Shown here: piece by piece, positions 1 to 64,000 of the stretch | Layout: each line of letters opens with the position of its first letter | Numbering within the stretch: the stretch's first letter is position 1 | NCBI GenBank assembly: GCA_964291675.2 | Contig: OZ219866.1 | Coordinates: 1,760,001-1,824,000 of the forward strand | Length of the DNA: 64,000 bases | From: Alphaproteobacteria bacterium | GTDB lineage: Bacteria > Pseudomonadota > Alphaproteobacteria > MPNO01 | Direction: 5' to 3' | Made by a program: the position numbers and the translations under genes | The notes under the pieces: model-generated | The model's database searches: none | What the model saw: only the letters and a program-made list of their open reading frames with translations | What the model was told of the DNA's origin: nothing

Positions 1-319
1 ATTCAAGGAAAGCCTCGCCGCGCCCATGCTTGCGCTGTTCCCCTTCCTCGCCGAAATCCGGGTGCTGCGGCAATGGGCGGGCCTCGCCGACATGACCCCC
101 GATTTCAGCCCGATCATGGGGCTCACCCCGGTCGGCAACTACTATATCGACGCGGGCTGGGGGACCTGGGGGTTCAAGGCGACGCCGGTCTGCGGCAAGC
201 GCATGGCGGAGACCGTCGCGACCGGGACGGCGCCGCCGCTGATCGAGCCCTTCGCGCTGGAGCGGTTCGCCAGCTTCCGGCAGCTCGGCGAGCGCGGCGC
301 CGCCTCGGTCGGGCATTGA
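1..319 (+). CDS. mgdA: N-methylglutamate dehydrogenase subunit A / sarcosine oxidase beta-like, C-terminal part (5' truncated by window)
   Basis: RQWAGLADMTPDFSPIMG and GWGTWGFKATP motifs; C-terminus GERGAASVGH; first gene of a BDAG-type operon. Confidence 0.8.
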   Translation, partial: FKESLAAPMLALFPFLAEIRVLRQWAGLADMTPDFSPIMGLTPVGNYYIDAGWGTWGFKATPVCGKRMAETVATGTAPPLIEPFALERFASFRQLGERGAASVGH

Positions 320-329
320 GGAACGCGCC

Positions 330-617
330 GTGAAGATCCTCGATTGTCCGCTCAACGGCCCGCGCAACATCGCGGAATTCGTCTACGGCGGCGAGGCGGT
401 CGAGATGGCGGACCCGGAGACCGCGAGCGACGCGGCCTGGGCGGAGTACGTCTTCGGCGCCGGCACCGAGCGCGGGGTCGTGCGCGAATGGTGGTTCCAC
501 GTACCGACCGCCTACTGGTTCATCGCCGAGCGCGATACGGGAACCGACGAGGTCCTCAGGACCTACCCCGCCTCGGAGCTCTTCCGGCCCGATGGCGAAG
601 CGGGAGACGGCGGGTGA
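330..617 (+). CDS. mgdB: N-methylglutamate dehydrogenase subunit B / sarcosine oxidase delta-like
   Basis: MKILDCPLNGPRNIAEFVYGGE...EWWFHVPTAYWFIAERDT; GTG start after GAGG RBS. Confidence 0.85.
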   Translation: MKILDCPLNGPRNIAEFVYGGEAVEMADPETASDAAWAEYVFGAGTERGVVREWWFHVPTAYWFIAERDTGTDEVLRTYPASELFRPDGEAGDGG

Positions 618-3529
618 CCGGCGGCGCGCATCGGCTTCCGCCCCAGGCCGGGGAGCGGATCGACCGCGCGCGCATCCTCCGCTTCAGCTTCGAGGGCAGG
701 ACCTATGAGGGCTTCGCCGGCGACACCATTGCGAGCGCGCTGGCGGCCAACGGGGTCTCGGTGCTCTCCCGCTCCTTCAAGTACCGGCGGCCGCGCGGCA
801 TTTTCTCGATGGGGGAGAAGGACGCCAACTCCCTGGTTCAGCTACCGGGCGAGCCCAACGTGCCGGCCGCGACCCGGGCGCTCGAGGACGGGCTGGTCGT
901 CTCGGGACAGAACTACGACGGCAGCCTGGATCGCGACCGGGGCGCCTGGATCGGCCTGTTCTCCCGGTTTCTTCCGGTCGGGTTCTACTACAAGTCTTTC
1001 TTTCGGCCGGCCGGCGCGTGGCAGCGCTGGGAGAAGCTGTTTCGCGCCCGCGCGGGTCTCGGCAAGATCGACCCGGGCGCCGAGCCCGGGCGGTTCGACA
1101 AGAAATACGGGTTCTACGACGTGGTGGTCGTCGGCGCCGGCCCGGCGGGTCTCGCCGCCGCCGCGAGCGCGGCGGAGGCGGGAGCGCGGGTGCTGCTGGT
1201 CGACGATCAACCGGCGCCGGGCGGGGCGCTCACCTATGCGCGTTTCGGCGCGGACCGCGCGCCGCAGGACCGCCAGCTTCGCGCCCTCGTCTCGGCGGTG
1301 GAGCGCGCCGAAAACGTCGAGATGATGACGGGGGCCGTTTGCGAAGGCCGGTTCGCCGACAACTGGCTCGCCATCGTCAGCGGACGGCGGCTGCACAAGG
1401 TCCGCGGCAAGCGGACGATCGTGGCTGCCGGCGCGATCGAGCAGCCGATCGTGTTCCGCAACAACGACCTTCCGGGGGTGATGCTGACTTCGGCGGCGCT
1501 CAGGCTGATCCGGCACTACCGGGTCAGGCCGGGCCGGCGCGCGCTCGTCGCGACCGCCAGCCGGGACGGCTATGCCGCGGCGCTCGAGCTGAGCGAGGCC
1601 GGCGTCGAGGTGGCCGCCGTGGTGGACCTGCGCCGACACCCCGACCCGGGCGGCGAGTCCGCGGCGGTCGCGGAGCGGGGGATCCGGGTGATCGCCGGGC
1701 ATACCCCGTCCGAGGCCAGAAAGGGCCGGCGGACCGGCCGCGTCCGGTCGGTCCGGGTATCGCCGATCGCCGCGACCGGGCGGTTCGGCAAGGGCGGGGA
1801 GAGCATCGCCTGCGATCTGGTCTGTATGGCGGCCGGCTACGCGCCCGCCGCCCATATCGCCTGTCACGCCGGCGCCCGCCTCGTCTACGACCGGGCGACG
1901 TCCGGGCTCCGCATCGTCGACCTGCCGGACGGCGTGTTCGTCGCCGGCGCGGCCAATGGCAGCCACGACCTCGCCGCGGTCGTCGCGGAGGGCCGTCGGG
2001 CGGGCTGGGCGGCCGCCGGCTCGCTCGGTCTCGATGCCGGGGACGCCCCCGCCGTGCCGGACGAGCGGGGGCGCGGCCGCAACCATTCCTGGCCGGTCTT
2101 CGCCCATCCCAAAGGCAAGGAGTTCGTCGATCCCGACGAGGATCTGGAGATCCGCGACCTGCGGGATGCCGTGGACGAGGGCTATGCCGATGTCGAGCTG
2201 ATGAAGCGCTACTCCACCGTCGGCATGGGCCCGTCGCAGGGCCGGTACTCGGCCGTCAACGCGCTTCGCATCGCCGCCGAGGCCACCGGCCGGGAGCCCT
2301 CGCGGACCGACACGACGACGGTCCGGCCACCGGTCACCGGCGAAAGTCTCGGCGTCCTGGCGGGGCGCGGCTTCGAGCCCGTCCGGCTGACCCCGATGCA
2401 TCACCGCCATGTCGAGGCCGGCGCCCGGATGATGGTCGCCGGCGACTGGATGCGGCCCGCGTTCTACGGCGCCGAGGCCGACCGGGAGCGGCTGGTCGCC
2501 GCCGAAGCGTCGCATGTCCGCGAGGCGGTCGGGCTGATCGACGTGTCGACGCTCGGCGGGATCGAGATCCGCGGCGCCGATGCGGCCGCCTTCATGGACC
2601 GGATGTACACCTTCGCCTACCGCCGTCAGGCGGTCGGGCGGGTCCGCTATGTGCTGATGTGCGATCGGGCCGGAGCGATCATCGACGACGGCGTCGCCTG
2701 CCGCCTGGGCGCGGAGCATTTCTACGTCACCGCGACCACCGGCGGGGCGGACCGGGTCTATCGGGAGATGCTGTGGCACAACGCCCAGTGGCGCCTCGAT
2801 GTCGACATCGCCAACGTCACCGCCGCCTGGTGCGGCGTCAACATCGCGGGCCCGCGGTCGCGCCAGGTGCTGGGCCGGGTCGCCCCGGAGGTCGATCTCT
2901 CGCCCGACGGCTTCCCCTATCTCGGGGCGCGCGAAGCCCGGGTCGCGGAGATCCCGGCCCGCCTGCTCCGCGTCGGCTTCGTCGGCGAGCTGGGCTACGA
3001 GATCCACGTTCCCGCCGGCTGCGGCGAGGCGCTCTGGGACCGCCTGATGGAGGCGGGAGAGCCCGAGGGGATCGGGCGCTTCGGGGTCGAGGCGCAACGC
3101 CTGCTGCGGCTGGAGAAGGGCCACATCATCGTCGGCCAGGATACCGACGGGCTGACCACCCCGGCGGAGGCCGGCATGGAATGGGCGGTTGCGCGGAACA
3201 AGCCGTTCTTCGTCGGCGCGCGCGCGCTCAAGGTTCGCGATCGGGACGCCCCCGCCCGCAAGCTGGTCGGATTCGTGCTGGACGATGCCGAAGCCGCCGC
3301 GCCGGAGGAATGCTGCCTGGTCATCCGCGACGGCGAGATCGCCGGGCGCGTGACCTCGGCGATGCGTTCGCCCCATCTCGGCCGGGTGGTGGGTCTCGCC
3401 TTCCTGCCGCCGCAGACCGCCGAGCCCGGCACGCGCTTCGACATCCGGCGGGCGAACGGCGAGACGGCGAGGGCCGAGGTCGCGGCGCTGCCGTTCTACG
3501 ACGCGGAAGGCGCGCGACAGGAGGTCTAG
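614..3529 (+). CDS. mgdC: N-methylglutamate dehydrogenase subunit C / sarcosine oxidase alpha-like (FAD/NAD domain plus GcvT folate domain)
   Basis: GDTIASALAANG, SRSFKYRRPRG, VVGAGPAG, KRYSTVGMGPSQGR, DVSTLG, GFVGELGYEI, LRLEKGH; GTG at 614 overlaps the mgdB stop (GTGA). Confidence 0.88.
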   Translation: MTGGAHRLPPQAGERIDRARILRFSFEGRTYEGFAGDTIASALAANGVSVLSRSFKYRRPRGIFSMGEKDANSLVQLPGEPNVPAATRALEDGLVVSGQNYDGSLDRDRGAWIGLFSRFLPVGFYYKSFFRPAGAWQRWEKLFRARAGLGKIDPGAEPGRFDKKYGFYDVVVVGAGPAGLAAAASAAEAGARVLLVDDQPAPGGALTYARFGADRAPQDRQLRALVSAVERAENVEMMTGAVCEGRFADNWLAIVSGRRLHKVRGKRTIVAAGAIEQPIVFRNNDLPGVMLTSAALRLIRHYRVRPGRRALVATASRDGYAAALELSEAGVEVAAVVDLRRHPDPGGESAAVAERGIRVIAGHTPSEARKGRRTGRVRSVRVSPIAATGRFGKGGESIACDLVCMAAGYAPAAHIACHAGARLVYDRATSGLRIVDLPDGVFVAGAANGSHDLAAVVAEGRRAGWAAAGSLGLDAGDAPAVPDERGRGRNHSWPVFAHPKGKEFVDPDEDLEIRDLRDAVDEGYADVELMKRYSTVGMGPSQGRYSAVNALRIAAEATGREPSRTDTTTVRPPVTGESLGVLAGRGFEPVRLTPMHHRHVEAGARMMVAGDWMRPAFYGAEADRERLVAAEASHVREAVGLIDVSTLGGIEIRGADAAAFMDRMYTFAYRRQAVGRVRYVLMCDRAGAIIDDGVACRLGAEHFYVTATTGGADRVYREMLWHNAQWRLDVDIANVTAAWCGVNIAGPRSRQVLGRVAPEVDLSPDGFPYLGAREARVAEIPARLLRVGFVGELGYEIHVPAGCGEALWDRLMEAGEPEGIGRFGVEAQRLLRLEKGHIIVGQDTDGLTTPAEAGMEWAVARNKPFFVGARALKVRDRDAPARKLVGFVLDDAEAAAPEECCLVIRDGEIAGRVTSAMRSPHLGRVVGLAFLPPQTAEPGTRFDIRRANGETARAEVAALPFYDAEGARQEV

Positions 3530-4236
3530 TGCCCGATCCGGACCGCTATACCCGCCGCAGCTTCGTCTACCGCGAGCTCGCGGCGCGCGGCGCGCGGTTC
3601 CGCCGGCTCGCCGGCGCCGCGGTGGCGGCCGATTTCGGCCGGCCGGAAGACGAGCGGCGCGCGCTGGAGCGGCTCGGCCTGTGCGATCTCTCGCCGCTGC
3701 CCCGGGTCGGCTTCAAGGGCCCCGCCGCGCTGGACTGGCTGCGCAGCAGGCGGGTCGTCGGGCTCGCCCGCGACAACCGGGCCGATGCCCAGGCGAGCGG
3801 AGCGCTTGCCGCCCGGCTGGCGCCGACCGAGGCGCTGATCCTGGGCAGTCTGACGGGCCGGGACGTTCTCTGCGCCCGGCTCGAGGCGGCGCTCGACGCA
3901 ACGCCCCGTCCCGGCTGCTACAAGGCGATGCGGCGCGACGGGAGCTTCCATTTCCTGCTCGGCGGCGCACACGCCGCGGACGCCATGGCGACGCTCTGCG
4001 CGGTCGATCTCCGGGCGCGCGCCTTTCCCGCCGGAAGCGTCGCCCAGACCTCGGTGGCCCGCCTGTCGACGATCGTGATCGGCGTCGCGCTCGGCGAGGT
4101 GCCCGCCTTCCACCTGCTGGGCGACAGCGCCTCGGCCGTCTATGCCTGGGGCGTGCTGGTCGACGCGATGGCGGAGTTCGAGGGCATCCCCGTCGGCCTC
4201 GACGCCGTCCGTCACGCGGTCGCTAAGTCCGGGTGA
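3529..4236 (+). CDS. mgdD: N-methylglutamate dehydrogenase subunit D / sarcosine oxidase gamma-like
   Basis: RRSFVYR, LCDLSPLPRVGFKG, LCAVDLR...VAQTSVARL; GTG at 3529 overlaps the mgdC stop; C-terminal part of the 1018..4236 ORF. Confidence 0.82.
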   Translation: MPDPDRYTRRSFVYRELAARGARFRRLAGAAVAADFGRPEDERRALERLGLCDLSPLPRVGFKGPAALDWLRSRRVVGLARDNRADAQASGALAARLAPTEALILGSLTGRDVLCARLEAALDATPRPGCYKAMRRDGSFHFLLGGAHAADAMATLCAVDLRARAFPAGSVAQTSVARLSTIVIGVALGEVPAFHLLGDSASAVYAWGVLVDAMAEFEGIPVGLDAVRHAVAKSG

Positions 4237-5281
4237 AGCGCGGGATCACCCTCTCGCCGAACAGGCGCACCGAGCGCTCGGCCAGCGCGTAGGGCATGTC
4301 GTTGAAATTGACCTGCATCGAGGCGTGGTCGACGCCGCCCATCGCCGCGTCGAAGGCGTGCAGCTGCTCGACGATGTCGTCCGGCGTGCCGACGAAGGCG
4401 GCGTGGTGCGCGACCTGCGATTCGAAGGTCTCGGCCGCCATCCGCGCCCGCATCCTGTCGTAGTTCTCGTAGGTCGAGGGCGGCGCGCCCGTGGCGTAGC
4501 CCGTCGTTGCGTCGACGATCGACTCGAAATGGCGCTCGATCAGGGGCTTGGCGATGTCGATGGCCTCGTCGCGGCTCTCGCTGCAATACATGAAGACGGC
4601 CAGCATCACCGTGGGCTTGCCGGGATGCCCTGCCCGCCGCCAGGCCTCGCGATAGACCCCGACCAGCTCGGACGGGGTCGAGCCCACGCCCGGGATCGCC
4701 ATGACCGCGTGGCCGAGCCGGCCCGCGCGCTCGAACGAGGCCGGCGTACCGACCGCCGCGATGTAGATCGGCGGGCGCGGCTGCTGCGTCGGACGGGGCA
4801 GCGAGGTGACGCCCTCGAAGCTGTGGAACCGCCCGCGGCAGGTCACGTTCTCGACCTCCAGGAGCCGGCGGACCTGATCCAGACCCTCCTCGAAGCGGGC
4901 CACGCTCTCCTCCATGTCGACGCCGAGATGCGCGTATTCGTGATGCAGGAACGCGCGCGCGAAGCCGACATCGATCCGCCCGCCCGAGATGGCGTCCAGC
5001 ATGGCGATCTCGCCGGCCAGCTTGAGCGGGTTGTTGAACGCCGGCAGCACTGCGCCGGTGACCAGGCGCGCCGTGCGCGAGCGCTGCGCGGCGGCGGCGA
5101 GGAACACGATCGGGTTCGGGCTGTAGCCGCCCCAGTGGTGGAAATAGTGTTCGACGATCCGCACATGGGCGTAGCCGTAGCGGTCGCACAGCCCGACGAG
5201 GTCGAGCGCCTCGGCGAAATACTGCGCGCCCGGCTTCTCGTCCGGCCGGACATCGGGAAAGAACTGCATGCCGAACCGCAC
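4223..5281 (-). CDS. LLM class (luciferase-like) flavin-dependent oxidoreductase
   Basis: VEHYF..WGGYSPNP, PLKLAGEIAMLDAISGGR, PRPTQQPRPPIYIA, FVGTPD, LFGERVIP; GTG start at 5281 with GAGGT RBS (alternative ATG at 5317). Confidence 0.9.
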   Translation of the reverse strand: MRFGMQFFPDVRPDEKPGAQYFAEALDLVGLCDRYGYAHVRIVEHYFHHWGGYSPNPIVFLAAAAQRSRTARLVTGAVLPAFNNPLKLAGEIAMLDAISGGRIDVGFARAFLHHEYAHLGVDMEESVARFEEGLDQVRRLLEVENVTCRGRFHSFEGVTSLPRPTQQPRPPIYIAAVGTPASFERAGRLGHAVMAIPGVGSTPSELVGVYREAWRRAGHPGKPTVMLAVFMYCSESRDEAIDIAKPLIERHFESIVDATTGYATGAPPSTYENYDRMRARMAAETFESQVAHHAAFVGTPDDIVEQLHAFDAAMGGVDHASMQVNFNDMPYALAERSVRLFGERVIPRFTRT

Positions 5282-5357
5282 CGGCGACCTCGCGACCGTT
5301 TCCAACCCCGCCGCCATGGTAGCCCAAACCGCGCGGCGGCATAGCGCGGCGGTCGGA

Positions 5358-5386
5358 TTGACGCCGCAGGCACGCTTCGGGAATGT
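5358..5386 (+). promoter_or_regulatory. Putative sigma70 promoter of the GST gene
   Basis: TTGACG-N17-GAATGT about 40 nt upstream of the ATG at 5426. Confidence 0.35.
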
Positions 5387-5425
5387 GTCCGCGCGCCGAT
5401 GCGGCAAATCCGGTGGGGGACTCCG

Positions 5426-6031
5426 ATGAAGGTCTATTATGCGCCCTATACCCGTGCGGTCCGCACGGTGTGGCTGCTGAACGAGCTCCGGCTCGACTAC
5501 GAGCTCGAGCGCTACAAGCTCGGCGAGAAGGCGATGCGCGCGCCCGAATATCTCGCGGTCAATCCGAACGGCCGGGTGCCGACGCTGGACGACGGCGACA
5601 TCCGCCTGTCCGAGAGCACCGCCATCGCGCAATATCTCGTCGCACGCTATGGCGACGGCAGCCTCGCGCGGGGACCCGACTCGCCCGATTTCGCCGCCTA
5701 TCTCCAGTGGCTGCATTACGGCGAGGGCATGATCATGCCGCCGATCAACACCATCGTGGTGGAGACCTTCCTGCTGCCGCCGGAACGGCGCAGCCAGCCG
5801 CACGCCGACCGCGCGCTGCGCCTTCTCAACCGCACCCTGGCGCCGGTGGAGGCGCGTCTGGATGGCCGGGAGTATCTGGCGGGATCGTTCTCCGCCGCCG
5901 ACACCATCACCGGCCATGCCTGCATCATGGCCGAGAAGCGCGGCGCCGACCTCTCCGGCATGCCCAATCTCAAGGCTTACAACGAGCGTCTGCAGGCCCG
6001 CCCCGCCCTCGCGGGCGCCTGGGACGCCTGA
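5426..6031 (+). CDS. Glutathione S-transferase family protein
   Basis: YLAVNPNGRVPTL, LSESTAIAQYL, YLAGSFSAAD motifs; GGGGGA RBS. Confidence 0.93.
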   Translation: MKVYYAPYTRAVRTVWLLNELRLDYELERYKLGEKAMRAPEYLAVNPNGRVPTLDDGDIRLSESTAIAQYLVARYGDGSLARGPDSPDFAAYLQWLHYGEGMIMPPINTIVVETFLLPPERRSQPHADRALRLLNRTLAPVEARLDGREYLAGSFSAADTITGHACIMAEKRGADLSGMPNLKAYNERLQARPALAGAWDA

Positions 6032-6093
6032 CCGGGGACGGCGCGTCTCGCTTCGCGCGGCACCATGGTCTACCGTGCCGGGGGAGACCGACC

Positions 6094-7347
6094 ATGGCCC
6101 AGTTTCAGTCGAGTCCAGCCGGGGAGGAGCCGGCGGGCCAGATCTACGTGCTCGTCGCCTCCGTGCTGACCTTGCTGATCGGTTCCGGCGCCATGTTCCT
6201 GGTCGTCGTCGCGCTCAAGCCGATCGCGGCCGAGTTCTCCTGGCCGCGCCAGGTCCCCTCGCTCGCCTTCTCGCTGCAATTCCTCGGCGCCGGGTTCGGC
6301 GGTTTCTTCATGGGCCGCGTGCTCGACCGTTACGGGATGGGGCCGCCGGCCATCGTCGCCGCGCTGATGATTCCGTGCGGCGCCATCCTGTTGAGCCGGT
6401 TCGACGCGGCCTGGCAGCTCTATGCGATCTACGGGCTGATGATCGGGTTCTTCGGCACCGGCGCGCTGGCCGCCCCGGCGATGGCGAACATCGCGCGCTG
6501 GTATGTCCGCCGCCGCGGGATGGCGGTCGGCGTGGTGGCTGGCGGCCAGGCGCTGGCCGGCATCATGTGGCCGCCGATCTTCACCCTGGTGATGGAGGCC
6601 CATGGCTGGCGCATCATGGCGCTCGCCTTCGGCGCCGTCGCCCTGGTTTTCCTGCCTCCGCTCGCACTGGTGCTCAGGCGAAGCCCGCAGTCGCCTCGCC
6701 GGGCGCCGGACACGGGAGCCGCGTCCGATGGACGGAGTTCCGTCGGCTCACGCGCGCCGATAACGGTGCCTTCCCTGCAGATCGGGTTTTGCGCCGCGAT
6801 CGTCGGCTGTTGCGTCGCGATGGGGCTGCCGCTCGGCCACCTCGTCTCCTATGTCACCGATCTCGGCCATGCGCCGGCAAGCGCGGCCGGGGTGCTGTCG
6901 CTGATGCTGATGTCGGCATTCGTGAGCCGCGCGGTCTTCGTCGGCCTGCTGGCCGACAATATCGGCGGGCTGCGGGCGCTGTTCGCATTCTGCGGTGTTC
7001 AGGCGGTGATGCTCGCCGTCTTCACCACGGTCGAGGGGCTGGTTGCGCTCTACGTCGTGGCGGTCCTCTTCGGCCTCGGCTATGGCGGCATCTTCCCGGT
7101 CTACGCGGTGGCGATCCGCGAGCTCATGCCGGTCGCCGAGGCGGGGCGGCGGACCGGGCTGGTGTTTCTGTTCGGGGCTCTGGCGATGGGCTTCGGGAGC
7201 TGGATCGGCGGCGTGCTGTTCGACGCCACGGGAACCTACATCTCCGCCTTCCTGCTCGGCGTCGCCTTCAACGTCGCCAACCTTGCCATCCTCTCCGTGC
7301 TGATCTACCGGATCGGGCCGCGGCCGCTGCGGCCGGTGGCCGCCTGA
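6094..7347 (+). CDS. MFS transporter
   Basis: About 12 hydrophobic segments; GRVLDRYG motif A; ARWYVRRRGMAVG; GLLADNIG. Confidence 0.9.
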   Translation: MAQFQSSPAGEEPAGQIYVLVASVLTLLIGSGAMFLVVVALKPIAAEFSWPRQVPSLAFSLQFLGAGFGGFFMGRVLDRYGMGPPAIVAALMIPCGAILLSRFDAAWQLYAIYGLMIGFFGTGALAAPAMANIARWYVRRRGMAVGVVAGGQALAGIMWPPIFTLVMEAHGWRIMALAFGAVALVFLPPLALVLRRSPQSPRRAPDTGAASDGRSSVGSRAPITVPSLQIGFCAAIVGCCVAMGLPLGHLVSYVTDLGHAPASAAGVLSLMLMSAFVSRAVFVGLLADNIGGLRALFAFCGVQAVMLAVFTTVEGLVALYVVAVLFGLGYGGIFPVYAVAIRELMPVAEAGRRTGLVFLFGALAMGFGSWIGGVLFDATGTYISAFLLGVAFNVANLAILSVLIYRIGPRPLRPVAA

Positions 7348-7353
7348 ACCGGC

Positions 7354-8370
7354 ATGGTGCGGCGGTCCCGAGAGCCCGAAGACCGCGAAGCCGCGTTCCA
7401 CGCGCGCATCGGCGAGGCGAATCTCGGCGCGCTCTGGGTCGGACGCCGGGGCGTCGACCTGTCCCGGCCGCGGACGCCGGCCCGACCGGCGGTCTGGCGT
7501 TTCGACGAGATGCGCCCGCTTCTGATGGAAGCCGGCCGCCTGGTCAGCGCCGAGGATGCCTTCCGTCGCGTCCTGGTGCTCCAGAACCCCGGCTTCGGCG
7601 GCGCCATGCGGGCGACGCAGACGCTCTATGCCGGGCTTCAACTGGTGCTGCCCGGCGAGATCGCGCCCTGCCACCGGCACAGCCAGACCGCGCTCCGCTT
7701 CGTCATCGAGGGCGGCGGCGCGGTGACCACTGTCGACGGGGCGGCGCTGGCGATGGCACCGCACGATCTGGCGGTCACGCCACAATGGGCCTGGCACGAC
7801 CACCGCAACCGCGGCGAGGAGCCGGTGATCTGGCTCGACGTCCTCGACACGCCGCTGATCGACGCGCTGGATACCGTGTTCCGGGAAACCCATGCCGACA
7901 TCCTGCAACCGCTCAACGGGTCCGAAGCCGGGCGGCTGATCCGCCGCGCCGGCTCGGCCCGCGACGCGCTGGACCGGATCGCCGGCGAGGCCGCGCCCGA
8001 TCCCTGCCTCGGCTGGCGGTTCCGCTACGACGATCCCTGCCCGACGATGGCGGCGTTCCTGCAGCGTCTGCCCGGCGGGTTCGAAGGGCTGCCCCGACAG
8101 GCAACCGACGGCACGATCTATTGCGTCGTCGAGGGGCGGGGCGAAACCGGGTTCGAGGACGCCATCGTCGAATGGCGCGCGCATGACGTCTTCGCGGTGC
8201 CCGGCTGGTGCCGGCACCGGCACGCCTCCGCCCAAGGCGCGGTCCTGTTCGGCGTAAGCGACCTGGCGGCGCAGCAACGGCTCGGCCTGTGGCGCGAAAG
8301 GCGCGCCGGCCCGGACGGCGCGATCCCGGAGCGGCACGGCGGGCCGCAAGAATCCCGGCCCGGGGGTTAG
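7354..8370 (+). CDS. gtdA: Gentisate 1,2-dioxygenase-like bicupin
   Basis: RRVLVLQNPG, LYAGLQLVLPGEIAPCHRHSQTALRFVIEG, TPQWAWHDH, WLDVLD, QQRLGLWRE. Confidence 0.82.
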   Translation: MVRRSREPEDREAAFHARIGEANLGALWVGRRGVDLSRPRTPARPAVWRFDEMRPLLMEAGRLVSAEDAFRRVLVLQNPGFGGAMRATQTLYAGLQLVLPGEIAPCHRHSQTALRFVIEGGGAVTTVDGAALAMAPHDLAVTPQWAWHDHRNRGEEPVIWLDVLDTPLIDALDTVFRETHADILQPLNGSEAGRLIRRAGSARDALDRIAGEAAPDPCLGWRFRYDDPCPTMAAFLQRLPGGFEGLPRQATDGTIYCVVEGRGETGFEDAIVEWRAHDVFAVPGWCRHRHASAQGAVLFGVSDLAAQQRLGLWRERRAGPDGAIPERHGGPQESRPGG

Positions 8371-8400
8371 CGGTCCGGCCGCGCACGACGCGACATCGAC

Positions 8401-8426
8401 TTATTTTCACCTGCGCAAGAAAATAA
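8401..8426. promoter_or_regulatory. 8-10-8 inverted repeat (candidate operator) in the AT-rich region upstream of LysR
   Basis: TTATTTTC-ACCTGCGCAA-GAAAATAA perfect dyad within an AT-rich stretch of about 130 bp. Confidence 0.45.
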
Positions 8427-8526
8427 TCGTTTTGAACCGTCTTTCATCAAGGATAACTTGGGTAGAGTAATGTATTGCGCATGGCAGTACGGGGCTTTGC
8501 TTTCCTTGCATGTTTGATGTATCGGT

Positions 8527-9447
8527 ATGGCTATGATCAGGCGCGGTCCATTCCAGATCCCGGCGACGAGTACCCTGATCGCGTTCGAGAGCGCCGCCAG
8601 GCACGGTAACTTCTCGCGCGCGGCGGAGGAGTTGCATACCTCGCAGTCGGCCATCAGCCGCCACATCGCCAAGCTCGAGGGGCAGCTTGCGACACGGGTG
8701 TTCGACCGGTCCCGGACCGGCGTAAGCCTGACCGAGGCGGGAGTTCGCCTGCGCGACGCGGTCTCCGACGGGCTCCGGTTGATCCATCGGGGCGTGCTGG
8801 AGGCCGGCGAGATGCCGAGCGACGCACAGGTGGTCATCGCCTGCTCGCACGATTCCTGGCAGCTCGTCTGCATGCCGCGGCTCGACGCGCTGCGAAAGGC
8901 GCTCGGCGACAACATCCGGGTACGCGCCCGGCTCTACCATCGCGACTTGCAAGACCTGCAATCGGACTCCAATGCGGACCTGGTGTTCACCTGGTCCGCA
9001 AATCGGCCCGGACCGGCGGCCTTCGCCCTCAAGGAGGCCGTCAGGCCGGTCTGTTCGTCCGGCTATGCGGCGGCCAATGCGGATATCCTGAACGGGCCCG
9101 TGAACGGCTGGGGCGCGTTGACCTTCCTCGATTTCGCCCCGGCCGATCGTTGCTGGGCGTCCTGGGAGGAGTGGTTCCGGGTCGCCGCGCGCCCGGACGG
9201 CAATCCGCGTCTCGTGGAGCTGGACAGCTACACCCATGTCGTGGAGGCGGCCGTTGCCGGCCGGGGCATCGCGCTGGGGCGCCGTTATCATGTCGAACGA
9301 TATCTCGATACCGGCGCGCTGGTCACCCTGGCCGCCGGGTTCGTCGAGTTCGACAACTATTTCTGCGGCCTGCTCACCGAAAAGGGGCAGGCGAAGCCGT
9401 TCGCCCGCAGGTCGCTGACGTTCTTCGACGAATCGGCCCGGCACTGA
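8527..9447 (+). CDS. LysR family transcriptional regulator (GcvA-like)
   Basis: LIAFESAARHGNFSRAAEELHTSQSAISRHIAKLE HTH; EAAVAGRGIALG. Confidence 0.93.
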   Translation: MAMIRRGPFQIPATSTLIAFESAARHGNFSRAAEELHTSQSAISRHIAKLEGQLATRVFDRSRTGVSLTEAGVRLRDAVSDGLRLIHRGVLEAGEMPSDAQVVIACSHDSWQLVCMPRLDALRKALGDNIRVRARLYHRDLQDLQSDSNADLVFTWSANRPGPAAFALKEAVRPVCSSGYAAANADILNGPVNGWGALTFLDFAPADRCWASWEEWFRVAARPDGNPRLVELDSYTHVVEAAVAGRGIALGRRYHVERYLDTGALVTLAAGFVEFDNYFCGLLTEKGQAKPFARRSLTFFDESARH

Positions 9448-9525
9448 ACCGTCGACCCTTTCGCCCGGCATCGCCCGCCTGTATTCGTCGGCCGGGTTGC
9501 ACGCGTATCGGAGGCGAGGGGACGG

Positions 9526-10374
9526 ATGACGGGGGCTGAGGGCCGGGCGGCGCTGGATTGTTCGATCGTCGACGTGTTCGCCGAGCGCCCGCTCGCCGGC
9601 AACCAGCTGGCGGTGGTGCGCGGCTGCGCCCGTCTCGATCAGGCGGAAATGCAGGCCATAGCGCGGGAGATGAATTTCTCCGAGACGGCCTTCGTGGTCG
9701 ACGAGCGTCGCGGCGAGGCGAGCGTCCGAATCTTCACCACCGACCGGGAGCTGCCCTTCGCCGGGCACCCGACGCTCGGCACCGCTTGGGTGCTGGGGCG
9801 GGACCGGGACTCCTACGTCCTCGATCTCGCCGCCGGACGCGTCCGGGTCGCTTTCGGGGCCGGCGGCATCGTCTGGATGGAGCCGCCCGACGTGGCGTTG
9901 GGGAAGATCGTGGACCCCGGGCGGGTGGCGGCGCTGCTCGGCCTGGCGGCGGCCGATCTGGACGATCGCTACCCGTGCCGGTTCGCGACCGTGGGTCCGT
10001 GGTTCCTGCTGGCCGGGGTGAAGACGCTTGAGGCCCTGCGCCGGATCGCCGTCGATCCGGCGCTGTACCGGGAGCTCGCCGGCGGCGGTTGGCTCTCCCT
10101 GTTCGTCTTCTCCGAACAGCCCTACAACGAGGACGCGACCTGTTCGGCCCGCATGCTGACCTTCCATCACGGCGGGCTCCACGAGGACCCGGCGACAGGG
10201 AGCGCGAACGCGGCGTTCGCCGCCCATCTGCGCTCCCTCGGCGCAAGCGGGCGGGTCGTGGTGGAGCAGGGCTTCGAGATCGGCCGTCCCTCGCGGCTGT
10301 ATCTTGAGGTCGCCGATCCGATCCGGGTCGGCGGCAAGGTGCACCCGGTATTGACCGGGACGCTCGCATATTGA
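9526..10374 (+). CDS. PhzF family isomerase/epimerase
   Basis: [55 protein letters not shown]. Confidence 0.93.
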
Positions 10375-10455
10375 GCCGGCCGCTGACGGCGCAACGCAGG
10401 GCGGCTATGGTGAGGCGGACGCGGGGGTCGCTTGTCGGGGCGATGGGGTGAGGCG

Positions 10456-10941
10456 ATGAACGGGGCGGAGAGACGGGCTTTCGTTCGGGCGCATCGGACG
10501 GCGGTGTTCGGCTATGCCCGCAAGGCGGACGGCCCGTCGATGTCGGTCTGCTACTACGTGATGGACGGCGACGACATCCTAGTGTCGACCATGATCCGCC
10601 GCGCCAAGGCCAGGGCGGTCAAGCGGGATCCCAAGGTCTCGCTCTGCATCCTGGACGAGCAATGGCCGCCGACCTATCTGCTGGTCTACGGCAACGCCGC
10701 GATCGAGGAGCAGGGCGGCGACGACCTCTTGATCAGGATCTGCGAGCTGATGGCGGGCCAGGCGATGCCGGCGCGGGAGCGCGAGGATCTCCGCGGCCTG
10801 GCCGCCGAGGAGGGGCGGGTGGTCGTCCGCATCGAGCCCTATGCGACGTTCGAGACCCCGCCGCGCCACGTCCACGACCCGGACGACGTCAAGACCCTGA
10901 CCCACGGCTACGGCGCCAGCCTGCCGTGGGATGCCGACTAG
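10456..10941 (+). CDS. PPOX-class (split-barrel) probable F420/FMN-dependent oxidoreductase
   Basis: RKADGPSMS, KARAVKRDPKVSLCILDE.WP..YLLVYG, EGRVVVRIEP resemble TIGR03618-type proteins. Confidence 0.72.
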   Translation: MNGAERRAFVRAHRTAVFGYARKADGPSMSVCYYVMDGDDILVSTMIRRAKARAVKRDPKVSLCILDEQWPPTYLLVYGNAAIEEQGGDDLLIRICELMAGQAMPAREREDLRGLAAEEGRVVVRIEPYATFETPPRHVHDPDDVKTLTHGYGASLPWDAD

Positions 10942-12151
10942 CGCGGCGCCAATGGGCGGGGCGGGAAGGATCGTAGCGGCGGAGGAGCTCGTCGCGCGCG
11001 CCCGCGCCATGGTGCCCGCCCTGCGCGAACGCCAGCAACGCACCGAGGCCGAGCGCCGCGTCTCCGACGAGATATTCACCCGGATGATCGACGCGGAGCT
11101 CTATCGTCTGCTCCTGCCCGCGCGGTTCGGCGGCTTCGAGCACGGTCTCGACACCTATGTCGACGTCGCCTTCGAGATCGCCCGCGGTTGCGGCTCGACC
11201 GGCTGGGTGTACTCGGTGACCGCCAAGTACCACCTGTTCCTCGGCATGTTCGAAGAGCAGGCCCAGGACGAGGTCTGGGGCGGCGATCCGAACGCCGTGC
11301 TCGTGGTCTCCATCGCCCCCAACGGCACCGCGGTGCCGGTCGACGGCGGATACCGGCTGTCGGGCCACTGGATGTACTGCTCGGGCATCGACAACTCCGC
11401 CTGGACCGTCGTCGCCACCACCGTTCCCGACCCCGACGGCGGGGAGGGGGTGAAGGGCTATGCGCTGGCGCCGACGGCGGATTTCGGCATCGAGGACAAC
11501 TGGTCCGTCGTCGGCCTCGCCGGAACCGGGTCCAAGACGGCCTATAGCGACGGCCTGTTCGTCCCGGCGCACCGCTTCCTGCCGCTCGCCGATACCATGT
11601 CCGGCGATCCTCCCGGCGCGGCGGTCAATCCGGGGCCGATGTTCCGCATCCCCCTGTTCTCGATGATCTCGATCAGCCTGTGCGCGCCGATCCTCGGCAT
11701 GGCGCAGGGCGCGTATGAGGAATTCGTCGACGCGACGCGCGACCGCGTGACCCGCGGCGCCGCGCTGTCCAAGCCGGCGCCGATGGCGTCGCTCGCCAAC
11801 ATCCACATGAAGGTCGGCGAGGCGGCGGCCGCGATCGACGCCGCCCGCCTGCTCGTCGACCGCGACTGCAAGGCGCTGATGCGGACGGTATCGGCGGGCG
11901 AGGAGCTGACCGTCGAGGCGCGCGCCCGCAACAAGCGCAACCTCGCCTTCGCGGCCCGGCTGTCGACCCGGGCGGCGGATCTGATGTTCGAGGCCGGCGG
12001 CGGCGGCGGGCTGTTCACCTCGTCCCGGATCCAGCGCTACTGGCGGGACATCCACGCGGCCGCGATGCATATCAGCATGAACTTCGATGCGGTGTCGGCG
12101 CTCTACGGCCGGATCGCCCTCGGCCTGCCCCCGGGCCCCGCCCAGTTCTGA
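10931..12151 (+). CDS. Flavin-dependent monooxygenase, acyl-CoA dehydrogenase superfamily (HsaA/HpaB-like oxygenase)
   Basis: [54 protein letters not shown]; start may be 10952. Confidence 0.88.
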
Positions 12152-12356
12152 GCGTCGCGGACCCCGCGCGGCGGCGCGGTCCACCGTCTTGAACCTCGGC
12201 GCCACCCTATGGGTGTTGCCTGTTCATCCAGGATCATGGGCGTGTCCGAAATCATGACGGATACGTCAGCCAAACTTATCGAAGTAATAAAAATACTATA
12301 TTTGAAGGACTTCTTGCCTCCTCCCACGTCAGCAAGACCACCAACAGGAGGCGAGA

Positions 12357-12611
12357 ATGCACAATTGGATAGCCGGGCTGCTGACGGTTGCCGCGATTTG
12401 CGCTGCATCCATCGCCGTCGCCCATCCGGTCTACTACGCGATGGCGACCGCCGAAACCAAGGCCGCCTCGATGTCGCTTCCGGCGAAGGCCTATACCGCG
12501 CTGGCGGGCGATGTCGACGCGGCGCGGGCCGAGGCTCTCGCGCAGTGCGGGAAAGCGATGAACCGCGATTGTGTCGTCATCGGCACCGGTGCGGTAGCGC
12601 ACGACCACTAG
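12357..12611 (+). CDS. Small secreted protein, DUF4189-like C-terminal motif
   Basis: AGGAGG RBS; signal peptide ending AVA; AARAEALAQC...DCVVI Cys pair. Confidence 0.7.
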   Translation: MHNWIAGLLTVAAICAASIAVAHPVYYAMATAETKAASMSLPAKAYTALAGDVDAARAEALAQCGKAMNRDCVVIGTGAVAHDH

Positions 12612-12634
12612 CCCCCTTTCGGCGGCGAGGACCG

Positions 12635-12664
12635 CCGGGACCCGCGGGACGATGCGGGTTCCGG
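12635..12664. terminator. GC hairpin between convergent genes
   Basis: CCGGGACCCGC-N8-GCGGGTTCCGG stem; no clear U tract. Confidence 0.35.
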
Positions 12665-12671
12665 CGCCGGT

Positions 12672-14282
12672 TCAGTCGAACACCGTATCGTCGTAATGGG
12701 CCGGGTCCACGAAGGCCTCGATCACGCGCGGCTCGCCGCACGCCAGCGCTTCCTCCAGCGCGTCGCCCAGCGCTTCCGGGGTGTGCGCGCCCACCGCCTT
12801 CACGCCAAAGTAATGTTCGGGGGTCGATCCCGCCTCCAGCCCCGACGCGGTGCCCAGCGCGGTCCCGACATGGGCGTATTGGCGGCGCATCTGCTTGACC
12901 TTGATCAGGCCGAGCCAGCCGTCGTTGAGCACCACGACCGGGATCGCGAGGCCCATCCGCCGGGCCACCGCCAGCTCGCCGCAGGTCATCTGGAAGCAGC
13001 CGTCGCCGATCAGGCAGACCGTCGGGCGCTGCGGCTCGGCCAGCTTGGCGGCGATCGCCGCGGGCAGCCCGAAGCCCATCGACGACCAGCCATTGGTGAT
13101 CAGGAAGCTGCGCTGCTCATGCGCGGTCCACTGGCTCGCGATCTGGTGGGTGTGGGCGCCCACGTCGAATGACAGGATCCCGTCGGCCGGCAACGCCCGG
13201 CGGACGACGTCGATCGCCCGATGCGGCGCGAAGCCCGGCGCGTCGGGCCGGAGCGACGCCTGGAACGCGTCCCGGTGAGCGGCGATTTCGGCCATCGTCC
13301 AGGCATTCGACGCGGGCTCGGCCCCGACGAGCCCCTCCAGGATCGCATCGAGGCCGCCGACCGTCTGGTGGACGATATCGACCGATCCGTCGGTATCCGC
13401 CGCCTCGATGTCGACATGGAGCAGCGGCGTCGCGCCGATCCAGGCCTCGTACTCGACTTCTATCGGGTCGTAGCCCAGCCCGACGATGAGGTCGGCACCG
13501 GCGAGGAAGCGCCGCTGGACCTGGCGGCGGGCCCTCTCGATGCAGCCGATGGCGAGCGGATGGTCCTCGTCGATCAGCCCCTTGGCCATCGTCGTCGAGG
13601 CGAAGGGAAGACCGTGCCGCTCCACGAAATCGCGCAGAAGCCCGGGCTTGGCGAGCCGCATCGCGCTGGTCCCGATCACCGCGACCGGGCGTTTCGCCCG
13701 GGCGATGCGCGCCGCCGCCGCGGCGACCGATTCCGCCGTCGGGGGGTCGGGCGCGGGGACGTCGCCGAGCGCCGGAACCCCTTCTTCCGCCGAGGCCAGC
13801 GCCACATCCTCCGGCAGGTCGAGATGGACGGGACCCTGCGGCTCGGTCAGCGCGATACGGATCGCCGCCGCCACGGTCTCGCCGATGCGTCCCGGGCGCA
13901 GCGCGAGGCTCGCCTTGGCGATCGGCCGGAACAGGGCGTGGTGGTCGATCAGCATCTGGATGCGCCGGCCGAGCTGGTCGCGGTCGAGGTTGCAGGTGAT
14001 GGCGATCATCGGCGACCGGTCGAGGAACGCATCGCCCACGCCGGTCGCGAGATTGGTGGCGCCCGGTCCGAGCGTCGCGATGCCGAGACCCGGCCGGCCG
14101 GTCAGGCGGCCCATGACGTCGGCGGCGAACCCGGCCGAGCCTTCATGCGCGGTGAGCACGAACTCGATCCCGCCCTGCCGCATCGCCTCGATCAGCGGCA
14201 GCACGTTGCCGCTCGGGATGCCGAATCCGTGGCCGATCCCGGCGGCTTTCAGCGTGGCGACGATGAGCTCGGCGTTGTTCAC
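12672..14282 (-). CDS. Thiamine diphosphate-dependent enzyme (acetolactate synthase large subunit-like family)
   Basis: FGIPSG, TAHEGSAGFAA, TLGPGATN, GPVHLDLPED, SSMGFGLPAAIAA, GDGCFQM...VLNDG ThDP motif; GTG start at 14282. Confidence 0.9.
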   Translation of the reverse strand: MNNAELIVATLKAAGIGHGFGIPSGNVLPLIEAMRQGGIEFVLTAHEGSAGFAADVMGRLTGRPGLGIATLGPGATNLATGVGDAFLDRSPMIAITCNLDRDQLGRRIQMLIDHHALFRPIAKASLALRPGRIGETVAAAIRIALTEPQGPVHLDLPEDVALASAEEGVPALGDVPAPDPPTAESVAAAAARIARAKRPVAVIGTSAMRLAKPGLLRDFVERHGLPFASTTMAKGLIDEDHPLAIGCIERARRQVQRRFLAGADLIVGLGYDPIEVEYEAWIGATPLLHVDIEAADTDGSVDIVHQTVGGLDAILEGLVGAEPASNAWTMAEIAAHRDAFQASLRPDAPGFAPHRAIDVVRRALPADGILSFDVGAHTHQIASQWTAHEQRSFLITNGWSSMGFGLPAAIAAKLAEPQRPTVCLIGDGCFQMTCGELAVARRMGLAIPVVVLNDGWLGLIKVKQMRRQYAHVGTALGTASGLEAGSTPEHYFGVKAVGAHTPEALGDALEEALACGEPRVIEAFVDPAHYDDTVFD

Positions 14283-14352
14283 GCCCGCGACCTTGGCCGA
14301 GCCGGCGATCTCTGGCAAGGTCCGGCCGGTCGCGGGAGAACGGGCGGGGGAG

Positions 14353-15378
14353 ATGACGGAGCCTCGGATCAAGACCACGCTGGTCGGCTCGTACCCCTGG
14401 CCGGAATGGCTGCACGCCCATCCGACGGCCGAGGCGATCGACGATGCGACGCGGATGGTGATCCAGCTACAGGAGAAGGCCGGCATCGACGTGGTCTGCG
14501 AGGGCGAGTTCGTCCGATTCGACCCGAACCACCCGGAGACCAACGGCATGATCGAGTATTTCGTCCACCCGATGGGGGGCGTGCGGGCGAAGCTGGCGTT
14601 CGAGGAGATCGTCGCCTTCGAGGCGCAGCCGACGATGGGGTTCAGGACGCGGCCGGCGGCGGTCGCCGAGGGTCCGATCACCAGCGGCACGCTCAACCTC
14701 GCCGCGCCCTGCCGCCGGGCCAGGGCGCTGGCCGCGAAGCCGCTCAAATTCGCCCTGACCGGACCGCACATGCTGGCCAAGACCCTGGTCGACCGCCACT
14801 ACGGCGACCGGGTGGCGCTCGCCGAGGCCATCGCGCGGGTGCTGGCCGAGCAGGTCGCCCGCCTCGACGCCGATATCGTCCAGATCGACGAGGCCAACCT
14901 GCCCGGCGCGCCCGAGGAGTGGGAGTGGGCGGCGCGGGTGATGAACATCGTCCTCGACGCGGTGCCGACGAGGCCCGCGGTCCATCTCTGCTTCGGCAAT
15001 TACGGCGGCCAGGTGTCGCAGAAGGGCGCGCATTGGGAGCCGCTGATCGCCTATCTCAACGCGCTCCACGCCGACCACGTGGTGTGCGAGAACGCCCACC
15101 GGCCGGCGGACGAGCTGGTCCATTTCCGCGCGCTGCGCCCGGAGATCGGCATGGGGCTCGGGGTGGTCGACGTCAAGGCCACCGAGATCGAGAGCGCGGA
15201 CACCGTGGCGCGGCGGATCGACCGCGCCGCGAACGTCCTCGGCGCCGACCGGATCCGCTACGTCCATCCCGATTGCGGGTTGTGGAACCTGCGCCGCTTC
15301 ATGGCCGACGGCAAGATCGCCGCGATCGTCGCCGGGCGCGACCTCTATGAGGGCCGGCGGGCGTCCGAGGTCGCCTGA
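14353..15378 (+). CDS. Cobalamin-independent methionine synthase II family (single-barrel MetE-like Zn enzyme)
   Basis: TTLVGSYPWP, VCEGE, VQIDE, HLCFGN (HxC), PDCGL; about 341 aa, C-terminal barrel only. Confidence 0.88.
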   Translation: MTEPRIKTTLVGSYPWPEWLHAHPTAEAIDDATRMVIQLQEKAGIDVVCEGEFVRFDPNHPETNGMIEYFVHPMGGVRAKLAFEEIVAFEAQPTMGFRTRPAAVAEGPITSGTLNLAAPCRRARALAAKPLKFALTGPHMLAKTLVDRHYGDRVALAEAIARVLAEQVARLDADIVQIDEANLPGAPEEWEWAARVMNIVLDAVPTRPAVHLCFGNYGGQVSQKGAHWEPLIAYLNALHADHVVCENAHRPADELVHFRALRPEIGMGLGVVDVKATEIESADTVARRIDRAANVLGADRIRYVHPDCGLWNLRRFMADGKIAAIVAGRDLYEGRRASEVA

Positions 15379-15390
15379 AAGGGGGGAACC

Positions 15391-16512
15391 ATGGCAAGCA
15401 TGAGCGGCGTCCGCGAGGTCGCCCATATCGACTGCGCCGGGGGCGGCCAGGTCAGGGTGGACGGCAGCACCGCCTATGTCGGCCACATGGCGGCGCCTTT
15501 CGGAACCTCGATCTTCGACGTGTCCGATCCCGCCTCCCCCCGCCTGCTGGCCGAGATCGGCATGCCGCCCGGCAGCCATTCGCACAAGGTGCGCGCTTGC
15601 GACGGGCTGATGGTGGTCAACCACGAGCGCATCGGCGGGCCGCAGACCGAGGGCTTCGTGGGCGGGCTCGGCATCTACGACGTGGAGGACCCGGCCAGGC
15701 CGCGCCGCATCGCGAACTGGGAGACCTGGGGGAAGGGCGTCCATCGCTTCGATTTCGACGGGCGCTTCGCCTACATCTCGCCGACGGTCGAGGGCTATGT
15801 CGGCAACATCATGATGATCCTCGACCTCGACGACCCCGAGAGGCCGGAGGAGGTCGGGCGCTGGTGGATCCCCGGCCAGTGGGAGGCCGGCGGCGAGGAC
15901 TACCCGTGGGACGACGGGCCCGCCCCGCGCTGCCACCACCCGTTGCGGCTGGGCGACCGGCTGTATACCAGCTACTGGCATCACGGAGTGTTCATCCTCG
16001 GCATCGAGGACATGGCGAGCCCGCGGACGATCTCCGAATACCGGATCAGCCCGGCCTATGCGCACCCGCAGCACACCGCCCTTCCGATCCCGTTCCCGGT
16101 GCAGGGCAAGCGGCTGATGGTGGTCGCCGACGAGGACGTCGCCAAGCTCCGGCCGAGCGCGCCGGCGATCGCCTGGGTGTTCGACGTCACCGACGAGGAG
16201 CGGCCGATCCCGATCTCGACCTTCCAGGTCGACGGTGTCGATCCCGACGGCGCACCGCAGATGCCCATGACCGGCTGCCACCAGCCATCCGAGGTGGTGA
16301 CCGGCACCGAGATCCCGTTCGCCTGGTTCGCCCAGGGGCTGCGGGTGGTCGACATCGCCGACCCGCGCAGGCCGGTCGAGGTCGCCCATTTCCTGCCCGA
16401 CCCGCCGGCCGGCGCCGACCGGGTCTGCGCCAACGACGTGACCGTCGACGATCGCGGCCTGATCTACCTGGTCGACCGGGTTCGCGGCGTCCACATCCTC
16501 GAACGGGTCTGA
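15391..16512 (+). CDS. LVIVD-repeat beta-propeller protein
   Basis: Repeated IFDVSDPASP, IYDVEDPARP, ILDLDDPERP, VFDVTDEERP, VVDIADPRRP blades; ends NDVTVDDRGLIYLVDR..G..ILE. Confidence 0.85.
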   Translation: MASMSGVREVAHIDCAGGGQVRVDGSTAYVGHMAAPFGTSIFDVSDPASPRLLAEIGMPPGSHSHKVRACDGLMVVNHERIGGPQTEGFVGGLGIYDVEDPARPRRIANWETWGKGVHRFDFDGRFAYISPTVEGYVGNIMMILDLDDPERPEEVGRWWIPGQWEAGGEDYPWDDGPAPRCHHPLRLGDRLYTSYWHHGVFILGIEDMASPRTISEYRISPAYAHPQHTALPIPFPVQGKRLMVVADEDVAKLRPSAPAIAWVFDVTDEERPIPISTFQVDGVDPDGAPQMPMTGCHQPSEVVTGTEIPFAWFAQGLRVVDIADPRRPVEVAHFLPDPPAGADRVCANDVTVDDRGLIYLVDRVRGVHILERV

Positions 16513-16653
16513 GTCCGCCAGGCGACGGAAAACAACCCCGTCCGGCGTGAAGTCTGTGAGCGCGGCCCGGTTCGGGCTATTGTCTTGTTCTCAAAGAGTC
16601 TTAGTTTTCTGCGGCGCACGGGCGGGTTGCGGACAGCATGGATCGGACGCGCG

Positions 16654-18276
16654 ATGGGTATGGGTGACGGCGAGGCCTCGGTCGGGCGCCGCGCGCGGGC
16701 GCGCTGCCTGCCTTGCGCGGCATTGGTCCTGGCCGCGCTGGCCGTCCCGGTTTCCGCGCAGGACAAGCCGCCGCCGCTCTCCGGGCGGGCCCAGGCGGCG
16801 GACGCCAACAACAACGGCGTGATCGACCGCGACGAGGCGCGCGGCCCGCTTGCCGCGAATTTCGCGGCGATGGACTGCGACAAGAGCAATTCGCTCGACG
16901 GCAACGAGATCCGCGCCTTCTTCACCGGCGCCGGCTGCCGGTCGCTCGCCGCCGCGCCGCCGGGCGGTCCCGCAACCGCCAAGGCCAGGCCGCCGCCGCT
17001 TCAGCCGCGCGCCAAGACGCTGGATGCAAACGACAACGGCGTCATCGACCGCGACGAGGCGCGCGGCCCTCTCGAAGAGAATTTCGCGGCGATGGACTGC
17101 GACAAGAGCAATTCGCTCGACGCCAACGAGATCCGCGCCCACTTCACCGGCGGCGGCTGCAAGTCGGTCGCCGCGGCGGCGACATCGGCGCCGGCCGCCG
17201 CCGCCCCTGCGCCCAACCGCCGCCCGCCCGCCGGCGGGCGGCCGCCGGCGATGGTCACGCTCGACAGCGTGATCGCCGAGCCGGGCGCGCGGACGGTCCC
17301 GGTCATCGGCCGGCTGGTCGCGCGCCAGTCCGGCGTGGTCGCCAGCCAGGTGCGCGGCGCGGTGATCGAGATGCGGGTCGATGTCGGCGACCGGGTCGAG
17401 CGCGGCCAGATCGTCGCCGTGCTCGCCGCCGGGCGCATGCAGACCGCCCGCGACCGGGCGGCCGCTTCGGTGGCGCGCTTCCGCGGTCTGGTGGCCGCCG
17501 CGGAGGCGGAATACCGGAAGAAGCGCGGCGAGCTGCGGCGGCTCGACCGCCTGCGCAAGTCGGCCGCGTTCTCGCGGGCGCGCTACGAAGATTTGGAGCG
17601 CGACGTGCAGGCGCGCAGCGGCGCGCTGGCGGATCGCCGCGGCCAGCTTCAGGAGGCGCAGGCGCAGCTTCGCCAGGCCGAGCTCGACCTCGCCGATACC
17701 CGCATCGAGGCGCCGTTCCCCGGGGTGGTCACCCAGAAACACATCGACATCGGCACCTATCTCAATGTCGGGGCGCGGGTGGTCAGCATCCTCAACGACA
17801 CCGATCTGGAGGCCGAGGCCGAGGTGCCCTCCGGCCGGCTGCGAGGGCTTTCGGTGGGCGCGCTGGTCACGCTTACCCTCGACGACGGCTCGCGCCACCA
17901 GGCGACGGTCCGCGCCATCGTCCCGATCGAGAACGTGAGGACGCGCACCCGCCCGGTGCGCTTCACCGCCGATTTCGGCAAGACCGGGATGCGGCTCGCG
18001 GCCGACCAGAGCGTGACCGTGCTGATCCCGGTCGGCGGGCGCGGCCAGGTCGCCACCGTGCACAAGGACGCGGTGGTGCGCAGCGGCAGCGACGCCTTCG
18101 TGTTCGTGGTGGAGGACAACCTCGCGCGGCGGGTCAAGGTCCGTCTCGGCGACGGGCTCGGCCCGCGCTTCGTCGTGCTCGACGGCGTGAAGCCGGGGCA
18201 GGAGGTCGTGGTCCGTGGCAACGAGACCCTCGGCCGCGGCGGCCCGGTGCGCATCCGCGGCGCGACCGGGAGCTGA
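16654..18276 (+). CDS. RND efflux periplasmic adaptor (MFP) with N-terminal duplicated EF-hand module
   Basis: Signal peptide (…AVPVSA/QD); four EF-loops; VDVGDRVERGQ lipoyl motif, coiled coil, IEAPFPGVV, RTRTRPVR, GVKPGQEVVVRG. Confidence 0.88.
   Translation: MGMGDGEASVGRRARARCLPCAALVLAALAVPVSAQDKPPPLSGRAQAADANNNGVIDRDEARGPLAANFAAMDCDKSNSLDGNEIRAFFTGAGCRSLAAAPPGGPATAKARPPPLQPRAKTLDANDNGVIDRDEARGPLEENFAAMDCDKSNSLDANEIRAHFTGGGCKSVAAAATSAPAAAAPAPNRRPPAGGRPPAMVTLDSVIAEPGARTVPVIGRLVARQSGVVASQVRGAVIEMRVDVGDRVERGQIVAVLAAGRMQTARDRAAASVARFRGLVAAAEAEYRKKRGELRRLDRLRKSAAFSRARYEDLERDVQARSGALADRRGQLQEAQAQLRQAELDLADTRIEAPFPGVVTQKHIDIGTYLNVGARVVSILNDTDLEAEAEVPSGRLRGLSVGALVTLTLDDGSRHQATVRAIVPIENVRTRTRPVRFTADFGKTGMRLAADQSVTVLIPVGGRGQVATVHKDAVVRSGSDAFVFVVEDNLARRVKVRLGDGLGPRFVVLDGVKPGQEVVVRGNETLGRGGPVRIRGATGS
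16768..17160 (+). repeat. Intragenic tandem duplication with a 222 bp period, encoding two EF-hand pairs
   Basis: 16801-16938 matches 17023-17160, including a 43 bp identical block AATTTCGCGGCGATGGACTGCGACAAGAGCAATTCGCTCGACG. Confidence 0.92.
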
Positions 18277-18298
18277 CGGCCGTGACGGTGGCTCCGCC

Positions 18299-21200
18299 AT
18301 GAACCTGATCCGCCTCGCCATCGAGCGGCCCATGGCGATCGTCGCCATGGTGCTGATGATCGTCCTGTTCGGCTATGTGGCGCTGCAGCGCATCCCGATC
18401 CAGATGGCGCCCGACGTGCGTCAGCCGGTGCTGATCGTCACCACCAACTGGCGCGGCGCGGCGCCGGCGGAGGTCGAGCGCGAGATCGTGATCCCGCAGG
18501 AGGACGAGCTCAAGCGGCTCGAAGGGGTCCAGCGCGTGCTCTCCGAGGCGAGCCACGGGCGCGGCAAGATCACGCTCGAGTTCTCCCCCGGGGTCAATTT
18601 CGACCGCATGCTGCTGCTGGTCTCCAACCGGCTCGACCGGGTGAACACCTATCCCGAGGAGGCCGAGGAGCCGACGCTCGGGACCTCCGGGACCGAGGAC
18701 AACGCCATCGCCTGGTTCGTGTTCAGCCGGGCCGAGGGCAACGACACGCCGATGCTCGAATACGGCGACTTCCTGCGCGACGTGGTGCAGGAGCGCCTGG
18801 AGCGCGTGCCGGGCGTCGGCGGGGTGAACATCTTCGGCGAGACCGAACGCGAGATGCAGATCGTCATCGACCCCGAGCGGCTGGCGCGATACCGGCTCAC
18901 CGTGGGTCAGGTCATCGCCCGGCTGCGCGCCGCCAACGCCTCGATCACCGGCGGCGACATCGACGAAGGCAAGCGCCGCTACACGGTGCGAACCGAGGGC
19001 GATTTCGCGACCCAGGGCGAGGTCGAGGCGGTCGTGCTCCGCTCCAACGCGCGCGGCGCCGGGCTCGGCCGGGTGACGGTGGGGGACATCGCGACCGTCA
19101 CGCTCGCCTACAAGGAGGCGCGCGCGCGGATGTCGTCCAACGGCGTCCCGGCGCTCGCCCTCAACCTGACCCGCGAGCAGGGCGCCAACGTGATCGAGAC
19201 CATGCGGCTGGCCCAGGAGACGATGGCCGGGCTGCGCGACGGCCCGATCAGGGAGGCGGGCCTCAAGGTGCGTCAGGTCTATGACGAGACCGACTACATC
19301 AACTCCTCGATCGCGCTGGTCATGCAGAACATCTATTTCGGCGGCGTGCTGGCGATCGTGATCCTGCTGCTGTTCCTGCGGTCGTGGCGCCCGACCGTGG
19401 TGATCGCCTTCGCCATCCCGGTCTCCGTGGTCGGGTCCTTCGTCGCCATGGCGCTGCTCGGGCGGTCGCTCAACGTGATCAGCCTCGCCGGCATCGCTTT
19501 CGCCGTCGGCATGGTGGTCGATGCCGCGATCGTCGTGCTGGAGAACATCTACCGCCTGCGCCAGGGCGGCATGAGCCGCACCGAGGCCGCCTATCACGGG
19601 ACCGCCCAGGTCTGGCCGGCGGTGCTGGTATCGGCGCTGACCACGGTAATGGTGTTCATCCCGATCCTGATCATGGATCTCGAGGTCGGCCAGCTGTTCC
19701 GCGACATCGCGGTGGCGATCTCGGTGTCGGTGCTGCTGTCGCTGCTGGTCTCCGTGACCCTGATCCCGGCGCTCTCCAACCGGGTGCTGGCCGGCCGCGT
19801 CCCCACGCTGAACGCGATGCCGCGCATCTTCGGCGTCGACTGGCTGGCGCGCGGCTTCGGCTCCTTCTGGCGGTATTTCGCGCGCGTCGTCGTGCGCTCG
19901 AAGGTGCTGGCGCTGCTCGTGGTCGCGGCGATCACCGCGGCGGCGACGGTCTTCGCGATCGCCTTCCTGCCCAAGCTCGACTACCTGCCGATCGGCAACC
20001 GCAATTTCGTCATCGGCTTCGTGCTCCCGCCCGCGGGCTACAATCTCGACACCACCGAAGCCATCGCCCGCGGCGTCCAGGAGAAGACCAAGAAGCACTG
20101 GTCCGACGCGGCGCTCGCCGAGAGCGGGGGCGGCCACCCGCCGGGTACCGACGATGCGCAGAAGATGATCGACCGGTTCTTCTTCGTCGCGCTCAGGGGG
20201 CGCGCCTTCATCGCCGCGCGCCATGTCGACGACCAGAAGGCGCCCGAGCTGGTCCCCATCCTGCAGACGCCGGCCCGGGAAGAGCCCGGAACCTTCGGGT
20301 TCGTCTTTCAGCCGTCCCTGTTCGGCCGCTCCATCGGCAGCGGCCGGTCGATCGACATCGACATCTCGGGCCCCGACCTGGAGACCATCTTCGCGACCGG
20401 GCGGCAGGTGTTCTTCCGCACCATGGGGGCGCTGTCCCCGCGCGACGGCCACCGCACCCGGCCGCGGCCCGCGCTCACCCTGGGCGAGCCCGAAGTCCGG
20501 GTGCTTCCCGACCGGGTCAAGCTCGCCGATAACGGGCTGTCGGCGCGCGACCTCGCCCAGGCCGTCGATGCGTTCAACGACGGGGTTCGGATCGCCGAGA
20601 TCAACGTCGACGGCAAGCGGATCGACCTCACCCTCAAGGGTCCCGCGCGGGAGCAGGAATCGACCCAGTCGATCGGCGTTCTTCCGGTGGTCACGACGGA
20701 CGGGCGGATACTGCCGGTGCAGAGCCTGTCCGAGGTGGGCGTGACCGCGGGGCCCACCCAGATCCGGCGGATCGACCGCGTGAGAACGGTGACGATGTCG
20801 GTCTCGCCAGCCCGCGTGATGCCGCTCCAGGCCGCGATGGACAAGATCAGGTCCGATGTGATCGAGCCGCTTCGCGAGAGCGGCCTGCCCGAGGGCGTGC
20901 ATATCCGCATGTCCGGCTCGGCCGACAAGCTGACGCTGACCTGGAACGAGATCGTGCTCGACCTCGCGCTCGCCGTGATCATCGTCTATTTGGTGATGGC
21001 GGTGCTGTTCGAGAGCTTCGTCTACCCCCTGATCGTCCTGTTGTCCGTGCCGATCGCCGCGGCCGGCGGGCTCGCCGGCCTGTCGGCGCTCAACACCTAT
21101 GTCAACCAGCCGCTCGACATGCTGACCATGCTGGGCTTCGTCATATTGGTGGGGATCGTGGTCAACAACGCGATTCTGCTGGTCCACCAGACGCTCCACC

Positions 21201-21505
21201 ACATCCGTCGCGAGGGCATGACGGCGGGCGATGCGATCGAGGCGGCGACCGAGAACCGCATCCGGCCGATCTTCATGTCGACCCTGACCTCGGTGTTCGG
21301 CATGCTGCCGCTGGTGGTGTTCCCCGGCGCCGGCTCGGAGCTCTATCGCGGGCTCGGATCGGTGGTGCTCGGCGGGCTGTCGCTGTCCGCCGTTCTCACC
21401 ATGGCGGTGGTCCCGCCGATGATGTCGATCACGGTCGGGATCATCGAGCGCCGGGCCGGGAAGAAGGCCGAGGTGCCGCGAGCCGACGTCGCCCCGGCCG
21501 AGTAA
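18299..21505 (+). CDS. RND efflux permease (AcrB/AcrD/AcrF family)
   Basis: AIERP, GAAPAEVE, LERVPGVG, LNVISLAGIAFAVGMVVDAAIVVLEN, LFESFVYP, GIVVNNAILLV, RIRPIFMSTLT. Confidence 0.95.
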   Translation: MNLIRLAIERPMAIVAMVLMIVLFGYVALQRIPIQMAPDVRQPVLIVTTNWRGAAPAEVEREIVIPQEDELKRLEGVQRVLSEASHGRGKITLEFSPGVNFDRMLLLVSNRLDRVNTYPEEAEEPTLGTSGTEDNAIAWFVFSRAEGNDTPMLEYGDFLRDVVQERLERVPGVGGVNIFGETEREMQIVIDPERLARYRLTVGQVIARLRAANASITGGDIDEGKRRYTVRTEGDFATQGEVEAVVLRSNARGAGLGRVTVGDIATVTLAYKEARARMSSNGVPALALNLTREQGANVIETMRLAQETMAGLRDGPIREAGLKVRQVYDETDYINSSIALVMQNIYFGGVLAIVILLLFLRSWRPTVVIAFAIPVSVVGSFVAMALLGRSLNVISLAGIAFAVGMVVDAAIVVLENIYRLRQGGMSRTEAAYHGTAQVWPAVLVSALTTVMVFIPILIMDLEVGQLFRDIAVAISVSVLLSLLVSVTLIPALSNRVLAGRVPTLNAMPRIFGVDWLARGFGSFWRYFARVVVRSKVLALLVVAAITAAATVFAIAFLPKLDYLPIGNRNFVIGFVLPPAGYNLDTTEAIARGVQEKTKKHWSDAALAESGGGHPPGTDDAQKMIDRFFFVALRGRAFIAARHVDDQKAPELVPILQTPAREEPGTFGFVFQPSLFGRSIGSGRSIDIDISGPDLETIFATGRQVFFRTMGALSPRDGHRTRPRPALTLGEPEVRVLPDRVKLADNGLSARDLAQAVDAFNDGVRIAEINVDGKRIDLTLKGPAREQESTQSIGVLPVVTTDGRILPVQSLSEVGVTAGPTQIRRIDRVRTVTMSVSPARVMPLQAAMDKIRSDVIEPLRESGLPEGVHIRMSGSADKLTLTWNEIVLDLALAVIIVYLVMAVLFESFVYPLIVLLSVPIAAAGGLAGLSALNTYVNQPLDMLTMLGFVILVGIVVNNAILLVHQTLHHIRREGMTAGDAIEAATENRIRPIFMSTLTSVFGMLPLVVFPGAGSELYRGLGSVVLGGLSLSAVLTMAVVPPMMSITVGIIERRAGKKAEVPRADVAPAE

Positions 21506-21510
21506 GCCGC

Positions 21511-21540
21511 TTGGCGGCCTGCCGGGCTCGCCGCTATAGT
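21511..21540 (+). promoter_or_regulatory. Putative sigma70 promoter of the amidohydrolase gene
   Basis: TTGGCG-N18-TATAGT (GCTATAGT), followed by a GGAGG RBS. Confidence 0.45.
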
Positions 21541-21587
21541 GCGCGCCGAGCACCGCCATCGAACCCCATCTGCGGAGGCCGCAGCGC

Positions 21588-22805
21588 ATGACCAGCCAGA
21601 CACGCGCCCTCGACGAGATCACCGTCCGGACGGATACCCGGGACATCCTCGCGCATGCTTCGCGCGAGCGCAAAAAGCACCGCTTCGACGAGATGCTGAT
21701 CATCGACGTCGACGCCCATGTGACGGAGACGGCGTTCTGGGGCGAAGTCGTCGACCGCATCGACAGCGACGTCTACCGGCACATGGCGGCATCGTTCCGC
21801 GACCGTACCGGCTCGCCGCCCGGGCTGCTCAACGCGGTGCCGGGGATGTCCTACCAGGACGTATATGGCCGCATCCCGCATCAACAGAGCCTGGCCGAAC
21901 CCGTCCACGACTCCGACATACACCGCCAGGTGGCGCTGACCCGCAGGGCCATGGACTCGATGGGCATCGACTACATGGTGGTGTTCCCGACCCCGATGCT
22001 GTCGCTCGGCACCCACCCGCAGGCCGATGTGGAGGTCGAGCTCGCCTGGGCCTTCAACCGCTGGCTGACCGAGGAGGTGCTGCCCCAGGAGCCCAGGATG
22101 AAGGGGCTCTTGTACCTGCCCTTCAACACGCCCGATGCCTGCCCGCGCTTCGTCGAGGAGTTCGGCGACAAGCCAGGGGCGATGGGGTTCACCGTCACCT
22201 CGACGCGCTTCCGCCCGGTGCATCACAACGCCTACATGCCGCTCTACGCCGCGCTCGAGGAGCGCGACCTGCCGCTCGCCTTCCATGCCGGGTTCAACTG
22301 GAACGACGGCTCGATGGCGCAGCTCAACCGCTTCCTCTCGATGCACGCGTTGAGCTTCGTCCACTGCAACCTGATCCACATGACCAACTGGGTGATCAAC
22401 GGCCTGCCGGTGCGCTTCCCCGGGCTGAAGGTGCTGTGGATCGAGAGCGGCATCGCCTGGCTGCCCTACCTGATGCAGCGGCTCGACTCGGAATACATGA
22501 TGCGTTCATCCGAAGCGCCGCTGCTGACCCGCAGGCCGAGCGAGTACATCAAGGACATGTACTTCTCCAGCCAGCCGCTCGAATCGCAGCACCCCAAGCT
22601 GATGGAGGCGACGTTCGAGGCGATCGACGCCGAGACCCAGCTGCTCTGGTGCTCCGACTGGCCGCACTGGGATTTCGACTCGCCGTCGGTGATCTGGGAC
22701 CTGCCGTTCCTCAACGAGCGGCAGAAGCGGAGGATCATGGGCGAGAACGCGGCCGAGCTGTTCGGCCTCGACAACCCCTATCTCGCCCGCGCGGCCGCCG
22801 AGTAG
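21588..22805 (+). CDS. Amidohydrolase_2 family protein
   Basis: IIDVDAH, MGIDYMVVFPT, LPLAFHA, RFPGLKVLWIESG, CSDWPHWDFD, IMGENAAELF. Confidence 0.9.
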   Translation: MTSQTRALDEITVRTDTRDILAHASRERKKHRFDEMLIIDVDAHVTETAFWGEVVDRIDSDVYRHMAASFRDRTGSPPGLLNAVPGMSYQDVYGRIPHQQSLAEPVHDSDIHRQVALTRRAMDSMGIDYMVVFPTPMLSLGTHPQADVEVELAWAFNRWLTEEVLPQEPRMKGLLYLPFNTPDACPRFVEEFGDKPGAMGFTVTSTRFRPVHHNAYMPLYAALEERDLPLAFHAGFNWNDGSMAQLNRFLSMHALSFVHCNLIHMTNWVINGLPVRFPGLKVLWIESGIAWLPYLMQRLDSEYMMRSSEAPLLTRRPSEYIKDMYFSSQPLESQHPKLMEATFEAIDAETQLLWCSDWPHWDFDSPSVIWDLPFLNERQKRRIMGENAAELFGLDNPYLARAAAE

Positions 22806-22819
22806 GCGAAGCCGGGCGA

Positions 22820-23608
22820 CTACCCGCCCCCGGTCCGCCCGAGGAAGTCCTCCACCGCCGCGACGAAGGCGTCCGGCCGGTCGGCGTGCAGCCAGTGGCC
22901 CGCGCCCGGTATCCAGCGCCGTTCCGCGTTCGGAAAGTAGCGCCCGATCGCCGGCGCATGATCGGGCCTGAGATAGTCCGATGCGCCGCCGCCCAGCACC
23001 AGCACCGGCCCGTCGAACACCGCCGACGGCGGCAGGTCCGGGAAGTCCTGCAACGCCTGCCGGGCCGCGGCGATCGCCGCCAGGTTGAGACGCCAGACAT
23101 AGCGCCCGTCGCGCAACACCAGGTTCTGCAGCAGGAAGCCGCGCAGCGCCGCGTCCGGCACCGCCTCGGCGAGACGCGCATCGGCGTCGCCGCGTCTCTC
23201 GACGCCGTCGAGGTCGAGCGCCGTCAGCGCGTCCACCAGCGATGCGAAGCCGTGGCGGTAGCGCACCGGCGCGATGTCGACCACGATCAGGCGGCCGATC
23301 CGCTGCGGCGCGGCCAGCGCGGCCGCCATCGCCGCCTTGCCGCCCATGCTGTGGCCGATCAGGGTCGGGCGCGACAGCCCGTGCCTCGCGATATGGAAGA
23401 GCAGGTCCCCGGCCATGGCGGGATAGGTCATCTCGTCCGTCCAGGGCGAGGCGCCGTGATTGCGCATGTCGAGCGCGTGCACGCTGCGCCCGACGGCGAG
23501 CCGGCGGGCGATGGAGCTCCAGTTGCGGGCCGAGCCGAACAGGCCGTGCGCGACGACCGCCGACGGGCCCTCGCCGGAACGGGTGGCATTGAGCTCGACC
23601 GGCGGCAT
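22820..23608 (-). CDS. Alpha/beta hydrolase (YbfF/ABHD11-like esterase)
   Basis: HGLFGSARNW, DMRNHGAS, GHSMGGK, VVDIAP, AGHWLHAD. Confidence 0.92.
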   Translation of the reverse strand: MPPVELNATRSGEGPSAVVAHGLFGSARNWSSIARRLAVGRSVHALDMRNHGASPWTDEMTYPAMAGDLLFHIARHGLSRPTLIGHSMGGKAAMAAALAAPQRIGRLIVVDIAPVRYRHGFASLVDALTALDLDGVERRGDADARLAEAVPDAALRGFLLQNLVLRDGRYVWRLNLAAIAAARQALQDFPDLPPSAVFDGPVLVLGGGASDYLRPDHAPAIGRYFPNAERRWIPGAGHWLHADRPDAFVAAVEDFLGRTGGG

Positions 23609-24348
23609 CAGGGCGTCCCCGACCGGGCGCGGTCGCGCCCGGCTTCGTCGCGCAGGCGAGCCGCCTCCGTCTCGATGCTCTCGCGGAGCCGGTCCATGAA
23701 GGCTGCGCGGTCGAGCCCGGGCGGGATCGGGGGCAGCATCGCGACCGCGATCCGGCCGGGCCGCCTGGTGAACGCGCGCCGCGCCCAGTACTGCCCCGAG
23801 TTGAGCGCCACCGGCACCACCGGAAGCTCCAGCGCGGCATAGAGCGCCGCGACGCCCGGGCGGTAGGGAGGCGCCTCGCCCGGGGCGGTTCGCGTTCCCT
23901 CCGGGAAGACCACGACATCCCGCGCCTGCGCCACTCTCGTCCTCGCCATCCGCACCATGCGCCGCAGCGCGCCGGCACCGGCCCGGCGGTCGATCGGGAT
24001 CATCCCGAGGCGGAGCAGATACCACCCGACGAGCGGCAACCAGCCCAGCTCGCCCTTCATGACGATGGCGGGGTCGCGAAAGAGGCGCATCAGGACCAGC
24101 GTATCCCAGGCGGACTGATGTTTCATCGCGTAGATCGCCGGGCCCGCCGCGCGGTGCTCGCGACCGCGGACTTCGTATGTCAGCCCGACGATGCGGGCCA
24201 GCAGCCAGAACGTGCCGTCGATCCAGAGCCGTGCGACGACCAGCACGGCGGAACGGGGCAGCAGCAGAACCGGCAGGGTGAGGAGGCCGAGCCCCCCGGT
24301 CCAGGCGTAGAACGCCGCCTGGAAGCCGAGCGAGCGCAGCCATGTCAT
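23608..24348 (-). CDS. plsC: 1-acyl-sn-glycerol-3-phosphate acyltransferase
   Basis: KHQSAWDT (HxxxxD), IPIDR, FPEGTR, PVALNSG. Confidence 0.92.
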   Translation of the reverse strand: MTWLRSLGFQAAFYAWTGGLGLLTLPVLLLPRSAVLVVARLWIDGTFWLLARIVGLTYEVRGREHRAAGPAIYAMKHQSAWDTLVLMRLFRDPAIVMKGELGWLPLVGWYLLRLGMIPIDRRAGAGALRRMVRMARTRVAQARDVVVFPEGTRTAPGEAPPYRPGVAALYAALELPVVPVALNSGQYWARRAFTRRPGRIAVAMLPPIPPGLDRAAFMDRLRESIETEAARLRDEAGRDRARSGTP

Positions 24349-24938
24349 CCGCGTACCGCGCCGGGAGCGGAAAGACCGGCAAGCGCGGCGAGGTATTTGT
24401 GGAACTCGCTCGCCACCAGCAGCAGCGAGTTGCGCCCACACCACCAGCAGTCGCGCTTGAAGGCCTCCGGGAAGACCGGATGGGGAACGATCCTGATGTC
24501 CGGCAGGGCACGGCGGAACTCCAGCAGGCTGCGCGGCATGTGGTAGTTCGCGGTCACCAGAAGCAGCGACCGGCTGCCCACCGAGCGCATCCACTCGGCG
24601 GTCTCGCGCGCGTTGCCGGCGGTGTTGTCGGCCGCATAGCCGATGGCGATGCAGCACTCCACGTCGTCCGGCTTCCGCCGCGCCAATTGCAGCAACGCAT
24701 CCACGTCGATCCCGCGATAGACGCCCGAGACGAACAACCTCTTGCCGCGGCCCTCGGCGAGCAGCCGCAACCCCTCCGACAGCCGGCCCCTGCCGCCGGT
24801 GAGCACCACGATGGCGTCGGTCGCCTGTTCCCCTTCCGCCGGGCTGGCGGGAATCCGGTCCGCGTACCAGAGCAGCCCGGCAAACCACACGGCCAGGACC
24901 AGGACGGCGACGCCAAGCAGCCGGAGCAGCCACCGCAT
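24345..24938 (-). CDS. YdcF/ElyC (DUF218) family protein
   Basis: DAIVVLTGG..R, LFVSGV, NTAGNARET, VTANYHMPRS, SEFHK; typical position downstream of ftsX. Confidence 0.9.
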   Translation of the reverse strand: MRWLLRLLGVAVLVLAVWFAGLLWYADRIPASPAEGEQATDAIVVLTGGRGRLSEGLRLLAEGRGKRLFVSGVYRGIDVDALLQLARRKPDDVECCIAIGYAADNTAGNARETAEWMRSVGSRSLLLVTANYHMPRSLLEFRRALPDIRIVPHPVFPEAFKRDCWWCGRNSLLLVASEFHKYLAALAGLSAPGAVRG

Positions 24939-24993
24939 GGCAGAACGCTTCCCGCCACCCAACCGGTTGGGCCGGAAGAACACGGTTCCGCCG

Positions 24994-25881
24994 TCAACCC
25001 ACCCGCGACAGCGCACGCATGACCGTCAGCCGCGCGCTTGCCATGCCGAGCGCCGCCACGACGAGGGGCAGTCCGGCGAGCGCACCCCACTGCATCGGGG
25101 ACAACGTCATCTCCGGCAGCATCAGGGTGGTTCCGCCGGGCGCATACCGGCCGAGCAGGAACAACGTCGCCGCGGCGAGAGCGCAACCGACGATCCCGCC
25201 CTTGATCGCGAGATTGCGGGAATGGGCGACGAACTGGCGCGCGATACGTGTGTCCTGGGCGCCCACGAGCCGCATGATCCTGATCGCCTCGCCATGCGCC
25301 GCGAGCCCGGCCCGCGTGGCGAAGACCGCGGTCGCCACCGCGGTCAGGGCGAACAGGACGGTGAGCGCGGCGCCGAACGCCTGCAGGGCGCGCGTAAAGT
25401 GCAACACCTTCTCCAGCCACAGCCCGTGCTCGTCGATCCGGGTGCCCGGCACCGCGGCGTCGAGCGCGACCTCCAGAGCGACGATGTCGAGCTCGGCGCC
25501 GCGACGCAGTCGAACGTCGATCAGCGTCGGCAAAGGCAGGGCGTCGAGCCCGGGACCGGCCCCCAGCCAGGGTTCGAGCAGAGCGCGCGATTCCGCCTCG
25601 TCGATCGGCGCGGCGTCCTCGATCGCCGGCGTGGCGATGAGGAGTGCGACGGTTTCCGCAACGCGGTCTTGCGCGCCGTCCGCGCTCGCGGGGACCTGGA
25701 CGGAGATCCGACCGGCGAACGTGCCGCGCCAGCTTCGCTCGGCCGAGGCGATTGCCATCGTCGCCGCGAGCCCGAGGGCCGCGATGTAAACCGTCGCGGC
25801 GATGATCCAGGAGCCGTAACGGCTCGACGCGTCGCGTCCGAGCGGCAGGGCCCGACCCAGATGGCGGCGGCCGCCGGTCAT
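24994..25881 (-). CDS. ftsX: Cell division permease FtsX
   Basis: LLEPWLG, LPLPTLIDV, LVGAQD..IARQF; four TM segments; follows ftsE. Confidence 0.9.
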   Translation of the reverse strand: MTGGRRHLGRALPLGRDASSRYGSWIIAATVYIAALGLAATMAIASAERSWRGTFAGRISVQVPASADGAQDRVAETVALLIATPAIEDAAPIDEAESRALLEPWLGAGPGLDALPLPTLIDVRLRRGAELDIVALEVALDAAVPGTRIDEHGLWLEKVLHFTRALQAFGAALTVLFALTAVATAVFATRAGLAAHGEAIRIMRLVGAQDTRIARQFVAHSRNLAIKGGIVGCALAAATLFLLGRYAPGGTTLMLPEMTLSPMQWGALAGLPLVVAALGMASARLTVMRALSRVG

Positions 25882-26591
25882 CCCGGCCGCCGTGCGCCGC
25901 GAATACCCGCCATGGGACCGAGGCGGCGCATCTCGCCGCCGTCGAGCGCATATGCGGGGTGGCCGAACCGGTTGACCAGCGAATCGTTGTGGGTTGCCAC
26001 GAGGACGGTCGTTCCGACCTTGCTGAGCTCTTCCAGCAGATGTATCAGCCGAATCGCGGCGTTGTCGTCAACGCTCCCGGTCGGCTCGTCCGCAAGCAGC
26101 AGGTCGGGCCGGCCGATGACGGCCCGCGCGATGGCCACCCTTTGCTTCTGCCCGTCCGACAGGGCCGACGGCAGCTCGTCGAGATCCTGTCCCAGCCCCA
26201 CCCAGCGCAGGAGCTCCGTCACGTAATCGCGGATCTGGGCTTCCCTGGCGTTCGAGATGCGCAGCGGCAGCGCGACGTTCTCGGCCGCCGTCAGGTGTGC
26301 GATCAGCCCGAATTCCTGGGAAACCACGCCAATCCGCCGGCGCAGCGCCGGCCTCTGCTTGCGGCCGATCGCGGAGACGTCCCGGTCGAACAGATGCAGC
26401 GAGCCGCGGCTGGGTCGAACCGCGAGATAGAGCAGGCGCAGGAGCGACGTCTTCCCCGCCCCGCTCGCGCCGGTCAGGAAGTGGAAGGACCCGGCCTCCA
26501 GCGAGAGCGAAATGCCGCGCAGTACTTCCGGACCCGCCCCGTATTGCAGACCGACATTGTCCAGCCGGACGATCTCCGTCTCCACCGCCAC
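25878..26591 (-). CDS. ftsE: Cell division ATP-binding protein FtsE
   Basis: GSFHFLTGASGAGKTSLL, LRRRIGVV, ENVALPLR, LLADEPTG, VATH. Confidence 0.92.
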   Translation of the reverse strand: MAVETEIVRLDNVGLQYGAGPEVLRGISLSLEAGSFHFLTGASGAGKTSLLRLLYLAVRPSRGSLHLFDRDVSAIGRKQRPALRRRIGVVSQEFGLIAHLTAAENVALPLRISNAREAQIRDYVTELLRWVGLGQDLDELPSALSDGQKQRVAIARAVIGRPDLLLADEPTGSVDDNAAIRLIHLLEELSKVGTTVLVATHNDSLVNRFGHPAYALDGGEMRRLGPMAGIRGARRPG

Positions 26592-26658
26592 CGAGCCCTC
26601 CGCGGTTCGGCGGGCAAATTCGCATGAGCCACCGCAATGCGCAAACCCTGCGCTCGCC

Positions 26659-26687
26659 TTGCCTCCCTATCCGGCCAGCCCTATAAA
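26659..26687 (+). promoter_or_regulatory. Putative sigma70 promoter of zitP-hpt
   Basis: TTGCCT-N17-TATAAA (CTTG...CTATA alphaproteobacterial pattern). Confidence 0.55.
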
Positions 26688-26714
26688 CCGGCATCTCACA
26701 GCAGGCGGAACGAA

Positions 26715-27452
26715 ATGATACTTGCCTGCCTTAACTGTTCCGCCCGCTTTCTGGTGCCTGAGGGCGCGATCGGGGTGCGGGGCAGAGTCGTGCGCTGCGG
26801 ACGCTGCGACCATGTCTGGTTTGCGGCACCGCCGCCGGAACTCGTTCGACCCGCCGCCGATTCGGCCGGCGGGCAACCCGCGCCGTTTCCCGAACCCCCC
26901 GCCGCGGCCGAGGAGGCGTTGTCCGCACCGCCGTTGCGGGACCCGGACGAGCTGCGGATCGACGGGCCGCCCGCGCGGGCGCAGCTTCCGGTGCTCAGGC
27001 AGGAGCGAAGGCGTTGGCCTGGCCGCGTCGCATGGGCGGCGGTGGCGGCGATCGCGATCGCCCTCGTCGCGGGCGGCGCGTGGCGCTACCGCGCCGAGAT
27101 TGCCAAGACCTGGCCGTTCGCCGAGACCGTCTATTCCTCCGTCGGCGTCGACGCGCTGCCGCGCGGATTCGGCCTCGACCTGACCATCGAGAGCTCGGAA
27201 AACGCGATCAGGGAGGGCGCCCGGGTGCTTTCGATCACCGCCAGGATCGAGAACACGACGTCGCGGTCCCGCGGCGTGCCGGATATACGCGGCGCATTGT
27301 TCGACGAGAATGAACGAAAGTTGCGTCACTGGACAATCGCCGCTCCGGTGGCCGATCTCGCGCCCGACCGGGAGGTCGAGTTCAATACCGAAGTCATTGA
27401 CCCGCCGCCGGAGGCGGTGCGGATATCGATCGCTTTTGACGAACCAAGGTGA
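26715..27452 (+). CDS. zitP: MJ0042-type zinc-finger / DUF3426 bitopic protein (ZitP-like)
   Basis: MILACLNCSARF...GRVVRCGRCDHVWF, Pro-rich linker, TM helix, DUF3426-like C-terminus; divergent from ftsE. Confidence 0.8.
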   Translation: MILACLNCSARFLVPEGAIGVRGRVVRCGRCDHVWFAAPPPELVRPAADSAGGQPAPFPEPPAAAEEALSAPPLRDPDELRIDGPPARAQLPVLRQERRRWPGRVAWAAVAAIAIALVAGGAWRYRAEIAKTWPFAETVYSSVGVDALPRGFGLDLTIESSENAIREGARVLSITARIENTTSRSRGVPDIRGALFDENERKLRHWTIAAPVADLAPDREVEFNTEVIDPPPEAVRISIAFDEPR

Positions 27453-27453
27453 C

Positions 27454-27990
27454 ATGTCGGACCACAGACCTGCTATCGAAACGCTGATATCGGAAGAAGA
27501 CATTGCGGGCCGGGTGATCGGCCTGGCCGGGGAGATCGCCGGCTCCGCCGGCAAGAACCTTCTGATCGTCGTCATTCTCAAGGGCAGCTTCGTGTTCGCC
27601 GCCGACCTCATCCGCGCGCTCGAACGCGCCGGGGTCGAACCCCAGGTCGACTTCATGACCCTGTCGAGCTATGGCACGGGCACCGAGAGCTCCGGTTCGG
27701 TCGCCCTGGTGCGCGACATCTCCGAGGATGTGTCCGGTCGCGACGTGCTGATCGTCGACGACATTCTCGAATCGGGCCGCACGCTGGCCTTCGCCCGCGA
27801 CCTGATGCGGACGCGCGGCGCCTCGACCGTCCGCACCTGCCTGCTGCTCGACAAGGCAGGCAAGCGCGACGTGCCGATCGAGGCCGACTATTGCGGGTTC
27901 GAGATCGGCGATAGTTTCGTCGTGGGTTACGGGCTGGACTATGCGCACCATTATCGCGGGCTGCCCTATATCGGGGTCGTGCAGAGCTGA
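27454..27990 (+). CDS. hpt: Hypoxanthine phosphoribosyltransferase
   Basis: ILKGSFVFAADL, LSSYG, VLIVDDILESGRTL, FVVGYGLDY..YRGLPYIG. Confidence 0.96.
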   Translation: MSDHRPAIETLISEEDIAGRVIGLAGEIAGSAGKNLLIVVILKGSFVFAADLIRALERAGVEPQVDFMTLSSYGTGTESSGSVALVRDISEDVSGRDVLIVDDILESGRTLAFARDLMRTRGASTVRTCLLLDKAGKRDVPIEADYCGFEIGDSFVVGYGLDYAHHYRGLPYIGVVQS

Positions 27991-28022
27991 GCCAACCCGC
28001 CGCCCGCGGTGCCGATTCCGGG

Positions 28023-30518
28023 CTAGAACCTTCTCAGCAGCCGGTCGATGTAGTCGAGCTCCGGCTGCGGCCGATAGCGCTGCCCCGCGCGGTGGCGGAG
28101 CTCCTCCAGAATGCGCTGGGCGCGTTCGATGGCGCTCTCGTCGGGAATATCCATGTCGCGGGTGTCGATCCCCATCTCGTTGGGCAGGAAACGGCCCAGG
28201 GGGTCGCGCCGCAGCTGCATGGGCCGGAAGTCGCGGTTCAGCCCTATCCCGGTCCCCCGGTCCATCTGCTGCATCATCTGTTGGACGATGCCCTGGCCGG
28301 CGCGCTGCAGCGCGTCGATGGCGCGGCCCTGGGGGGCCACCGAATCGCCGGGGGCGTTTCGGTCGAGCGCGCCCGCCGCGTCCCCCATGTTGCGATCCGC
28401 ATCGTCGAACGCCCGGCCGGGCGATTGCGGCCCCCCGCCCGGCTGCATCCCCATCCGGCGCAAGGCCTCGCGCAGCCGTTGCAGCGCCTCGCGGAGTTCG
28501 CGCTGGGTCATGGCGCCCTGCCGCGAGTTCCGCGGGTCGGGCCGCCCGCTCTGCGGCTGCGATTGACGAAAGCTCCGGTTCATCAACGCTTTCTGGCGTT
28601 CGATGAGCTCGCGCAGCTGTTGCAGCGCCTGATTGCCGGCCTGCGCCTGGGGGCTCATCTGCGGCATGCGGCCGGCGCGCAGATTCTCCAGCATGTTCTG
28701 CAATGCGGCCAGCATCTGCCGCGCGGCATCGCGCGCCCCCGAACGCATGAGGTCGCGGATCTGCTGCAGAACGCGCTGCAGGTCGGTGCTCTCCAGCAGG
28801 CGCTGGCTGGGGTCGAAGGGCAGCGCCTGCTGCCGGTCCGGAAGGTTGCGCATCTGCTGCGCGAGCTCGCGCAGGAACCGGTCCAGCGCGCGCTGGAGCT
28901 CGTCCATCAACCGTTCGAGCTCGGCGTCCGGCGCGTTCCGCGCCAGCGCCTCCATCAGGTCCTGCTGGGCCCGGCGCAAATTGCGCTCGGCAATGGAGAG
29001 CTCGCCGTCCTCGATACCCAGCGCGGTGTCCCACAAGATGTCCCTGACGCTGTCGAGCGCAGCGTCTCCCGGCTCGTAGACCAGCCGATGGTACGCCGCG
29101 GTCAGCGCGAGGAAGGTCGCCGTGCGGTCCTGATAGGCGCCCGGGCGGGCCGCGATGGCGCTGAGAGCCTGGGCGATCGCCTCCCTGCGTTCCGGCTCCG
29201 TGGTGAGGCGCTTGCGCTGCTCGATGACCTGCCGCGCGACCGGGTGGCGAAAGACCCGCTCGGGCAGCGTGAACCGGGCGTCCTCGCCGGTGGCCTCCTG
29301 CCCGGCGCCGTCGCGCGCGACGAGGCGGATGGCCACCGGCAACCCGGCCCAGCGATGCGGCGTGAGGTCGTGGTAGCTCGCCACCTCCGCGGTCTTCGCC
29401 CCGGGCCGGGGCAGGGCGAGCTCCAGCGTCTCGACCTCCTTGCCGATCACCGTCCCGCGCTCGTAGGTCCGGCGGATCTCCGCCCGGACGCGGTCCAGCC
29501 CGTAATCGTCGCTCGCCTTGTAGACCAGCGTCAGGGACTTGCGTTCGCTCGCGCCCGGCGGCTTGGCGAAGGCGATGGAGGGCGGCCGGTCCGGAACCAC
29601 CTCGATCTGCCAGTCGCCGAGAACCCGGCCGCCGCCTTCGACCGCCAGCCGGCCGGTCTCCACGATCGGCGCCGTGATCGACGCGTTTCCGGAATCGACC
29701 CGCTCGAACGCTGTGCGCGACTCGCCGAGGACCAGCGCCGCGCCGTCGGGCGCGTTGGCGAGCCGCGCGGTGAGCACGCTGCCGGCCGGAACCCGGATCG
29801 GTGGCGCGACGCCCGGCGCCGGGACCTCGTCGCCCGCCGCCGGGGCGGCGTCCGGAAGCCTGGGAAAGATCGGCGCTGCGCCGGTGTAGTCGGGCGGCGC
29901 GATCCAGACTTCGAGGACCGGTTCGGCGGCCGGCGCGCCATCCCACAGCGCCGGGCTCACCGCCTCGCCGAGGCGCTTGCCGGGCTCCGGCCACGCGGCG
30001 ACCGCCGCGATGACGACGAGGAGCGCCACGGCGAACCTGATCGCCATCGGATCGCGCGCGGCGACGCCCGGCCGGGGAAGCCCCAACCCGATGCGGCGGG
30101 CCGATCGCGCGACGCGCTCCCTGTGCTCCCGCCACAGCGCTTCCGCATCCGACCCGCCCACCCCCTCCGCGAGGCGGTCCTCGAGGGTCTGCAGCGGGCG
30201 GTGCGGGAACCCGTTGGCGCGTTCCAGCCGGCGCCGCGCCGTTTCGGTATCGGGGATCGCGAGGCCGCGGAGGCCGGTCCACAGCAGGACCAGAAATCCG
30301 CCGAGAAGCGCGCACAGCGCGAGCGCGTGCAGCCATCCCGGCAGCAGCGGCAAGACGCCGAACAACGCCAGCGCGAGGAACAGGACGACAACCGACAGCG
30401 CCGGCCAGAGGCCGCGCCAGAGCTGCTCCCAGACCATCGAGGCACGCGTGGCCAGGAGCTTGCCGCCGTAGCGCGGCGGTCTCGGTTCGCTCTCGATCGG
30501 TTCGCCCGGGCGGGTCAT
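28023..30518 (-). CDS. TIGR02302 / DUF4175 family protein
   Basis: WIAPPDYTG, DDYGL, DLTPHRWAG, LWDTALGIEDG, RDPLGR, ELDYIDRLL; downstream of lysA as usual in Alphaproteobacteria. Confidence 0.9.
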   Translation of the reverse strand: MTRPGEPIESEPRPPRYGGKLLATRASMVWEQLWRGLWPALSVVVLFLALALFGVLPLLPGWLHALALCALLGGFLVLLWTGLRGLAIPDTETARRRLERANGFPHRPLQTLEDRLAEGVGGSDAEALWREHRERVARSARRIGLGLPRPGVAARDPMAIRFAVALLVVIAAVAAWPEPGKRLGEAVSPALWDGAPAAEPVLEVWIAPPDYTGAAPIFPRLPDAAPAAGDEVPAPGVAPPIRVPAGSVLTARLANAPDGAALVLGESRTAFERVDSGNASITAPIVETGRLAVEGGGRVLGDWQIEVVPDRPPSIAFAKPPGASERKSLTLVYKASDDYGLDRVRAEIRRTYERGTVIGKEVETLELALPRPGAKTAEVASYHDLTPHRWAGLPVAIRLVARDGAGQEATGEDARFTLPERVFRHPVARQVIEQRKRLTTEPERREAIAQALSAIAARPGAYQDRTATFLALTAAYHRLVYEPGDAALDSVRDILWDTALGIEDGELSIAERNLRRAQQDLMEALARNAPDAELERLMDELQRALDRFLRELAQQMRNLPDRQQALPFDPSQRLLESTDLQRVLQQIRDLMRSGARDAARQMLAALQNMLENLRAGRMPQMSPQAQAGNQALQQLRELIERQKALMNRSFRQSQPQSGRPDPRNSRQGAMTQRELREALQRLREALRRMGMQPGGGPQSPGRAFDDADRNMGDAAGALDRNAPGDSVAPQGRAIDALQRAGQGIVQQMMQQMDRGTGIGLNRDFRPMQLRRDPLGRFLPNEMGIDTRDMDIPDESAIERAQRILEELRHRAGQRYRPQPELDYIDRLLRRF

Positions 30519-30544
30519 CGCAACTTGAGCCCTTCTCCCACCCC

Positions 30545-31807
30545 CTATTCAAGCCAGCAGGGCAGGCGGTCGAGCGCCTGGAACGTCGCCGGATCCTGAA
30601 ACGGCCGGATCTCGGCATGCGCGCCGTTATGGACCATAACCTCTCCGACGAGGCCGCGGCCATTGTAAAACGACGCCATCACCGCGCCATAGGCGCCGGC
30701 GCCGGCGATCGCGACCAGATCGCCCTCTTCCAAGATGGGCAGTTCCGCCCCCCGGGCAAGCCAGTCGCCGGTCTCGCAGACCGGGCCCACCACGTCCACG
30801 GGGCGGGTTTCCCGCCCCGCCGCCGGTTGCGCCACCGGGAGGACGGCATGCGCGGCGCCATACAGGGTGGGGCGCAGCAGGTCGTTCATCGCCGCATCGA
30901 CGATGACGAAGCGCCGGACCGGCGTTTCCTTCGTATAGAGCACCCTGCTCAACAGCACCCCGGCATTGCCCACCAGGCGCCGGCCCGGCTCGACGGTAAT
31001 CTCGCAGCCCAGCCCGCCGACGGTGCGCCGCACGATGTCGGCGAAACCGGCGAGGCTGGGCGCGGTCTCGTCGGTATAGGCGATGCCGAGCCCGCCGCCG
31101 AGGTCCAGGCGCTCGACCGCGAGACCCGCGCGGCGCAGCTCCCGCACGCAATCGGCGAGCACGGCGAAGGCGCTCTCGAAAGACGAGAGGTCGAGGATCT
31201 GCGAGCCGATATGGGCGGCAAGCCCGACCATGCGGAGTCCCGCCGCCCTCGACCCGAGCTCGTAGACCCGTGCCGCGTCCCGGATCGGAACGCCGAATTT
31301 GTGCTCGTAGCTGCCGGTCGCGATCCGGTCCGCCGTATCGACCGCAACATCCGGGTTGACGCGGATCGCCGTGTCCGCGCGCAGGCCGAGAGTCGCGGCG
31401 GTTTCCCCCAGCAGGGCCAGCTCCGCCTCGGATTCCACGTTGAACTGGCCGATCCCGGCCTTCAGCGCCTGCGCGATCTCATCCCGCGTCTTGCCCACGC
31501 CGGAAAACACGATCCCGGTCGGGCGGATGCCGGCGGCGATCGCGCGCGCAAGCTCCCCGCCGGAGACCACGTCGGCCCCGGCGCCGAGCCGGGCAAGGGC
31601 CCGGATCACGGCGACGTTGCCGTTGGCCTTCACCGCGTAGCAGATCCGGGCGCCGAGGCCATCGAGCGCGGCGGCGAGCTCGCGGTACTCGTCCTCCATC
31701 GCGGCCTGGGAATAGACATAGACCGGCGTGCCGTAGGCCTCGGCGAGGGTTTCGAGGGAGACGCCCTCGGCGCACAGGCATCCGTCGCGATAGGCGAAGG
31801 CGTTCAT
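30545..31807 (-). CDS. lysA: Diaminopimelate decarboxylase
   Basis: YGTPVYVYS, YAVKAN, DVVSGGE, KFG, HIGSQI, DLGGGLG, EPGR, GPVCETGD, AGAYG. Confidence 0.96.
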   Translation of the reverse strand: MNAFAYRDGCLCAEGVSLETLAEAYGTPVYVYSQAAMEDEYRELAAALDGLGARICYAVKANGNVAVIRALARLGAGADVVSGGELARAIAAGIRPTGIVFSGVGKTRDEIAQALKAGIGQFNVESEAELALLGETAATLGLRADTAIRVNPDVAVDTADRIATGSYEHKFGVPIRDAARVYELGSRAAGLRMVGLAAHIGSQILDLSSFESAFAVLADCVRELRRAGLAVERLDLGGGLGIAYTDETAPSLAGFADIVRRTVGGLGCEITVEPGRRLVGNAGVLLSRVLYTKETPVRRFVIVDAAMNDLLRPTLYGAAHAVLPVAQPAAGRETRPVDVVGPVCETGDWLARGAELPILEEGDLVAIAGAGAYGAVMASFYNGRGLVGEVMVHNGAHAEIRPFQDPATFQALDRLPCWLE

Positions 31808-31953
31808 TGCGGCGGCGGGCCGGAGGGATATTTTCGCGGGAACGAATCTTTCCGGTCTTCCGGCAGCTCCGGATCGCCCTTCCTGCCGCAAGCGGCGAGG
31901 AGGCAGGGCGACAACGCCCCGGCCAGGAACAGGAGGGCGCGGCGCCGGCTCAC
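31804..31953 (-). CDS. lptM: Small lipoprotein (LptM/YifL/LppL-like)
   Basis: GTG at 31953; lipobox LAAC followed by GRKGDPELP; sits between argH and lysA with 4-nt overlaps. Confidence 0.75.
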
Positions 31954-33368
31954 AGGAAGCGCTCCCGCGCGCCCCGCACGGCCTCCAGTACCCGCCCCGG
32001 CGCGGTGCCGCCGTAGCTGTCGCGCGCCGCGACCGCGCGGTCGACCCGGAGCACGTCGTAGACCTCCTCCGTCAGCCCCGGCTCTATCCTTCTCAATGTC
32101 TCGATGGGCAGCCCGGAGAGGTCGCAGCCGGCTTCCTCGGCGCATCTCACCAGCGCGCCGGTGATCCGGTGCGCCTCGCGAAACGGCATGTCGCGTTCGC
32201 ACACCAGCCAGTCGGCGAGGTCCGTCGCGGTGACGAAACCCCGCTCCGCCGCGCTGCGCATCGCGCCGGCGTCGAACTCGGCATCGCGCATCATCCCGGT
32301 CATCGCCGAGATCGCGAGGCCCAGCGTATCGGCCGCGTCGAACAGCGGCTCCTTGTCCTCCTGCATGTCTTTCGAATAGGCGAGCGGCAGCCCCTTCATG
32401 ACCACCAGCAGGGAGGCGAGCGCGCCGACGATGCGGCCGGTCTTGGCGCGCACCAGCTCGGCCGCATCGGGGTTGCGCTTTTGCGGCATGATCGACGAGC
32501 CCGTGGTGAAGCCGTCGCTCAGCCGGGCGAAACCGAACTGTGCCGAGCACCAGAGCACCAGCTCCTCGCCGAGCCGCGACAAATGAGACGCGGCGATCGC
32601 CGCGGTGGCCAGGAATTCGAGCACGAAATCGCGATCCGAGACCGCGTCCAGCGCGTTCGCCGCCGGCCGGTCGAAGCCGAGCGAAGCCGCCGTCCTGTCC
32701 CGGTCGATCGGGTAGGGCGTGCCGGCGAGTGCCGCGGCGCCGAGCGGGGACTCGTTCAACCGTCTGCGCGCATCCGCCAGCCGCCCGCGATCGCGCCCGA
32801 ACATCTCGACATAGGCGAGCAGGTGATGGCCGAGGGTGATCGGCTGCGCCGCCTGGAGATGGGTGAACCCCGGCATCACGCTGGATGCGTGCTGTTCCGC
32901 CCGGTCGATCAGCACGGCCTGCAGCCCGCGCAGCGCGTGCTGTGCCGCGTCGATGGTGTCGCGCAGCCACAGCCTGAGGTCGGTCGCCACCTGGTCGTTG
33001 CGGGAACGCGCGGTGTGCAGGCGTCCGGCGGCCGGGCCGATCAGCTCGGCCAGCCGGGCCTCGACATTCATGTGAATGTCCTCGCGGCGGCGCGAGAACG
33101 CGAACTTGCCGGCGTCGATCTCGTCCATGATCCGGTCGAGCCCCGAGAGCATGGCGTCGCCATCCGCCTCGCTCACGATCCCGCAGGCGACCAGCATCTC
33201 GCAATGCGCTTTCGAGGCCCCTATATCATGCGCGTAGAGCCGCTTGTCGAAGTCGATGGAGGCGTTGATCCGCTCCATGACCTCGCTGGGTTCGGCCCCG
33301 AAACGGCCGCCCCAGAGCGCCGACGAGCCCGGAGGGACGGATTTCGGATGGGATGGGGTGTCGTTCAT
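31950..33368 (-). CDS. argH: Argininosuccinate lyase
   Basis: [58 protein letters not shown]. Confidence 0.98.
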
Positions 33369-33383
33369 CGGTCTTCGGGACTC

Positions 33384-33935
33384 ATGGGGCGGCGCGCGTT
33401 CGGCGCCACGCTGTCGATCGCGGCGTTCGCCTGGTTGCTCCTCCCGGCGGACGCCGCGGCAACGCCGCCCCGCACCGGCTGGATGCAGAACTTTACCGTC
33501 GCCGAGACCGGCCCGCCAGCGCCGGCCACGGCATTCACCGGCCGGAACGGCGAGAGCTATACGCTGGAAGAGTTCCGCGGCAAAGTGGTTCTGGTGAATT
33601 TCTGGGCCACCTGGTGCGGTCCCTGCGTCCGCGAGCTGCCCTCGCTCAAGCGCCTGAACGCCCGCCTCGGCGGAGACCGGTTCGCCGTTCTCGCGCTATC
33701 CCAGGACCTCGGCGGCTGGGCCCGGATCGCGCCGTTCTGGCAAAAGCACGGGCTCGACGGGCTGACGGCGTACCACGATCCCAAGGCGCGCGCCGCCCGC
33801 GCCGCGAAAATCCGCGGACTGCCGACGACGGTGCTGTACGGCCGCGACGGGCGCGAGCTCGGCCGGCTTGTCGGCCACGCCGAGTGGGATTCGGACGAAG
33901 CCCTGGCGCTATTGCGGCACTATATCGAGGGCTAG
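33384..33935 (+). CDS. tlpA: TlpA family thiol:disulfide reductase
   Basis: [35 protein letters not shown]; N-terminal signal/TM segment. Confidence 0.92.
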
Positions 33936-34759
33936 ACGCGCCACTCCGCCAGGCAGCAGCCGATCAGCGCCTCCGGCATCGGGATGTAGTCGACCATGTC
34001 GAAGCCCTTGCTGCCGGCGGCGGCGTGCGAGACCACCCAGGCGCGCAGCTCCGCCCCGCCATTGCCGGTGTGTTCCAGCATCGCGTCGAGCTCGGCGGCC
34101 AGCCGTTCGTCCGGGGCGTTGCGGAACAGATCGATGCAGGCATGGTCGAACCTCTCGTCGATCCACCCCATGGTGGTCTCGCCGATCGAATGGCTGAGCC
34201 CCCCGGTGCCGAGCACCGCGACCCTTATGTCTTCCGGATAGCTCTCGATCGCCCGGCGCACCATCCGGCCCCAGGCGAGGCAGCGCCGGGGCGAAGGGAA
34301 GGGCTTCTCCACCAGGTTGATGAAGACCGGCACGATGGGCAGCCCGGGATCGAGGCCGAACTGCCAGATCGGCACGCACATGCCGTGATCGAGCTTGAGG
34401 CGCAGCGAATAGGCGGGGTCGAAATCGGCGGCGAAGGCCTCTTCCAGAATGTGACGGCCGAGCCCCTCGTGCCCGGGCAGGGTCTCGTGCGGATAGACCG
34501 GCTTCATGAACGGTTCCGGCGGCCCTTCGTGCTCGGCGCCGATGCCGACGCAGAACGCGGGCATCGCGTCGAGGAAGAAATTGACCCAGTGATCGGTCGA
34601 ATGGATCACCAGCACATCGGGTCTCGCCGCCTTGAGGCGGTCGCCGAGATCGCCGAAGCGGGTTACCACCCAGTCCCGCGTCTCGTGTTTCAGGGTATCC
34701 CAGTTGCGCGCGATGTTGGGCCCGTGCGAGGCCGCGAAGCTGCCGACGAACTCAGCCAT
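33932..34759 (-). CDS. Class III extradiol ring-cleavage dioxygenase, LigB-like beta subunit
   Basis: AASHGP, TDHWVNF, LDHG, GTGGLSH, GNGGAELRAW (Fe ligands and catalytic His). Confidence 0.88.
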   Translation of the reverse strand: MAEFVGSFAASHGPNIARNWDTLKHETRDWVVTRFGDLGDRLKAARPDVLVIHSTDHWVNFFLDAMPAFCVGIGAEHEGPPEPFMKPVYPHETLPGHEGLGRHILEEAFAADFDPAYSLRLKLDHGMCVPIWQFGLDPGLPIVPVFINLVEKPFPSPRRCLAWGRMVRRAIESYPEDIRVAVLGTGGLSHSIGETTMGWIDERFDHACIDLFRNAPDERLAAELDAMLEHTGNGGAELRAWVVSHAAAGSKGFDMVDYIPMPEALIGCCLAEWRV

Positions 34760-35033
34760 TTGCCACCCTCCGCTCGTCCTCGTCGGTACGGAGCGCGCTC
34801 AGCGCCTCGATCGACCCCGCGTCGTCATAGCCGCAGATCAGCAGGTAGAACCGCAGCAGATAGGGGTTGGCGTGCGGCTGGATCTTCGCCAGGTCGTCGT
34901 CCATCAGGGCCTGGCGCATCTCCGGCGCGAACGGGTAGCCGTCCAGCACCGCCGCGCGGTCGTCGCGCCAGCGCTCCTTCCCGCCCGGACCCTGAAGGTC
35001 GAACATCAGCTTGTTGAGCCAATAGTCGGTCAT
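34752..35033 (-). CDS. LigA-like small alpha subunit of extradiol dioxygenase
   Basis: YWLNKLMFDL...ERW..D..AVLDGY...ANPYLL; GGAGG RBS; overlaps the LigB-like gene. Confidence 0.72.
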   Translation of the reverse strand: MTDYWLNKLMFDLQGPGGKERWRDDRAAVLDGYPFAPEMRQALMDDDLAKIQPHANPYLLRFYLLICGYDDAGSIEALSALRTDEDERRVANG

Positions 35034-35112
35034 CGCGGCCTCCGCGTCGCGCTCATCGTCGCATGCGCCGGATTGTAGACCCCGCGGGCGGCGATGCCGA
35101 CCGCAAAACGAC

Positions 35113-36027
35113 TCAACGGGTGGGCGTCGGGGTATCGCCCGAATAGTCGTAGAAACCGCGACCCGTCTTGCGGCCGAGCCAGCCCGCCTCGACGTATTTC
35201 ACCAGCAGCGGGCAGGGCCGGTACTTGGTGTCGGCGAGGCCCTCGTAGAGCACCTGCATCACCGCGAGGCAGGTGTCGAGGCCGATGAAGTCGGCGAGCT
35301 GCAGGGGTCCCATCGGATGGTTGGCGCCGAGCCGCATGGCGTTGTCGATCGCTTCCACGGAGCCCACGCCCTCGTGCAGGGTGTACACCGCCTCGTTGAG
35401 CATCGGCAGCAGGATGCGGTTGACGATGAAGGCGGGGAAGTCCTCGGAATTGACCGGCGTCTTGCCGAGCGCGAAGGTGAGCGCCTCGATCGCCTCGAAG
35501 GTCTCCCGCGCGGTGGCGATGCCCGGGATCAGCTCGACGAGCTGCATCGCCGGCACCGGGTTCATGAAGTGCATCCCCATGAACCGCGCCGGCCGGTCGG
35601 TCGCGGCGCCGAGACGGGTGATCGAGATCGACGAGGTGTTGGAGGCGATGATCGCATCGTCCCCGATCTCGGCGACGACGCGCTTGTAGATCTCCCGCTT
35701 GACCTCCTCGTTCTCGGTCGCCGCCTCGATGATCAGGTCGCAATCGGCGAACAGGCTGTATCCGGACCCGGTCTCGATCCGCGCCAGCGCCTCGGCCTTC
35801 TGGTCCCCGGTCATGCGGTTGCGGCGGACCTGGCGATCGTAGTTGGCCGCGATCGCGTCCAGCGCCTTGTCCACCTGGTCCTTCGAAATGTCGCCCAGCA
35901 CGACATCGAAGCCATGCGCCGCGCAGACATTGGCGATACCGCTGCCCATCTGGCCGGCGCCGATGACGCCCACCTTGCGAATCGGAACCGCGTCGATCGA
36001 CGCGGGGCTCGCCGCGGCCGCGCTCAT
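35113..36027 (-). CDS. hbd: 3-hydroxybutyryl-CoA dehydrogenase
   Basis: GVIGAGQMGSGIA, IEAATE, SNTSSISIT, GMHFMNP, GANHPMGPL, GWLGRKTGRGFYDY. Confidence 0.96.
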   Translation of the reverse strand: MSAAAASPASIDAVPIRKVGVIGAGQMGSGIANVCAAHGFDVVLGDISKDQVDKALDAIAANYDRQVRRNRMTGDQKAEALARIETGSGYSLFADCDLIIEAATENEEVKREIYKRVVAEIGDDAIIASNTSSISITRLGAATDRPARFMGMHFMNPVPAMQLVELIPGIATARETFEAIEALTFALGKTPVNSEDFPAFIVNRILLPMLNEAVYTLHEGVGSVEAIDNAMRLGANHPMGPLQLADFIGLDTCLAVMQVLYEGLADTKYRPCPLLVKYVEAGWLGRKTGRGFYDYSGDTPTPTR

Positions 36028-36974
36028 CGCGGCTTGACCCCGGCCTTGTCCAACGCCTCGGCGAGCGCCGGCAGCGCCTTGAACAGATCGTCGACCAGGC
36101 CGTAATCGGCGATCTGGACCATCGGCGCCTCCTCGTCCTTGTTGATGGCGACGATGACCTTGCTGTCCTTCATGCCGGCCAGATGCTGGATCGCGCCCGA
36201 GATGCCGACCGCGATGTAGAGCTCGGGCGCCACCACCTTGCCGGTCTGGCCGACCTGGAAGTCGTTCGGCCGGTAGCCCGCATCCACCGCCGCCCGCGAC
36301 GCGCCCACCGCGGCGCCGAGCCGGTCGGCGATGCCCTCCACCAGATGAAAGTTCTCCGAGGACTGCATGCCGCGCCCGCCGGAGACCACGACCCGGGCGC
36401 TGGTGAGCTCGGGGCGCTCGGACTTGGAAAGCTCCTGGCGCAGGAACTTCGACAGCGCCTGCCCCTCGGCCGGGGCCACGGGTTCGACCGCCGCGTCGCC
36501 GTCCAGCGCGGCCGCGGCGAAGGCGGTGCCGCGGACGGTGATCACCTTGATCGGGTCGCGCGAGCGCACCGTCGCCATCGCGTTGCCGGCATAGATCGGG
36601 CGCACGAAGGTGTCCGCCCCAAGCACCTCGACGATGTCGGAGATCTGGGCCACGTCGAGCAGCGCGGCGACCCTCGGGGCGAGGTTCTTGCCGGTGGTGT
36701 TGGCCGGGAACAGGATCTCGGAATACTCGCCGGCGAGAGCGACCACCAGCGGGGCCACCGCCTCGGCGAGCAGGTGATCGTAGGCCGCGTCGTCGGCGTG
36801 GCGGACGCGGGCGATGCCGGCGATCTTCGCCGCCTGCCGGGCGACCGGGGCGGTTCCGCCGCCCGCCACCAGGACGTCGACCGCGCCGTCGAACGCGGCT
36901 GCGGCGGTCGCCGCATTCAGCGTCGCCGGGTCGAGCGCCGCGCCGTCATGCGCGGCGATGACAAGGGCCGCCAT
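36024..36974 (-). CDS. etfA: Electron transfer flavoprotein subunit alpha
   Basis: [44 protein letters not shown]. Confidence 0.97.
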
Positions 36975-37723
36975 CAGATCACCCCCGCCTCGTTCTTGAG
37001 CTTGTCGACCAGCTCCTCCACGTCGGCGACCCGCCTGCCGCCGGCCCGGCCCGGGGGGTCCTCCACCTTCAGCGTTTCCAGCCGGGGCGCCACGTCGACC
37101 CCGAGCTCGTCCACGGCGATCTGGTCGATCGGCTTCTTCTTGGCCTTCATGATATTGGGCAGCGATGCGTAGCGCGGCTCGTTGAGCCGGAGGTCGGTGG
37201 TGACCACCGCCGGAACGGCGAGCCCCACCGTCTCCAGCCCGCCATCGACCTCGCGCGTCACCTCGGCGCCCTCGCCGGTCAGCACGATGTCGGACGCGAA
37301 GGTGCCCTGCGGCCAGCCGAGCAGGGCTGCCAGCATCTGGCCGGTCTGGTTGCTGTCGTCGTCGATCGCCTGCTTGCCGAGGATCACCAGCTCCGGGCTC
37401 TCGCGCTCGACCAGCGCCCTGAACAGCTTGGCGACGGCGAGCGGCTGCAGCTCCTCGTCGGTGATCACATGGATGCCGCGGTCCGCCCCCATGGCGAGCG
37501 CGGTGCGGATGGTCTCCTGGCACTGCCGCACGCCCATCGAGACCGCGACGATCTCATCCGCCGTGCCCGCCTCCTTCATGCGGATCGCCTCCTCGACGGC
37601 GATCTCGTCGAACGGGTTCATCGACATCTTGACATTGGCCGTCTCGACGCCGGTCCCGTCGGCCCTGACGCGGACCTTGACGTTGTAGTCGACGACCCGT
37701 TTGACACCGACAAGTACCTTCAT
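36974..37723 (-). CDS. etfB: Electron transfer flavoprotein subunit beta
   Basis: [58 protein letters not shown]. Confidence 0.97.
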
Positions 37724-37816
37724 GGAAGGGCTTTCCCGAATCCTGAGAGGGTCATGGAGAGAACGCCGCGGCGGCGTCCGAGGCCGTCCAACCATCGGCT
37801 TCCCACCGAGGCGCCG

Positions 37817-37846
37817 AACATAGTGTCCGGCGGTTCAAACTGTCAA
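37817..37846 (-). promoter_or_regulatory. Putative sigma70 promoter of etfB-etfA-hbd
   Basis: Minus-strand TTGACA-N18-TATGTT, about 95 nt upstream of etfB. Confidence 0.6.
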
Positions 37847-37863
37847 CGAACCGCGCCGCAGGC

Positions 37864-38061
37864 TCACTCCCGGCCGAACAGCACGGCGAGAGCCACCAGG
37901 GCGATGGCGCCGAATTGCAGGATCACCCGGGCCTGCATGAACCTGTTGCCGTATTTTCGGTTGAACTCGCCGCCGCGCGCCATGCTGATCAGGCCCATGG
38001 CGAGGACGCCCAGCACGGCGGCGAGGGCGACGGCGATCAGGACCGAGCCGGTGGTCGTCAT
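37864..38061 (-). CDS. Twin transmembrane helix small protein (HIG1 domain)
   Basis: VLAMGLISMARGGEFNRKYGNRFMQARVILQ. Confidence 0.88.
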   Translation of the reverse strand: MTTTGSVLIAVALAAVLGVLAMGLISMARGGEFNRKYGNRFMQARVILQFGAIALVALAVLFGRE

Positions 38062-38135
38062 GGCCGAGATATACGGGCCACGGCGCAGGCCCGCCAGCGA
38101 ATTCGAGCACCTGCCCGCCATGCTATAAGGCGGCC

Positions 38136-38981
38136 ATGGGCTTCCTCGACCGCATCGCCGAGTGCAACGCGCACGACCTCTCGGGCTTCCTGCCGTTTTG
38201 CATCGGCGATGCCCGGCCCGGCTGGGTGAAGCCCGGCTTCGCCCGCCGCCTGGCGGCGTTTCCCGAAACCTTCGCGGTCGACCAGGCGGGCGTGCGGACG
38301 GTCCCGGCGCTGGACGATTTCGAGTCCCGGACCGGAGCCGTGGAAGCGGTTGTGCGCGCGCTGTCCGATGCCGGGACGATGGGGCGCTGGCGCGACGAGG
38401 CGTATCCCGTGGGCGGTACGCTCGCCGGCCCGCATCTGATGCTGATGGACCGTTCGGCGATCCCCTATTTCGGGGTTCGCGCGTTTGGCGTCCATGTCAA
38501 CGGCTATGTTCGCGACGGCTCCCGCATCCTGATGTGGGTCGCCCGCCGCGCCCGGGACAAGGCGACCTATCCCGGCATGCTCGACAATTTCGTCGCCGGC
38601 GGGCAGCCCGCGGGGATCGGGCTGATGGACAACGTGATCAAGGAGGCCGGCGAGGAGGCCGGGGTTCCCGCCGAGCTCGCCGCCACGGCGCGGCCGGTGG
38701 GGGCGGTGACCTACTGCCAGGAGACCGCCGACGGGCTGAAGCCCGATGCGATGTATTGCTACGACCTCGAACTGCCCGCCGCGTTCGAGCCCGAACCCAA
38801 GGACGGCGAGATCCAGGAGTTCCATCTCTGGCCGGTCGAGCGGGTGATGGAGACCGTGGCCGAGACCGCCGAGTTCAAGTTCAACTGCAATCTCGTCTGC
38901 ATCGACTTCTTCGTCCGCCATGGGCTGATCGGTCCGGAATCCCGGGAATACTTGGATATTTTGCGCGGGCTCCGGCACTGA
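38136..38981 (+). CDS. DUF4743 domain / Nudix-like hydrolase
   Basis: [56 protein letters not shown]. Confidence 0.9.
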
Positions 38982-39061
38982 ATTCGGGTAATGCGCGGCC
39001 GGCACAAGTTTTGTACGGTGCGCGCCGTCCCACCTGCTCGCTGACCCCGCGGGAGCGGCCG

Positions 39062-40234
39062 ATGCTGCGCAACGCCTTTCCCAGCCTCGATTTCGATCTC
39101 GGCGAGACCGCCGGGATGCTGCGCGAGAGCGTCGCCGATTTCGCCGCGGTCGAGATCGCCCCGCGCGCCGCCGGGATCGACGAGAGCAACGAATTCCCGG
39201 CCGATCTGTGGCGCAAGATGGGCGGGCTCGGCCTGCTCGGCATCACCGTCGAGGAGGACTATGGCGGCGCCGGGATGGGCTATCTCGAACATGTCGTGGC
39301 GATGGAGGAGGTGAGCCGCGGCTCCGCCTCCGTCGGGCTCTCCTACGGCGCGCACTCCAATCTCTGCGTCAACCAGATCCGCCGCAACGGCACCGACGCG
39401 CAGAAGCGGCGCTATCTGCCCAGGCTGATTTCCGGCGAGCATGTCGGCGCGCTGGCGATGAGCGAGCCGGGCGCGGGCTCCGACGTGGTCTCCATGCGGC
39501 TCCGCGCCGAGCGCAAGCGTGACCGCTTCGTCCTCAACGGCACCAAGATGTGGATCACCAACGGGCCCGACGCCGACACGCTCGTGGTCTACGCCAAGAC
39601 CGACCCCGATTCCGGGCCGCGCGGGATTACCGCCTTCCTGGTCGAGAAGGGGTTTGCCGGCTTCTCGACCGCGCAGAAGCTCGACAAGCTCGGCATGCGC
39701 GGCTCCAACACGTGCGAGCTGGTGTTCGAGGACTGCGAGGTGCCGGAAGACAACGTGCTCGGCGCCGTCGGCGGGGGCGTCGCCGTGCTGATGAGCGGGC
39801 TCGACTACGAGCGCGCGGTGCTCGCCGGCGGCCCGCTCGGCATCATGCAGGCCTGCCTCGATGCGGTCATTCCCTATGTCCACGAACGCCGGCAATTCGG
39901 CCAGCCGATCGGCGAGTTCCAGCTCATCCAGGGCAAGATCGCCGACATGTACACAATCGCCAATGCCAGCCGCGCCTATGTCTATGCCGTCGCCAGGGCC
40001 TGCGACCGCGGCGAGACCTCGCGCAAGGACGCCGCCGGCGCCATCCTCTACGCCGCCGAGCGGGCGACCGCGCTGGCGCTGGACGCGATCCAGATCCTCG
40101 GCGGCAACGGCTATATCAACGAGTATCCCACCGGCCGGCTGCTGCGCGATGCCAAGCTCTACGAGATCGGCGCCGGAACCAGCGAGATCCGCCGCATGCT
40201 GATCGGCCGGGAGCTGTTCCGCGAGACCGCCTGA
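39062..40234 (+). CDS. ivd: Isovaleryl-CoA dehydrogenase
   Basis: [63 protein letters not shown]. Confidence 0.96.
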
Positions 40235-41841
40235 TGCCGGCGATCGGCAGCAAGGCCGACCGCCGCTCCGAGGATTTCAGGGCCAACGGCGCGGCCATGG
40301 AACAGGCGGTGGCCGAGCTTCGCCGCGTCGTCGCCGCCATCGCCGAGGGCGGAGGCGAGCGGGCGCGGCAACGCCACATCGCGCGTGGCAAGATGCTGCC
40401 GCGCGAGCGCATCGACCGCCTGGTCGACCCGGGCGCGCCGTTCCTCGAACTGTCCCAGCTCGCCGCGCACCGGGTCTATGACGAGGATGTCCCGGCGGCG
40501 GGGCTGATCGCCGGCATCGGGCCGGTGATGGGAACCGAATGCCTGATCGTCGCCAACGACGCGACGGTGAAGGGCGGCACCTACTTCCCCCTCACGGTGA
40601 AGAAGCACCTGCGCGCCCAGGACATCGCGCGCGAGAACAACCTGCCCTGCATCTACCTCGTCGATTCCGGCGGCGCCAACCTGCCGCGCCAGGACGAGGT
40701 GTTTCCCGACCGCGACCATTTCGGGCGCATCTTCTACAACCAGGCCACGATGTCCGCCGCCGGGATACCGCAGATCGCCGCCGTCATGGGCTCCTGCACG
40801 GCGGGCGGCGCCTATGTGCCGGCGATGTCCGACGAGGCGGTGATCGTCCGCAACCAGGGCACGATATTTCTCGGCGGCCCGCCGCTGGTGAAGGCCGCGA
40901 CCGGGGAGGTGGTCAGCGCCGAGGCGCTCGGCGGCGCCGACGTGCATGCCCGCGAGTCCGGCGTCGCCGACCATTACGCCGAGAACGACGCCCATGCGAT
41001 CGCCATCCTGCGCCGCGCCGTCGCCGCGCTGAACCGGGCCAAGCGGATCGATCTCGTCTGCCGCCCTCCCGCCGAGCCCGCGCACGACCCGGCCGAGCTC
41101 GCCGGCATCGTCCCCGCGGACTTCCGCAAGCCCTACGAAATGCGCGAGGTCATCGCGCGTATCGTGGACGCGAGCGAGTTCGACGAGTTCAAGGCGCTCT
41201 ACGGGACCACGCTGGTCACCGGCTTCGCCCATATCTTCGGCTATCCGGTGGGCATCGTCGCCAATAACGGCATCCTGTTCTCGGAGTCCGCGCTCAAGGG
41301 GGCGCATTTCGTGGAGCTCTGCTGTCAGCGCGGCATTCCCCTGGTGTTCCTGCAGAACATCACCGGCTTCATGATCGGGCGGCGATACGAGGCCGGCGGC
41401 ATCGCCAAGGACGGCGCCAAGCTGGTCACCGCGGTCGCCTGCGCCCGGGTGCCCAAGTTCACCGTCATCGTCGGCGGCAGCTTCGGCGCGGGGAATTACG
41501 GCATGTGCGGCCGGGCCTACGGGCCGCGCTTCCTCTACATGTGGCCCAACGCGCGGATCTCCGTGATGGGTGGGGAGCAGGCCGCCAACGTGCTCGGCCA
41601 GGTCCGCCGCGACGCGCTGGAGGCCGAGGGCGGCTCGTGGTCGGAGGAGGACGAGGAGGCGTTCAAGGCGCCGATCCGCGATCGGTACGAGCGCCAGGGC
41701 AACCCGTTCTACGCCAGCGCGCGGCTGTGGGACGACGGGGTGATCGAGCCGGCCGAGACCCGGTCGGTGCTCGGCCTCAGCATCTCCGCGGCGCTGAACG
41801 CGCCGATCGAGCGCACCCGGTTCGGCGTCTTCAGGATGTAG
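40234..41841 (+). CDS. mccB: Methylcrotonoyl-CoA carboxylase carboxyltransferase (beta) subunit
   Basis: [59 protein letters not shown]; ATG overlaps the ivd stop. Confidence 0.95.
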
Positions 41842-41847
41842 CAGCGG

Positions 41848-43815
41848 GTGTTCCGCGCCGTCCTCATCGCCAATCGCGGCGAGATCGCCTGCCGCGTCGC
41901 CCGCACCTGCCGGCGGCTCGGTATCCGCGCGGTCGCGGTCTATTCCGATGCCGACGCCGACGCTCTCCACGTCCGCGCCTGCGATGCGGCGCTCCGCATC
42001 GGCCCGCCGCCGGCCCGCGAGAGCTATCTCGACGGCGAGGCGATCCTGGCCGCGGCGCGCGACAGCGGGGCCGAGGCGATCCACCCCGGCTACGGCTTCC
42101 TGTCGGAGAACGCCGACTTCGCCGAGGCGGTGGCGGATGCCGGGCGGGTCTTCGTCGGCGCGCCGGCGGCGGCGATGCGGGCGCTGGGCTCGAAGAGCGC
42201 GGCCAGAGCCCTGATGGCGGCGGCGGGGGTCCCGATCCTCCCGGGCTATCACGGCGACGCCCAGGACGACGACACGCTCGGCCCGGAGGCGGAACGGCTC
42301 GGCTACCCGCTGCTCGTCAAGCCCTCGGCCGGCGGCGGCGGGCGCGGCATGCGGATCGTCGAGACCGCGGACGCGCTCGGCGCCGCGCTGCAATCGGCCA
42401 GGCGCGAGGCCGCGTCTTCCTTCGGCGACGATCGCCTGCTGCTGGAGCGCTATTTGGCCAAATCCCGCCATATCGAGGTCCAGGTATTCGCCGACAACGC
42501 GGGCAACGCGATCCATCTGTTCGAGCGCGACTGCTCGGCCCAGCGCCGCCACCAGAAGGTGATCGAGGAAGCCCCGGCGCCAGGGCTCTCTCCCGCCACG
42601 CGGGAGGCGCTCGGCGGGACGGCGGTGGCCGCCGCCCGCGCCGTCGGCTATGCCGGGGCGGGCACGGTCGAGTTTCTGCTCGACGAGAGCGGCGCGTTCT
42701 ACTTCATCGAGATGAACACCCGTCTCCAGGTCGAGCATCCGGTGACCGAAGCCGTCACCGGCTACGATCTCGTCGAATGGCAGCTTCGCATCGCCGCCGG
42801 CGAGGACTTGCCGGTCGCCCAGGAAGCGGTCGCTCTCGACGGCCACGCGATCGAGGCGAGGCTCTGCGCCGAGGACCCGGCTGCCGGGTTCCTGCCCTCG
42901 ACCGGGCCGATCCGGCTGATGCGCCTGCCCGAAGACGACGCCCGCGTCGATACCGGCTTCGATTCGGGCGATGCGGTGACGCCGCACTACGATTCCCTGC
43001 TCGCCAAGCTCGTGGTGCACGCGCCCGCCCGCGACGCCGCCCGCGCGCGGCTCGCCGAGGCGCTCGGGGAAGTCGCCGTGGCCGGCCCCGCCACCAACCG
43101 CGACTTCCTCATCCGGGTCATCGCCGAAGACGCCTTCCGGGCCGGCACGCTCGATACCGGCTATCTCGACCGCAACCTGGAGGCGCTGACCGCTCGCAGG
43201 GACGATCCGCCCGACTCTGTCCTTGCGCTGGCTGCGCTGGCTGCGATGCGGGTTCAGGATTTCGGCGATTCCGCCTCGCCCTGGACCGCGCTGCGCGGCT
43301 GGCGGCTCAACGCCCCCGCCCGGCGCGCGGTCGACTTCCGCCTCGGCGGGGATGTCGCCACCGTGCTGTCTGAGGGGACGGCGTTCCGCTTTCCCGGCGG
43401 ACGCACGCGGCAGGTCCGCTCGCTGCCCTCCGATGCGCCGCAACTCGCGGTCGAGATCGACGGCGAGGCGCTGTCGGCGGTGGCGGTCTGCGACGATGGC
43501 GCGGCGACCGTCTTCACCTCGGACACCACCTGGCGGCTGGCGCTGTTCGATCCCGTGGCCGAGGCCGAAGCGGGCGCACGCGAAGCGCCACCCGCCGTGC
43601 CGCTCGCCCCGATGCCGGGGGTGGTGGTCGCGGTCAGCGTCGCCGGCGGCGACAGGGTCGCCAAGGGTCAGCCGCTGCTGGTGATCGAGGCCATGAAGGT
43701 CGAGCACACCATCCGCGCGCCCGCGGCCGGCACGGTTGACGCGGTGCACTACGCGGTGGGCGATCGAGTCGACGAGGGCGCGGAGCTCGCCGCCTTCACC
43801 CCGGAAGAGGCGTAG
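41848..43815 (+). CDS. mccA: Methylcrotonoyl-CoA carboxylase biotin carboxylase (alpha) subunit
   Basis: LIANRGEIA, HPGYGFLSEN, GGGGRGMR, ERDCSAQRRHQK, EMNTRLQVEHPVTE, EAMK biotin site. Confidence 0.95.
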   Translation: MFRAVLIANRGEIACRVARTCRRLGIRAVAVYSDADADALHVRACDAALRIGPPPARESYLDGEAILAAARDSGAEAIHPGYGFLSENADFAEAVADAGRVFVGAPAAAMRALGSKSAARALMAAAGVPILPGYHGDAQDDDTLGPEAERLGYPLLVKPSAGGGGRGMRIVETADALGAALQSARREAASSFGDDRLLLERYLAKSRHIEVQVFADNAGNAIHLFERDCSAQRRHQKVIEEAPAPGLSPATREALGGTAVAAARAVGYAGAGTVEFLLDESGAFYFIEMNTRLQVEHPVTEAVTGYDLVEWQLRIAAGEDLPVAQEAVALDGHAIEARLCAEDPAAGFLPSTGPIRLMRLPEDDARVDTGFDSGDAVTPHYDSLLAKLVVHAPARDAARARLAEALGEVAVAGPATNRDFLIRVIAEDAFRAGTLDTGYLDRNLEALTARRDDPPDSVLALAALAAMRVQDFGDSASPWTALRGWRLNAPARRAVDFRLGGDVATVLSEGTAFRFPGGRTRQVRSLPSDAPQLAVEIDGEALSAVAVCDDGAATVFTSDTTWRLALFDPVAEAEAGAREAPPAVPLAPMPGVVVAVSVAGGDRVAKGQPLLVIEAMKVEHTIRAPAAGTVDAVHYAVGDRVDEGAELAAFTPEEA

Positions 43816-44681
43816 CCGTCGAAGCCGTAGAGGCGGGCCGGGTTGTCGACCAGGATCCTGCGGCGCAACGCCTCGTCCGGGGCGTAGGCCAGCAGCAATT
43901 CGGTCAGCTCTCCGTCATTGGGCATGCGACCCGCGATATTGGGGTGCGGCCAGTCGGTTCCCCACAGCACCCGGTCCGGCGCGGCTTCGATCAGGGCGGC
44001 GGCGAAGGGGACCACGTCGTCGAAAGGCGGGCCGGCCGCCGACAGGCGCTCGGCGCAGGATATCTTGACCCAGAAATCGGCGTCGCGGAGGAACCCGAGG
44101 AGTTGCCGGAACGCCGGCTGGTCGAGCCCGTCGGCGACGCGCACCCGCGCCATGTGGTCGATCACCACCGGAACGCCCAGCCGCCCGAGCGCCTGCGCGT
44201 TCTCCACCACGTCATCGGCCTCAAGGTAGAGCACCAGATGCCAGCCGAGCGGCGCGATGCGTCTTGCGACCCGCGCGACGCGGGAGAAATCCGGCGGGCC
44301 GCTGAGATGGCGGGCGAAGCTCATCCGCACCCCGCGCACCCCGCCCTCGTGCAGCGCCTCCAGCCCGGCGTCGGCGACGGCTTCGCCGATCATCGCGACG
44401 CCGCGATAGCGCCCCTCCGACCGGGCGATGGCATCCAGCATGGCACGGTTGTCGTCGCCGTGGCAGGTCGCCTGGACGATGACCGCGCGGTCGAGCCCGA
44501 GCGTCGCATGCAGCCTCGCCAGCGCCTCGCGCGGGGCGTCGGGCGGCGTGTAGGAGCGCCTCGGATGGTAGGGAAACACATCTCCCGGCCCGAACACGTG
44601 GCAATGCGAATCGCAGGCGCCCGGCGGCAGCGCAAACGACGGCGCGCGCGGATTGGGGTCCGGCGGCTGGCAGGTCTTCAT
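43749..44681 (-). CDS. ligI: 2-pyrone-4,6-dicarboxylate lactonase-like amidohydrolase
   Basis: CDSHCHVFGP, VQATCHG.DNRAMLDAI, IDHM, LWGTDWPHPN, PNDG, LVDNPARLY. Confidence 0.85.
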   Translation of the reverse strand: MKTCQPPDPNPRAPSFALPPGACDSHCHVFGPGDVFPYHPRRSYTPPDAPREALARLHATLGLDRAVIVQATCHGDDNRAMLDAIARSEGRYRGVAMIGEAVADAGLEALHEGGVRGVRMSFARHLSGPPDFSRVARVARRIAPLGWHLVLYLEADDVVENAQALGRLGVPVVIDHMARVRVADGLDQPAFRQLLGFLRDADFWVKISCAERLSAAGPPFDDVVPFAAALIEAAPDRVLWGTDWPHPNIAGRMPNDGELTELLLAYAPDEALRRRILVDNPARLYGFDGYASSGVKAASSAPSSTRSPTA

Positions 44682-45796
44682 CCGACACCGCCCGGCCGCG
44701 CGGGCTCCGGCCCGCCGTTCCACACCGCGCGCGGGATCAGCACATTGCCTTCGAACAGAAGGCGCGCCGTGCGCAGCAGCGCGGCCCGCGTCACCGTCAG
44801 CGACCCGGCGTCGCCTTCGGCCTCCAGCTCGACGGAGAACTCGCCCGACGGGTGCTCCACCGAGATCAATCGCCGCGGACCCGGCGGCAGGCGCGCGACG
44901 TCGTGGGCGACCGAGCCTTCGATCACCGCGGCGGTCGCTACCGTCACCGCGGCCAGCACGCCGATCGCGGCATGGCAGCGATGCGGGATGAAGCAGCGCG
45001 TATTGAGCGCGCCGTCTCCCCGTGGCGGCGAGACCAGACAGAGCTTGGGCACCACCTTGTGGGCCACGTCGCCGAGACGCATCGCCGGGCCGATGGCGAG
45101 CCGGATCGCTTCCAGCCGGCGCCTGAAAGCCGCATCGGCCTCCAGCGCCACCGGTGACTCGGTCCCGGCCAGTCCGAAGGAAGAGGCGGCCATGATGGCG
45201 ACCGGCATGCCGTTGTCGATGCAGGTGATCTCGACACCGTCGACGGTGTCGCGCAGAGCGCCGGTCGGCAGCAGGCTGCCGCAGGCCGACCCCGCGACGT
45301 CGAGGAAGTCGATGAGTATCGGCGCCGCGGTCCCCGGCGCGCCGTCGATCCGGGCAGTCCCGTCATAGGTCACCGTCCCGCCCGGCGTCTCGACCGTCTG
45401 ATCGCACAGGCTGTCGGAGTTCACCATGCGGATGCGCAGCGTCGACCGGTCGCCTGCCGCCGCGACGAGCCCCCGTTCCAGCGCGAACGGGCCGACGCCC
45501 GCCAGCATGTTGCCGCAATTGGGAGCGGTATCGACCCGCGCCTCGCCAACCACCACCTGGGCGAACAGATAGTCGACATCGACTCCCGGCACGCCGGATG
45601 GCCCGACGATGGCCACCTTGCTGGTCAGCGGGTCGGCGCCGCCCACGCCGTCGATCTGGCGCAGATCCGCCGAGCCCATCGCCGCCAGCAATACCCGGTC
45701 GCGCAGCGCCGGGTCGCCGGGAAGGTCGGAGGCGAGGAAGTAGAGCCCCTTCGAGGTGCCTCCGCGCATCAGCGCCGCGGGTATGCGGGTCTGCAT
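44678..45796 (-). CDS. 4-oxalomesaconate tautomerase (PrpF/FldA/GalD family)
   Basis: MRGGTSKG, QIDGVGGADPLTSKVA, NCGNMLAGVGPFA, AGSACGSLLPTG, FIPHRCH, EHPSG, LLRTARLLFEG. Confidence 0.92.
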   Translation of the reverse strand: MQTRIPAALMRGGTSKGLYFLASDLPGDPALRDRVLLAAMGSADLRQIDGVGGADPLTSKVAIVGPSGVPGVDVDYLFAQVVVGEARVDTAPNCGNMLAGVGPFALERGLVAAAGDRSTLRIRMVNSDSLCDQTVETPGGTVTYDGTARIDGAPGTAAPILIDFLDVAGSACGSLLPTGALRDTVDGVEITCIDNGMPVAIMAASSFGLAGTESPVALEADAAFRRRLEAIRLAIGPAMRLGDVAHKVVPKLCLVSPPRGDGALNTRCFIPHRCHAAIGVLAAVTVATAAVIEGSVAHDVARLPPGPRRLISVEHPSGEFSVELEAEGDAGSLTVTRAALLRTARLLFEGNVLIPRAVWNGGPEPARPGGVG

Positions 45797-45957
45797 GTCC
45801 GGCCTGGTTCGCCCCGTAGTGAACTCCGGCATCCAACCGGGATACTAGCCGTCGCTGTCGCCGGCAAGGGGCGCGGGGCGAGACGATGGGTCGCGCTGGC
45901 GCCGGTGACCTTCGGCGTTATCATGATCGCCCAGCCCGGCGCCGGGAAAGGCGGTCA

Positions 45958-47022
45958 ATGTCCGGCAGTCGAACAGTCTCCGTGTCGCTCTTCGGCTCCC
46001 TTGCCTTGTGGCTGGCCGCCGCTCCGCCGGTCGGGCCGGCCCTGGCCGCGGAGGAGCTGCGCATCGCCTCCGGACATCCCGGTACGCCGTGGCACGCCTT
46101 CGCCGCCGTGCTTGCGCGGCAGTTCCAAGCCGCCGCGCCGGGCACCCGCGCCAGGCTGGTTCGCGGCGGCAACGGCTACTGGAACCCGATCGTCGTCAAC
46201 TCGCGGCGCGCCGAGTTCGGCCTATCGAACACCGCCTCGGCGGCCTGGGCCTATAGCGGGGACGAGACCGCGTACGGCAAGAAGAAATACGCCGACATCC
46301 GGGCGGTCATCGCGGGCTTGAGGCCGGTCTGGATCGTCCCGATGATGCGCGAGGGCTACATTCGGGAGACCGGTTCTTCCACCCTGCGGCGGGCATTGCG
46401 GGTGCCGCGGGCGGCGCCGCGGATCGTCATGCGACCCGCGTCCAGCGTCGTGCCGGTGGTCGTCGACAAGATCCTTGCGGCGATGGGCACGAGCCGGCAA
46501 ATCCTGCGCGAGCGCGGCGGCGACGTGCTGCAGCTCGGCGCCGCCCAGATACCCTCGATGCTCCGGGGCGGGCGGGCCGACCTCTATTTCGAAGCCGTCG
46601 GGCCGGGCCGCGCCGCTGCTCTCAAGGCCGCGCTCTCCGGCCATGTCCGCCTCGTCGATCTGCCTCCGGGTGCGCGCGACGCGCTCGGCGGGAACGGCCT
46701 GATCCCGCTTTCCCTGCCGCTTGGGCCGGAGCGCGAGAGCCGCGCGGTCAGCACGGTCGAGCTCGGCACCATGCTGATCGTCCACCGGGATGTCGGAAAC
46801 CGGCAGGTCTACCGCATGCTGGAGGTCCTGACCGCGGGCCGCGACGCGCTCGCCCGGAGCCATCCGGCCTGGCGCGACTATGCGCCGAGCCCCTATCGGG
46901 CGCTCAAGACGCGCGGCGTGCCGTTGCATCCCGCCGCGCTTCGCTTCTTTCGCGAGCGGGGCTGGCCCGAGCAGGCGAAGCGGGGGCCCATCCCGATCCC
47001 CCGCTCGAAGCCGGTCCGCTGA
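45958..47022 (+). CDS. TAXI family TRAP transporter solute-binding protein (divergent)
   Basis: Signal peptide (ALA), A..AYSG..Y, VY..LEVL, VPLHPAALRFFRERG. Confidence 0.78.
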   Translation: MSGSRTVSVSLFGSLALWLAAAPPVGPALAAEELRIASGHPGTPWHAFAAVLARQFQAAAPGTRARLVRGGNGYWNPIVVNSRRAEFGLSNTASAAWAYSGDETAYGKKKYADIRAVIAGLRPVWIVPMMREGYIRETGSSTLRRALRVPRAAPRIVMRPASSVVPVVVDKILAAMGTSRQILRERGGDVLQLGAAQIPSMLRGGRADLYFEAVGPGRAAALKAALSGHVRLVDLPPGARDALGGNGLIPLSLPLGPERESRAVSTVELGTMLIVHRDVGNRQVYRMLEVLTAGRDALARSHPAWRDYAPSPYRALKTRGVPLHPAALRFFRERGWPEQAKRGPIPIPRSKPVR

Positions 47023-47121
47023 AGGCGGCGTTTTCGCGCCCGGCCGACGGAAAGACTCGGAAGGAGGGCTGGAGATCGTCTATATCGTCGGCAATCCTTC
47101 GCGGAGCGGGGCTGTACGCCG

Positions 47122-47937
47122 ATGATCGATCCGCCGACGCCGATGATTGCGGTCTCGGGCGTGCGCAAGCGTCTCGACGGTGTCGATGTCCTCAGCGACG
47201 TCGATCTCGAGATCGGCCGGGGCGAGCTGGTCGCGCTGAGCGGGCCGTCGGGCAGCGGCAAGACGCTGCTGCTCAAGGCGATCATCGGGCTCATCGAGCC
47301 CGATGGCGGCAGCATCAGGATCGACGGGCAAGAGACGGTCGGCGCCGCCCCCGCCGCGCGCGAGGCCGCCACGAGACGCATCGGCATGCTGTTCCAGCGC
47401 TCCGCCCTGTTCGACAGCATGCCGGTGTGGGAGAACGTCGTTTTCCGGTCGCTCGGCGAGGGTTCGCTCGATCGCCGCTCGGGTTTCGAGGCCGCCGTCG
47501 AGAAGATCGCCGCCGTCGGGCTCGCGCCGGAAACCGCGGCGCTCTACCCGGCCGATCTGTCGGGCGGCATGCAGAAGCGCGCAGCACTCGCCCGGGCCAT
47601 CGCCGACGATCCCGAGATCCTCCTGCTCGACGAGCCGACGGCCGGGCTCGATCCGATCATGTCGACCGTCATCAACGACCTGATCCGCGAGACCGCTTCG
47701 CGGCTCGACGCGACGGTGCTGCTGGTGACCAGCGACATGGCCGGGGCGCGGCGGACGACCGACCGGTTCGCCATGATGCACGCGGGCGGTATCGTCTGGC
47801 AGGGGCCGACCGATTCGATCGGCGATAGCGGGAATGCGTTCGTCGACCGGTTCGTTCACCGCCGCGCCGACGGACCGGTCGGGACGCTGGGCGATACCGT
47901 CGGCAGCGACGAATTGCCGGGAGCCGGCGCGACATGA
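47122..47937 (+). CDS. ABC transporter ATP-binding protein, MlaF-like
   Basis: GPSGSGKT, GMLFQRSALFDSMPVWENV, LSGGMQKR, LLDEPTAGLDPI; H-loop reads VTSD. Confidence 0.88.
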   Translation: MIDPPTPMIAVSGVRKRLDGVDVLSDVDLEIGRGELVALSGPSGSGKTLLLKAIIGLIEPDGGSIRIDGQETVGAAPAAREAATRRIGMLFQRSALFDSMPVWENVVFRSLGEGSLDRRSGFEAAVEKIAAVGLAPETAALYPADLSGGMQKRAALARAIADDPEILLLDEPTAGLDPIMSTVINDLIRETASRLDATVLLVTSDMAGARRTTDRFAMMHAGGIVWQGPTDSIGDSGNAFVDRFVHRRADGPVGTLGDTVGSDELPGAGAT

Positions 47938-48713
47938 CCGCAAGACTGGTTTTTCCCGATGACGTGCGCCCGGATTTCGAGGGTTTCTCGGACGCCGCGT
48001 TCGGCTTCCTGGACGGGCTTGCGCGCAACAACGAGCGCGGCTGGTTCATCAAGAACCGGGAGACCTACGAGACCGAGGTGAGGTTTCCGCTCGAATGCCT
48101 GGTTGCCGAATTCCGCCCGGGCGGCGCCGGCAGGGGGCTGCCGGTGCGCGGGGATCCGACCAAGGCGATCTTCCGCATTTACCGCGATATCCGGTTCTCC
48201 AAGAACAAGCAGCCCTACAAGACCCATGCCGGAGCGGTGCTTTCGCGGACCGGCTCGCGCGGCGAGCCGGGCGTTGTCTATATCCACATCCAGCCGGGAA
48301 ATTGCTTCGTGTCGGCCGGGTTCTGGCGCGTCGACCCGCCGACCCTCGCGGCCTGGCGCCGACGCATGGTCGAGGACCCCGAAGAGTGGCTCGCCATCGT
48401 CGCGCCCTATGCCGAGGGCAGGGATGCCGCCTATATGCGGACCATTTCGGCCCTCAAGACGATGCCGCGCGGCTTCAGGCAGGATGCGGACTCGCCGGTC
48501 GCCGAATGGGTCAGGTGGAAGTCGTTCCTGCTGACCCGGCAGGTCGAGGACGGCGACGCGCAGACCCGCGGCCTCGTCGAGATCATCCGCGAGCACGCCG
48601 CGAAGGCGGTCCCGCTGCTCGAATACGGCTGGGAGATCGCCGACATGCCGGCCGATGCCGATCCGCGCCGGCATATGCGCGCCCCGCGTGCGGGGGACGC
48701 GGATTGGGCCTAG
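47934..48713 (+). CDS. DUF2461 (TIGR02453) family protein
   Basis: FLDGLARNNERGWF, FRIYRDIRFSKNKQPYKTH, YIHI.PG..FV.AGFW, LKT.PRGF. Confidence 0.92.
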   Translation: MTARLVFPDDVRPDFEGFSDAAFGFLDGLARNNERGWFIKNRETYETEVRFPLECLVAEFRPGGAGRGLPVRGDPTKAIFRIYRDIRFSKNKQPYKTHAGAVLSRTGSRGEPGVVYIHIQPGNCFVSAGFWRVDPPTLAAWRRRMVEDPEEWLAIVAPYAEGRDAAYMRTISALKTMPRGFRQDADSPVAEWVRWKSFLLTRQVEDGDAQTRGLVEIIREHAAKAVPLLEYGWEIADMPADADPRRHMRAPRAGDADWA

Positions 48714-48723
48714 ACTGGCCTGC

Positions 48724-50160
48724 ATGAAGGCTCGAAACGAACCCGCGCCGGACCTGCGAAGCTTCCTCGCCGCCAACCCGGCGCTGGTGTTCCGGCCGGA
48801 CGGCCCGCTCTCGGTCGTCGAGGAGATCACCGCCGTCCTGCACGCGCTGGAGGCGGAGAAGCGCCAGCCCGTCGTCCTCGTCGAACGTCCCCGCCGCGGC
48901 GACGGCACGAAGAGCGACATGCCCGTGCTGTGCAACCTGACCGGCAGCCGCGAAGTCTGCGCTTCGGCGCTCGGGCTCGCCGATCACCGGGACAGCGCGC
49001 GCCACTTCGCCGAGCTCGCCGCCGGCGGGATCGCGCCGGTCGCGGTCGGCCGCGCCGACGCCCCGGTCCAGGCGATCGTCGCCGAGGGCGCCCAGGCCGA
49101 TCTGCGGTCCCTGCCGGCGCTTAAGCAGCATGGCGGCGATGCCGGCCACTACATCACCGCGGGCCACGTGGTGACCGCCGATCCCGAGACCGGGATCGAC
49201 AACATGGCGATCCAGCGCTGCTGGGTGCGCGGGGCGCGGCTGATGGGCGTCTACCCCTACTCGACCTCGCACAACTGGCTCAACGTCGCCAAGTACTGGG
49301 ACCGGGGCGAGCCCTGCCCGGTCGCGGTGTGGATCGGCCACCACCCGGCGCTGGTGATCGGCACCCAGGCCAAGTTCGCCTATCCGAGGAGCCACTGGGA
49401 AGCGGCCGGAGCGGCGCTCGGCGCGCCGGTGCGGCTGGTTCCCAGCATCACCCACGGCGCGGCCGTCATGGTGCCGGCCGACGCGGAGATCGTCATCGAG
49501 GGGTTCATCCCGCCGCACCGGCTGGAGGCCGAGGGTCCGTTCGCCGAGTTCACCGGCTACCAGGGGCCGCAGGTCGCCAACCCGGTCGTCGAGGTGACCG
49601 CGATCACGCGGCGCGCGGACGCGATCTACCACGATTGCGGCGCCGGGCTCGCCGATCACCTGGTGCCCGACAACATGGCGATGGAGGGCGCGATCTTCGC
49701 CATGTGCCGCAACGCCGCGCCGGCGCTCAGGCGGGTGCATGTGCCGATGTCGGGGCGGCGCTTCCACGCCTATCTCCAGTTCGAGAACCCGCGCCCCGGC
49801 GAGGTGCGCGACGCGCTGACCGCGGCGCTCTCCTATCGCCGGCTCAAGGCGGTCATGGCGTTCGACGAGGACATCGACATCTTCGACGATTCCCAGGCGA
49901 TGTGGGCGCTCGCCACGCGGCTGCAATGGGACCGCGACACCATCCGCATCGACCGGCTCTCGGAGGCCAATCTCGACCCTTCGACCCCGCCCGGGGCCGG
50001 ATCGACGACCAAGATGGCGCTCGATGCGACCCTGCCGCCGCCGCGCCGCCCGGGCGCGCCCAAACCGGTGCCCCGCGTCAACCGGGTGAACGAGCGGGCG
50101 CTGGCAGCCGCTCGTGCCGCTGTCGCGGCGGCCGACCGGTCCGGATGGCCGGGCGCCTGA
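48724..50160 (+). CDS. UbiD family prFMN-dependent (de)carboxylase
   Basis: DAGHYITAG, DPETG..N.AIQR, VPADAEIVIEG, EGPFAEFTGY, DEDIDI, WALATR, LDPS, KMALDAT. Confidence 0.92.
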   Translation: MKARNEPAPDLRSFLAANPALVFRPDGPLSVVEEITAVLHALEAEKRQPVVLVERPRRGDGTKSDMPVLCNLTGSREVCASALGLADHRDSARHFAELAAGGIAPVAVGRADAPVQAIVAEGAQADLRSLPALKQHGGDAGHYITAGHVVTADPETGIDNMAIQRCWVRGARLMGVYPYSTSHNWLNVAKYWDRGEPCPVAVWIGHHPALVIGTQAKFAYPRSHWEAAGAALGAPVRLVPSITHGAAVMVPADAEIVIEGFIPPHRLEAEGPFAEFTGYQGPQVANPVVEVTAITRRADAIYHDCGAGLADHLVPDNMAMEGAIFAMCRNAAPALRRVHVPMSGRRFHAYLQFENPRPGEVRDALTAALSYRRLKAVMAFDEDIDIFDDSQAMWALATRLQWDRDTIRIDRLSEANLDPSTPPGAGSTTKMALDATLPPPRRPGAPKPVPRVNRVNERALAAARAAVAAADRSGWPGA

Positions 50161-50162
50161 CG

Positions 50163-50327
50163 ATGGCCGAGAAGCAGGGAAGCGCGGTGTTCGTCCGCTG
50201 CCCGTCCTGCGCGGGATGGTTCAACGCCGCCGCGCCTCTGGTTGACCGCGGCGACATCGCGCTCTATTGCCCCGCCTGCACCCGCCGATTCCTGCCCGAA
50301 GAGGCGGCCGAGATCGACCGGCCGTAA
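50163..50327 (+). CDS. Small zinc-ribbon protein (54 aa)
   Basis: MAEKQGSAVFVRCPSCAGWF...LYCPACTRRF; starts 2 nt after the ubiD stop; tail of the 49329..50327 ORF. Confidence 0.72.
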   Translation: MAEKQGSAVFVRCPSCAGWFNAAAPLVDRGDIALYCPACTRRFLPEEAAEIDRP

Positions 50328-50332
50328 CCCGC

Positions 50333-51547
50333 ATGCCCTCCGCCAACTGGCGCACCCCGTTCGTCATCCTGCTTTGCGGCACGGCGGTCATGCTGATCGC
50401 CTTCGGGGTTCGCATGACCTACGGGCTCTGGATCGCTCCCGCGAGCACCGGCCTCGGCTGGGGTCTGGAGAGCCTGAGCTTCGCGCAGGCGGTGCAGGCG
50501 CTGGTGTGGGGATTCGCCGCGCCGGTCATGGGCGTGATCGCCGATCGCCACGGTACCGGGCGGGTGATCGCGGGCTGCGGCATCGCGTTTGCCCTCGGGT
50601 TTCTGGTCACCGCCAACGCGACCACCCGGATCGAGGCGTTTCTCGGCATCGGCGTGTTGACCGGAATCGCGATGGGCGGGCTGACGGCCTCGGTCATCCT
50701 GTCGGCGATCAGCAAGGTCGTGGAGGACGAGAAGAAGCGCGGTCTGTATGCCGGTATCGCGAGCGCCGGGGGGTCCTCCGGCCAGGTGTTCCTGGTCCCC
50801 GTCGTCCAGTTCGTGCTGGATACGACAGACTGGATGACCGCGCTGTTCGTGCTGGCGGCGGTGACCGCGGCGATCGTTCCGCTCGCCTACACGATGGTCT
50901 CCAGGCGCGAGCATCTCGCCACCGCGAGCGGACAGCAATCGCTGGGCGAGGCGCTCGAAGAAGCCTTCCGGCATCGCGGATATCTGCTTCTCACGGCCGG
51001 GTACTTCGTTTGCGGCTTCCAGACCCTGTTCATGGTGACCCATCTCCCGCCGATGCTGGAGACCTACGACGTATCGCGCGAGATGGGGGCGTGGTCGATC
51101 GCGCTGATCGGCCTGTTCAACATCCTCGGTTGCGTGATCTTCGGCGCCGCCGGCGGGCGCTGGCGCAAGAAGAACCTGCTCGCCTGGATCTATATCGCGC
51201 GCGCCGTCGCGATGACGGCGTTCATCCTGCTGCCCGTCACCGACACGAGCATCGTCGTGTTCTCCGCGGTGATGGGCATCCTGTGGCTCGGGGTCGTGCC
51301 GCTCACCGGCGGCGTCGTCGCCCAGATCTTCGGCACCCGCTACATGGCGACGCTGTTCGGCTGTGCGTTCGTGTCGCACCAGCTCGGCGGGTTCGTCGGC
51401 ATCTGGGCCGGCGGCTGGCTGTTCGACACGACCGGGAACTACCTGGTCGTCTGGTGGGCTTCCATCGCGCTCGGCGTGGTCGCCGCGGCCTTCAACCTGC
51501 CGATCGACGACCGCCCGGTGGAGCGCCTCGCCCAGCAGCGCTCCTGA
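50333..51547 (+). CDS. MFS transporter
   Basis: GVIADRHG, GYFVCGFQ, HLP, IGLFNILG, SHQLGGF.G.W.GG; about 12 TM segments. Confidence 0.92.
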   Translation: MPSANWRTPFVILLCGTAVMLIAFGVRMTYGLWIAPASTGLGWGLESLSFAQAVQALVWGFAAPVMGVIADRHGTGRVIAGCGIAFALGFLVTANATTRIEAFLGIGVLTGIAMGGLTASVILSAISKVVEDEKKRGLYAGIASAGGSSGQVFLVPVVQFVLDTTDWMTALFVLAAVTAAIVPLAYTMVSRREHLATASGQQSLGEALEEAFRHRGYLLLTAGYFVCGFQTLFMVTHLPPMLETYDVSREMGAWSIALIGLFNILGCVIFGAAGGRWRKKNLLAWIYIARAVAMTAFILLPVTDTSIVVFSAVMGILWLGVVPLTGGVVAQIFGTRYMATLFGCAFVSHQLGGFVGIWAGGWLFDTTGNYLVVWWASIALGVVAAAFNLPIDDRPVERLAQQRS

Positions 51548-51553
51548 GGCGGT

Positions 51554-51699
51554 CCTTCGATACGCGGCTTCGCCGCTACTCAGGATGAGGGGGGTTGGGG
51601 TGCCCGAAGGGCCGTATCGCGGGACACAGCCCACGACACATCCCTCACAAGACCCATCCCTCACCCTGAGTAGCCCGCCGAAGGCGGGCGTATCGAAGG
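51554..51699. repeat. REP/REPIN-like composite palindromic element between convergent genes
   Basis: Left arm CCTTCGATACG-CGGCTTCGCCG-CTACTCAGGATGAGG and right arm CCTCACCCTGAGTAG-CCCGCCGAAGGCGGG-CGTATCGAAGG are inverted copies, each with an internal tetraloop hairpin. Confidence 0.85.
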
Positions 51700-51708
51700 G
51701 CGCCCCCG

Positions 51709-52956
51709 CTACCCGTCGGGCTCGCCCGCCCGCACCCTGCCGGCGCAGGGGTTGACGCCGAACCAGTAGGCGAGCTCGGCCGGCTGGCCGATGTCCCAGA
51801 GCGCGAGATCGGCGCGCTTGCCGACTTCGAGCGTGCCGCGGTCCTCGCCCAGCCCGAGCGCCCGGGCGGCCTCGCGGGTGACCCCGGCCAGCGCCTCCTC
51901 CGGCGTCAGCCGGAACAGGGTGCAGGCCATGTTGAGCATCAGCAGCAGCGACAGCGCCGGCGAGGACCCCGGGTTGAAATCGGTGGCGATGGCGATGCCC
52001 GCCCCGGCGTTGCGCATCGCGTCGACCGGCGGCGGCCTGGTCTCGCGCAGGGTGTAGAACGCGCCCGGCAGCAGGACGGCGACGGTGCCCGCCGCGGCCA
52101 GCGCCGCGATGCCCTCCTCGGAGGTGTATTCCAGGTGGTCGGCCGACAGCGCGTCGTAGCGCGCGGCCAGCGCCGCGCCGCCGAGATCCGAGAGCTGGTC
52201 GGCGTGCAGCTTGACCGGCAGGCCGTGCGACCGGGCGGCGGAAAACACCCGGTCGGTCTCCTCCGGGGTGAACCCGATGCCCTCGCAGAACGCATCCACC
52301 GCGTCCGCGAGGCCCGACTCCGCGACCGCCGGCAGCATCTCCTCGACCACCAGGTCGATATAGGCGCCCTGGCGGCCGGCATATTCGGGCGGCAAGGCGT
52401 GCGCGCCAAGGAAGGTGGTGCGGACGTCGACCGGCTGCGCCCCGCCGAGCCTGCGGGCGACGCGGAGCTGCTTGAGCTCGGTGTCGGTGTCGAGCCCGTA
52501 GCCCGACTTGACCTCGACGGTCGTCACCCCCTCGTCGATCAGGTTGCCGAGCCTCGGCACCGCCGCTGCGTACAGCGCCTCGTCGTCGGCCTCGCGCGTC
52601 GCCCGCATGGTCGAGACGATTCCGCCGCCCGCCCGCGCGACCTCCTCGTAGCTCGCGCCGTTGAGCCGCATCTCGAACTCGCCCGCGCGGCTGCCGCCGA
52701 ACACGAGATGGGTGTGGCAGTCGATCAGCCCGGGCGTGATCCAGCGCCCGGCGGCGTCGTGCACCCTGCCCGCCAGGGCGGCGGGGTCGCCAGGCAGCTC
52801 GGCGGCCGCGCCGAGCCAGGCGATGCGCCCGTCCGCCACCGCGATGGCGGCGTCGCGGATGGCGCCGTAGGGCTCGCCGCCCGGCACCATCGTCGCCAGG
52901 TTGGCGCCGGTCCAGAGCCTGTCCCATCCGCCCTCGGCCGGTCGCGCGCGCGCCAT
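51709..52956 (-). CDS. hutI: Imidazolonepropionase
   Basis: [62 protein letters not shown]. Confidence 0.97.
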
Positions 52957-53065
52957 GATTCCTCTCCCCCTTTGCCGGGAAACCATAGCACGCGGGCCGA
53001 GTACCCGGGCCCGGCCATATGGTCTACGCTCCGGCGCGGAACATCCCGAGGCGGCCGGCCGAAAG

Positions 53066-53863
53066 ATGACCGAAGACGACATCTACGACTTTGCGCCGGG
53101 GACGACGCCGCTGCTCGTCAGCATCCCGCATGACGGGCGGGCGATCCCCGACGACATCGCGGCGCGGATGACGGATGCGGCGCGCGCGATTCCCGACACC
53201 GACTGGCATATCGGACGGCTCTACGACTTCGCCGCCGAACTCGGCGCCGGCGTGCTGGCGGCGCGCTACTCGCGCTATGTCGTCGACCTCAACCGCGACC
53301 CGGACGGCGCGGCGCTCTACCCCGGGGCTGACAACACCGAGATCGTGCCGCTCGGAACCTTCGACAGGGAGCCGATCTACCTGTCCGGCGCGGAGCCGGA
53401 CGGCGCCGAGATCGCCGGGCGGATCGCGCGGTTCTGGCAGCCCTATCACCGCCGGCTCGCCGCCGAGCTCGGATTATTGCGCGAGCGCCACGGGGTTGCC
53501 CTCCTGTTCGATGCGCATTCGATCCGCAGCGTGTTGCCGCGGTTCTTCGACGGCCGGCTCCCCGACTTCAATTTCGGCACCGCGCGCGGCGCGAGCGCCG
53601 ATCCCCGGCTCGCCGCGTCCGCCTTCGGCGTGCTCGACTCGGCCGAGGGCTTCACGGCGGTCGACAACGGGCGGTTCACCGGCGGCTACATCACGCGGCG
53701 CTACGGCGCGCCCGCCGACGGGGTCCACGCGATCCAGCTCGAGCTCACCCAGCGGACCTATATGGGCGAGGCGCCGCCGTTCGACTACCGCCCCGATCTC
53801 GCGGCGAAGGTGAAGCCGGTGCTCAGAGACCTGCTCGCCGCGACGATCGACTGGGCGGGTTGA
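53066..53863 (+). CDS. hutG: N-formylglutamate deformylase
   Basis: [53 protein letters not shown]. Confidence 0.95.
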
Positions 53864-55224
53864 TGCGGGCTTACGCGTTCGACCGCGTACTGACGCCCGA
53901 GGGATGGCTCGCCCCCGGGCGGATCGAGGTCGGCGGCGACGGGCGGATCGCCGCCGTCGATGCCGGCGAAGGCGGCGAGCGGGTCGGCGGCATCGCGCTT
54001 CCCGGCATGCCCAACCTGCACAGCCACGCCTTCCAGCGGGCGATGGCCGGGCTCACCGAACGCGCCGGGCCGGGAACGGACAGCTTCTGGACCTGGCGGG
54101 AGACGATGTACCGCTTCGTCGCCCGGCTCGGCCCGGACGACGTGGAAGCGATCGCCGCCCAGCTCTATTGCGAGATGCTGAAGGCGGGCTACACCGCGGT
54201 CGCCGAGTTCCACTATTTGCACCACGCGCCGGACGGCGGCGCTTACGACGACCTCGCCGAGATGGCCGACCGCGTGGCGGGCGCGGCGGAGCGGACCGGC
54301 ATCGCGCTCACCCTGCTGCCGGTGCTCTACGACGCCGGCGGCTTCGGCGGGGTGCCGGTGGGCGACGCCCAGCGCCGCTTTGCCAACGATGCGGAGCGGC
54401 TGCTCGAAATCGTCGAGACCATGCAGCACCGCCACGGCGCCCGGCCCGATTTCCGTGTCGGCCTCGCCCCGCACAGCCTGCGGGCGGCGGCTCCCGGGAG
54501 CCTCGCGGCCGCGCTCGTCGGGCTGGACGCCATCGACCCGGGCGCGCCGGTCCATATCCACGTCGCCGAACAGACCCGGGAGGTGGAGGGCTGTCTCGCC
54601 TGGTGCGGCAGGCGCCCGGTGGAATGGCTGCTGGAACGCCACGCAATGGGGCCGCGCTGGTGCCTCGTCCACGCCACCCACATGAGCGCCGGGGAGACGC
54701 GGGCGCTCGCGGCCACCGGGGCCGTCGCCGGCCTCTGCCCGACCACCGAGGCCAATCTCGGCGACGGGCTGTTCCCGCTGGCCGCCTGGCTGGAGGCGGG
54801 CGGGCGCCTCGGCATCGGGTCCGACAGCCACGTGTCGGTGAGCCCGGTCGAGGAGCTGCGCTGGCTCGAATACGGCCAGCGCCTCGCCGCGCGGCAGCGC
54901 AACATCGCCGCTCCGCCGGAGGGCTCGACGGGCGCGCGCCTCCACGCCGCGGCGCTCGACGGCGGCGCGCAGGCGACCGCGCGCGATGGCGGCGCCATCG
55001 AGGCGGGCCGGACGGCCGACATCGTCGTCCTCGACGCCGCCCACCCGCTGCTCGCCGGGAAGACCGGCGACGCGATCCTCGACGCCTACGTCTTCGCCGG
55101 CAACGAAAACCCGGTCCGCGACGTCATGGTCGGCGGAAGCTGGGTGGTCCGCGATGGCCGGCATGCGGAGGAGGGCGCCATCGCGCGGGAGTTCGTGCGG
55201 ACGATGGAACGGCTGGCGGGGTAG
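53863..55224 (+). CDS. hutF: Formimidoylglutamate deiminase
   Basis: PGMPNLHSHAFQRAMAG, SFWTWRE, AEFHYLHH, APHSLRA, HIHVAEQ, LCPTTEANLGDG, GSDSH. Confidence 0.96.
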   Translation: MRAYAFDRVLTPEGWLAPGRIEVGGDGRIAAVDAGEGGERVGGIALPGMPNLHSHAFQRAMAGLTERAGPGTDSFWTWRETMYRFVARLGPDDVEAIAAQLYCEMLKAGYTAVAEFHYLHHAPDGGAYDDLAEMADRVAGAAERTGIALTLLPVLYDAGGFGGVPVGDAQRRFANDAERLLEIVETMQHRHGARPDFRVGLAPHSLRAAAPGSLAAALVGLDAIDPGAPVHIHVAEQTREVEGCLAWCGRRPVEWLLERHAMGPRWCLVHATHMSAGETRALAATGAVAGLCPTTEANLGDGLFPLAAWLEAGGRLGIGSDSHVSVSPVEELRWLEYGQRLAARQRNIAAPPEGSTGARLHAAALDGGAQATARDGGAIEAGRTADIVVLDAAHPLLAGKTGDAILDAYVFAGNENPVRDVMVGGSWVVRDGRHAEEGAIAREFVRTMERLAG

Positions 55225-55238
55225 GGGCGGAGAGCGCG

Positions 55239-55826
55239 GTGTTCACCATCGGACATTCCGCGCACGCGCTGGAATTCTTCCTGGAGCTCTTGCGACGGCA
55301 CGAAATATCGGCGGTGGCTGATGTGCGGTCCGCTCCCTATAGCCGCCATTGCCCGCATTTCAGCAAGGATGCGCTCGGCAAGGGGCTCGCCGCGGCTGGC
55401 GTGAAGTACGTCTTTCTCGGCCGCGAGCTTGGCGGGCGGCCCGACGATCCGTCGTGCTACGAGAACCGGCGCATCCGGTATTCGCGGTTGGCCGGGCGAC
55501 CGGCGTTCCGGGCCGGAATCGAGCGCCTGAAGGAGGGGGCGCTCGAGCACCGGATAGCCATCATGTGCGCCGAAAGGGAGCCGCTGGAGTGTCACCGGAC
55601 AATCCTGGTGTCGCCGGCGCTGCAAGAGGAAGGACTGTCAGTCGAGCACATTCACGCCGACGGTCGCCTGGAGTCCCACAGCAAGGCGATGGACCGGTTG
55701 ATCGACAGTCTGGGGCTTCCTCGCGACGACCTTTTCCGGTCTCGGGACGAAATCGTTTCGGAGGCGCTGCTTCGTCAGGAGGCGCGGATCGCCTACACGC
55801 TGGGCGATCCCGGAGACCCTCCGTGA
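55239..55826 (+). CDS. DUF488 family protein (copy 1)
   Basis: FTIGHS, DVRSAPYSR, LG.ELGGRP, MCAEREPLECHR; GTG at 55239. Confidence 0.88.
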   Translation: MFTIGHSAHALEFFLELLRRHEISAVADVRSAPYSRHCPHFSKDALGKGLAAAGVKYVFLGRELGGRPDDPSCYENRRIRYSRLAGRPAFRAGIERLKEGALEHRIAIMCAEREPLECHRTILVSPALQEEGLSVEHIHADGRLESHSKAMDRLIDSLGLPRDDLFRSRDEIVSEALLRQEARIAYTLGDPGDPP

Positions 55827-56260
55827 AGCTTTTCACCATTGGATTCACCAAGAAGAGCGCCGAGAGATTCTTCGACCTCCTGGCCTCATCCGGGGCGAAG
55901 CGTGTGGTCGACGTTCGGCTCAACAACGTCTCCCAACTGGCCGGTTTCGCCAAGCGCGACGACCTGAAATATTTCCTGCGGCGGGTGTGCGGGATTGACT
56001 ACGTGCACCTGCCCGACCTCGCCCCGACGCGTGAATTGCTGGCCGACTACCGGAAAAACCGCATCGACTGGGACACCTATGAGCGGCAGTTCCTCGACCT
56101 GATGCGGGCGCGCCGCATCGAGGACAGCATCCCCCGAGAGGTGATCCACGGCGGCTGCCTCTTGTGCAGCGAGGACAAGCCGCATCACTGCCACCGGCGC
56201 CTCGTCGCGCAATATCTCGACGAACATTGGGGCGGCATTGAGGTCCGGCACCTTACCTGA
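55823..56260 (+). CDS. DUF488 family protein (copy 2, distinct subtype)
   Basis: LFTIGFTKKSAE, DVRLNNVSQLAGFAK, LAPT, LLCSEDKPHHCHRRL; GTGA overlap with copy 1. Confidence 0.9.
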   Translation: MKLFTIGFTKKSAERFFDLLASSGAKRVVDVRLNNVSQLAGFAKRDDLKYFLRRVCGIDYVHLPDLAPTRELLADYRKNRIDWDTYERQFLDLMRARRIEDSIPREVIHGGCLLCSEDKPHHCHRRLVAQYLDEHWGGIEVRHLT

Positions 56261-56285
56261 CCTCCGGCAGCCGACAATCGGACAC

Positions 56286-56313
56286 TTGAGAACTCCCGGC
56301 GAGCATCTATATC
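56286..56313 (+). promoter_or_regulatory. Putative sigma70 promoter
   Basis: CTTGAGA-N16-TATATC upstream of the ATG at 56349. Confidence 0.4.
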
Positions 56314-56348
56314 CCGTGCGGCACGCCTCCAACATTCGAGCTCCCGCC

Positions 56349-56999
56349 ATGTCCTCACCTCCGGCCACCGACCGGGTCCGTCTGCGTCGCCGCCACGACC
56401 GGGGCGGGTACGACGCGACCACGATCTATCCCATCCTCGATGCCATGCCGCTGTGCTCGGTGGGCTACGTGTTCGACGGGCAGCCTTACGTGACGCCGAC
56501 GCTGCAATGGCGCGAGGCGGATCGGGTCTACTGGCACGGCTCGTCGGCGAGCCGCATGCTGCGCGCGGTGGAGGAGGCCCAGGTGTGCCTGACGGTCGCC
56601 ATCCTCGACGGCTTCGTGCTGGCGCGCTCGGGCTTCCACCACTCGATCAACTACCGCTCGGCGATGCTGCTGGGCACCGCGCGCAAGGTTTCCGACCCGG
56701 ACGAGAAGACGGCGCGGCTCAAGACCTTCGTCGACGGCTCGTTCCCCGGACGCTGGGACATGCTGCGCCCGGCGACCGACCAGGAGATGAAGGCGACGAC
56801 GGTGATGTCGATGCCGATCGGCGAGGCCTCGTCGAAGATCCGCATGGGCCCGCCGGGCGACGAGGAGGAGGACTACGCGCTGCCGATCTGGGCCGGCGTG
56901 ATCCCGGTGCGCATGTCGGTATCCGATCCGGTGCCCGACCCGCGCAACATCGAAGGCATCGAGCCGCCCGGCCACGTGCGCGACTTCCGCCTGGGCTGA
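56349..56999 (+). CDS. Pyridoxamine 5'-phosphate oxidase family (NimA-like) flavin-nucleotide-binding protein
   Basis: RGGYD...ILD, PYVTPT, YWHGSSASRM, DGFVLARSGFHHSINYRS, LPIWAGVIP. Confidence 0.92.
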   Translation: MSSPPATDRVRLRRRHDRGGYDATTIYPILDAMPLCSVGYVFDGQPYVTPTLQWREADRVYWHGSSASRMLRAVEEAQVCLTVAILDGFVLARSGFHHSINYRSAMLLGTARKVSDPDEKTARLKTFVDGSFPGRWDMLRPATDQEMKATTVMSMPIGEASSKIRMGPPGDEEEDYALPIWAGVIPVRMSVSDPVPDPRNIEGIEPPGHVRDFRLG

Positions 57000-57006
57000 G
57001 GCTGCG

Positions 57007-57282
57007 GTGAAGGCGCTGCCCGAAGGGGTTTCGAGCTACGCGAGCACGGCGGAATTCACCGAGGCGTCGATCCCGGCGAAGCTGCTCAAATCCCATCGCA
57101 CCAAAGCCGGGACCTGGGGCAGGATCGTCGTCCTGGAGGGCAGGCTCCGCTACCGCATCCACGAGCCGGAAATCCGCGCCTTCGAGCTCTTGCCCGGCAA
57201 TCCCGGGGTCGTGGAGCCGGAGGTTCCGCACGAGGTCGAGCCGATGGGCCGCGTGCGCTTCCGCGTGGACTTCTATCGCTGA
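57007..57282 (+). CDS. DUF1971 (YeaR / TehB N-terminal-like) cupin protein
   Basis: FTEASIP..LLKSHRTKAGTWGRIVVLEG.L.Y, VEPEVPHEVEP, F.VDFY. Confidence 0.85.
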   Translation: MKALPEGVSSYASTAEFTEASIPAKLLKSHRTKAGTWGRIVVLEGRLRYRIHEPEIRAFELLPGNPGVVEPEVPHEVEPMGRVRFRVDFYR

Positions 57283-57956
57283 GGCGGCTGCTCCAGCGCG
57301 AAGCGGGCGAGCACGGCGAAATCCGCTTCCGGCGACGCCTGGCCGCAGAGGCAGATGTCGGCGATCTCGACCGGCTCGGCGATGGCGGGCAGCGCCAGGC
57401 GCGCGATCCCGGCGCCGAACCTCGCCCGGTCGCCCGCCTCCAGCGGACCGGTCAGGGTCAGGTGGAACCGGTAGTCCTCGAAGACATAGGGGTAGCCCCA
57501 GCGCTCCAGGTTCGCCTTCTGCGATGCCGTCAACCGGTCCGGCCGCCGCCGCGCTTGCTCTGCCGCGGTCGAAGGCGCGCGGAAGGGGTCGAAGGCTCTG
57601 ACGCAGTCGGCCGCGAGCGCCGCCGCTGCGCGCGTTTCCAGCGGGGCGAGGACCAGGAAATCCGACAGCACGCGCAGCGCCAGCTTGCCGGCCGGAGCCG
57701 GGCCGCGCGTTCGGCAGAAGCGTTCGAGCGCCTCGCCGAGCGCCCCTTCGTCCTTGCCTTCCGCCAGCCGGAAGGGCGCCTTGAGCGTCGCGTGGAAGTC
57801 GTATCTGCGCGGCGCCGCCACCGCGCGGCACCATTCCTCGGCGCTCACGCCGGCGCCTTCCGGCGGCGCGCACGCATCGCGGCCCAGCCAGCGCGCACCG
57901 AACGCGGCAAGCGCCGTGCCCGGCGGCGGGACGTAGTAGAGCGCGTAACGATGCAT
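57273..57956 (-). CDS. DUF1045 family protein (2H phosphoesterase-like)
   Basis: RYALYYVP, WLGRD, PRRYDFHATLKAPF, WGYPYVF..YRFHLTLTG. Confidence 0.9.
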   Translation of the reverse strand: MHRYALYYVPPPGTALAAFGARWLGRDACAPPEGAGVSAEEWCRAVAAPRRYDFHATLKAPFRLAEGKDEGALGEALERFCRTRGPAPAGKLALRVLSDFLVLAPLETRAAAALAADCVRAFDPFRAPSTAAEQARRRPDRLTASQKANLERWGYPYVFEDYRFHLTLTGPLEAGDRARFGAGIARLALPAIAEPVEIADICLCGQASPEADFAVLARFALEQPPQR

Positions 57957-58033
57957 CGGACTCCCGCCGCCTTGTTGACGCCGCAGACCGGCTCCAACAC
58001 CATGGCGCCAGTCATCGCATACGGGGGCGCGGC

Positions 58034-58732
58034 ATGCACGACGTAACGGTCCGGCAGGAGATCGTCGACCGGGTTCTCGCCCGGCGCGGGCGCTACCACC
58101 TCTACGACGCGCTGGAGGCCGAGAGCACCGCCTTCGTGGTGGTCGACATGCAGAACATGTTCTGCGAGCCCGGCGCGCCCGCCGAGGTGCCGGCCTCGCG
58201 CGGGGTCTGCGACAACATCAACCGGCTGGCGGAGGAAGTACGGGAAGAGGGCGGGCTGGTGATCTGGGTCACCAGCGCGTCCACCTTCGCCAACGGCAAG
58301 AGCGACTGGGAGTCCTTCATCCGCACCTTCGTCGCCGAGGAGGTGCAGGAGCGCACCGCCGAGGCGATGAAGCCGGGCGGCCACGGCGAGCAGATCTGGC
58401 ACGAGCTCGAGCCCGACGAGCGCGACCTGTTCGTGCGCAAGAACCGCTACTCGGCGCTGACACCGGGCGCGTCGATCCTCCAGACGGTTCTCGCCAGCCA
58501 CCGCATCCGCAACGTGCTGATCGGCGGCACCAAGACCAATATCTGCTGCGAATCGACCGCGCGCGACGCGATGCAGCTCGACTACCGCGTGGTCATGGTC
58601 GAGGACTGCAACGCCGCGCTGTCGGACGACGAGCACCGCGCGGCGCTGGAAAACGTCATCCAGCAATTCGGCGACGTGATGACCGCCGACGAGGTCGTCG
58701 CCGCGCTTGGGAAGCGCCGCAATGAGCCCTAA
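58034..58732 (+). CDS. Isochorismatase family cysteine hydrolase (RutB-like)
   Basis: VVDMQN, KNRYSA, GTKTNICCESTARDA. Confidence 0.92.
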   Translation: MHDVTVRQEIVDRVLARRGRYHLYDALEAESTAFVVVDMQNMFCEPGAPAEVPASRGVCDNINRLAEEVREEGGLVIWVTSASTFANGKSDWESFIRTFVAEEVQERTAEAMKPGGHGEQIWHELEPDERDLFVRKNRYSALTPGASILQTVLASHRIRNVLIGGTKTNICCESTARDAMQLDYRVVMVEDCNAALSDDEHRAALENVIQQFGDVMTADEVVAALGKRRNEP

Positions 58733-59456
58733 CCGTAGTGACCTCGCCGAATTCTCCGCCCTCACCTTCGACTGCTACGGCACGCTGATCGACTGGGAGA
58801 CCGGCATCTGGGATGCGCTGCAGCCGCTGCTGATGGCGAATCCCGGTTGCGAGGTCGAACGCAGCGCCGCGCTCGCCGCCTTCGGCGAGGCGGAATCCGC
58901 CGAGCAGCTGGCGCAGCCGGAGACGCTCTATCCCGGGATCCTCGCCGCCGTGCACCGGTCGATCGCCGCCCGCTTCGGGCTCGGCACCGACGCCGCGCTG
59001 GATGCGGCCTTCGGCGATTCGGTCCAGCACTGGCCGGCCTTCTCCGATACCGCCGGGGCGCTCAGGCGGCTCAAGAAGCGCTACCGGCTGGTGATCCTCT
59101 CCAATGTCGACCGCGCCGGCATCGCCGCCTCCAACCGCAAGCTCGGGGTCGCGTTCGATGCCATCTGCACCGCCCAGGACATCGGCAGCTACAAGCCCGA
59201 TCCGCGCAACTTCGCCCATATGATAGAGCACCTGGCGGGGCTCGGCCTCGGCGCCGGCGACATCCTGCATACCGCGCAGAGCCTGCGCCACGACCACGTG
59301 CCGGCGCGCGCCGCCGGGCTGGCCAATGCCTGGATCGACCGTCAGGACCAGTCGGCGGGCGGCGACTGGGGCGCCACCGCGCCGGTCCCCGACATGCCGG
59401 AGTTCGACTTCATCTTCCCGACGCTGGAGGCGATGGCCGACGCGGCCGGTCTATGA
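58722..59456 (+). CDS. HAD family hydrolase (2-haloacid dehalogenase type II-like)
   Basis: LTFDCYGTLIDWE, ILSNVD, GSYKP, LHTAQSLRHDH. Confidence 0.92.
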   Translation: MSPNRSDLAEFSALTFDCYGTLIDWETGIWDALQPLLMANPGCEVERSAALAAFGEAESAEQLAQPETLYPGILAAVHRSIAARFGLGTDAALDAAFGDSVQHWPAFSDTAGALRRLKKRYRLVILSNVDRAGIAASNRKLGVAFDAICTAQDIGSYKPDPRNFAHMIEHLAGLGLGAGDILHTAQSLRHDHVPARAAGLANAWIDRQDQSAGGDWGATAPVPDMPEFDFIFPTLEAMADAAGL

Positions 59457-59924
59457 GCCGCCCTTGACCTCGGCGAGCGCCATCTCGATCGCATCGACGA
59501 TGCCGATATAGCCGGTGCAGCGGCAGAGATTGCCGGCGAGCTCCAGCCTTATGCGGTCGCGGTCGGCGTCCGGCAGTCGGGTGACGATGTCGTAGGCCGT
59601 CGCCAGCATGCCCGGCGTGCAGTAGCCGCACTGCACGGCATGCGCCTTCCTGAAACAGTCGCGGATGGTCGCCATCACGGCATCGCCGCCATAGCCCTCG
59701 ACGGTCCGCACCTCGGTCCCGTGGGAGGCCACCGCGAGCGTGATGCAGGAGCGCGCCGGGCGGCCGTCGAGCATGATCGTGCAGGCGCCGCAGACCCCGT
59801 GCTCGCAGGCGGTGTGGGTGCCGGTCAGCCCCTCGTGCTCGCGCAGGAAGTCGGCGAGCGAGAGGCGGGGCTCGACGTCGGCCGTGACCGTCCGGCCGTT
59901 GACGGAGATCGTGGTCGCGGTCAT
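59451..59924 (-). CDS. Molybdenum hydroxylase small (2Fe-2S) subunit, CoxS-like
   Basis: CEHGVCGACT, RSC, QCGYCTPGM, GNLCRCTGY. Confidence 0.95.
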   Translation of the reverse strand: MTATTISVNGRTVTADVEPRLSLADFLREHEGLTGTHTACEHGVCGACTIMLDGRPARSCITLAVASHGTEVRTVEGYGGDAVMATIRDCFRKAHAVQCGYCTPGMLATAYDIVTRLPDADRDRIRLELAGNLCRCTGYIGIVDAIEMALAEVKGGS

Positions 59925-60772
59925 GCGGAGAACGCCTCCCTGGCGGCGCGGACCGCGACCGTCGCATGCAGGTTCATGGCGTAGCGGTCCTCGGCATCGG
60001 CGAACCCCGCCGCTTCGATTTCGCCGCGGGCGGCATCCTTGACCCCGCCGGCCAGCGCGTCGGACCAGCCATCCGCGGCTGCGATCAGCCCCGCCACGCC
60101 GTCGAGCAGGATCGGCGCACGGGTCGGGCCGGCGAGCGCCGCGCGGCAGTGGCCGCGGTCGGGATCGCGGACCACGACGGCAAGCGATTCCGCGAAGTCA
60201 CCCGGCTTCACGCAGAGCTTGCAGTGGCCCCAGCGCGCGCCCTCCGACAGGCGGGGGACATGGATCGCCTCGAGGATCTCGCCCGGCTCCAGCACGGTGG
60301 TGAGCGGGTCGGTGATGAACGCTTCGGCGGCCACGCTGCGCCCGCCTTCCGGCCCCCTGATGCCGAGGCTCGCGCCGAGCGCCATCATCACCGGCGCCCA
60401 GTCGCCCGCGGGATCGGCATGGGCGAGGCTGCCGCCGACGGTGCCGCGGTTGCGCACCGCGCGGTAGGCGATCCCCGCCGCGGCGCGCCGCATCAGCCCG
60501 CGCGTCGCATCCGGCACCTCGCCGTCCTCGATCGCCGAATGGACCACGGATGCCCCGATCGTCAGCCCGTCCGCGTCTTCCGAGACCTCGCGGAGCTCGG
60601 CGACGGGCGCGAGATCGACCAGCAGCGCGGGCCGTGCGATCCGCAGGTTGAGCATCGGACCCAGCGACTGGCCGCCGGCGAGCGGGCGCGCGTCGCCGGC
60701 GGCGGCGCTCAACAGGCCGATCGCCTCGTCGAGGCTGTCGGCGCGGGCGTAGTCGAACGGGGCGGGCTTCAT
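59921..60772 (-). CDS. Molybdenum hydroxylase medium (FAD) subunit, CoxM-like
   Basis: MKPAPFDY, AGGQSLGPMLNLR, VRNRGTVGGSLAHADPAGD. Confidence 0.95.
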   Translation of the reverse strand: MKPAPFDYARADSLDEAIGLLSAAAGDARPLAGGQSLGPMLNLRIARPALLVDLAPVAELREVSEDADGLTIGASVVHSAIEDGEVPDATRGLMRRAAAGIAYRAVRNRGTVGGSLAHADPAGDWAPVMMALGASLGIRGPEGGRSVAAEAFITDPLTTVLEPGEILEAIHVPRLSEGARWGHCKLCVKPGDFAESLAVVVRDPDRGHCRAALAGPTRAPILLDGVAGLIAAADGWSDALAGGVKDAARGEIEAAGFADAEDRYAMNLHATVAVRAAREAFSA

Positions 60773-63111
60773 GGCGCGCGTCCCCGCCCGATCGCATCGA
60801 ACACCCGGCGCGGGGTGATCGGGGTCTCGGCGATCTCGACCCCCAGACCCTTGAGGGCGTCGTTGACCGCGTTGCCGATGGCGCCGACCGGGCCGATGGC
60901 GCCCGATTCGCCGACGCCCTTGATCCCCATCGTCGAATAGGGCGAAGGCGATTCCATGTAGTCGTACTTGATGTCCGGCACCATCGGCGCCGCCGGCACG
61001 TGGTAGTCGGCAAGCGTCACCGAGAGCGGCTGGCCGTTCTCGTCGTAATCCGATTCCTCGTAGAGCGCGTTGCCGATCCCCTGCGCATAGCCGCCGATCA
61101 CCTGGCCCTTGACCACCAGCGGGTTCACCCGGGTGCCGCAATCGTCGACGATCGCGTAGTCGAGGATCTCGACCTGGCCGGTCTCGGGGTCGACCGCCAC
61201 CACCGCGCCATGCGCGCCGAAGCCGAACACCCCGCCATGGACCTTGTCGTTGTATCCCGTGGTCACGGTGAGCCCGCCCCGGTCGGTGTCGTCGGGCAGG
61301 TTCTCGGGATGGTGGTAGAACGCCTCGGCGATCTCGGCGAAGCTCACCGAGCCGCCCGGGCCGCGCACCTCGGCGTTCTCCACCGCCACGTCCTTCTCGT
61401 CGCATTGCAGCAGATGGGCGCCGATCCGCGCGAGCCTCGGCTTGAGCTCGCGGCAGCCCTGGGCGACGGCGCCGCCGGCGACGACGATGCTGCGCGACGC
61501 GTAGGTGCCGGTCCCGGCATAGGCGGTGGCGGTGTCGCCGTGGCGGATCGCGATCCGGTCGGGGTCGAGGCCGAGCTCGCTGGTCGCCACCTGGGCCAGC
61601 GTGGTCTCCAGCCCCTGGCCGTGGCACTGGATGCCGACCGAGGCCCAGAGACCGCCGTCCGGGGTGAGCTTGACGGTCGCCATCTCCATCCCCGGCACCA
61701 GCTCGATACCCCAGGCGGAGTAGCCGAACGGGCCGGTGCCGTAGGCGGTCTGCTCGTAGAAGCAGGCGAAGCCGACGCCGATCAGCCTGCCGTCGGGCTC
61801 GGGCGTCTTCTGGCGCTCGCGCACGGAACCCGGGTCGATCAGGGCGACGCAGCGGCGGAACGCTTCCGGGTAGTCGCCGCTGTCGAGATGCTTGCGGGTG
61901 ATGGTGTCGTAGGGCATCGCCTCGGGCGGCACCAGGTTGTCGAGCCGGACCTCCCACGGCTCTCTCCCCACGATGCGCGCGATGGCGTCCATGGTGAGCT
62001 CGTCGGTAAAGCAGGCGCCCGGCCGGGCGACGCCGCGGAACGGCTGGCTCGGCGGCTTGTTGGTGCAGACCGTGACCGAGCGGCCCTTCAGCGCGTCCAC
62101 CGTGTAGGGCCCCTGCAGATTGCCGACCCCGGTCGCCGCCTCGACGCCGATCGGCCAGGGCCAGGGCGAGTAGGCGCCGGCGTCGACCACGCATTCGACC
62201 TCCATGCCCAAAATCTTGCCGGCCGCGTCGGCATAGGCGGTCATGGTGTATTGGTGGTTGCGGCAATCGGCGTCGCAGACCAGGTGTTCGAGCCGGTCCT
62301 GGACCCATTTGATCGGCCGGCCCAGCCTGAGCGAGGTCCAGCACACCGCCATCGTCTCGCCGTCGAGATGGGTTTTTAGCCCGAACCCGCCGCCGACATC
62401 GGGGCAGATCACCCGCACCTTGTTGATCTCGAGGCCGAGGAAATGGGCGATGCCGCGCTGCATCGGATGCGGCAGCTGGTGCGACATCCAGACCGCCAGC
62501 TCGTCGAGCCTGGAATCGTAATGCGCCAGCGTGCCGCGCCCCTCCATCGGGAACGGCGTCTGCCGCGCCATGCGGAAGCGGCGGTGCACGGTGTGGACGG
62601 CGGCGGCCCTGGCCGCGTCGAGGTCGCCGTTCTCGAACCCGGTCTCGCAGCACACGTTGTCGGCCCAGTGGTCGTGGACCAGCGCGGAAGAGGGCTCGCG
62701 CCCCTCGTTCAGATCGACCACCGCCGGCAGCGCCTCGTACTCGACCTGGATCGCATCGGCGATGTCCTCGGCCTCCGCGCGGGTCGGCGCCACCGCGATC
62801 GCCACCTGCTCGCCGGCGTAGCGCACCTTGTCCCTGGCGAGCACCGGGAAATCGGCCCCCTTGAAGCCGGGGAACGAGGCGGTCGAGCGGATCGGCTTGA
62901 TGTCCGCCATGTCGGCCGAGGAGAACACCTGGCCCTCGGCGCCCGCAGGCGCCGTCACCGAGACCAGGCGCCCATGGGCGATGGGCGCGCGGTTGAAGGC
63001 CGCGTGCCACATGCCGGCGACCTGGACGTCCGGGGTGAACTCCCCGGTGCCCATGAGAAACCGGTCATCCTCCTTGCGCGGGATGCTCGCGCCGACGCCG
63101 CGATCGCTCAA
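60769..63111 (-). CDS. Xanthine dehydrogenase family molybdopterin-binding subunit, CoxL-like
   Basis: RKEDDRFL.G, DVGGGFG.K, PFRGVARP, HGQGLETT, GTYASRS, NPLVVKGQ..GG, KGVGESG. Confidence 0.95.
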   Translation of the reverse strand: MSDRGVGASIPRKEDDRFLMGTGEFTPDVQVAGMWHAAFNRAPIAHGRLVSVTAPAGAEGQVFSSADMADIKPIRSTASFPGFKGADFPVLARDKVRYAGEQVAIAVAPTRAEAEDIADAIQVEYEALPAVVDLNEGREPSSALVHDHWADNVCCETGFENGDLDAARAAAVHTVHRRFRMARQTPFPMEGRGTLAHYDSRLDELAVWMSHQLPHPMQRGIAHFLGLEINKVRVICPDVGGGFGLKTHLDGETMAVCWTSLRLGRPIKWVQDRLEHLVCDADCRNHQYTMTAYADAAGKILGMEVECVVDAGAYSPWPWPIGVEAATGVGNLQGPYTVDALKGRSVTVCTNKPPSQPFRGVARPGACFTDELTMDAIARIVGREPWEVRLDNLVPPEAMPYDTITRKHLDSGDYPEAFRRCVALIDPGSVRERQKTPEPDGRLIGVGFACFYEQTAYGTGPFGYSAWGIELVPGMEMATVKLTPDGGLWASVGIQCHGQGLETTLAQVATSELGLDPDRIAIRHGDTATAYAGTGTYASRSIVVAGGAVAQGCRELKPRLARIGAHLLQCDEKDVAVENAEVRGPGGSVSFAEIAEAFYHHPENLPDDTDRGGLTVTTGYNDKVHGGVFGFGAHGAVVAVDPETGQVEILDYAIVDDCGTRVNPLVVKGQVIGGYAQGIGNALYEESDYDENGQPLSVTLADYHVPAAPMVPDIKYDYMESPSPYSTMGIKGVGESGAIGPVGAIGNAVNDALKGLGVEIAETPITPRRVFDAIGRGRAP

Positions 63112-63141
63112 AGCCGCCTCCCAAGCGATTGGGCGCCCAGA

Positions 63142-63903
63142 CTAATGCACCGTCTGCCCGCCGTCGACGACCAGCGCCGTGCCGTGGATGTAGGACGCGG
63201 CGTCGGAGGCGAGGAAGATGGCGGCGTTCGCCACCTCGTCGCAGGTGGCGAGCCGCTTCAGCAGCGCGAGCTCCTCGACCGCCTTGCCGTCGACCATGCC
63301 GGAATCGATGTAATGCTTGACCCGGGGCGACAGCGTGGCCCCCGGGCAGAGCGAATTGACGCGGATGTTCTCGGTCCCGTAATCGACCGCGAGCTGGCGG
63401 GTGAGCGAGACCATCCCGCCCTTGGCCGCGCAATAGACCGGCATCTCCGGATGGCCGATCAGCCCGAAGGTCGAGGCCACGTTGACGATCGACCCGCCGC
63501 CGGGCGCGCGCCTCATCATCGGGATGAAGGCACGGCACATGTAGAACACGCTCGAAAGATCGGTGGCGATGATCCGGTTCCAGTCGCCGGTCTCCAGCTC
63601 GGTGATCTTCTTCACGAAGTTGGTGCCGGCGTTGTTGATCACCGCCTTGATGTGGTCGTGCCGCCCGGCGAGGGTTTCCCGGAGCGCCTCGATCTCGGCC
63701 TCGGCCGAGACGTCGACCTCGTAGGACTCGCACGCCGCGCCGGCGATCAGCGCCTCGGTCTGCTTCAGCTTTTCCATCGTCTTGCCGACCAGGATCACCG
63801 TCGCGCCGAGCTCGGCGAGCACCTCGCAGCAGGCCTGGCCGATCCCCGACCCGGCGCCGGTGACGATCACCGGCCTTCCGTCGAATTTGAGCTGGTCCAG
63901 CAT
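63142..63903 (-). CDS. SDR family NAD(P)-dependent oxidoreductase
   Basis: VTGAGSGIG, NNAG, IVNVAS, YCAAKGG, VNSLCPG, VDGG. Confidence 0.95.
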   Translation of the reverse strand: MLDQLKFDGRPVIVTGAGSGIGQACCEVLAELGATVILVGKTMEKLKQTEALIAGAACESYEVDVSAEAEIEALRETLAGRHDHIKAVINNAGTNFVKKITELETGDWNRIIATDLSSVFYMCRAFIPMMRRAPGGGSIVNVASTFGLIGHPEMPVYCAAKGGMVSLTRQLAVDYGTENIRVNSLCPGATLSPRVKHYIDSGMVDGKAVEELALLKRLATCDEVANAAIFLASDAASYIHGTALVVDGGQTVH

Positions 63904-63911
63904 GTCCCGTC

Positions 63912-64000
63912 CTATTCCGCGGCCGCGGCGCGCTCGAACCCGCGATAGGCCTCGTCGCCGACCGGCTGGAGCGCCGGCATCACCTCGCTCGCGAACAGGC
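63912..64000 (-). CDS. C-terminus of a probable LLM class oxidoreductase (5' truncated by window)
   Basis: Minus strand reads LFASEVMPALQPVGDEAYRGFERAAAAE*; LF..EVMP is a typical LLM C-terminal motif. Confidence 0.6.
   Translation of the reverse strand, partial: LFASEVMPALQPVGDEAYRGFERAAAAE

Follow-up and report, generated by a model that had tools for sequence, protein, structure and literature searches.

Candidate calcium-binding EF-hand pairs at the N-terminus of an RND efflux adaptor and on other periplasmic proteins of Alphaproteobacteria

The window analysed here, a stretch of 64,000 nucleotides from an alphaproteobacterial genome assembly (contig OZ219866.1), contains a gene for an RND periplasmic adaptor whose stop codon is followed, after 23 nt, by the start of a gene for an RND permease (Table 1). 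The adaptor gene encodes a putative signal peptide, two EF-hand units, two linkers and an adaptor core. These parts share one open frame in the window and likewise in homologues, which rules out the possibility that the EF-hand module is a separate ORF. A promoter scan of positions 16300-16800 revealed no sigma-70-like sites, and none of the Hi-C raw reads matched the stretch in a sample of roughly 1 in 100 reads.

Table 1. Features of the adaptor gene and its neighbouring permease gene, in window positions.
Feature	Positions	Strand	Basis or remark
Terminator-like hairpin	16564-16578		the one found in the scan of 16300-16800
Adaptor ORF	16585/16654..18276	+	ATG at 16654 gives a 540-aa protein
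Signal peptide (residues 1-35)	16654..16758	+	putative signal peptidase I site VSA/QD, no lipobox; from sequence and homologue pattern
Direct DNA repeat, two copies of 222 nt	16736-16957 and 16958-17179		82% identical; two 74-aa units
EF unit 1 (residues 37-102)	16762..16959	+	Pfam, DNA repeat, sequence; AlphaFold unit model, mean pLDDT 87.2
Unit 1, loop 1 (residues 50-61)	16801-16836		DANNNGVIDRDE
Unit 1, loop 2 (residues 74-85)	16873-16908		DCDKSNSLDGNE; 12-aa spacer from loop 1
Unit 1 cysteines, Cys75 and Cys95	16876-16878 and 16936-16938
Pro/Ala/Gly inter-unit linker (residues 100-110)	16951..16983	+	pLDDT <50, full-length model
EF unit 2 (residues 111-176)	16984..17181	+	DNA repeat, sequence; 76% protein identity to unit 1
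Unit 2, first loop (residues 124-135)	17023-17058		DANDNGVIDRDE
Unit 2, second loop (residues 148-159)	17095-17130		DCDKSNSLDANE
Unit 2 cysteines, Cys149 and Cys169	17098-17100 and 17158-17160
Pro/Ala-rich linker, unit 2 to adaptor core (residues 177-194)	17182..17235	+	pLDDT <50
RND periplasmic adaptor core (residues 195-540 and stop codon)	17236..18276	+	TIGR01730, HlyD_3, HlyD_D23
RND permease	18299..21505	+	Pfam ACR_tran, 679.5 bits
Permease TM4 motif	19508-19546		GMVVDAAIVVLEN
Permease TM10 motif	21152-21184		GIVVNNAILLV

Tripartite efflux adaptors are usually described as having an anchor and four structural domains. The adaptor core encoded here scores 167.9 bits on the RND_mfp model TIGR01730 (cut-off 94.9), with profile positions 5-321 of 322 covered, and HlyD_3 and HlyD_D23 also lie above their Pfam cut-offs, in agreement with an earlier reading of the letters alone (the sequence-only reading) that had proposed a complete adaptor behind Pro/Ala linkers. 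The structural model of the core has membrane-proximal strands, a lipoyl-like domain, an alpha-hairpin (helices 259-302 and 308-347) and a beta-barrel, and its closest solved relatives are TriA-TriB (6vej, E 1.9e-23), MexJ and MacA. The protein therefore resembles AcrA, MexJ, TriA-TriB and MacA in the TIGR01730 match of residues 195-540, in its predicted long alpha-hairpin and beta domains and in the position of its gene directly upstream of the permease. However, it differs from adaptors of the AcrA kind in having a cleavable-looking signal peptide in place of a lipid or transmembrane anchor, in the one to three EF-hand-pair units that the family carries between signal peptide and core, and in having no outer-membrane factor gene beside it, the only one lying elsewhere in the genome. 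The signal peptide ends in AVPVSA/QD and contains no L-x-x-C lipobox, again as first read, and in 21 of 21 homologues read the hydrophobic stretch is closed by A-x-A followed by Q or E. A lipoprotein anchor is ruled out by the missing lipobox, Cys18 and Cys21 of the signal peptide forming the sequence C-L-P-C.

The two units, the four 12-residue loops and the two cysteines per unit proved to be exactly as the sequence-only reading had quoted them, and the units coincide with a direct repeat in the DNA. On the whole adaptor protein, the Pfam cut-offs are passed by EF-hand_6 (PF13405; 37.6 bits against 25), EF-hand_1 (PF00036; 30.5 against 25.4) and EF-hand_7 (PF13499; 31.2 against 30). Furthermore, all four loops have the canonical EF-hand pattern, in which oxygen donors occupy positions 1, 3, 5, 9 and 12, position 6 is Gly or Asn, position 8 is hydrophobic and position 12 is Glu. 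The 76 units that were aligned show no variation at loop positions 1, 9 and 12 and at least 90% conservation at positions 3, 5 and 6, and the spacer between the two loops is 12 aa long in all 190 distinct units. Canonical and conserved loops of this kind suggest that the units bind Ca2+, and the Asn and Ser residues at loop positions 3 and 5 might make the affinity weak enough for a response to the environment. Several residues that are not metal ligands (L6, R9, R23, G28-P29 and N33 of the unit) are nevertheless invariant in the 76 aligned units, a hint that the unit may present a specific binding surface.

The cysteines follow an all-or-none pattern. Both are present in 167 of the 190 distinct units, neither is present in 23, and no unit has a single one, which fits a disulfide; the covariation was taken over related sequences, such that the 23 units lacking cysteine do not amount to 23 independent losses. 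This pattern strongly backs the disulfide guessed in the sequence-only reading. Within each unit, the bond would connect the second loop, through the Cys at its position 2, with the Cys just past the exiting helix.

Structure prediction presents the unit as an autonomous fold on flexible tethers. In the full-length model (pTM 0.33) the units have pLDDT values of 74-90 and both linkers fall below 50, and the model of the unit itself is a minimal three-helix domain with a very small hydrophobic core. A Foldseek search of the PDB with this model produced no matches at E<=0.001. The best (E 0.11, TM 0.5-0.6) are ordinary EF-hand pairs, and the search therefore does not discriminate among EF-hand pairs. 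A two-copy complex prediction of the unit, run without controls, scored 0.01 against a mark of 0.42.

Of 8000 scored candidates, 414 are homologues of the adaptor at E<=0.001. EF-hand Pfam accessions are assigned to 111 of the 120 homologues listed, and each of the five that were read among the other nine holds one unit. The 63 related loci come from alphaproteobacterial genomes (Defluviicoccus, Rhodospirillaceae and marine MAGs). Given these loci and the invariant or nearly invariant ligand positions in the 76 units, we consider the joining of EF-hands to an adaptor to be more than chance. Because independent short-read contigs from two studies span the signal-EF, unit 1-unit 2 and EF-core junctions, and because of the 63 related loci, the fusion is not a chimeric artefact of assembly.

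Adaptors of this family carry one to three units. Within one locus (L016), the three units share 86-94% identity among themselves and no more than 70% with any unit of another genome. The number of units per adaptor changes quickly. In four sister adaptors (L054-L057) the signal peptide runs straight into the core with no EF unit, and in the two cases where the permease gene lies inside the locus (L054 and L055) these EF-less adaptors are paired with permeases that have the same motifs. Among 400 other sampled alphaproteobacterial genomes, the unit was present in five.

The permease is the only gene with conserved adjacency to the adaptor. The two genes are neighbours in 53 of the 64 sources, and the adaptor ORF itself was found in 59. 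No other conserved operon partner emerged, each of the remaining neighbour clusters being specific to a lineage; these are, on the upstream side, an LVIVD-repeat gene (13 sources) and an SDR gene (19 loci) and, on the downstream side, a Sir2 gene (15). None of the locus clusters has an outer-membrane factor gene within 10 kb, and the genome containing the window has a single one (C1:372143-373330). As modelled, the long adaptor hairpin is compatible with docking to an outer-membrane factor.

The permease scores best on multidrug RND models and structures (HAE-1-like), with 584 bits on a multidrug model versus 302.9 on the CusA/CzcA model TIGR00914, whose cut-off is 701.45. Likewise, the adaptor reaches 108.4 bits on the CzcB/NccB model TIGR00999, below its cut-off of 319.3. 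These scores do not place the pair among heavy-metal RND systems, and judged by sequence the pump is a two-gene, multidrug-like RND system rather than one of the metal type. The proton-relay positions of the permease read D-A and N, compared with D-D and K in solved relatives.

To establish where else the unit occurs, its profile was searched against 1.84 billion representatives, and the best 150 matches were considered. Among these, strict units head 17 adaptor cores, three DctP solute-binding proteins of the TRAP type and two MBL-fold proteins, all confirmed by Pfam. Of the long proteins that carry a strict unit, 17 in 23 are adaptors. The module thus belongs mostly to adaptors, where it may have some pump-related role. 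However, the unit also heads unrelated periplasmic proteins, and it is therefore probably a general accessory domain rather than a calcium switch built for the pump. In one locus (L075) a DctQM gene comes directly after the EF-tagged DctP gene, and contigs assigned by their record titles to a single MAG bear the unit on three proteins, namely an adaptor (L059), a DctP protein (L076) and one with the MBL fold (L082). Two DctP homologues from Stellaceae (L077 and L078) have no unit, their match to the query being confined to residues 113-423. A further 22 matches among the best 150 are short proteins (<200 aa) that carry the unit, and these could be fragments or genuine stand-alone forms.

Comparisons with known metal-binding proteins help to place the unit. 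Its best sequence matches among solved structures are the lanmodulins 8fns (E 6.6e-5) and 6mi5 (E 9.1e-5), both aligned free of gaps over loop, 12-aa spacer and loop. The shared features are this 12-residue loop spacing, an Asp at position 9 in all four loops and a periplasmic location. Lanmodulin loops have Pro at position 2, whereas the four adaptor loops have Ala in loops 1 and 3 and Cys in loops 2 and 4, a difference already noticed from the letters, and have Asn or Ser for Asp at positions 3 and 5. In addition, lanmodulin is a four-loop protein, whereas the unit has two loops and a probable disulfide and is fused to larger proteins, and lanmodulin is absent from the listed Foldseek matches of the unit model. 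The NCBIfam LanM model (NF053806) gives the adaptor protein 39.4 bits, short of its cut-off of 135, and in the genome search it scored the two units at 22.9 and 21.3 bits. The genome, which is 93.7% complete, has no LanM above cut-off and no XoxF/PedH-type PQQ dehydrogenase above cut-off (best score 47.9 against 480).

Metal-binding elements fused to RND adaptors have precedents. CusB has an N-terminal Met site and SilB a C-terminal CusF-like domain, although these handle soft Cu(I) or Ag(I) through Met and His in heavy-metal RND systems, whereas the present units would offer hard oxygen ligands in a multidrug-like pump. SPARC (BM-40) is a eukaryotic matrix protein with an extracellular EF-hand pair that is stabilised by a disulfide, and it likewise represents a braced pair suited to an oxidising, high-Ca2+ compartment; however, its cysteine positions differ from those of the unit. 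Related multi-EF proteins from the unit-profile search match Pfam SPARC_Ca_bdg, and the adaptor protein of the window gave no match to it at E<=0.1. Small EF-hand proteins with reported Ca2+ binding are EfhP of Pseudomonas aeruginosa (PMC9132961) and the periplasmic CaBP of Caulobacter vibrioides (PMC13171946). Both are described as stand-alone Ca2+-signalling proteins, and no transporter fusion is reported for either.

The interpretation that we favour, to which we would assign about half of our belief, is that the unit is a portable accessory module that is folded by Ca2+ and only in the periplasm, and is not a pump-specific gate. The gene product would be a secreted RND adaptor with no membrane anchor, and its mature N-terminus would consist of two self-contained modules of 66-74 aa on flexible Pro/Ala tethers, each a compact EF-hand pair with loops 12 residues apart and a disulfide clamp. 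Following Sec export and cleavage of the signal peptide, each unit would bind two Ca2+ ions (or another hard cation) and become oxidised, and because it would need both metal loading and oxidation it would fold only outside the cytoplasm. Record titles and one relative from a sponge metagenome run (~94% identical, as estimated from mismatch counts) thinly indicate marine, sponge and wastewater habitats for this lineage, and at the millimolar Ca2+ of such places the unit would stay loaded with metal. Its role would then be that of a constitutive accessory bead, stabilising or tethering the soluble periplasmic protein that carries it or mediating an interaction of that protein, and it would be neither a Ca2+ switch nor a substrate chaperone. 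The pump would have to borrow the single outer-membrane factor of the genome. Sequences and models establish the architecture with its conservation and portability, the cysteine covariation, the flexible tethers and the pump type, and on this basis metal binding, the disulfide, constitutive loading and the accessory role are proposed.

The sequence-only reading had proposed that the module gates the pump or delivers its substrate, and neither idea is supported, since the unit also heads TRAP and MBL-fold proteins, its copy number drifts from one to three, sister adaptors beside permeases of the same kind have no unit, and the permease is multidrug-like. A Ca2+-responsive gate, in which the EF pairs change shape or contacts with the core or permease and the hexameric adaptor ring assembles or opens at certain Ca2+ levels, is in our judgement unlikely. 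The canonical, strongly conserved loops and the conserved non-ligand surface residues argue for it, as do the placement of the units beside the membrane-proximal end of the core in the model, the prevalence of adaptors among the long strict-unit carriers in the best 150 matches, and the periplasmic Ca2+-signalling precedents described for EfhP and CaBP. However, the presence of the unit on TRAP binding and MBL-fold proteins, the varying copy number among close relatives and the EF-less sister adaptors, two of which pair with the same type of permease, all speak against such a gate, and the full-length model has no confident packing of unit on core. Typical EF-hand affinities for Ca2+ are micromolar, and such sites would be saturated at marine Ca2+. 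An export or folding aid, which we consider improbable to the same degree as the gate, would be a unit whose folding requires both Ca2+ and an oxidising compartment, such that it closes up only once it has crossed the membrane and then acts as an N-terminal ratchet, a solubility tag or a protease shield for the periplasmic protein behind it. The unit always directly follows the signal peptide on three unrelated types of protein, and its minimal three-helix build, its very small hydrophobic core, its all-or-none cysteines and the tolerance of tandem amplification are all consistent with this idea. However, relatives that have no unit (adaptors L054-L057 and DctP homologues L077 and L078) are presumably exported, the occurrence of the unit in only five of 400 sampled genomes makes no general need evident, and the strongly conserved surface residues are left unexplained.

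A metal-capture antenna seems to us very unlikely. In this reading, which has its analogues in the CusB Met site and the CusF-like domain of SilB, a hard cation resembling Ca2+ (Cd2+, Pb2+ or a lanthanide) would be caught by the EF units and either passed to the pump or buffered. The antenna reading draws on the gap-free alignment with lanmodulins 8fns and 6mi5 as best solved-structure matches, on the weak LanM score of 39 bits, on the Asp at position 9 of all four loops and on the single Asp of the permease TM4 signature. Furthermore, a La3+-induced RND system of Methylobacillus flagellatus has been proposed, without proof, to be a lanthanide exporter (PMC9988556). Against this stand the distance of the LanM score from its cut-off, the missing Pro at position 2, the match of permease and adaptor core to multidrug rather than heavy-metal models, and a genome with neither a XoxF/PedH-type dehydrogenase nor a LanM above cut-off. 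In addition, units on TRAP binding and MBL-fold proteins are ill-suited to a pump-specific chaperone, and the D-A/N permease signature also occurs beside EF-less adaptors. AcrA-type pumps have six adaptors each, and with two units per adaptor and two sites per unit as many as 24 hard-cation sites could encircle the base of the pump. That such a ring captures a Ca2+-like metal such as a lanthanide for export or switches the pump with periplasmic Ca2+, and together with the single-Asp relay defines a new functional class of RND systems based on hard-metal chemistry, is a bolder proposal that we regard as quite improbable.

The literature that could be searched describes no conserved adaptor family with candidate calcium-binding modules in place of the anchor, and it yielded no paper on adaptors or TRAP binding proteins with EF-hands; the earlier statement that no characterised EF-hand adaptor was known agrees with this search. 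If the modules affect assembly, they would constitute a new layer of pump control. With about 55 ordered residues, lanmodulin-like spacing and a probable disulfide clamp, the unit is among the smallest self-contained EF-hand pairs, and it offers a test case for EF-hands in an oxidising, high-calcium compartment. Since it moves between periplasmic proteins, it is also a candidate metal-binding tag. Finally, the textbook proton relay of AcrB has three charged residues, and two of these are missing from the clade to which the permease belongs, an observation that bears on how RND pumps are energised.

We conclude that this protein represents a genuine variant of the RND adaptor, conserved and so far uncharacterised, that carries EF-hand units ahead of its core. 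The layout proposed in the sequence-only reading (signal peptide, two 74-aa units with their loops and Cys, full MFP) was borne out in every detail. The two copies of a direct DNA repeat correspond to the two units. EF-hand_6, EF-hand_1, EF-hand_7, HlyD_3 and HlyD_D23 all exceed Pfam gathering scores, and the NCBIfam RND adaptor model TIGR01730 reaches 167.9 bits (cut-off 94.9) with nearly the whole model covered; the nearest solved relatives of the core are TriA-TriB, MexJ and MacA. The N-terminus ends in AVPVSA/QD, has no lipobox and fits a predicted signal peptidase I site, since A-x-A followed by Q or E closes the hydrophobic stretch in 21/21 homologues inspected. Within the core, the strongly basic motif E-N-x-R-T-R-T-R-x-x-R is invariant in 18/18 aligned family members, and EF-less sister adaptors have a close variant of it.

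Features of the adaptor locus, and other EF-hand-like frames on the genome's two contigs (C1, C2)
Feature	Position	Residues	Remark
LVIVD-repeat protein gene	15391-16512 (+)		373 aa; directly 5' of adaptor
Terminator-like hairpin	16564-16578		between LVIVD-repeat and adaptor genes
Adaptor gene	16585/16654-18276 (+)	540 from ATG at 16654	single open frame
Direct repeat, 2 x 222 nt	16736-16957, 16958-17179		82% identity
12-residue EF loops		50-61, 74-85, 124-135, 148-159	four loops
Cys pairs		Cys75/95, Cys149/169
Basic core motif	17929-17964	426-437
RND permease gene (P0002)	18299-21505		downstream of adaptor; ACR_tran 679.5 bits
Permease TM4 motif	19508-19546	405-417
Permease TM10 motif	21152-21184	953-963
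EF-hand-like ORF	C1:406371-406682 (-)
EF-hand-like ORF	C2:714009-714251 (-)

A chimeric assembly, which the earlier reading had wished to see checked, is excluded by bridging short-read contigs and by 63 distinct related loci. Contigs from two runs of different studies tile window 16421-18421 and bridge the junctions between signal peptide and unit 1, unit 1 and unit 2, and unit 2 and core. The listed pieces of one run, which may be the source sample, have no mismatches, and those of the other have 0-5, one divergent piece excepted. A sponge metagenome relative, about 94% identical as estimated from mismatch counts, bridges the unit 2-core junction with the linker replaced. The related loci came from a scan of one genome per species and lie in alphaproteobacterial assemblies of Defluviicoccus and Rhodospirillaceae and in marine MAGs; a Defluviicoccus MAG, at 91% identity, is the nearest. 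A word-indexed search (8000 candidates scored) gave 414 adaptor homologues at E<=0.001, and the fusion in one open frame recurs among them: EF-hand Pfam accessions stand beside adaptor domains in 111 of the 120 listed, and five inspected members of the other nine (P0022, P0023, P0026, P0028 and P0105) have one unit each.

Adaptors of the family have one, two or three units. Among 190 distinct units gathered by a pattern that required two canonical loops and allowed spacers of 10-14 residues, the spacer is always 12 residues. Both Cys are present in 167, neither in 23 and a single one in none, although these are related sequences and the 23 Cys-less units, spread over several lineages and unit positions, are not independent events. 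This all-or-none pattern is what a disulfide would predict, and matches the one guessed earlier for the EF pairs. Units with Gln at loop 1 position 9 (marine clade L031, L033, L042), which the pattern missed, also have both Cys. Across 76 aligned units, positions 1, 9 and 12 of the loops never vary, and conservation reaches 90% or more at loop positions 3, 5, 6 and 8 as well as at the non-ligand residues L6, R9, R23, G28-P29 and N33. Identity between units of the same protein ranges from 52% to 94%. The three units of locus L016 are 86-94% identical to one another and at most 70% to any unit elsewhere, which indicates recent intragenic duplication or homogenisation.

The confident AlphaFold model of unit 1 (pLDDT 87.2) has three short helices and two small beta bridges. 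Foldseek returned no match for it at E<=0.001; the best (E 0.11, TM 0.5-0.6) is a weak likeness to ordinary EF-hand pairs. The full-length model gives 74-90 for the units, less than 50 for both linkers and a pTM of 0.33, which means that the units are beads on flexible strings before an adaptor core of normal build that includes a long hairpin. The best solved sequence matches of the module are the lanmodulins 8fns (E 6.6e-5) and 6mi5 (E 9.1e-5), aligned ungapped over loop, 12 residues and loop. However, the lanmodulin family model (LanM) gives the adaptor only 39 bits where the cut-off is 135, and loop position 2 is Ala or Cys rather than Pro, the absence of which had been remarked on correctly. 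Judged by sequence, the unit spacing is lanmodulin-like and the protein itself is not a lanmodulin.

When the ORFs of the 63 loci and the window were clustered, with several loci truncated where their contig stops, the permease was the sole gene found to travel with the adaptor (53 sources versus 59 with an adaptor ORF); the remaining neighbour clusters are each limited to one lineage. No gene for an outer-membrane factor (OMF) was found near the adaptor in these loci. The genome itself has four RND permeases and a single OMF gene, which is located on the other contig. The permease is best matched by multidrug-type models and structures (NF033617, 584 bits, versus 303 for the CusA/CzcA model; top solved relatives 8yr0, 7wlv, CmeB, MdtB, MexB and AcrB). 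TM4 reads GMVVDAAIVVLEN in 53/53 family sequences and TM10 reads GIVVNNAILLV in 49/53; the other four, two of them cut short, gave no match to the pattern. Solved multidrug relatives show D-D and K-N at these positions, so the clade lacks two of the three charged residues of the AcrB-type proton relay and retains the R-x-R-P-I arginine. The signature also occurs beside EF-less adaptors (L054, L055) and is thus not tied to EF units. The LVIVD-repeat cluster has 13 sources including the window, most of them directly upstream in the same orientation and 11 at 25-115 nt. A gene for a short-chain dehydrogenase (adh_short, 195 bits), absent from the window, lies upstream in the same orientation, up to ~2.6 kb away, in 14 marine-clade loci (L012, L014, L016-L018, L022-L024, L030, L031, L033-L035, L042).

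The unit is portable. A profile of 76 units searched against 1.84 billion representatives gave 8148 matches at E<=0.001, 25 of them at E<=1e-30. Among the best 150 of the 8148, the strict signature heads 17 adaptor-core, three DctP-type (TRAP solute-binding) and two metallo-beta-lactamase (MBL)-fold proteins. It is also present in 22 proteins shorter than 200 aa, which are either fragments or stand-alone forms, and in one fragment that seems to be frameshifted; another 103 are generic multi-EF-hand proteins with neither the signature nor any of the three cores. A Pfam check of unit carriers confirmed DctP and Lactamase_B_2, and at one locus (L075) a gene for a fused DctQM membrane component comes immediately after the EF-tagged DctP gene. 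Marine Rhodospirillaceae contigs grouped by record titles (L059, L076/L083, L079/L082) have the unit on three different periplasmic proteins; those with the adaptor (L059), the DctP protein (L076) and the MBL-fold protein (L082) are titled as one MAG, which suggests domain shuffling within that lineage. In sister adaptors (L054-L057) the signal peptide runs straight into the core, and Stellaceae DctP homologues align with the query over its DctP portion alone. Of 400 further alphaproteobacterial genomes, sampled evenly, five contained the unit, always on adaptors, and no second copy was found in the window's own genome (4.8 Mb, two contigs, 93.7% complete).

We favour a constitutive accessory role for the unit, whether stabilisation, tethering or a shared interaction. 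On this view it is a self-contained addition whose folding would take place only in the periplasm and whose putative metal-binding residues have been kept. The habitats suggested by record titles of the loci and by the sponge metagenome run contain millimolar Ca2+, which would keep an EF-hand of ordinary affinity loaded at all times; a constitutive role is preferred for this reason. The earlier proposal that Ca2+ binding gates the pump, or that the units deliver substrate to it, becomes less likely because the unit also heads unrelated DctP and MBL-fold proteins, and a portable module is a less probable pump-specific calcium switch.

We likewise give lower odds to a hand-over of metal to the pump, lanthanides included. 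For a La3+-induced CusA-like RND system, lanthanide export is proposed and unproven (PMC9988556), and MexEF is reported to be induced by La3+ (PMC7188995). The lanthanide variant is disfavoured by the genome, in which no XoxF/PedH-type dehydrogenase (best 47.9 versus 480 bits) and no LanM scores above cut-off. Service as an export or folding aid also seems a poorer prospect than the constitutive accessory role. Full-text literature searches turned up no account of an adaptor or a TRAP binding protein with EF-hands, in line with the prior remark that no characterised EF-hand MFP is known; the nearest items are the periplasmic EF-hand proteins EfhP (PMC9132961) and Caulobacter CaBP (PMC13171946).

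Other EF-hand proteins were met along the way. The two further EF-hand-like ORFs of the genome are a 179-aa frame with 44 bits to the LanM model (cut-off 135) and a 280-aa frame that passes EF-hand_7 when neighbouring matches are counted together. In four large secreted-looking proteins (P0129, P0139, P0146, P0180; 390-1377 aa) the loop-spacer-loop core of the unit profile matches 7-12 times. These proteins also match Dockerin_1 and SPARC_Ca_bdg models and resemble arrays of EF-hands set close together.
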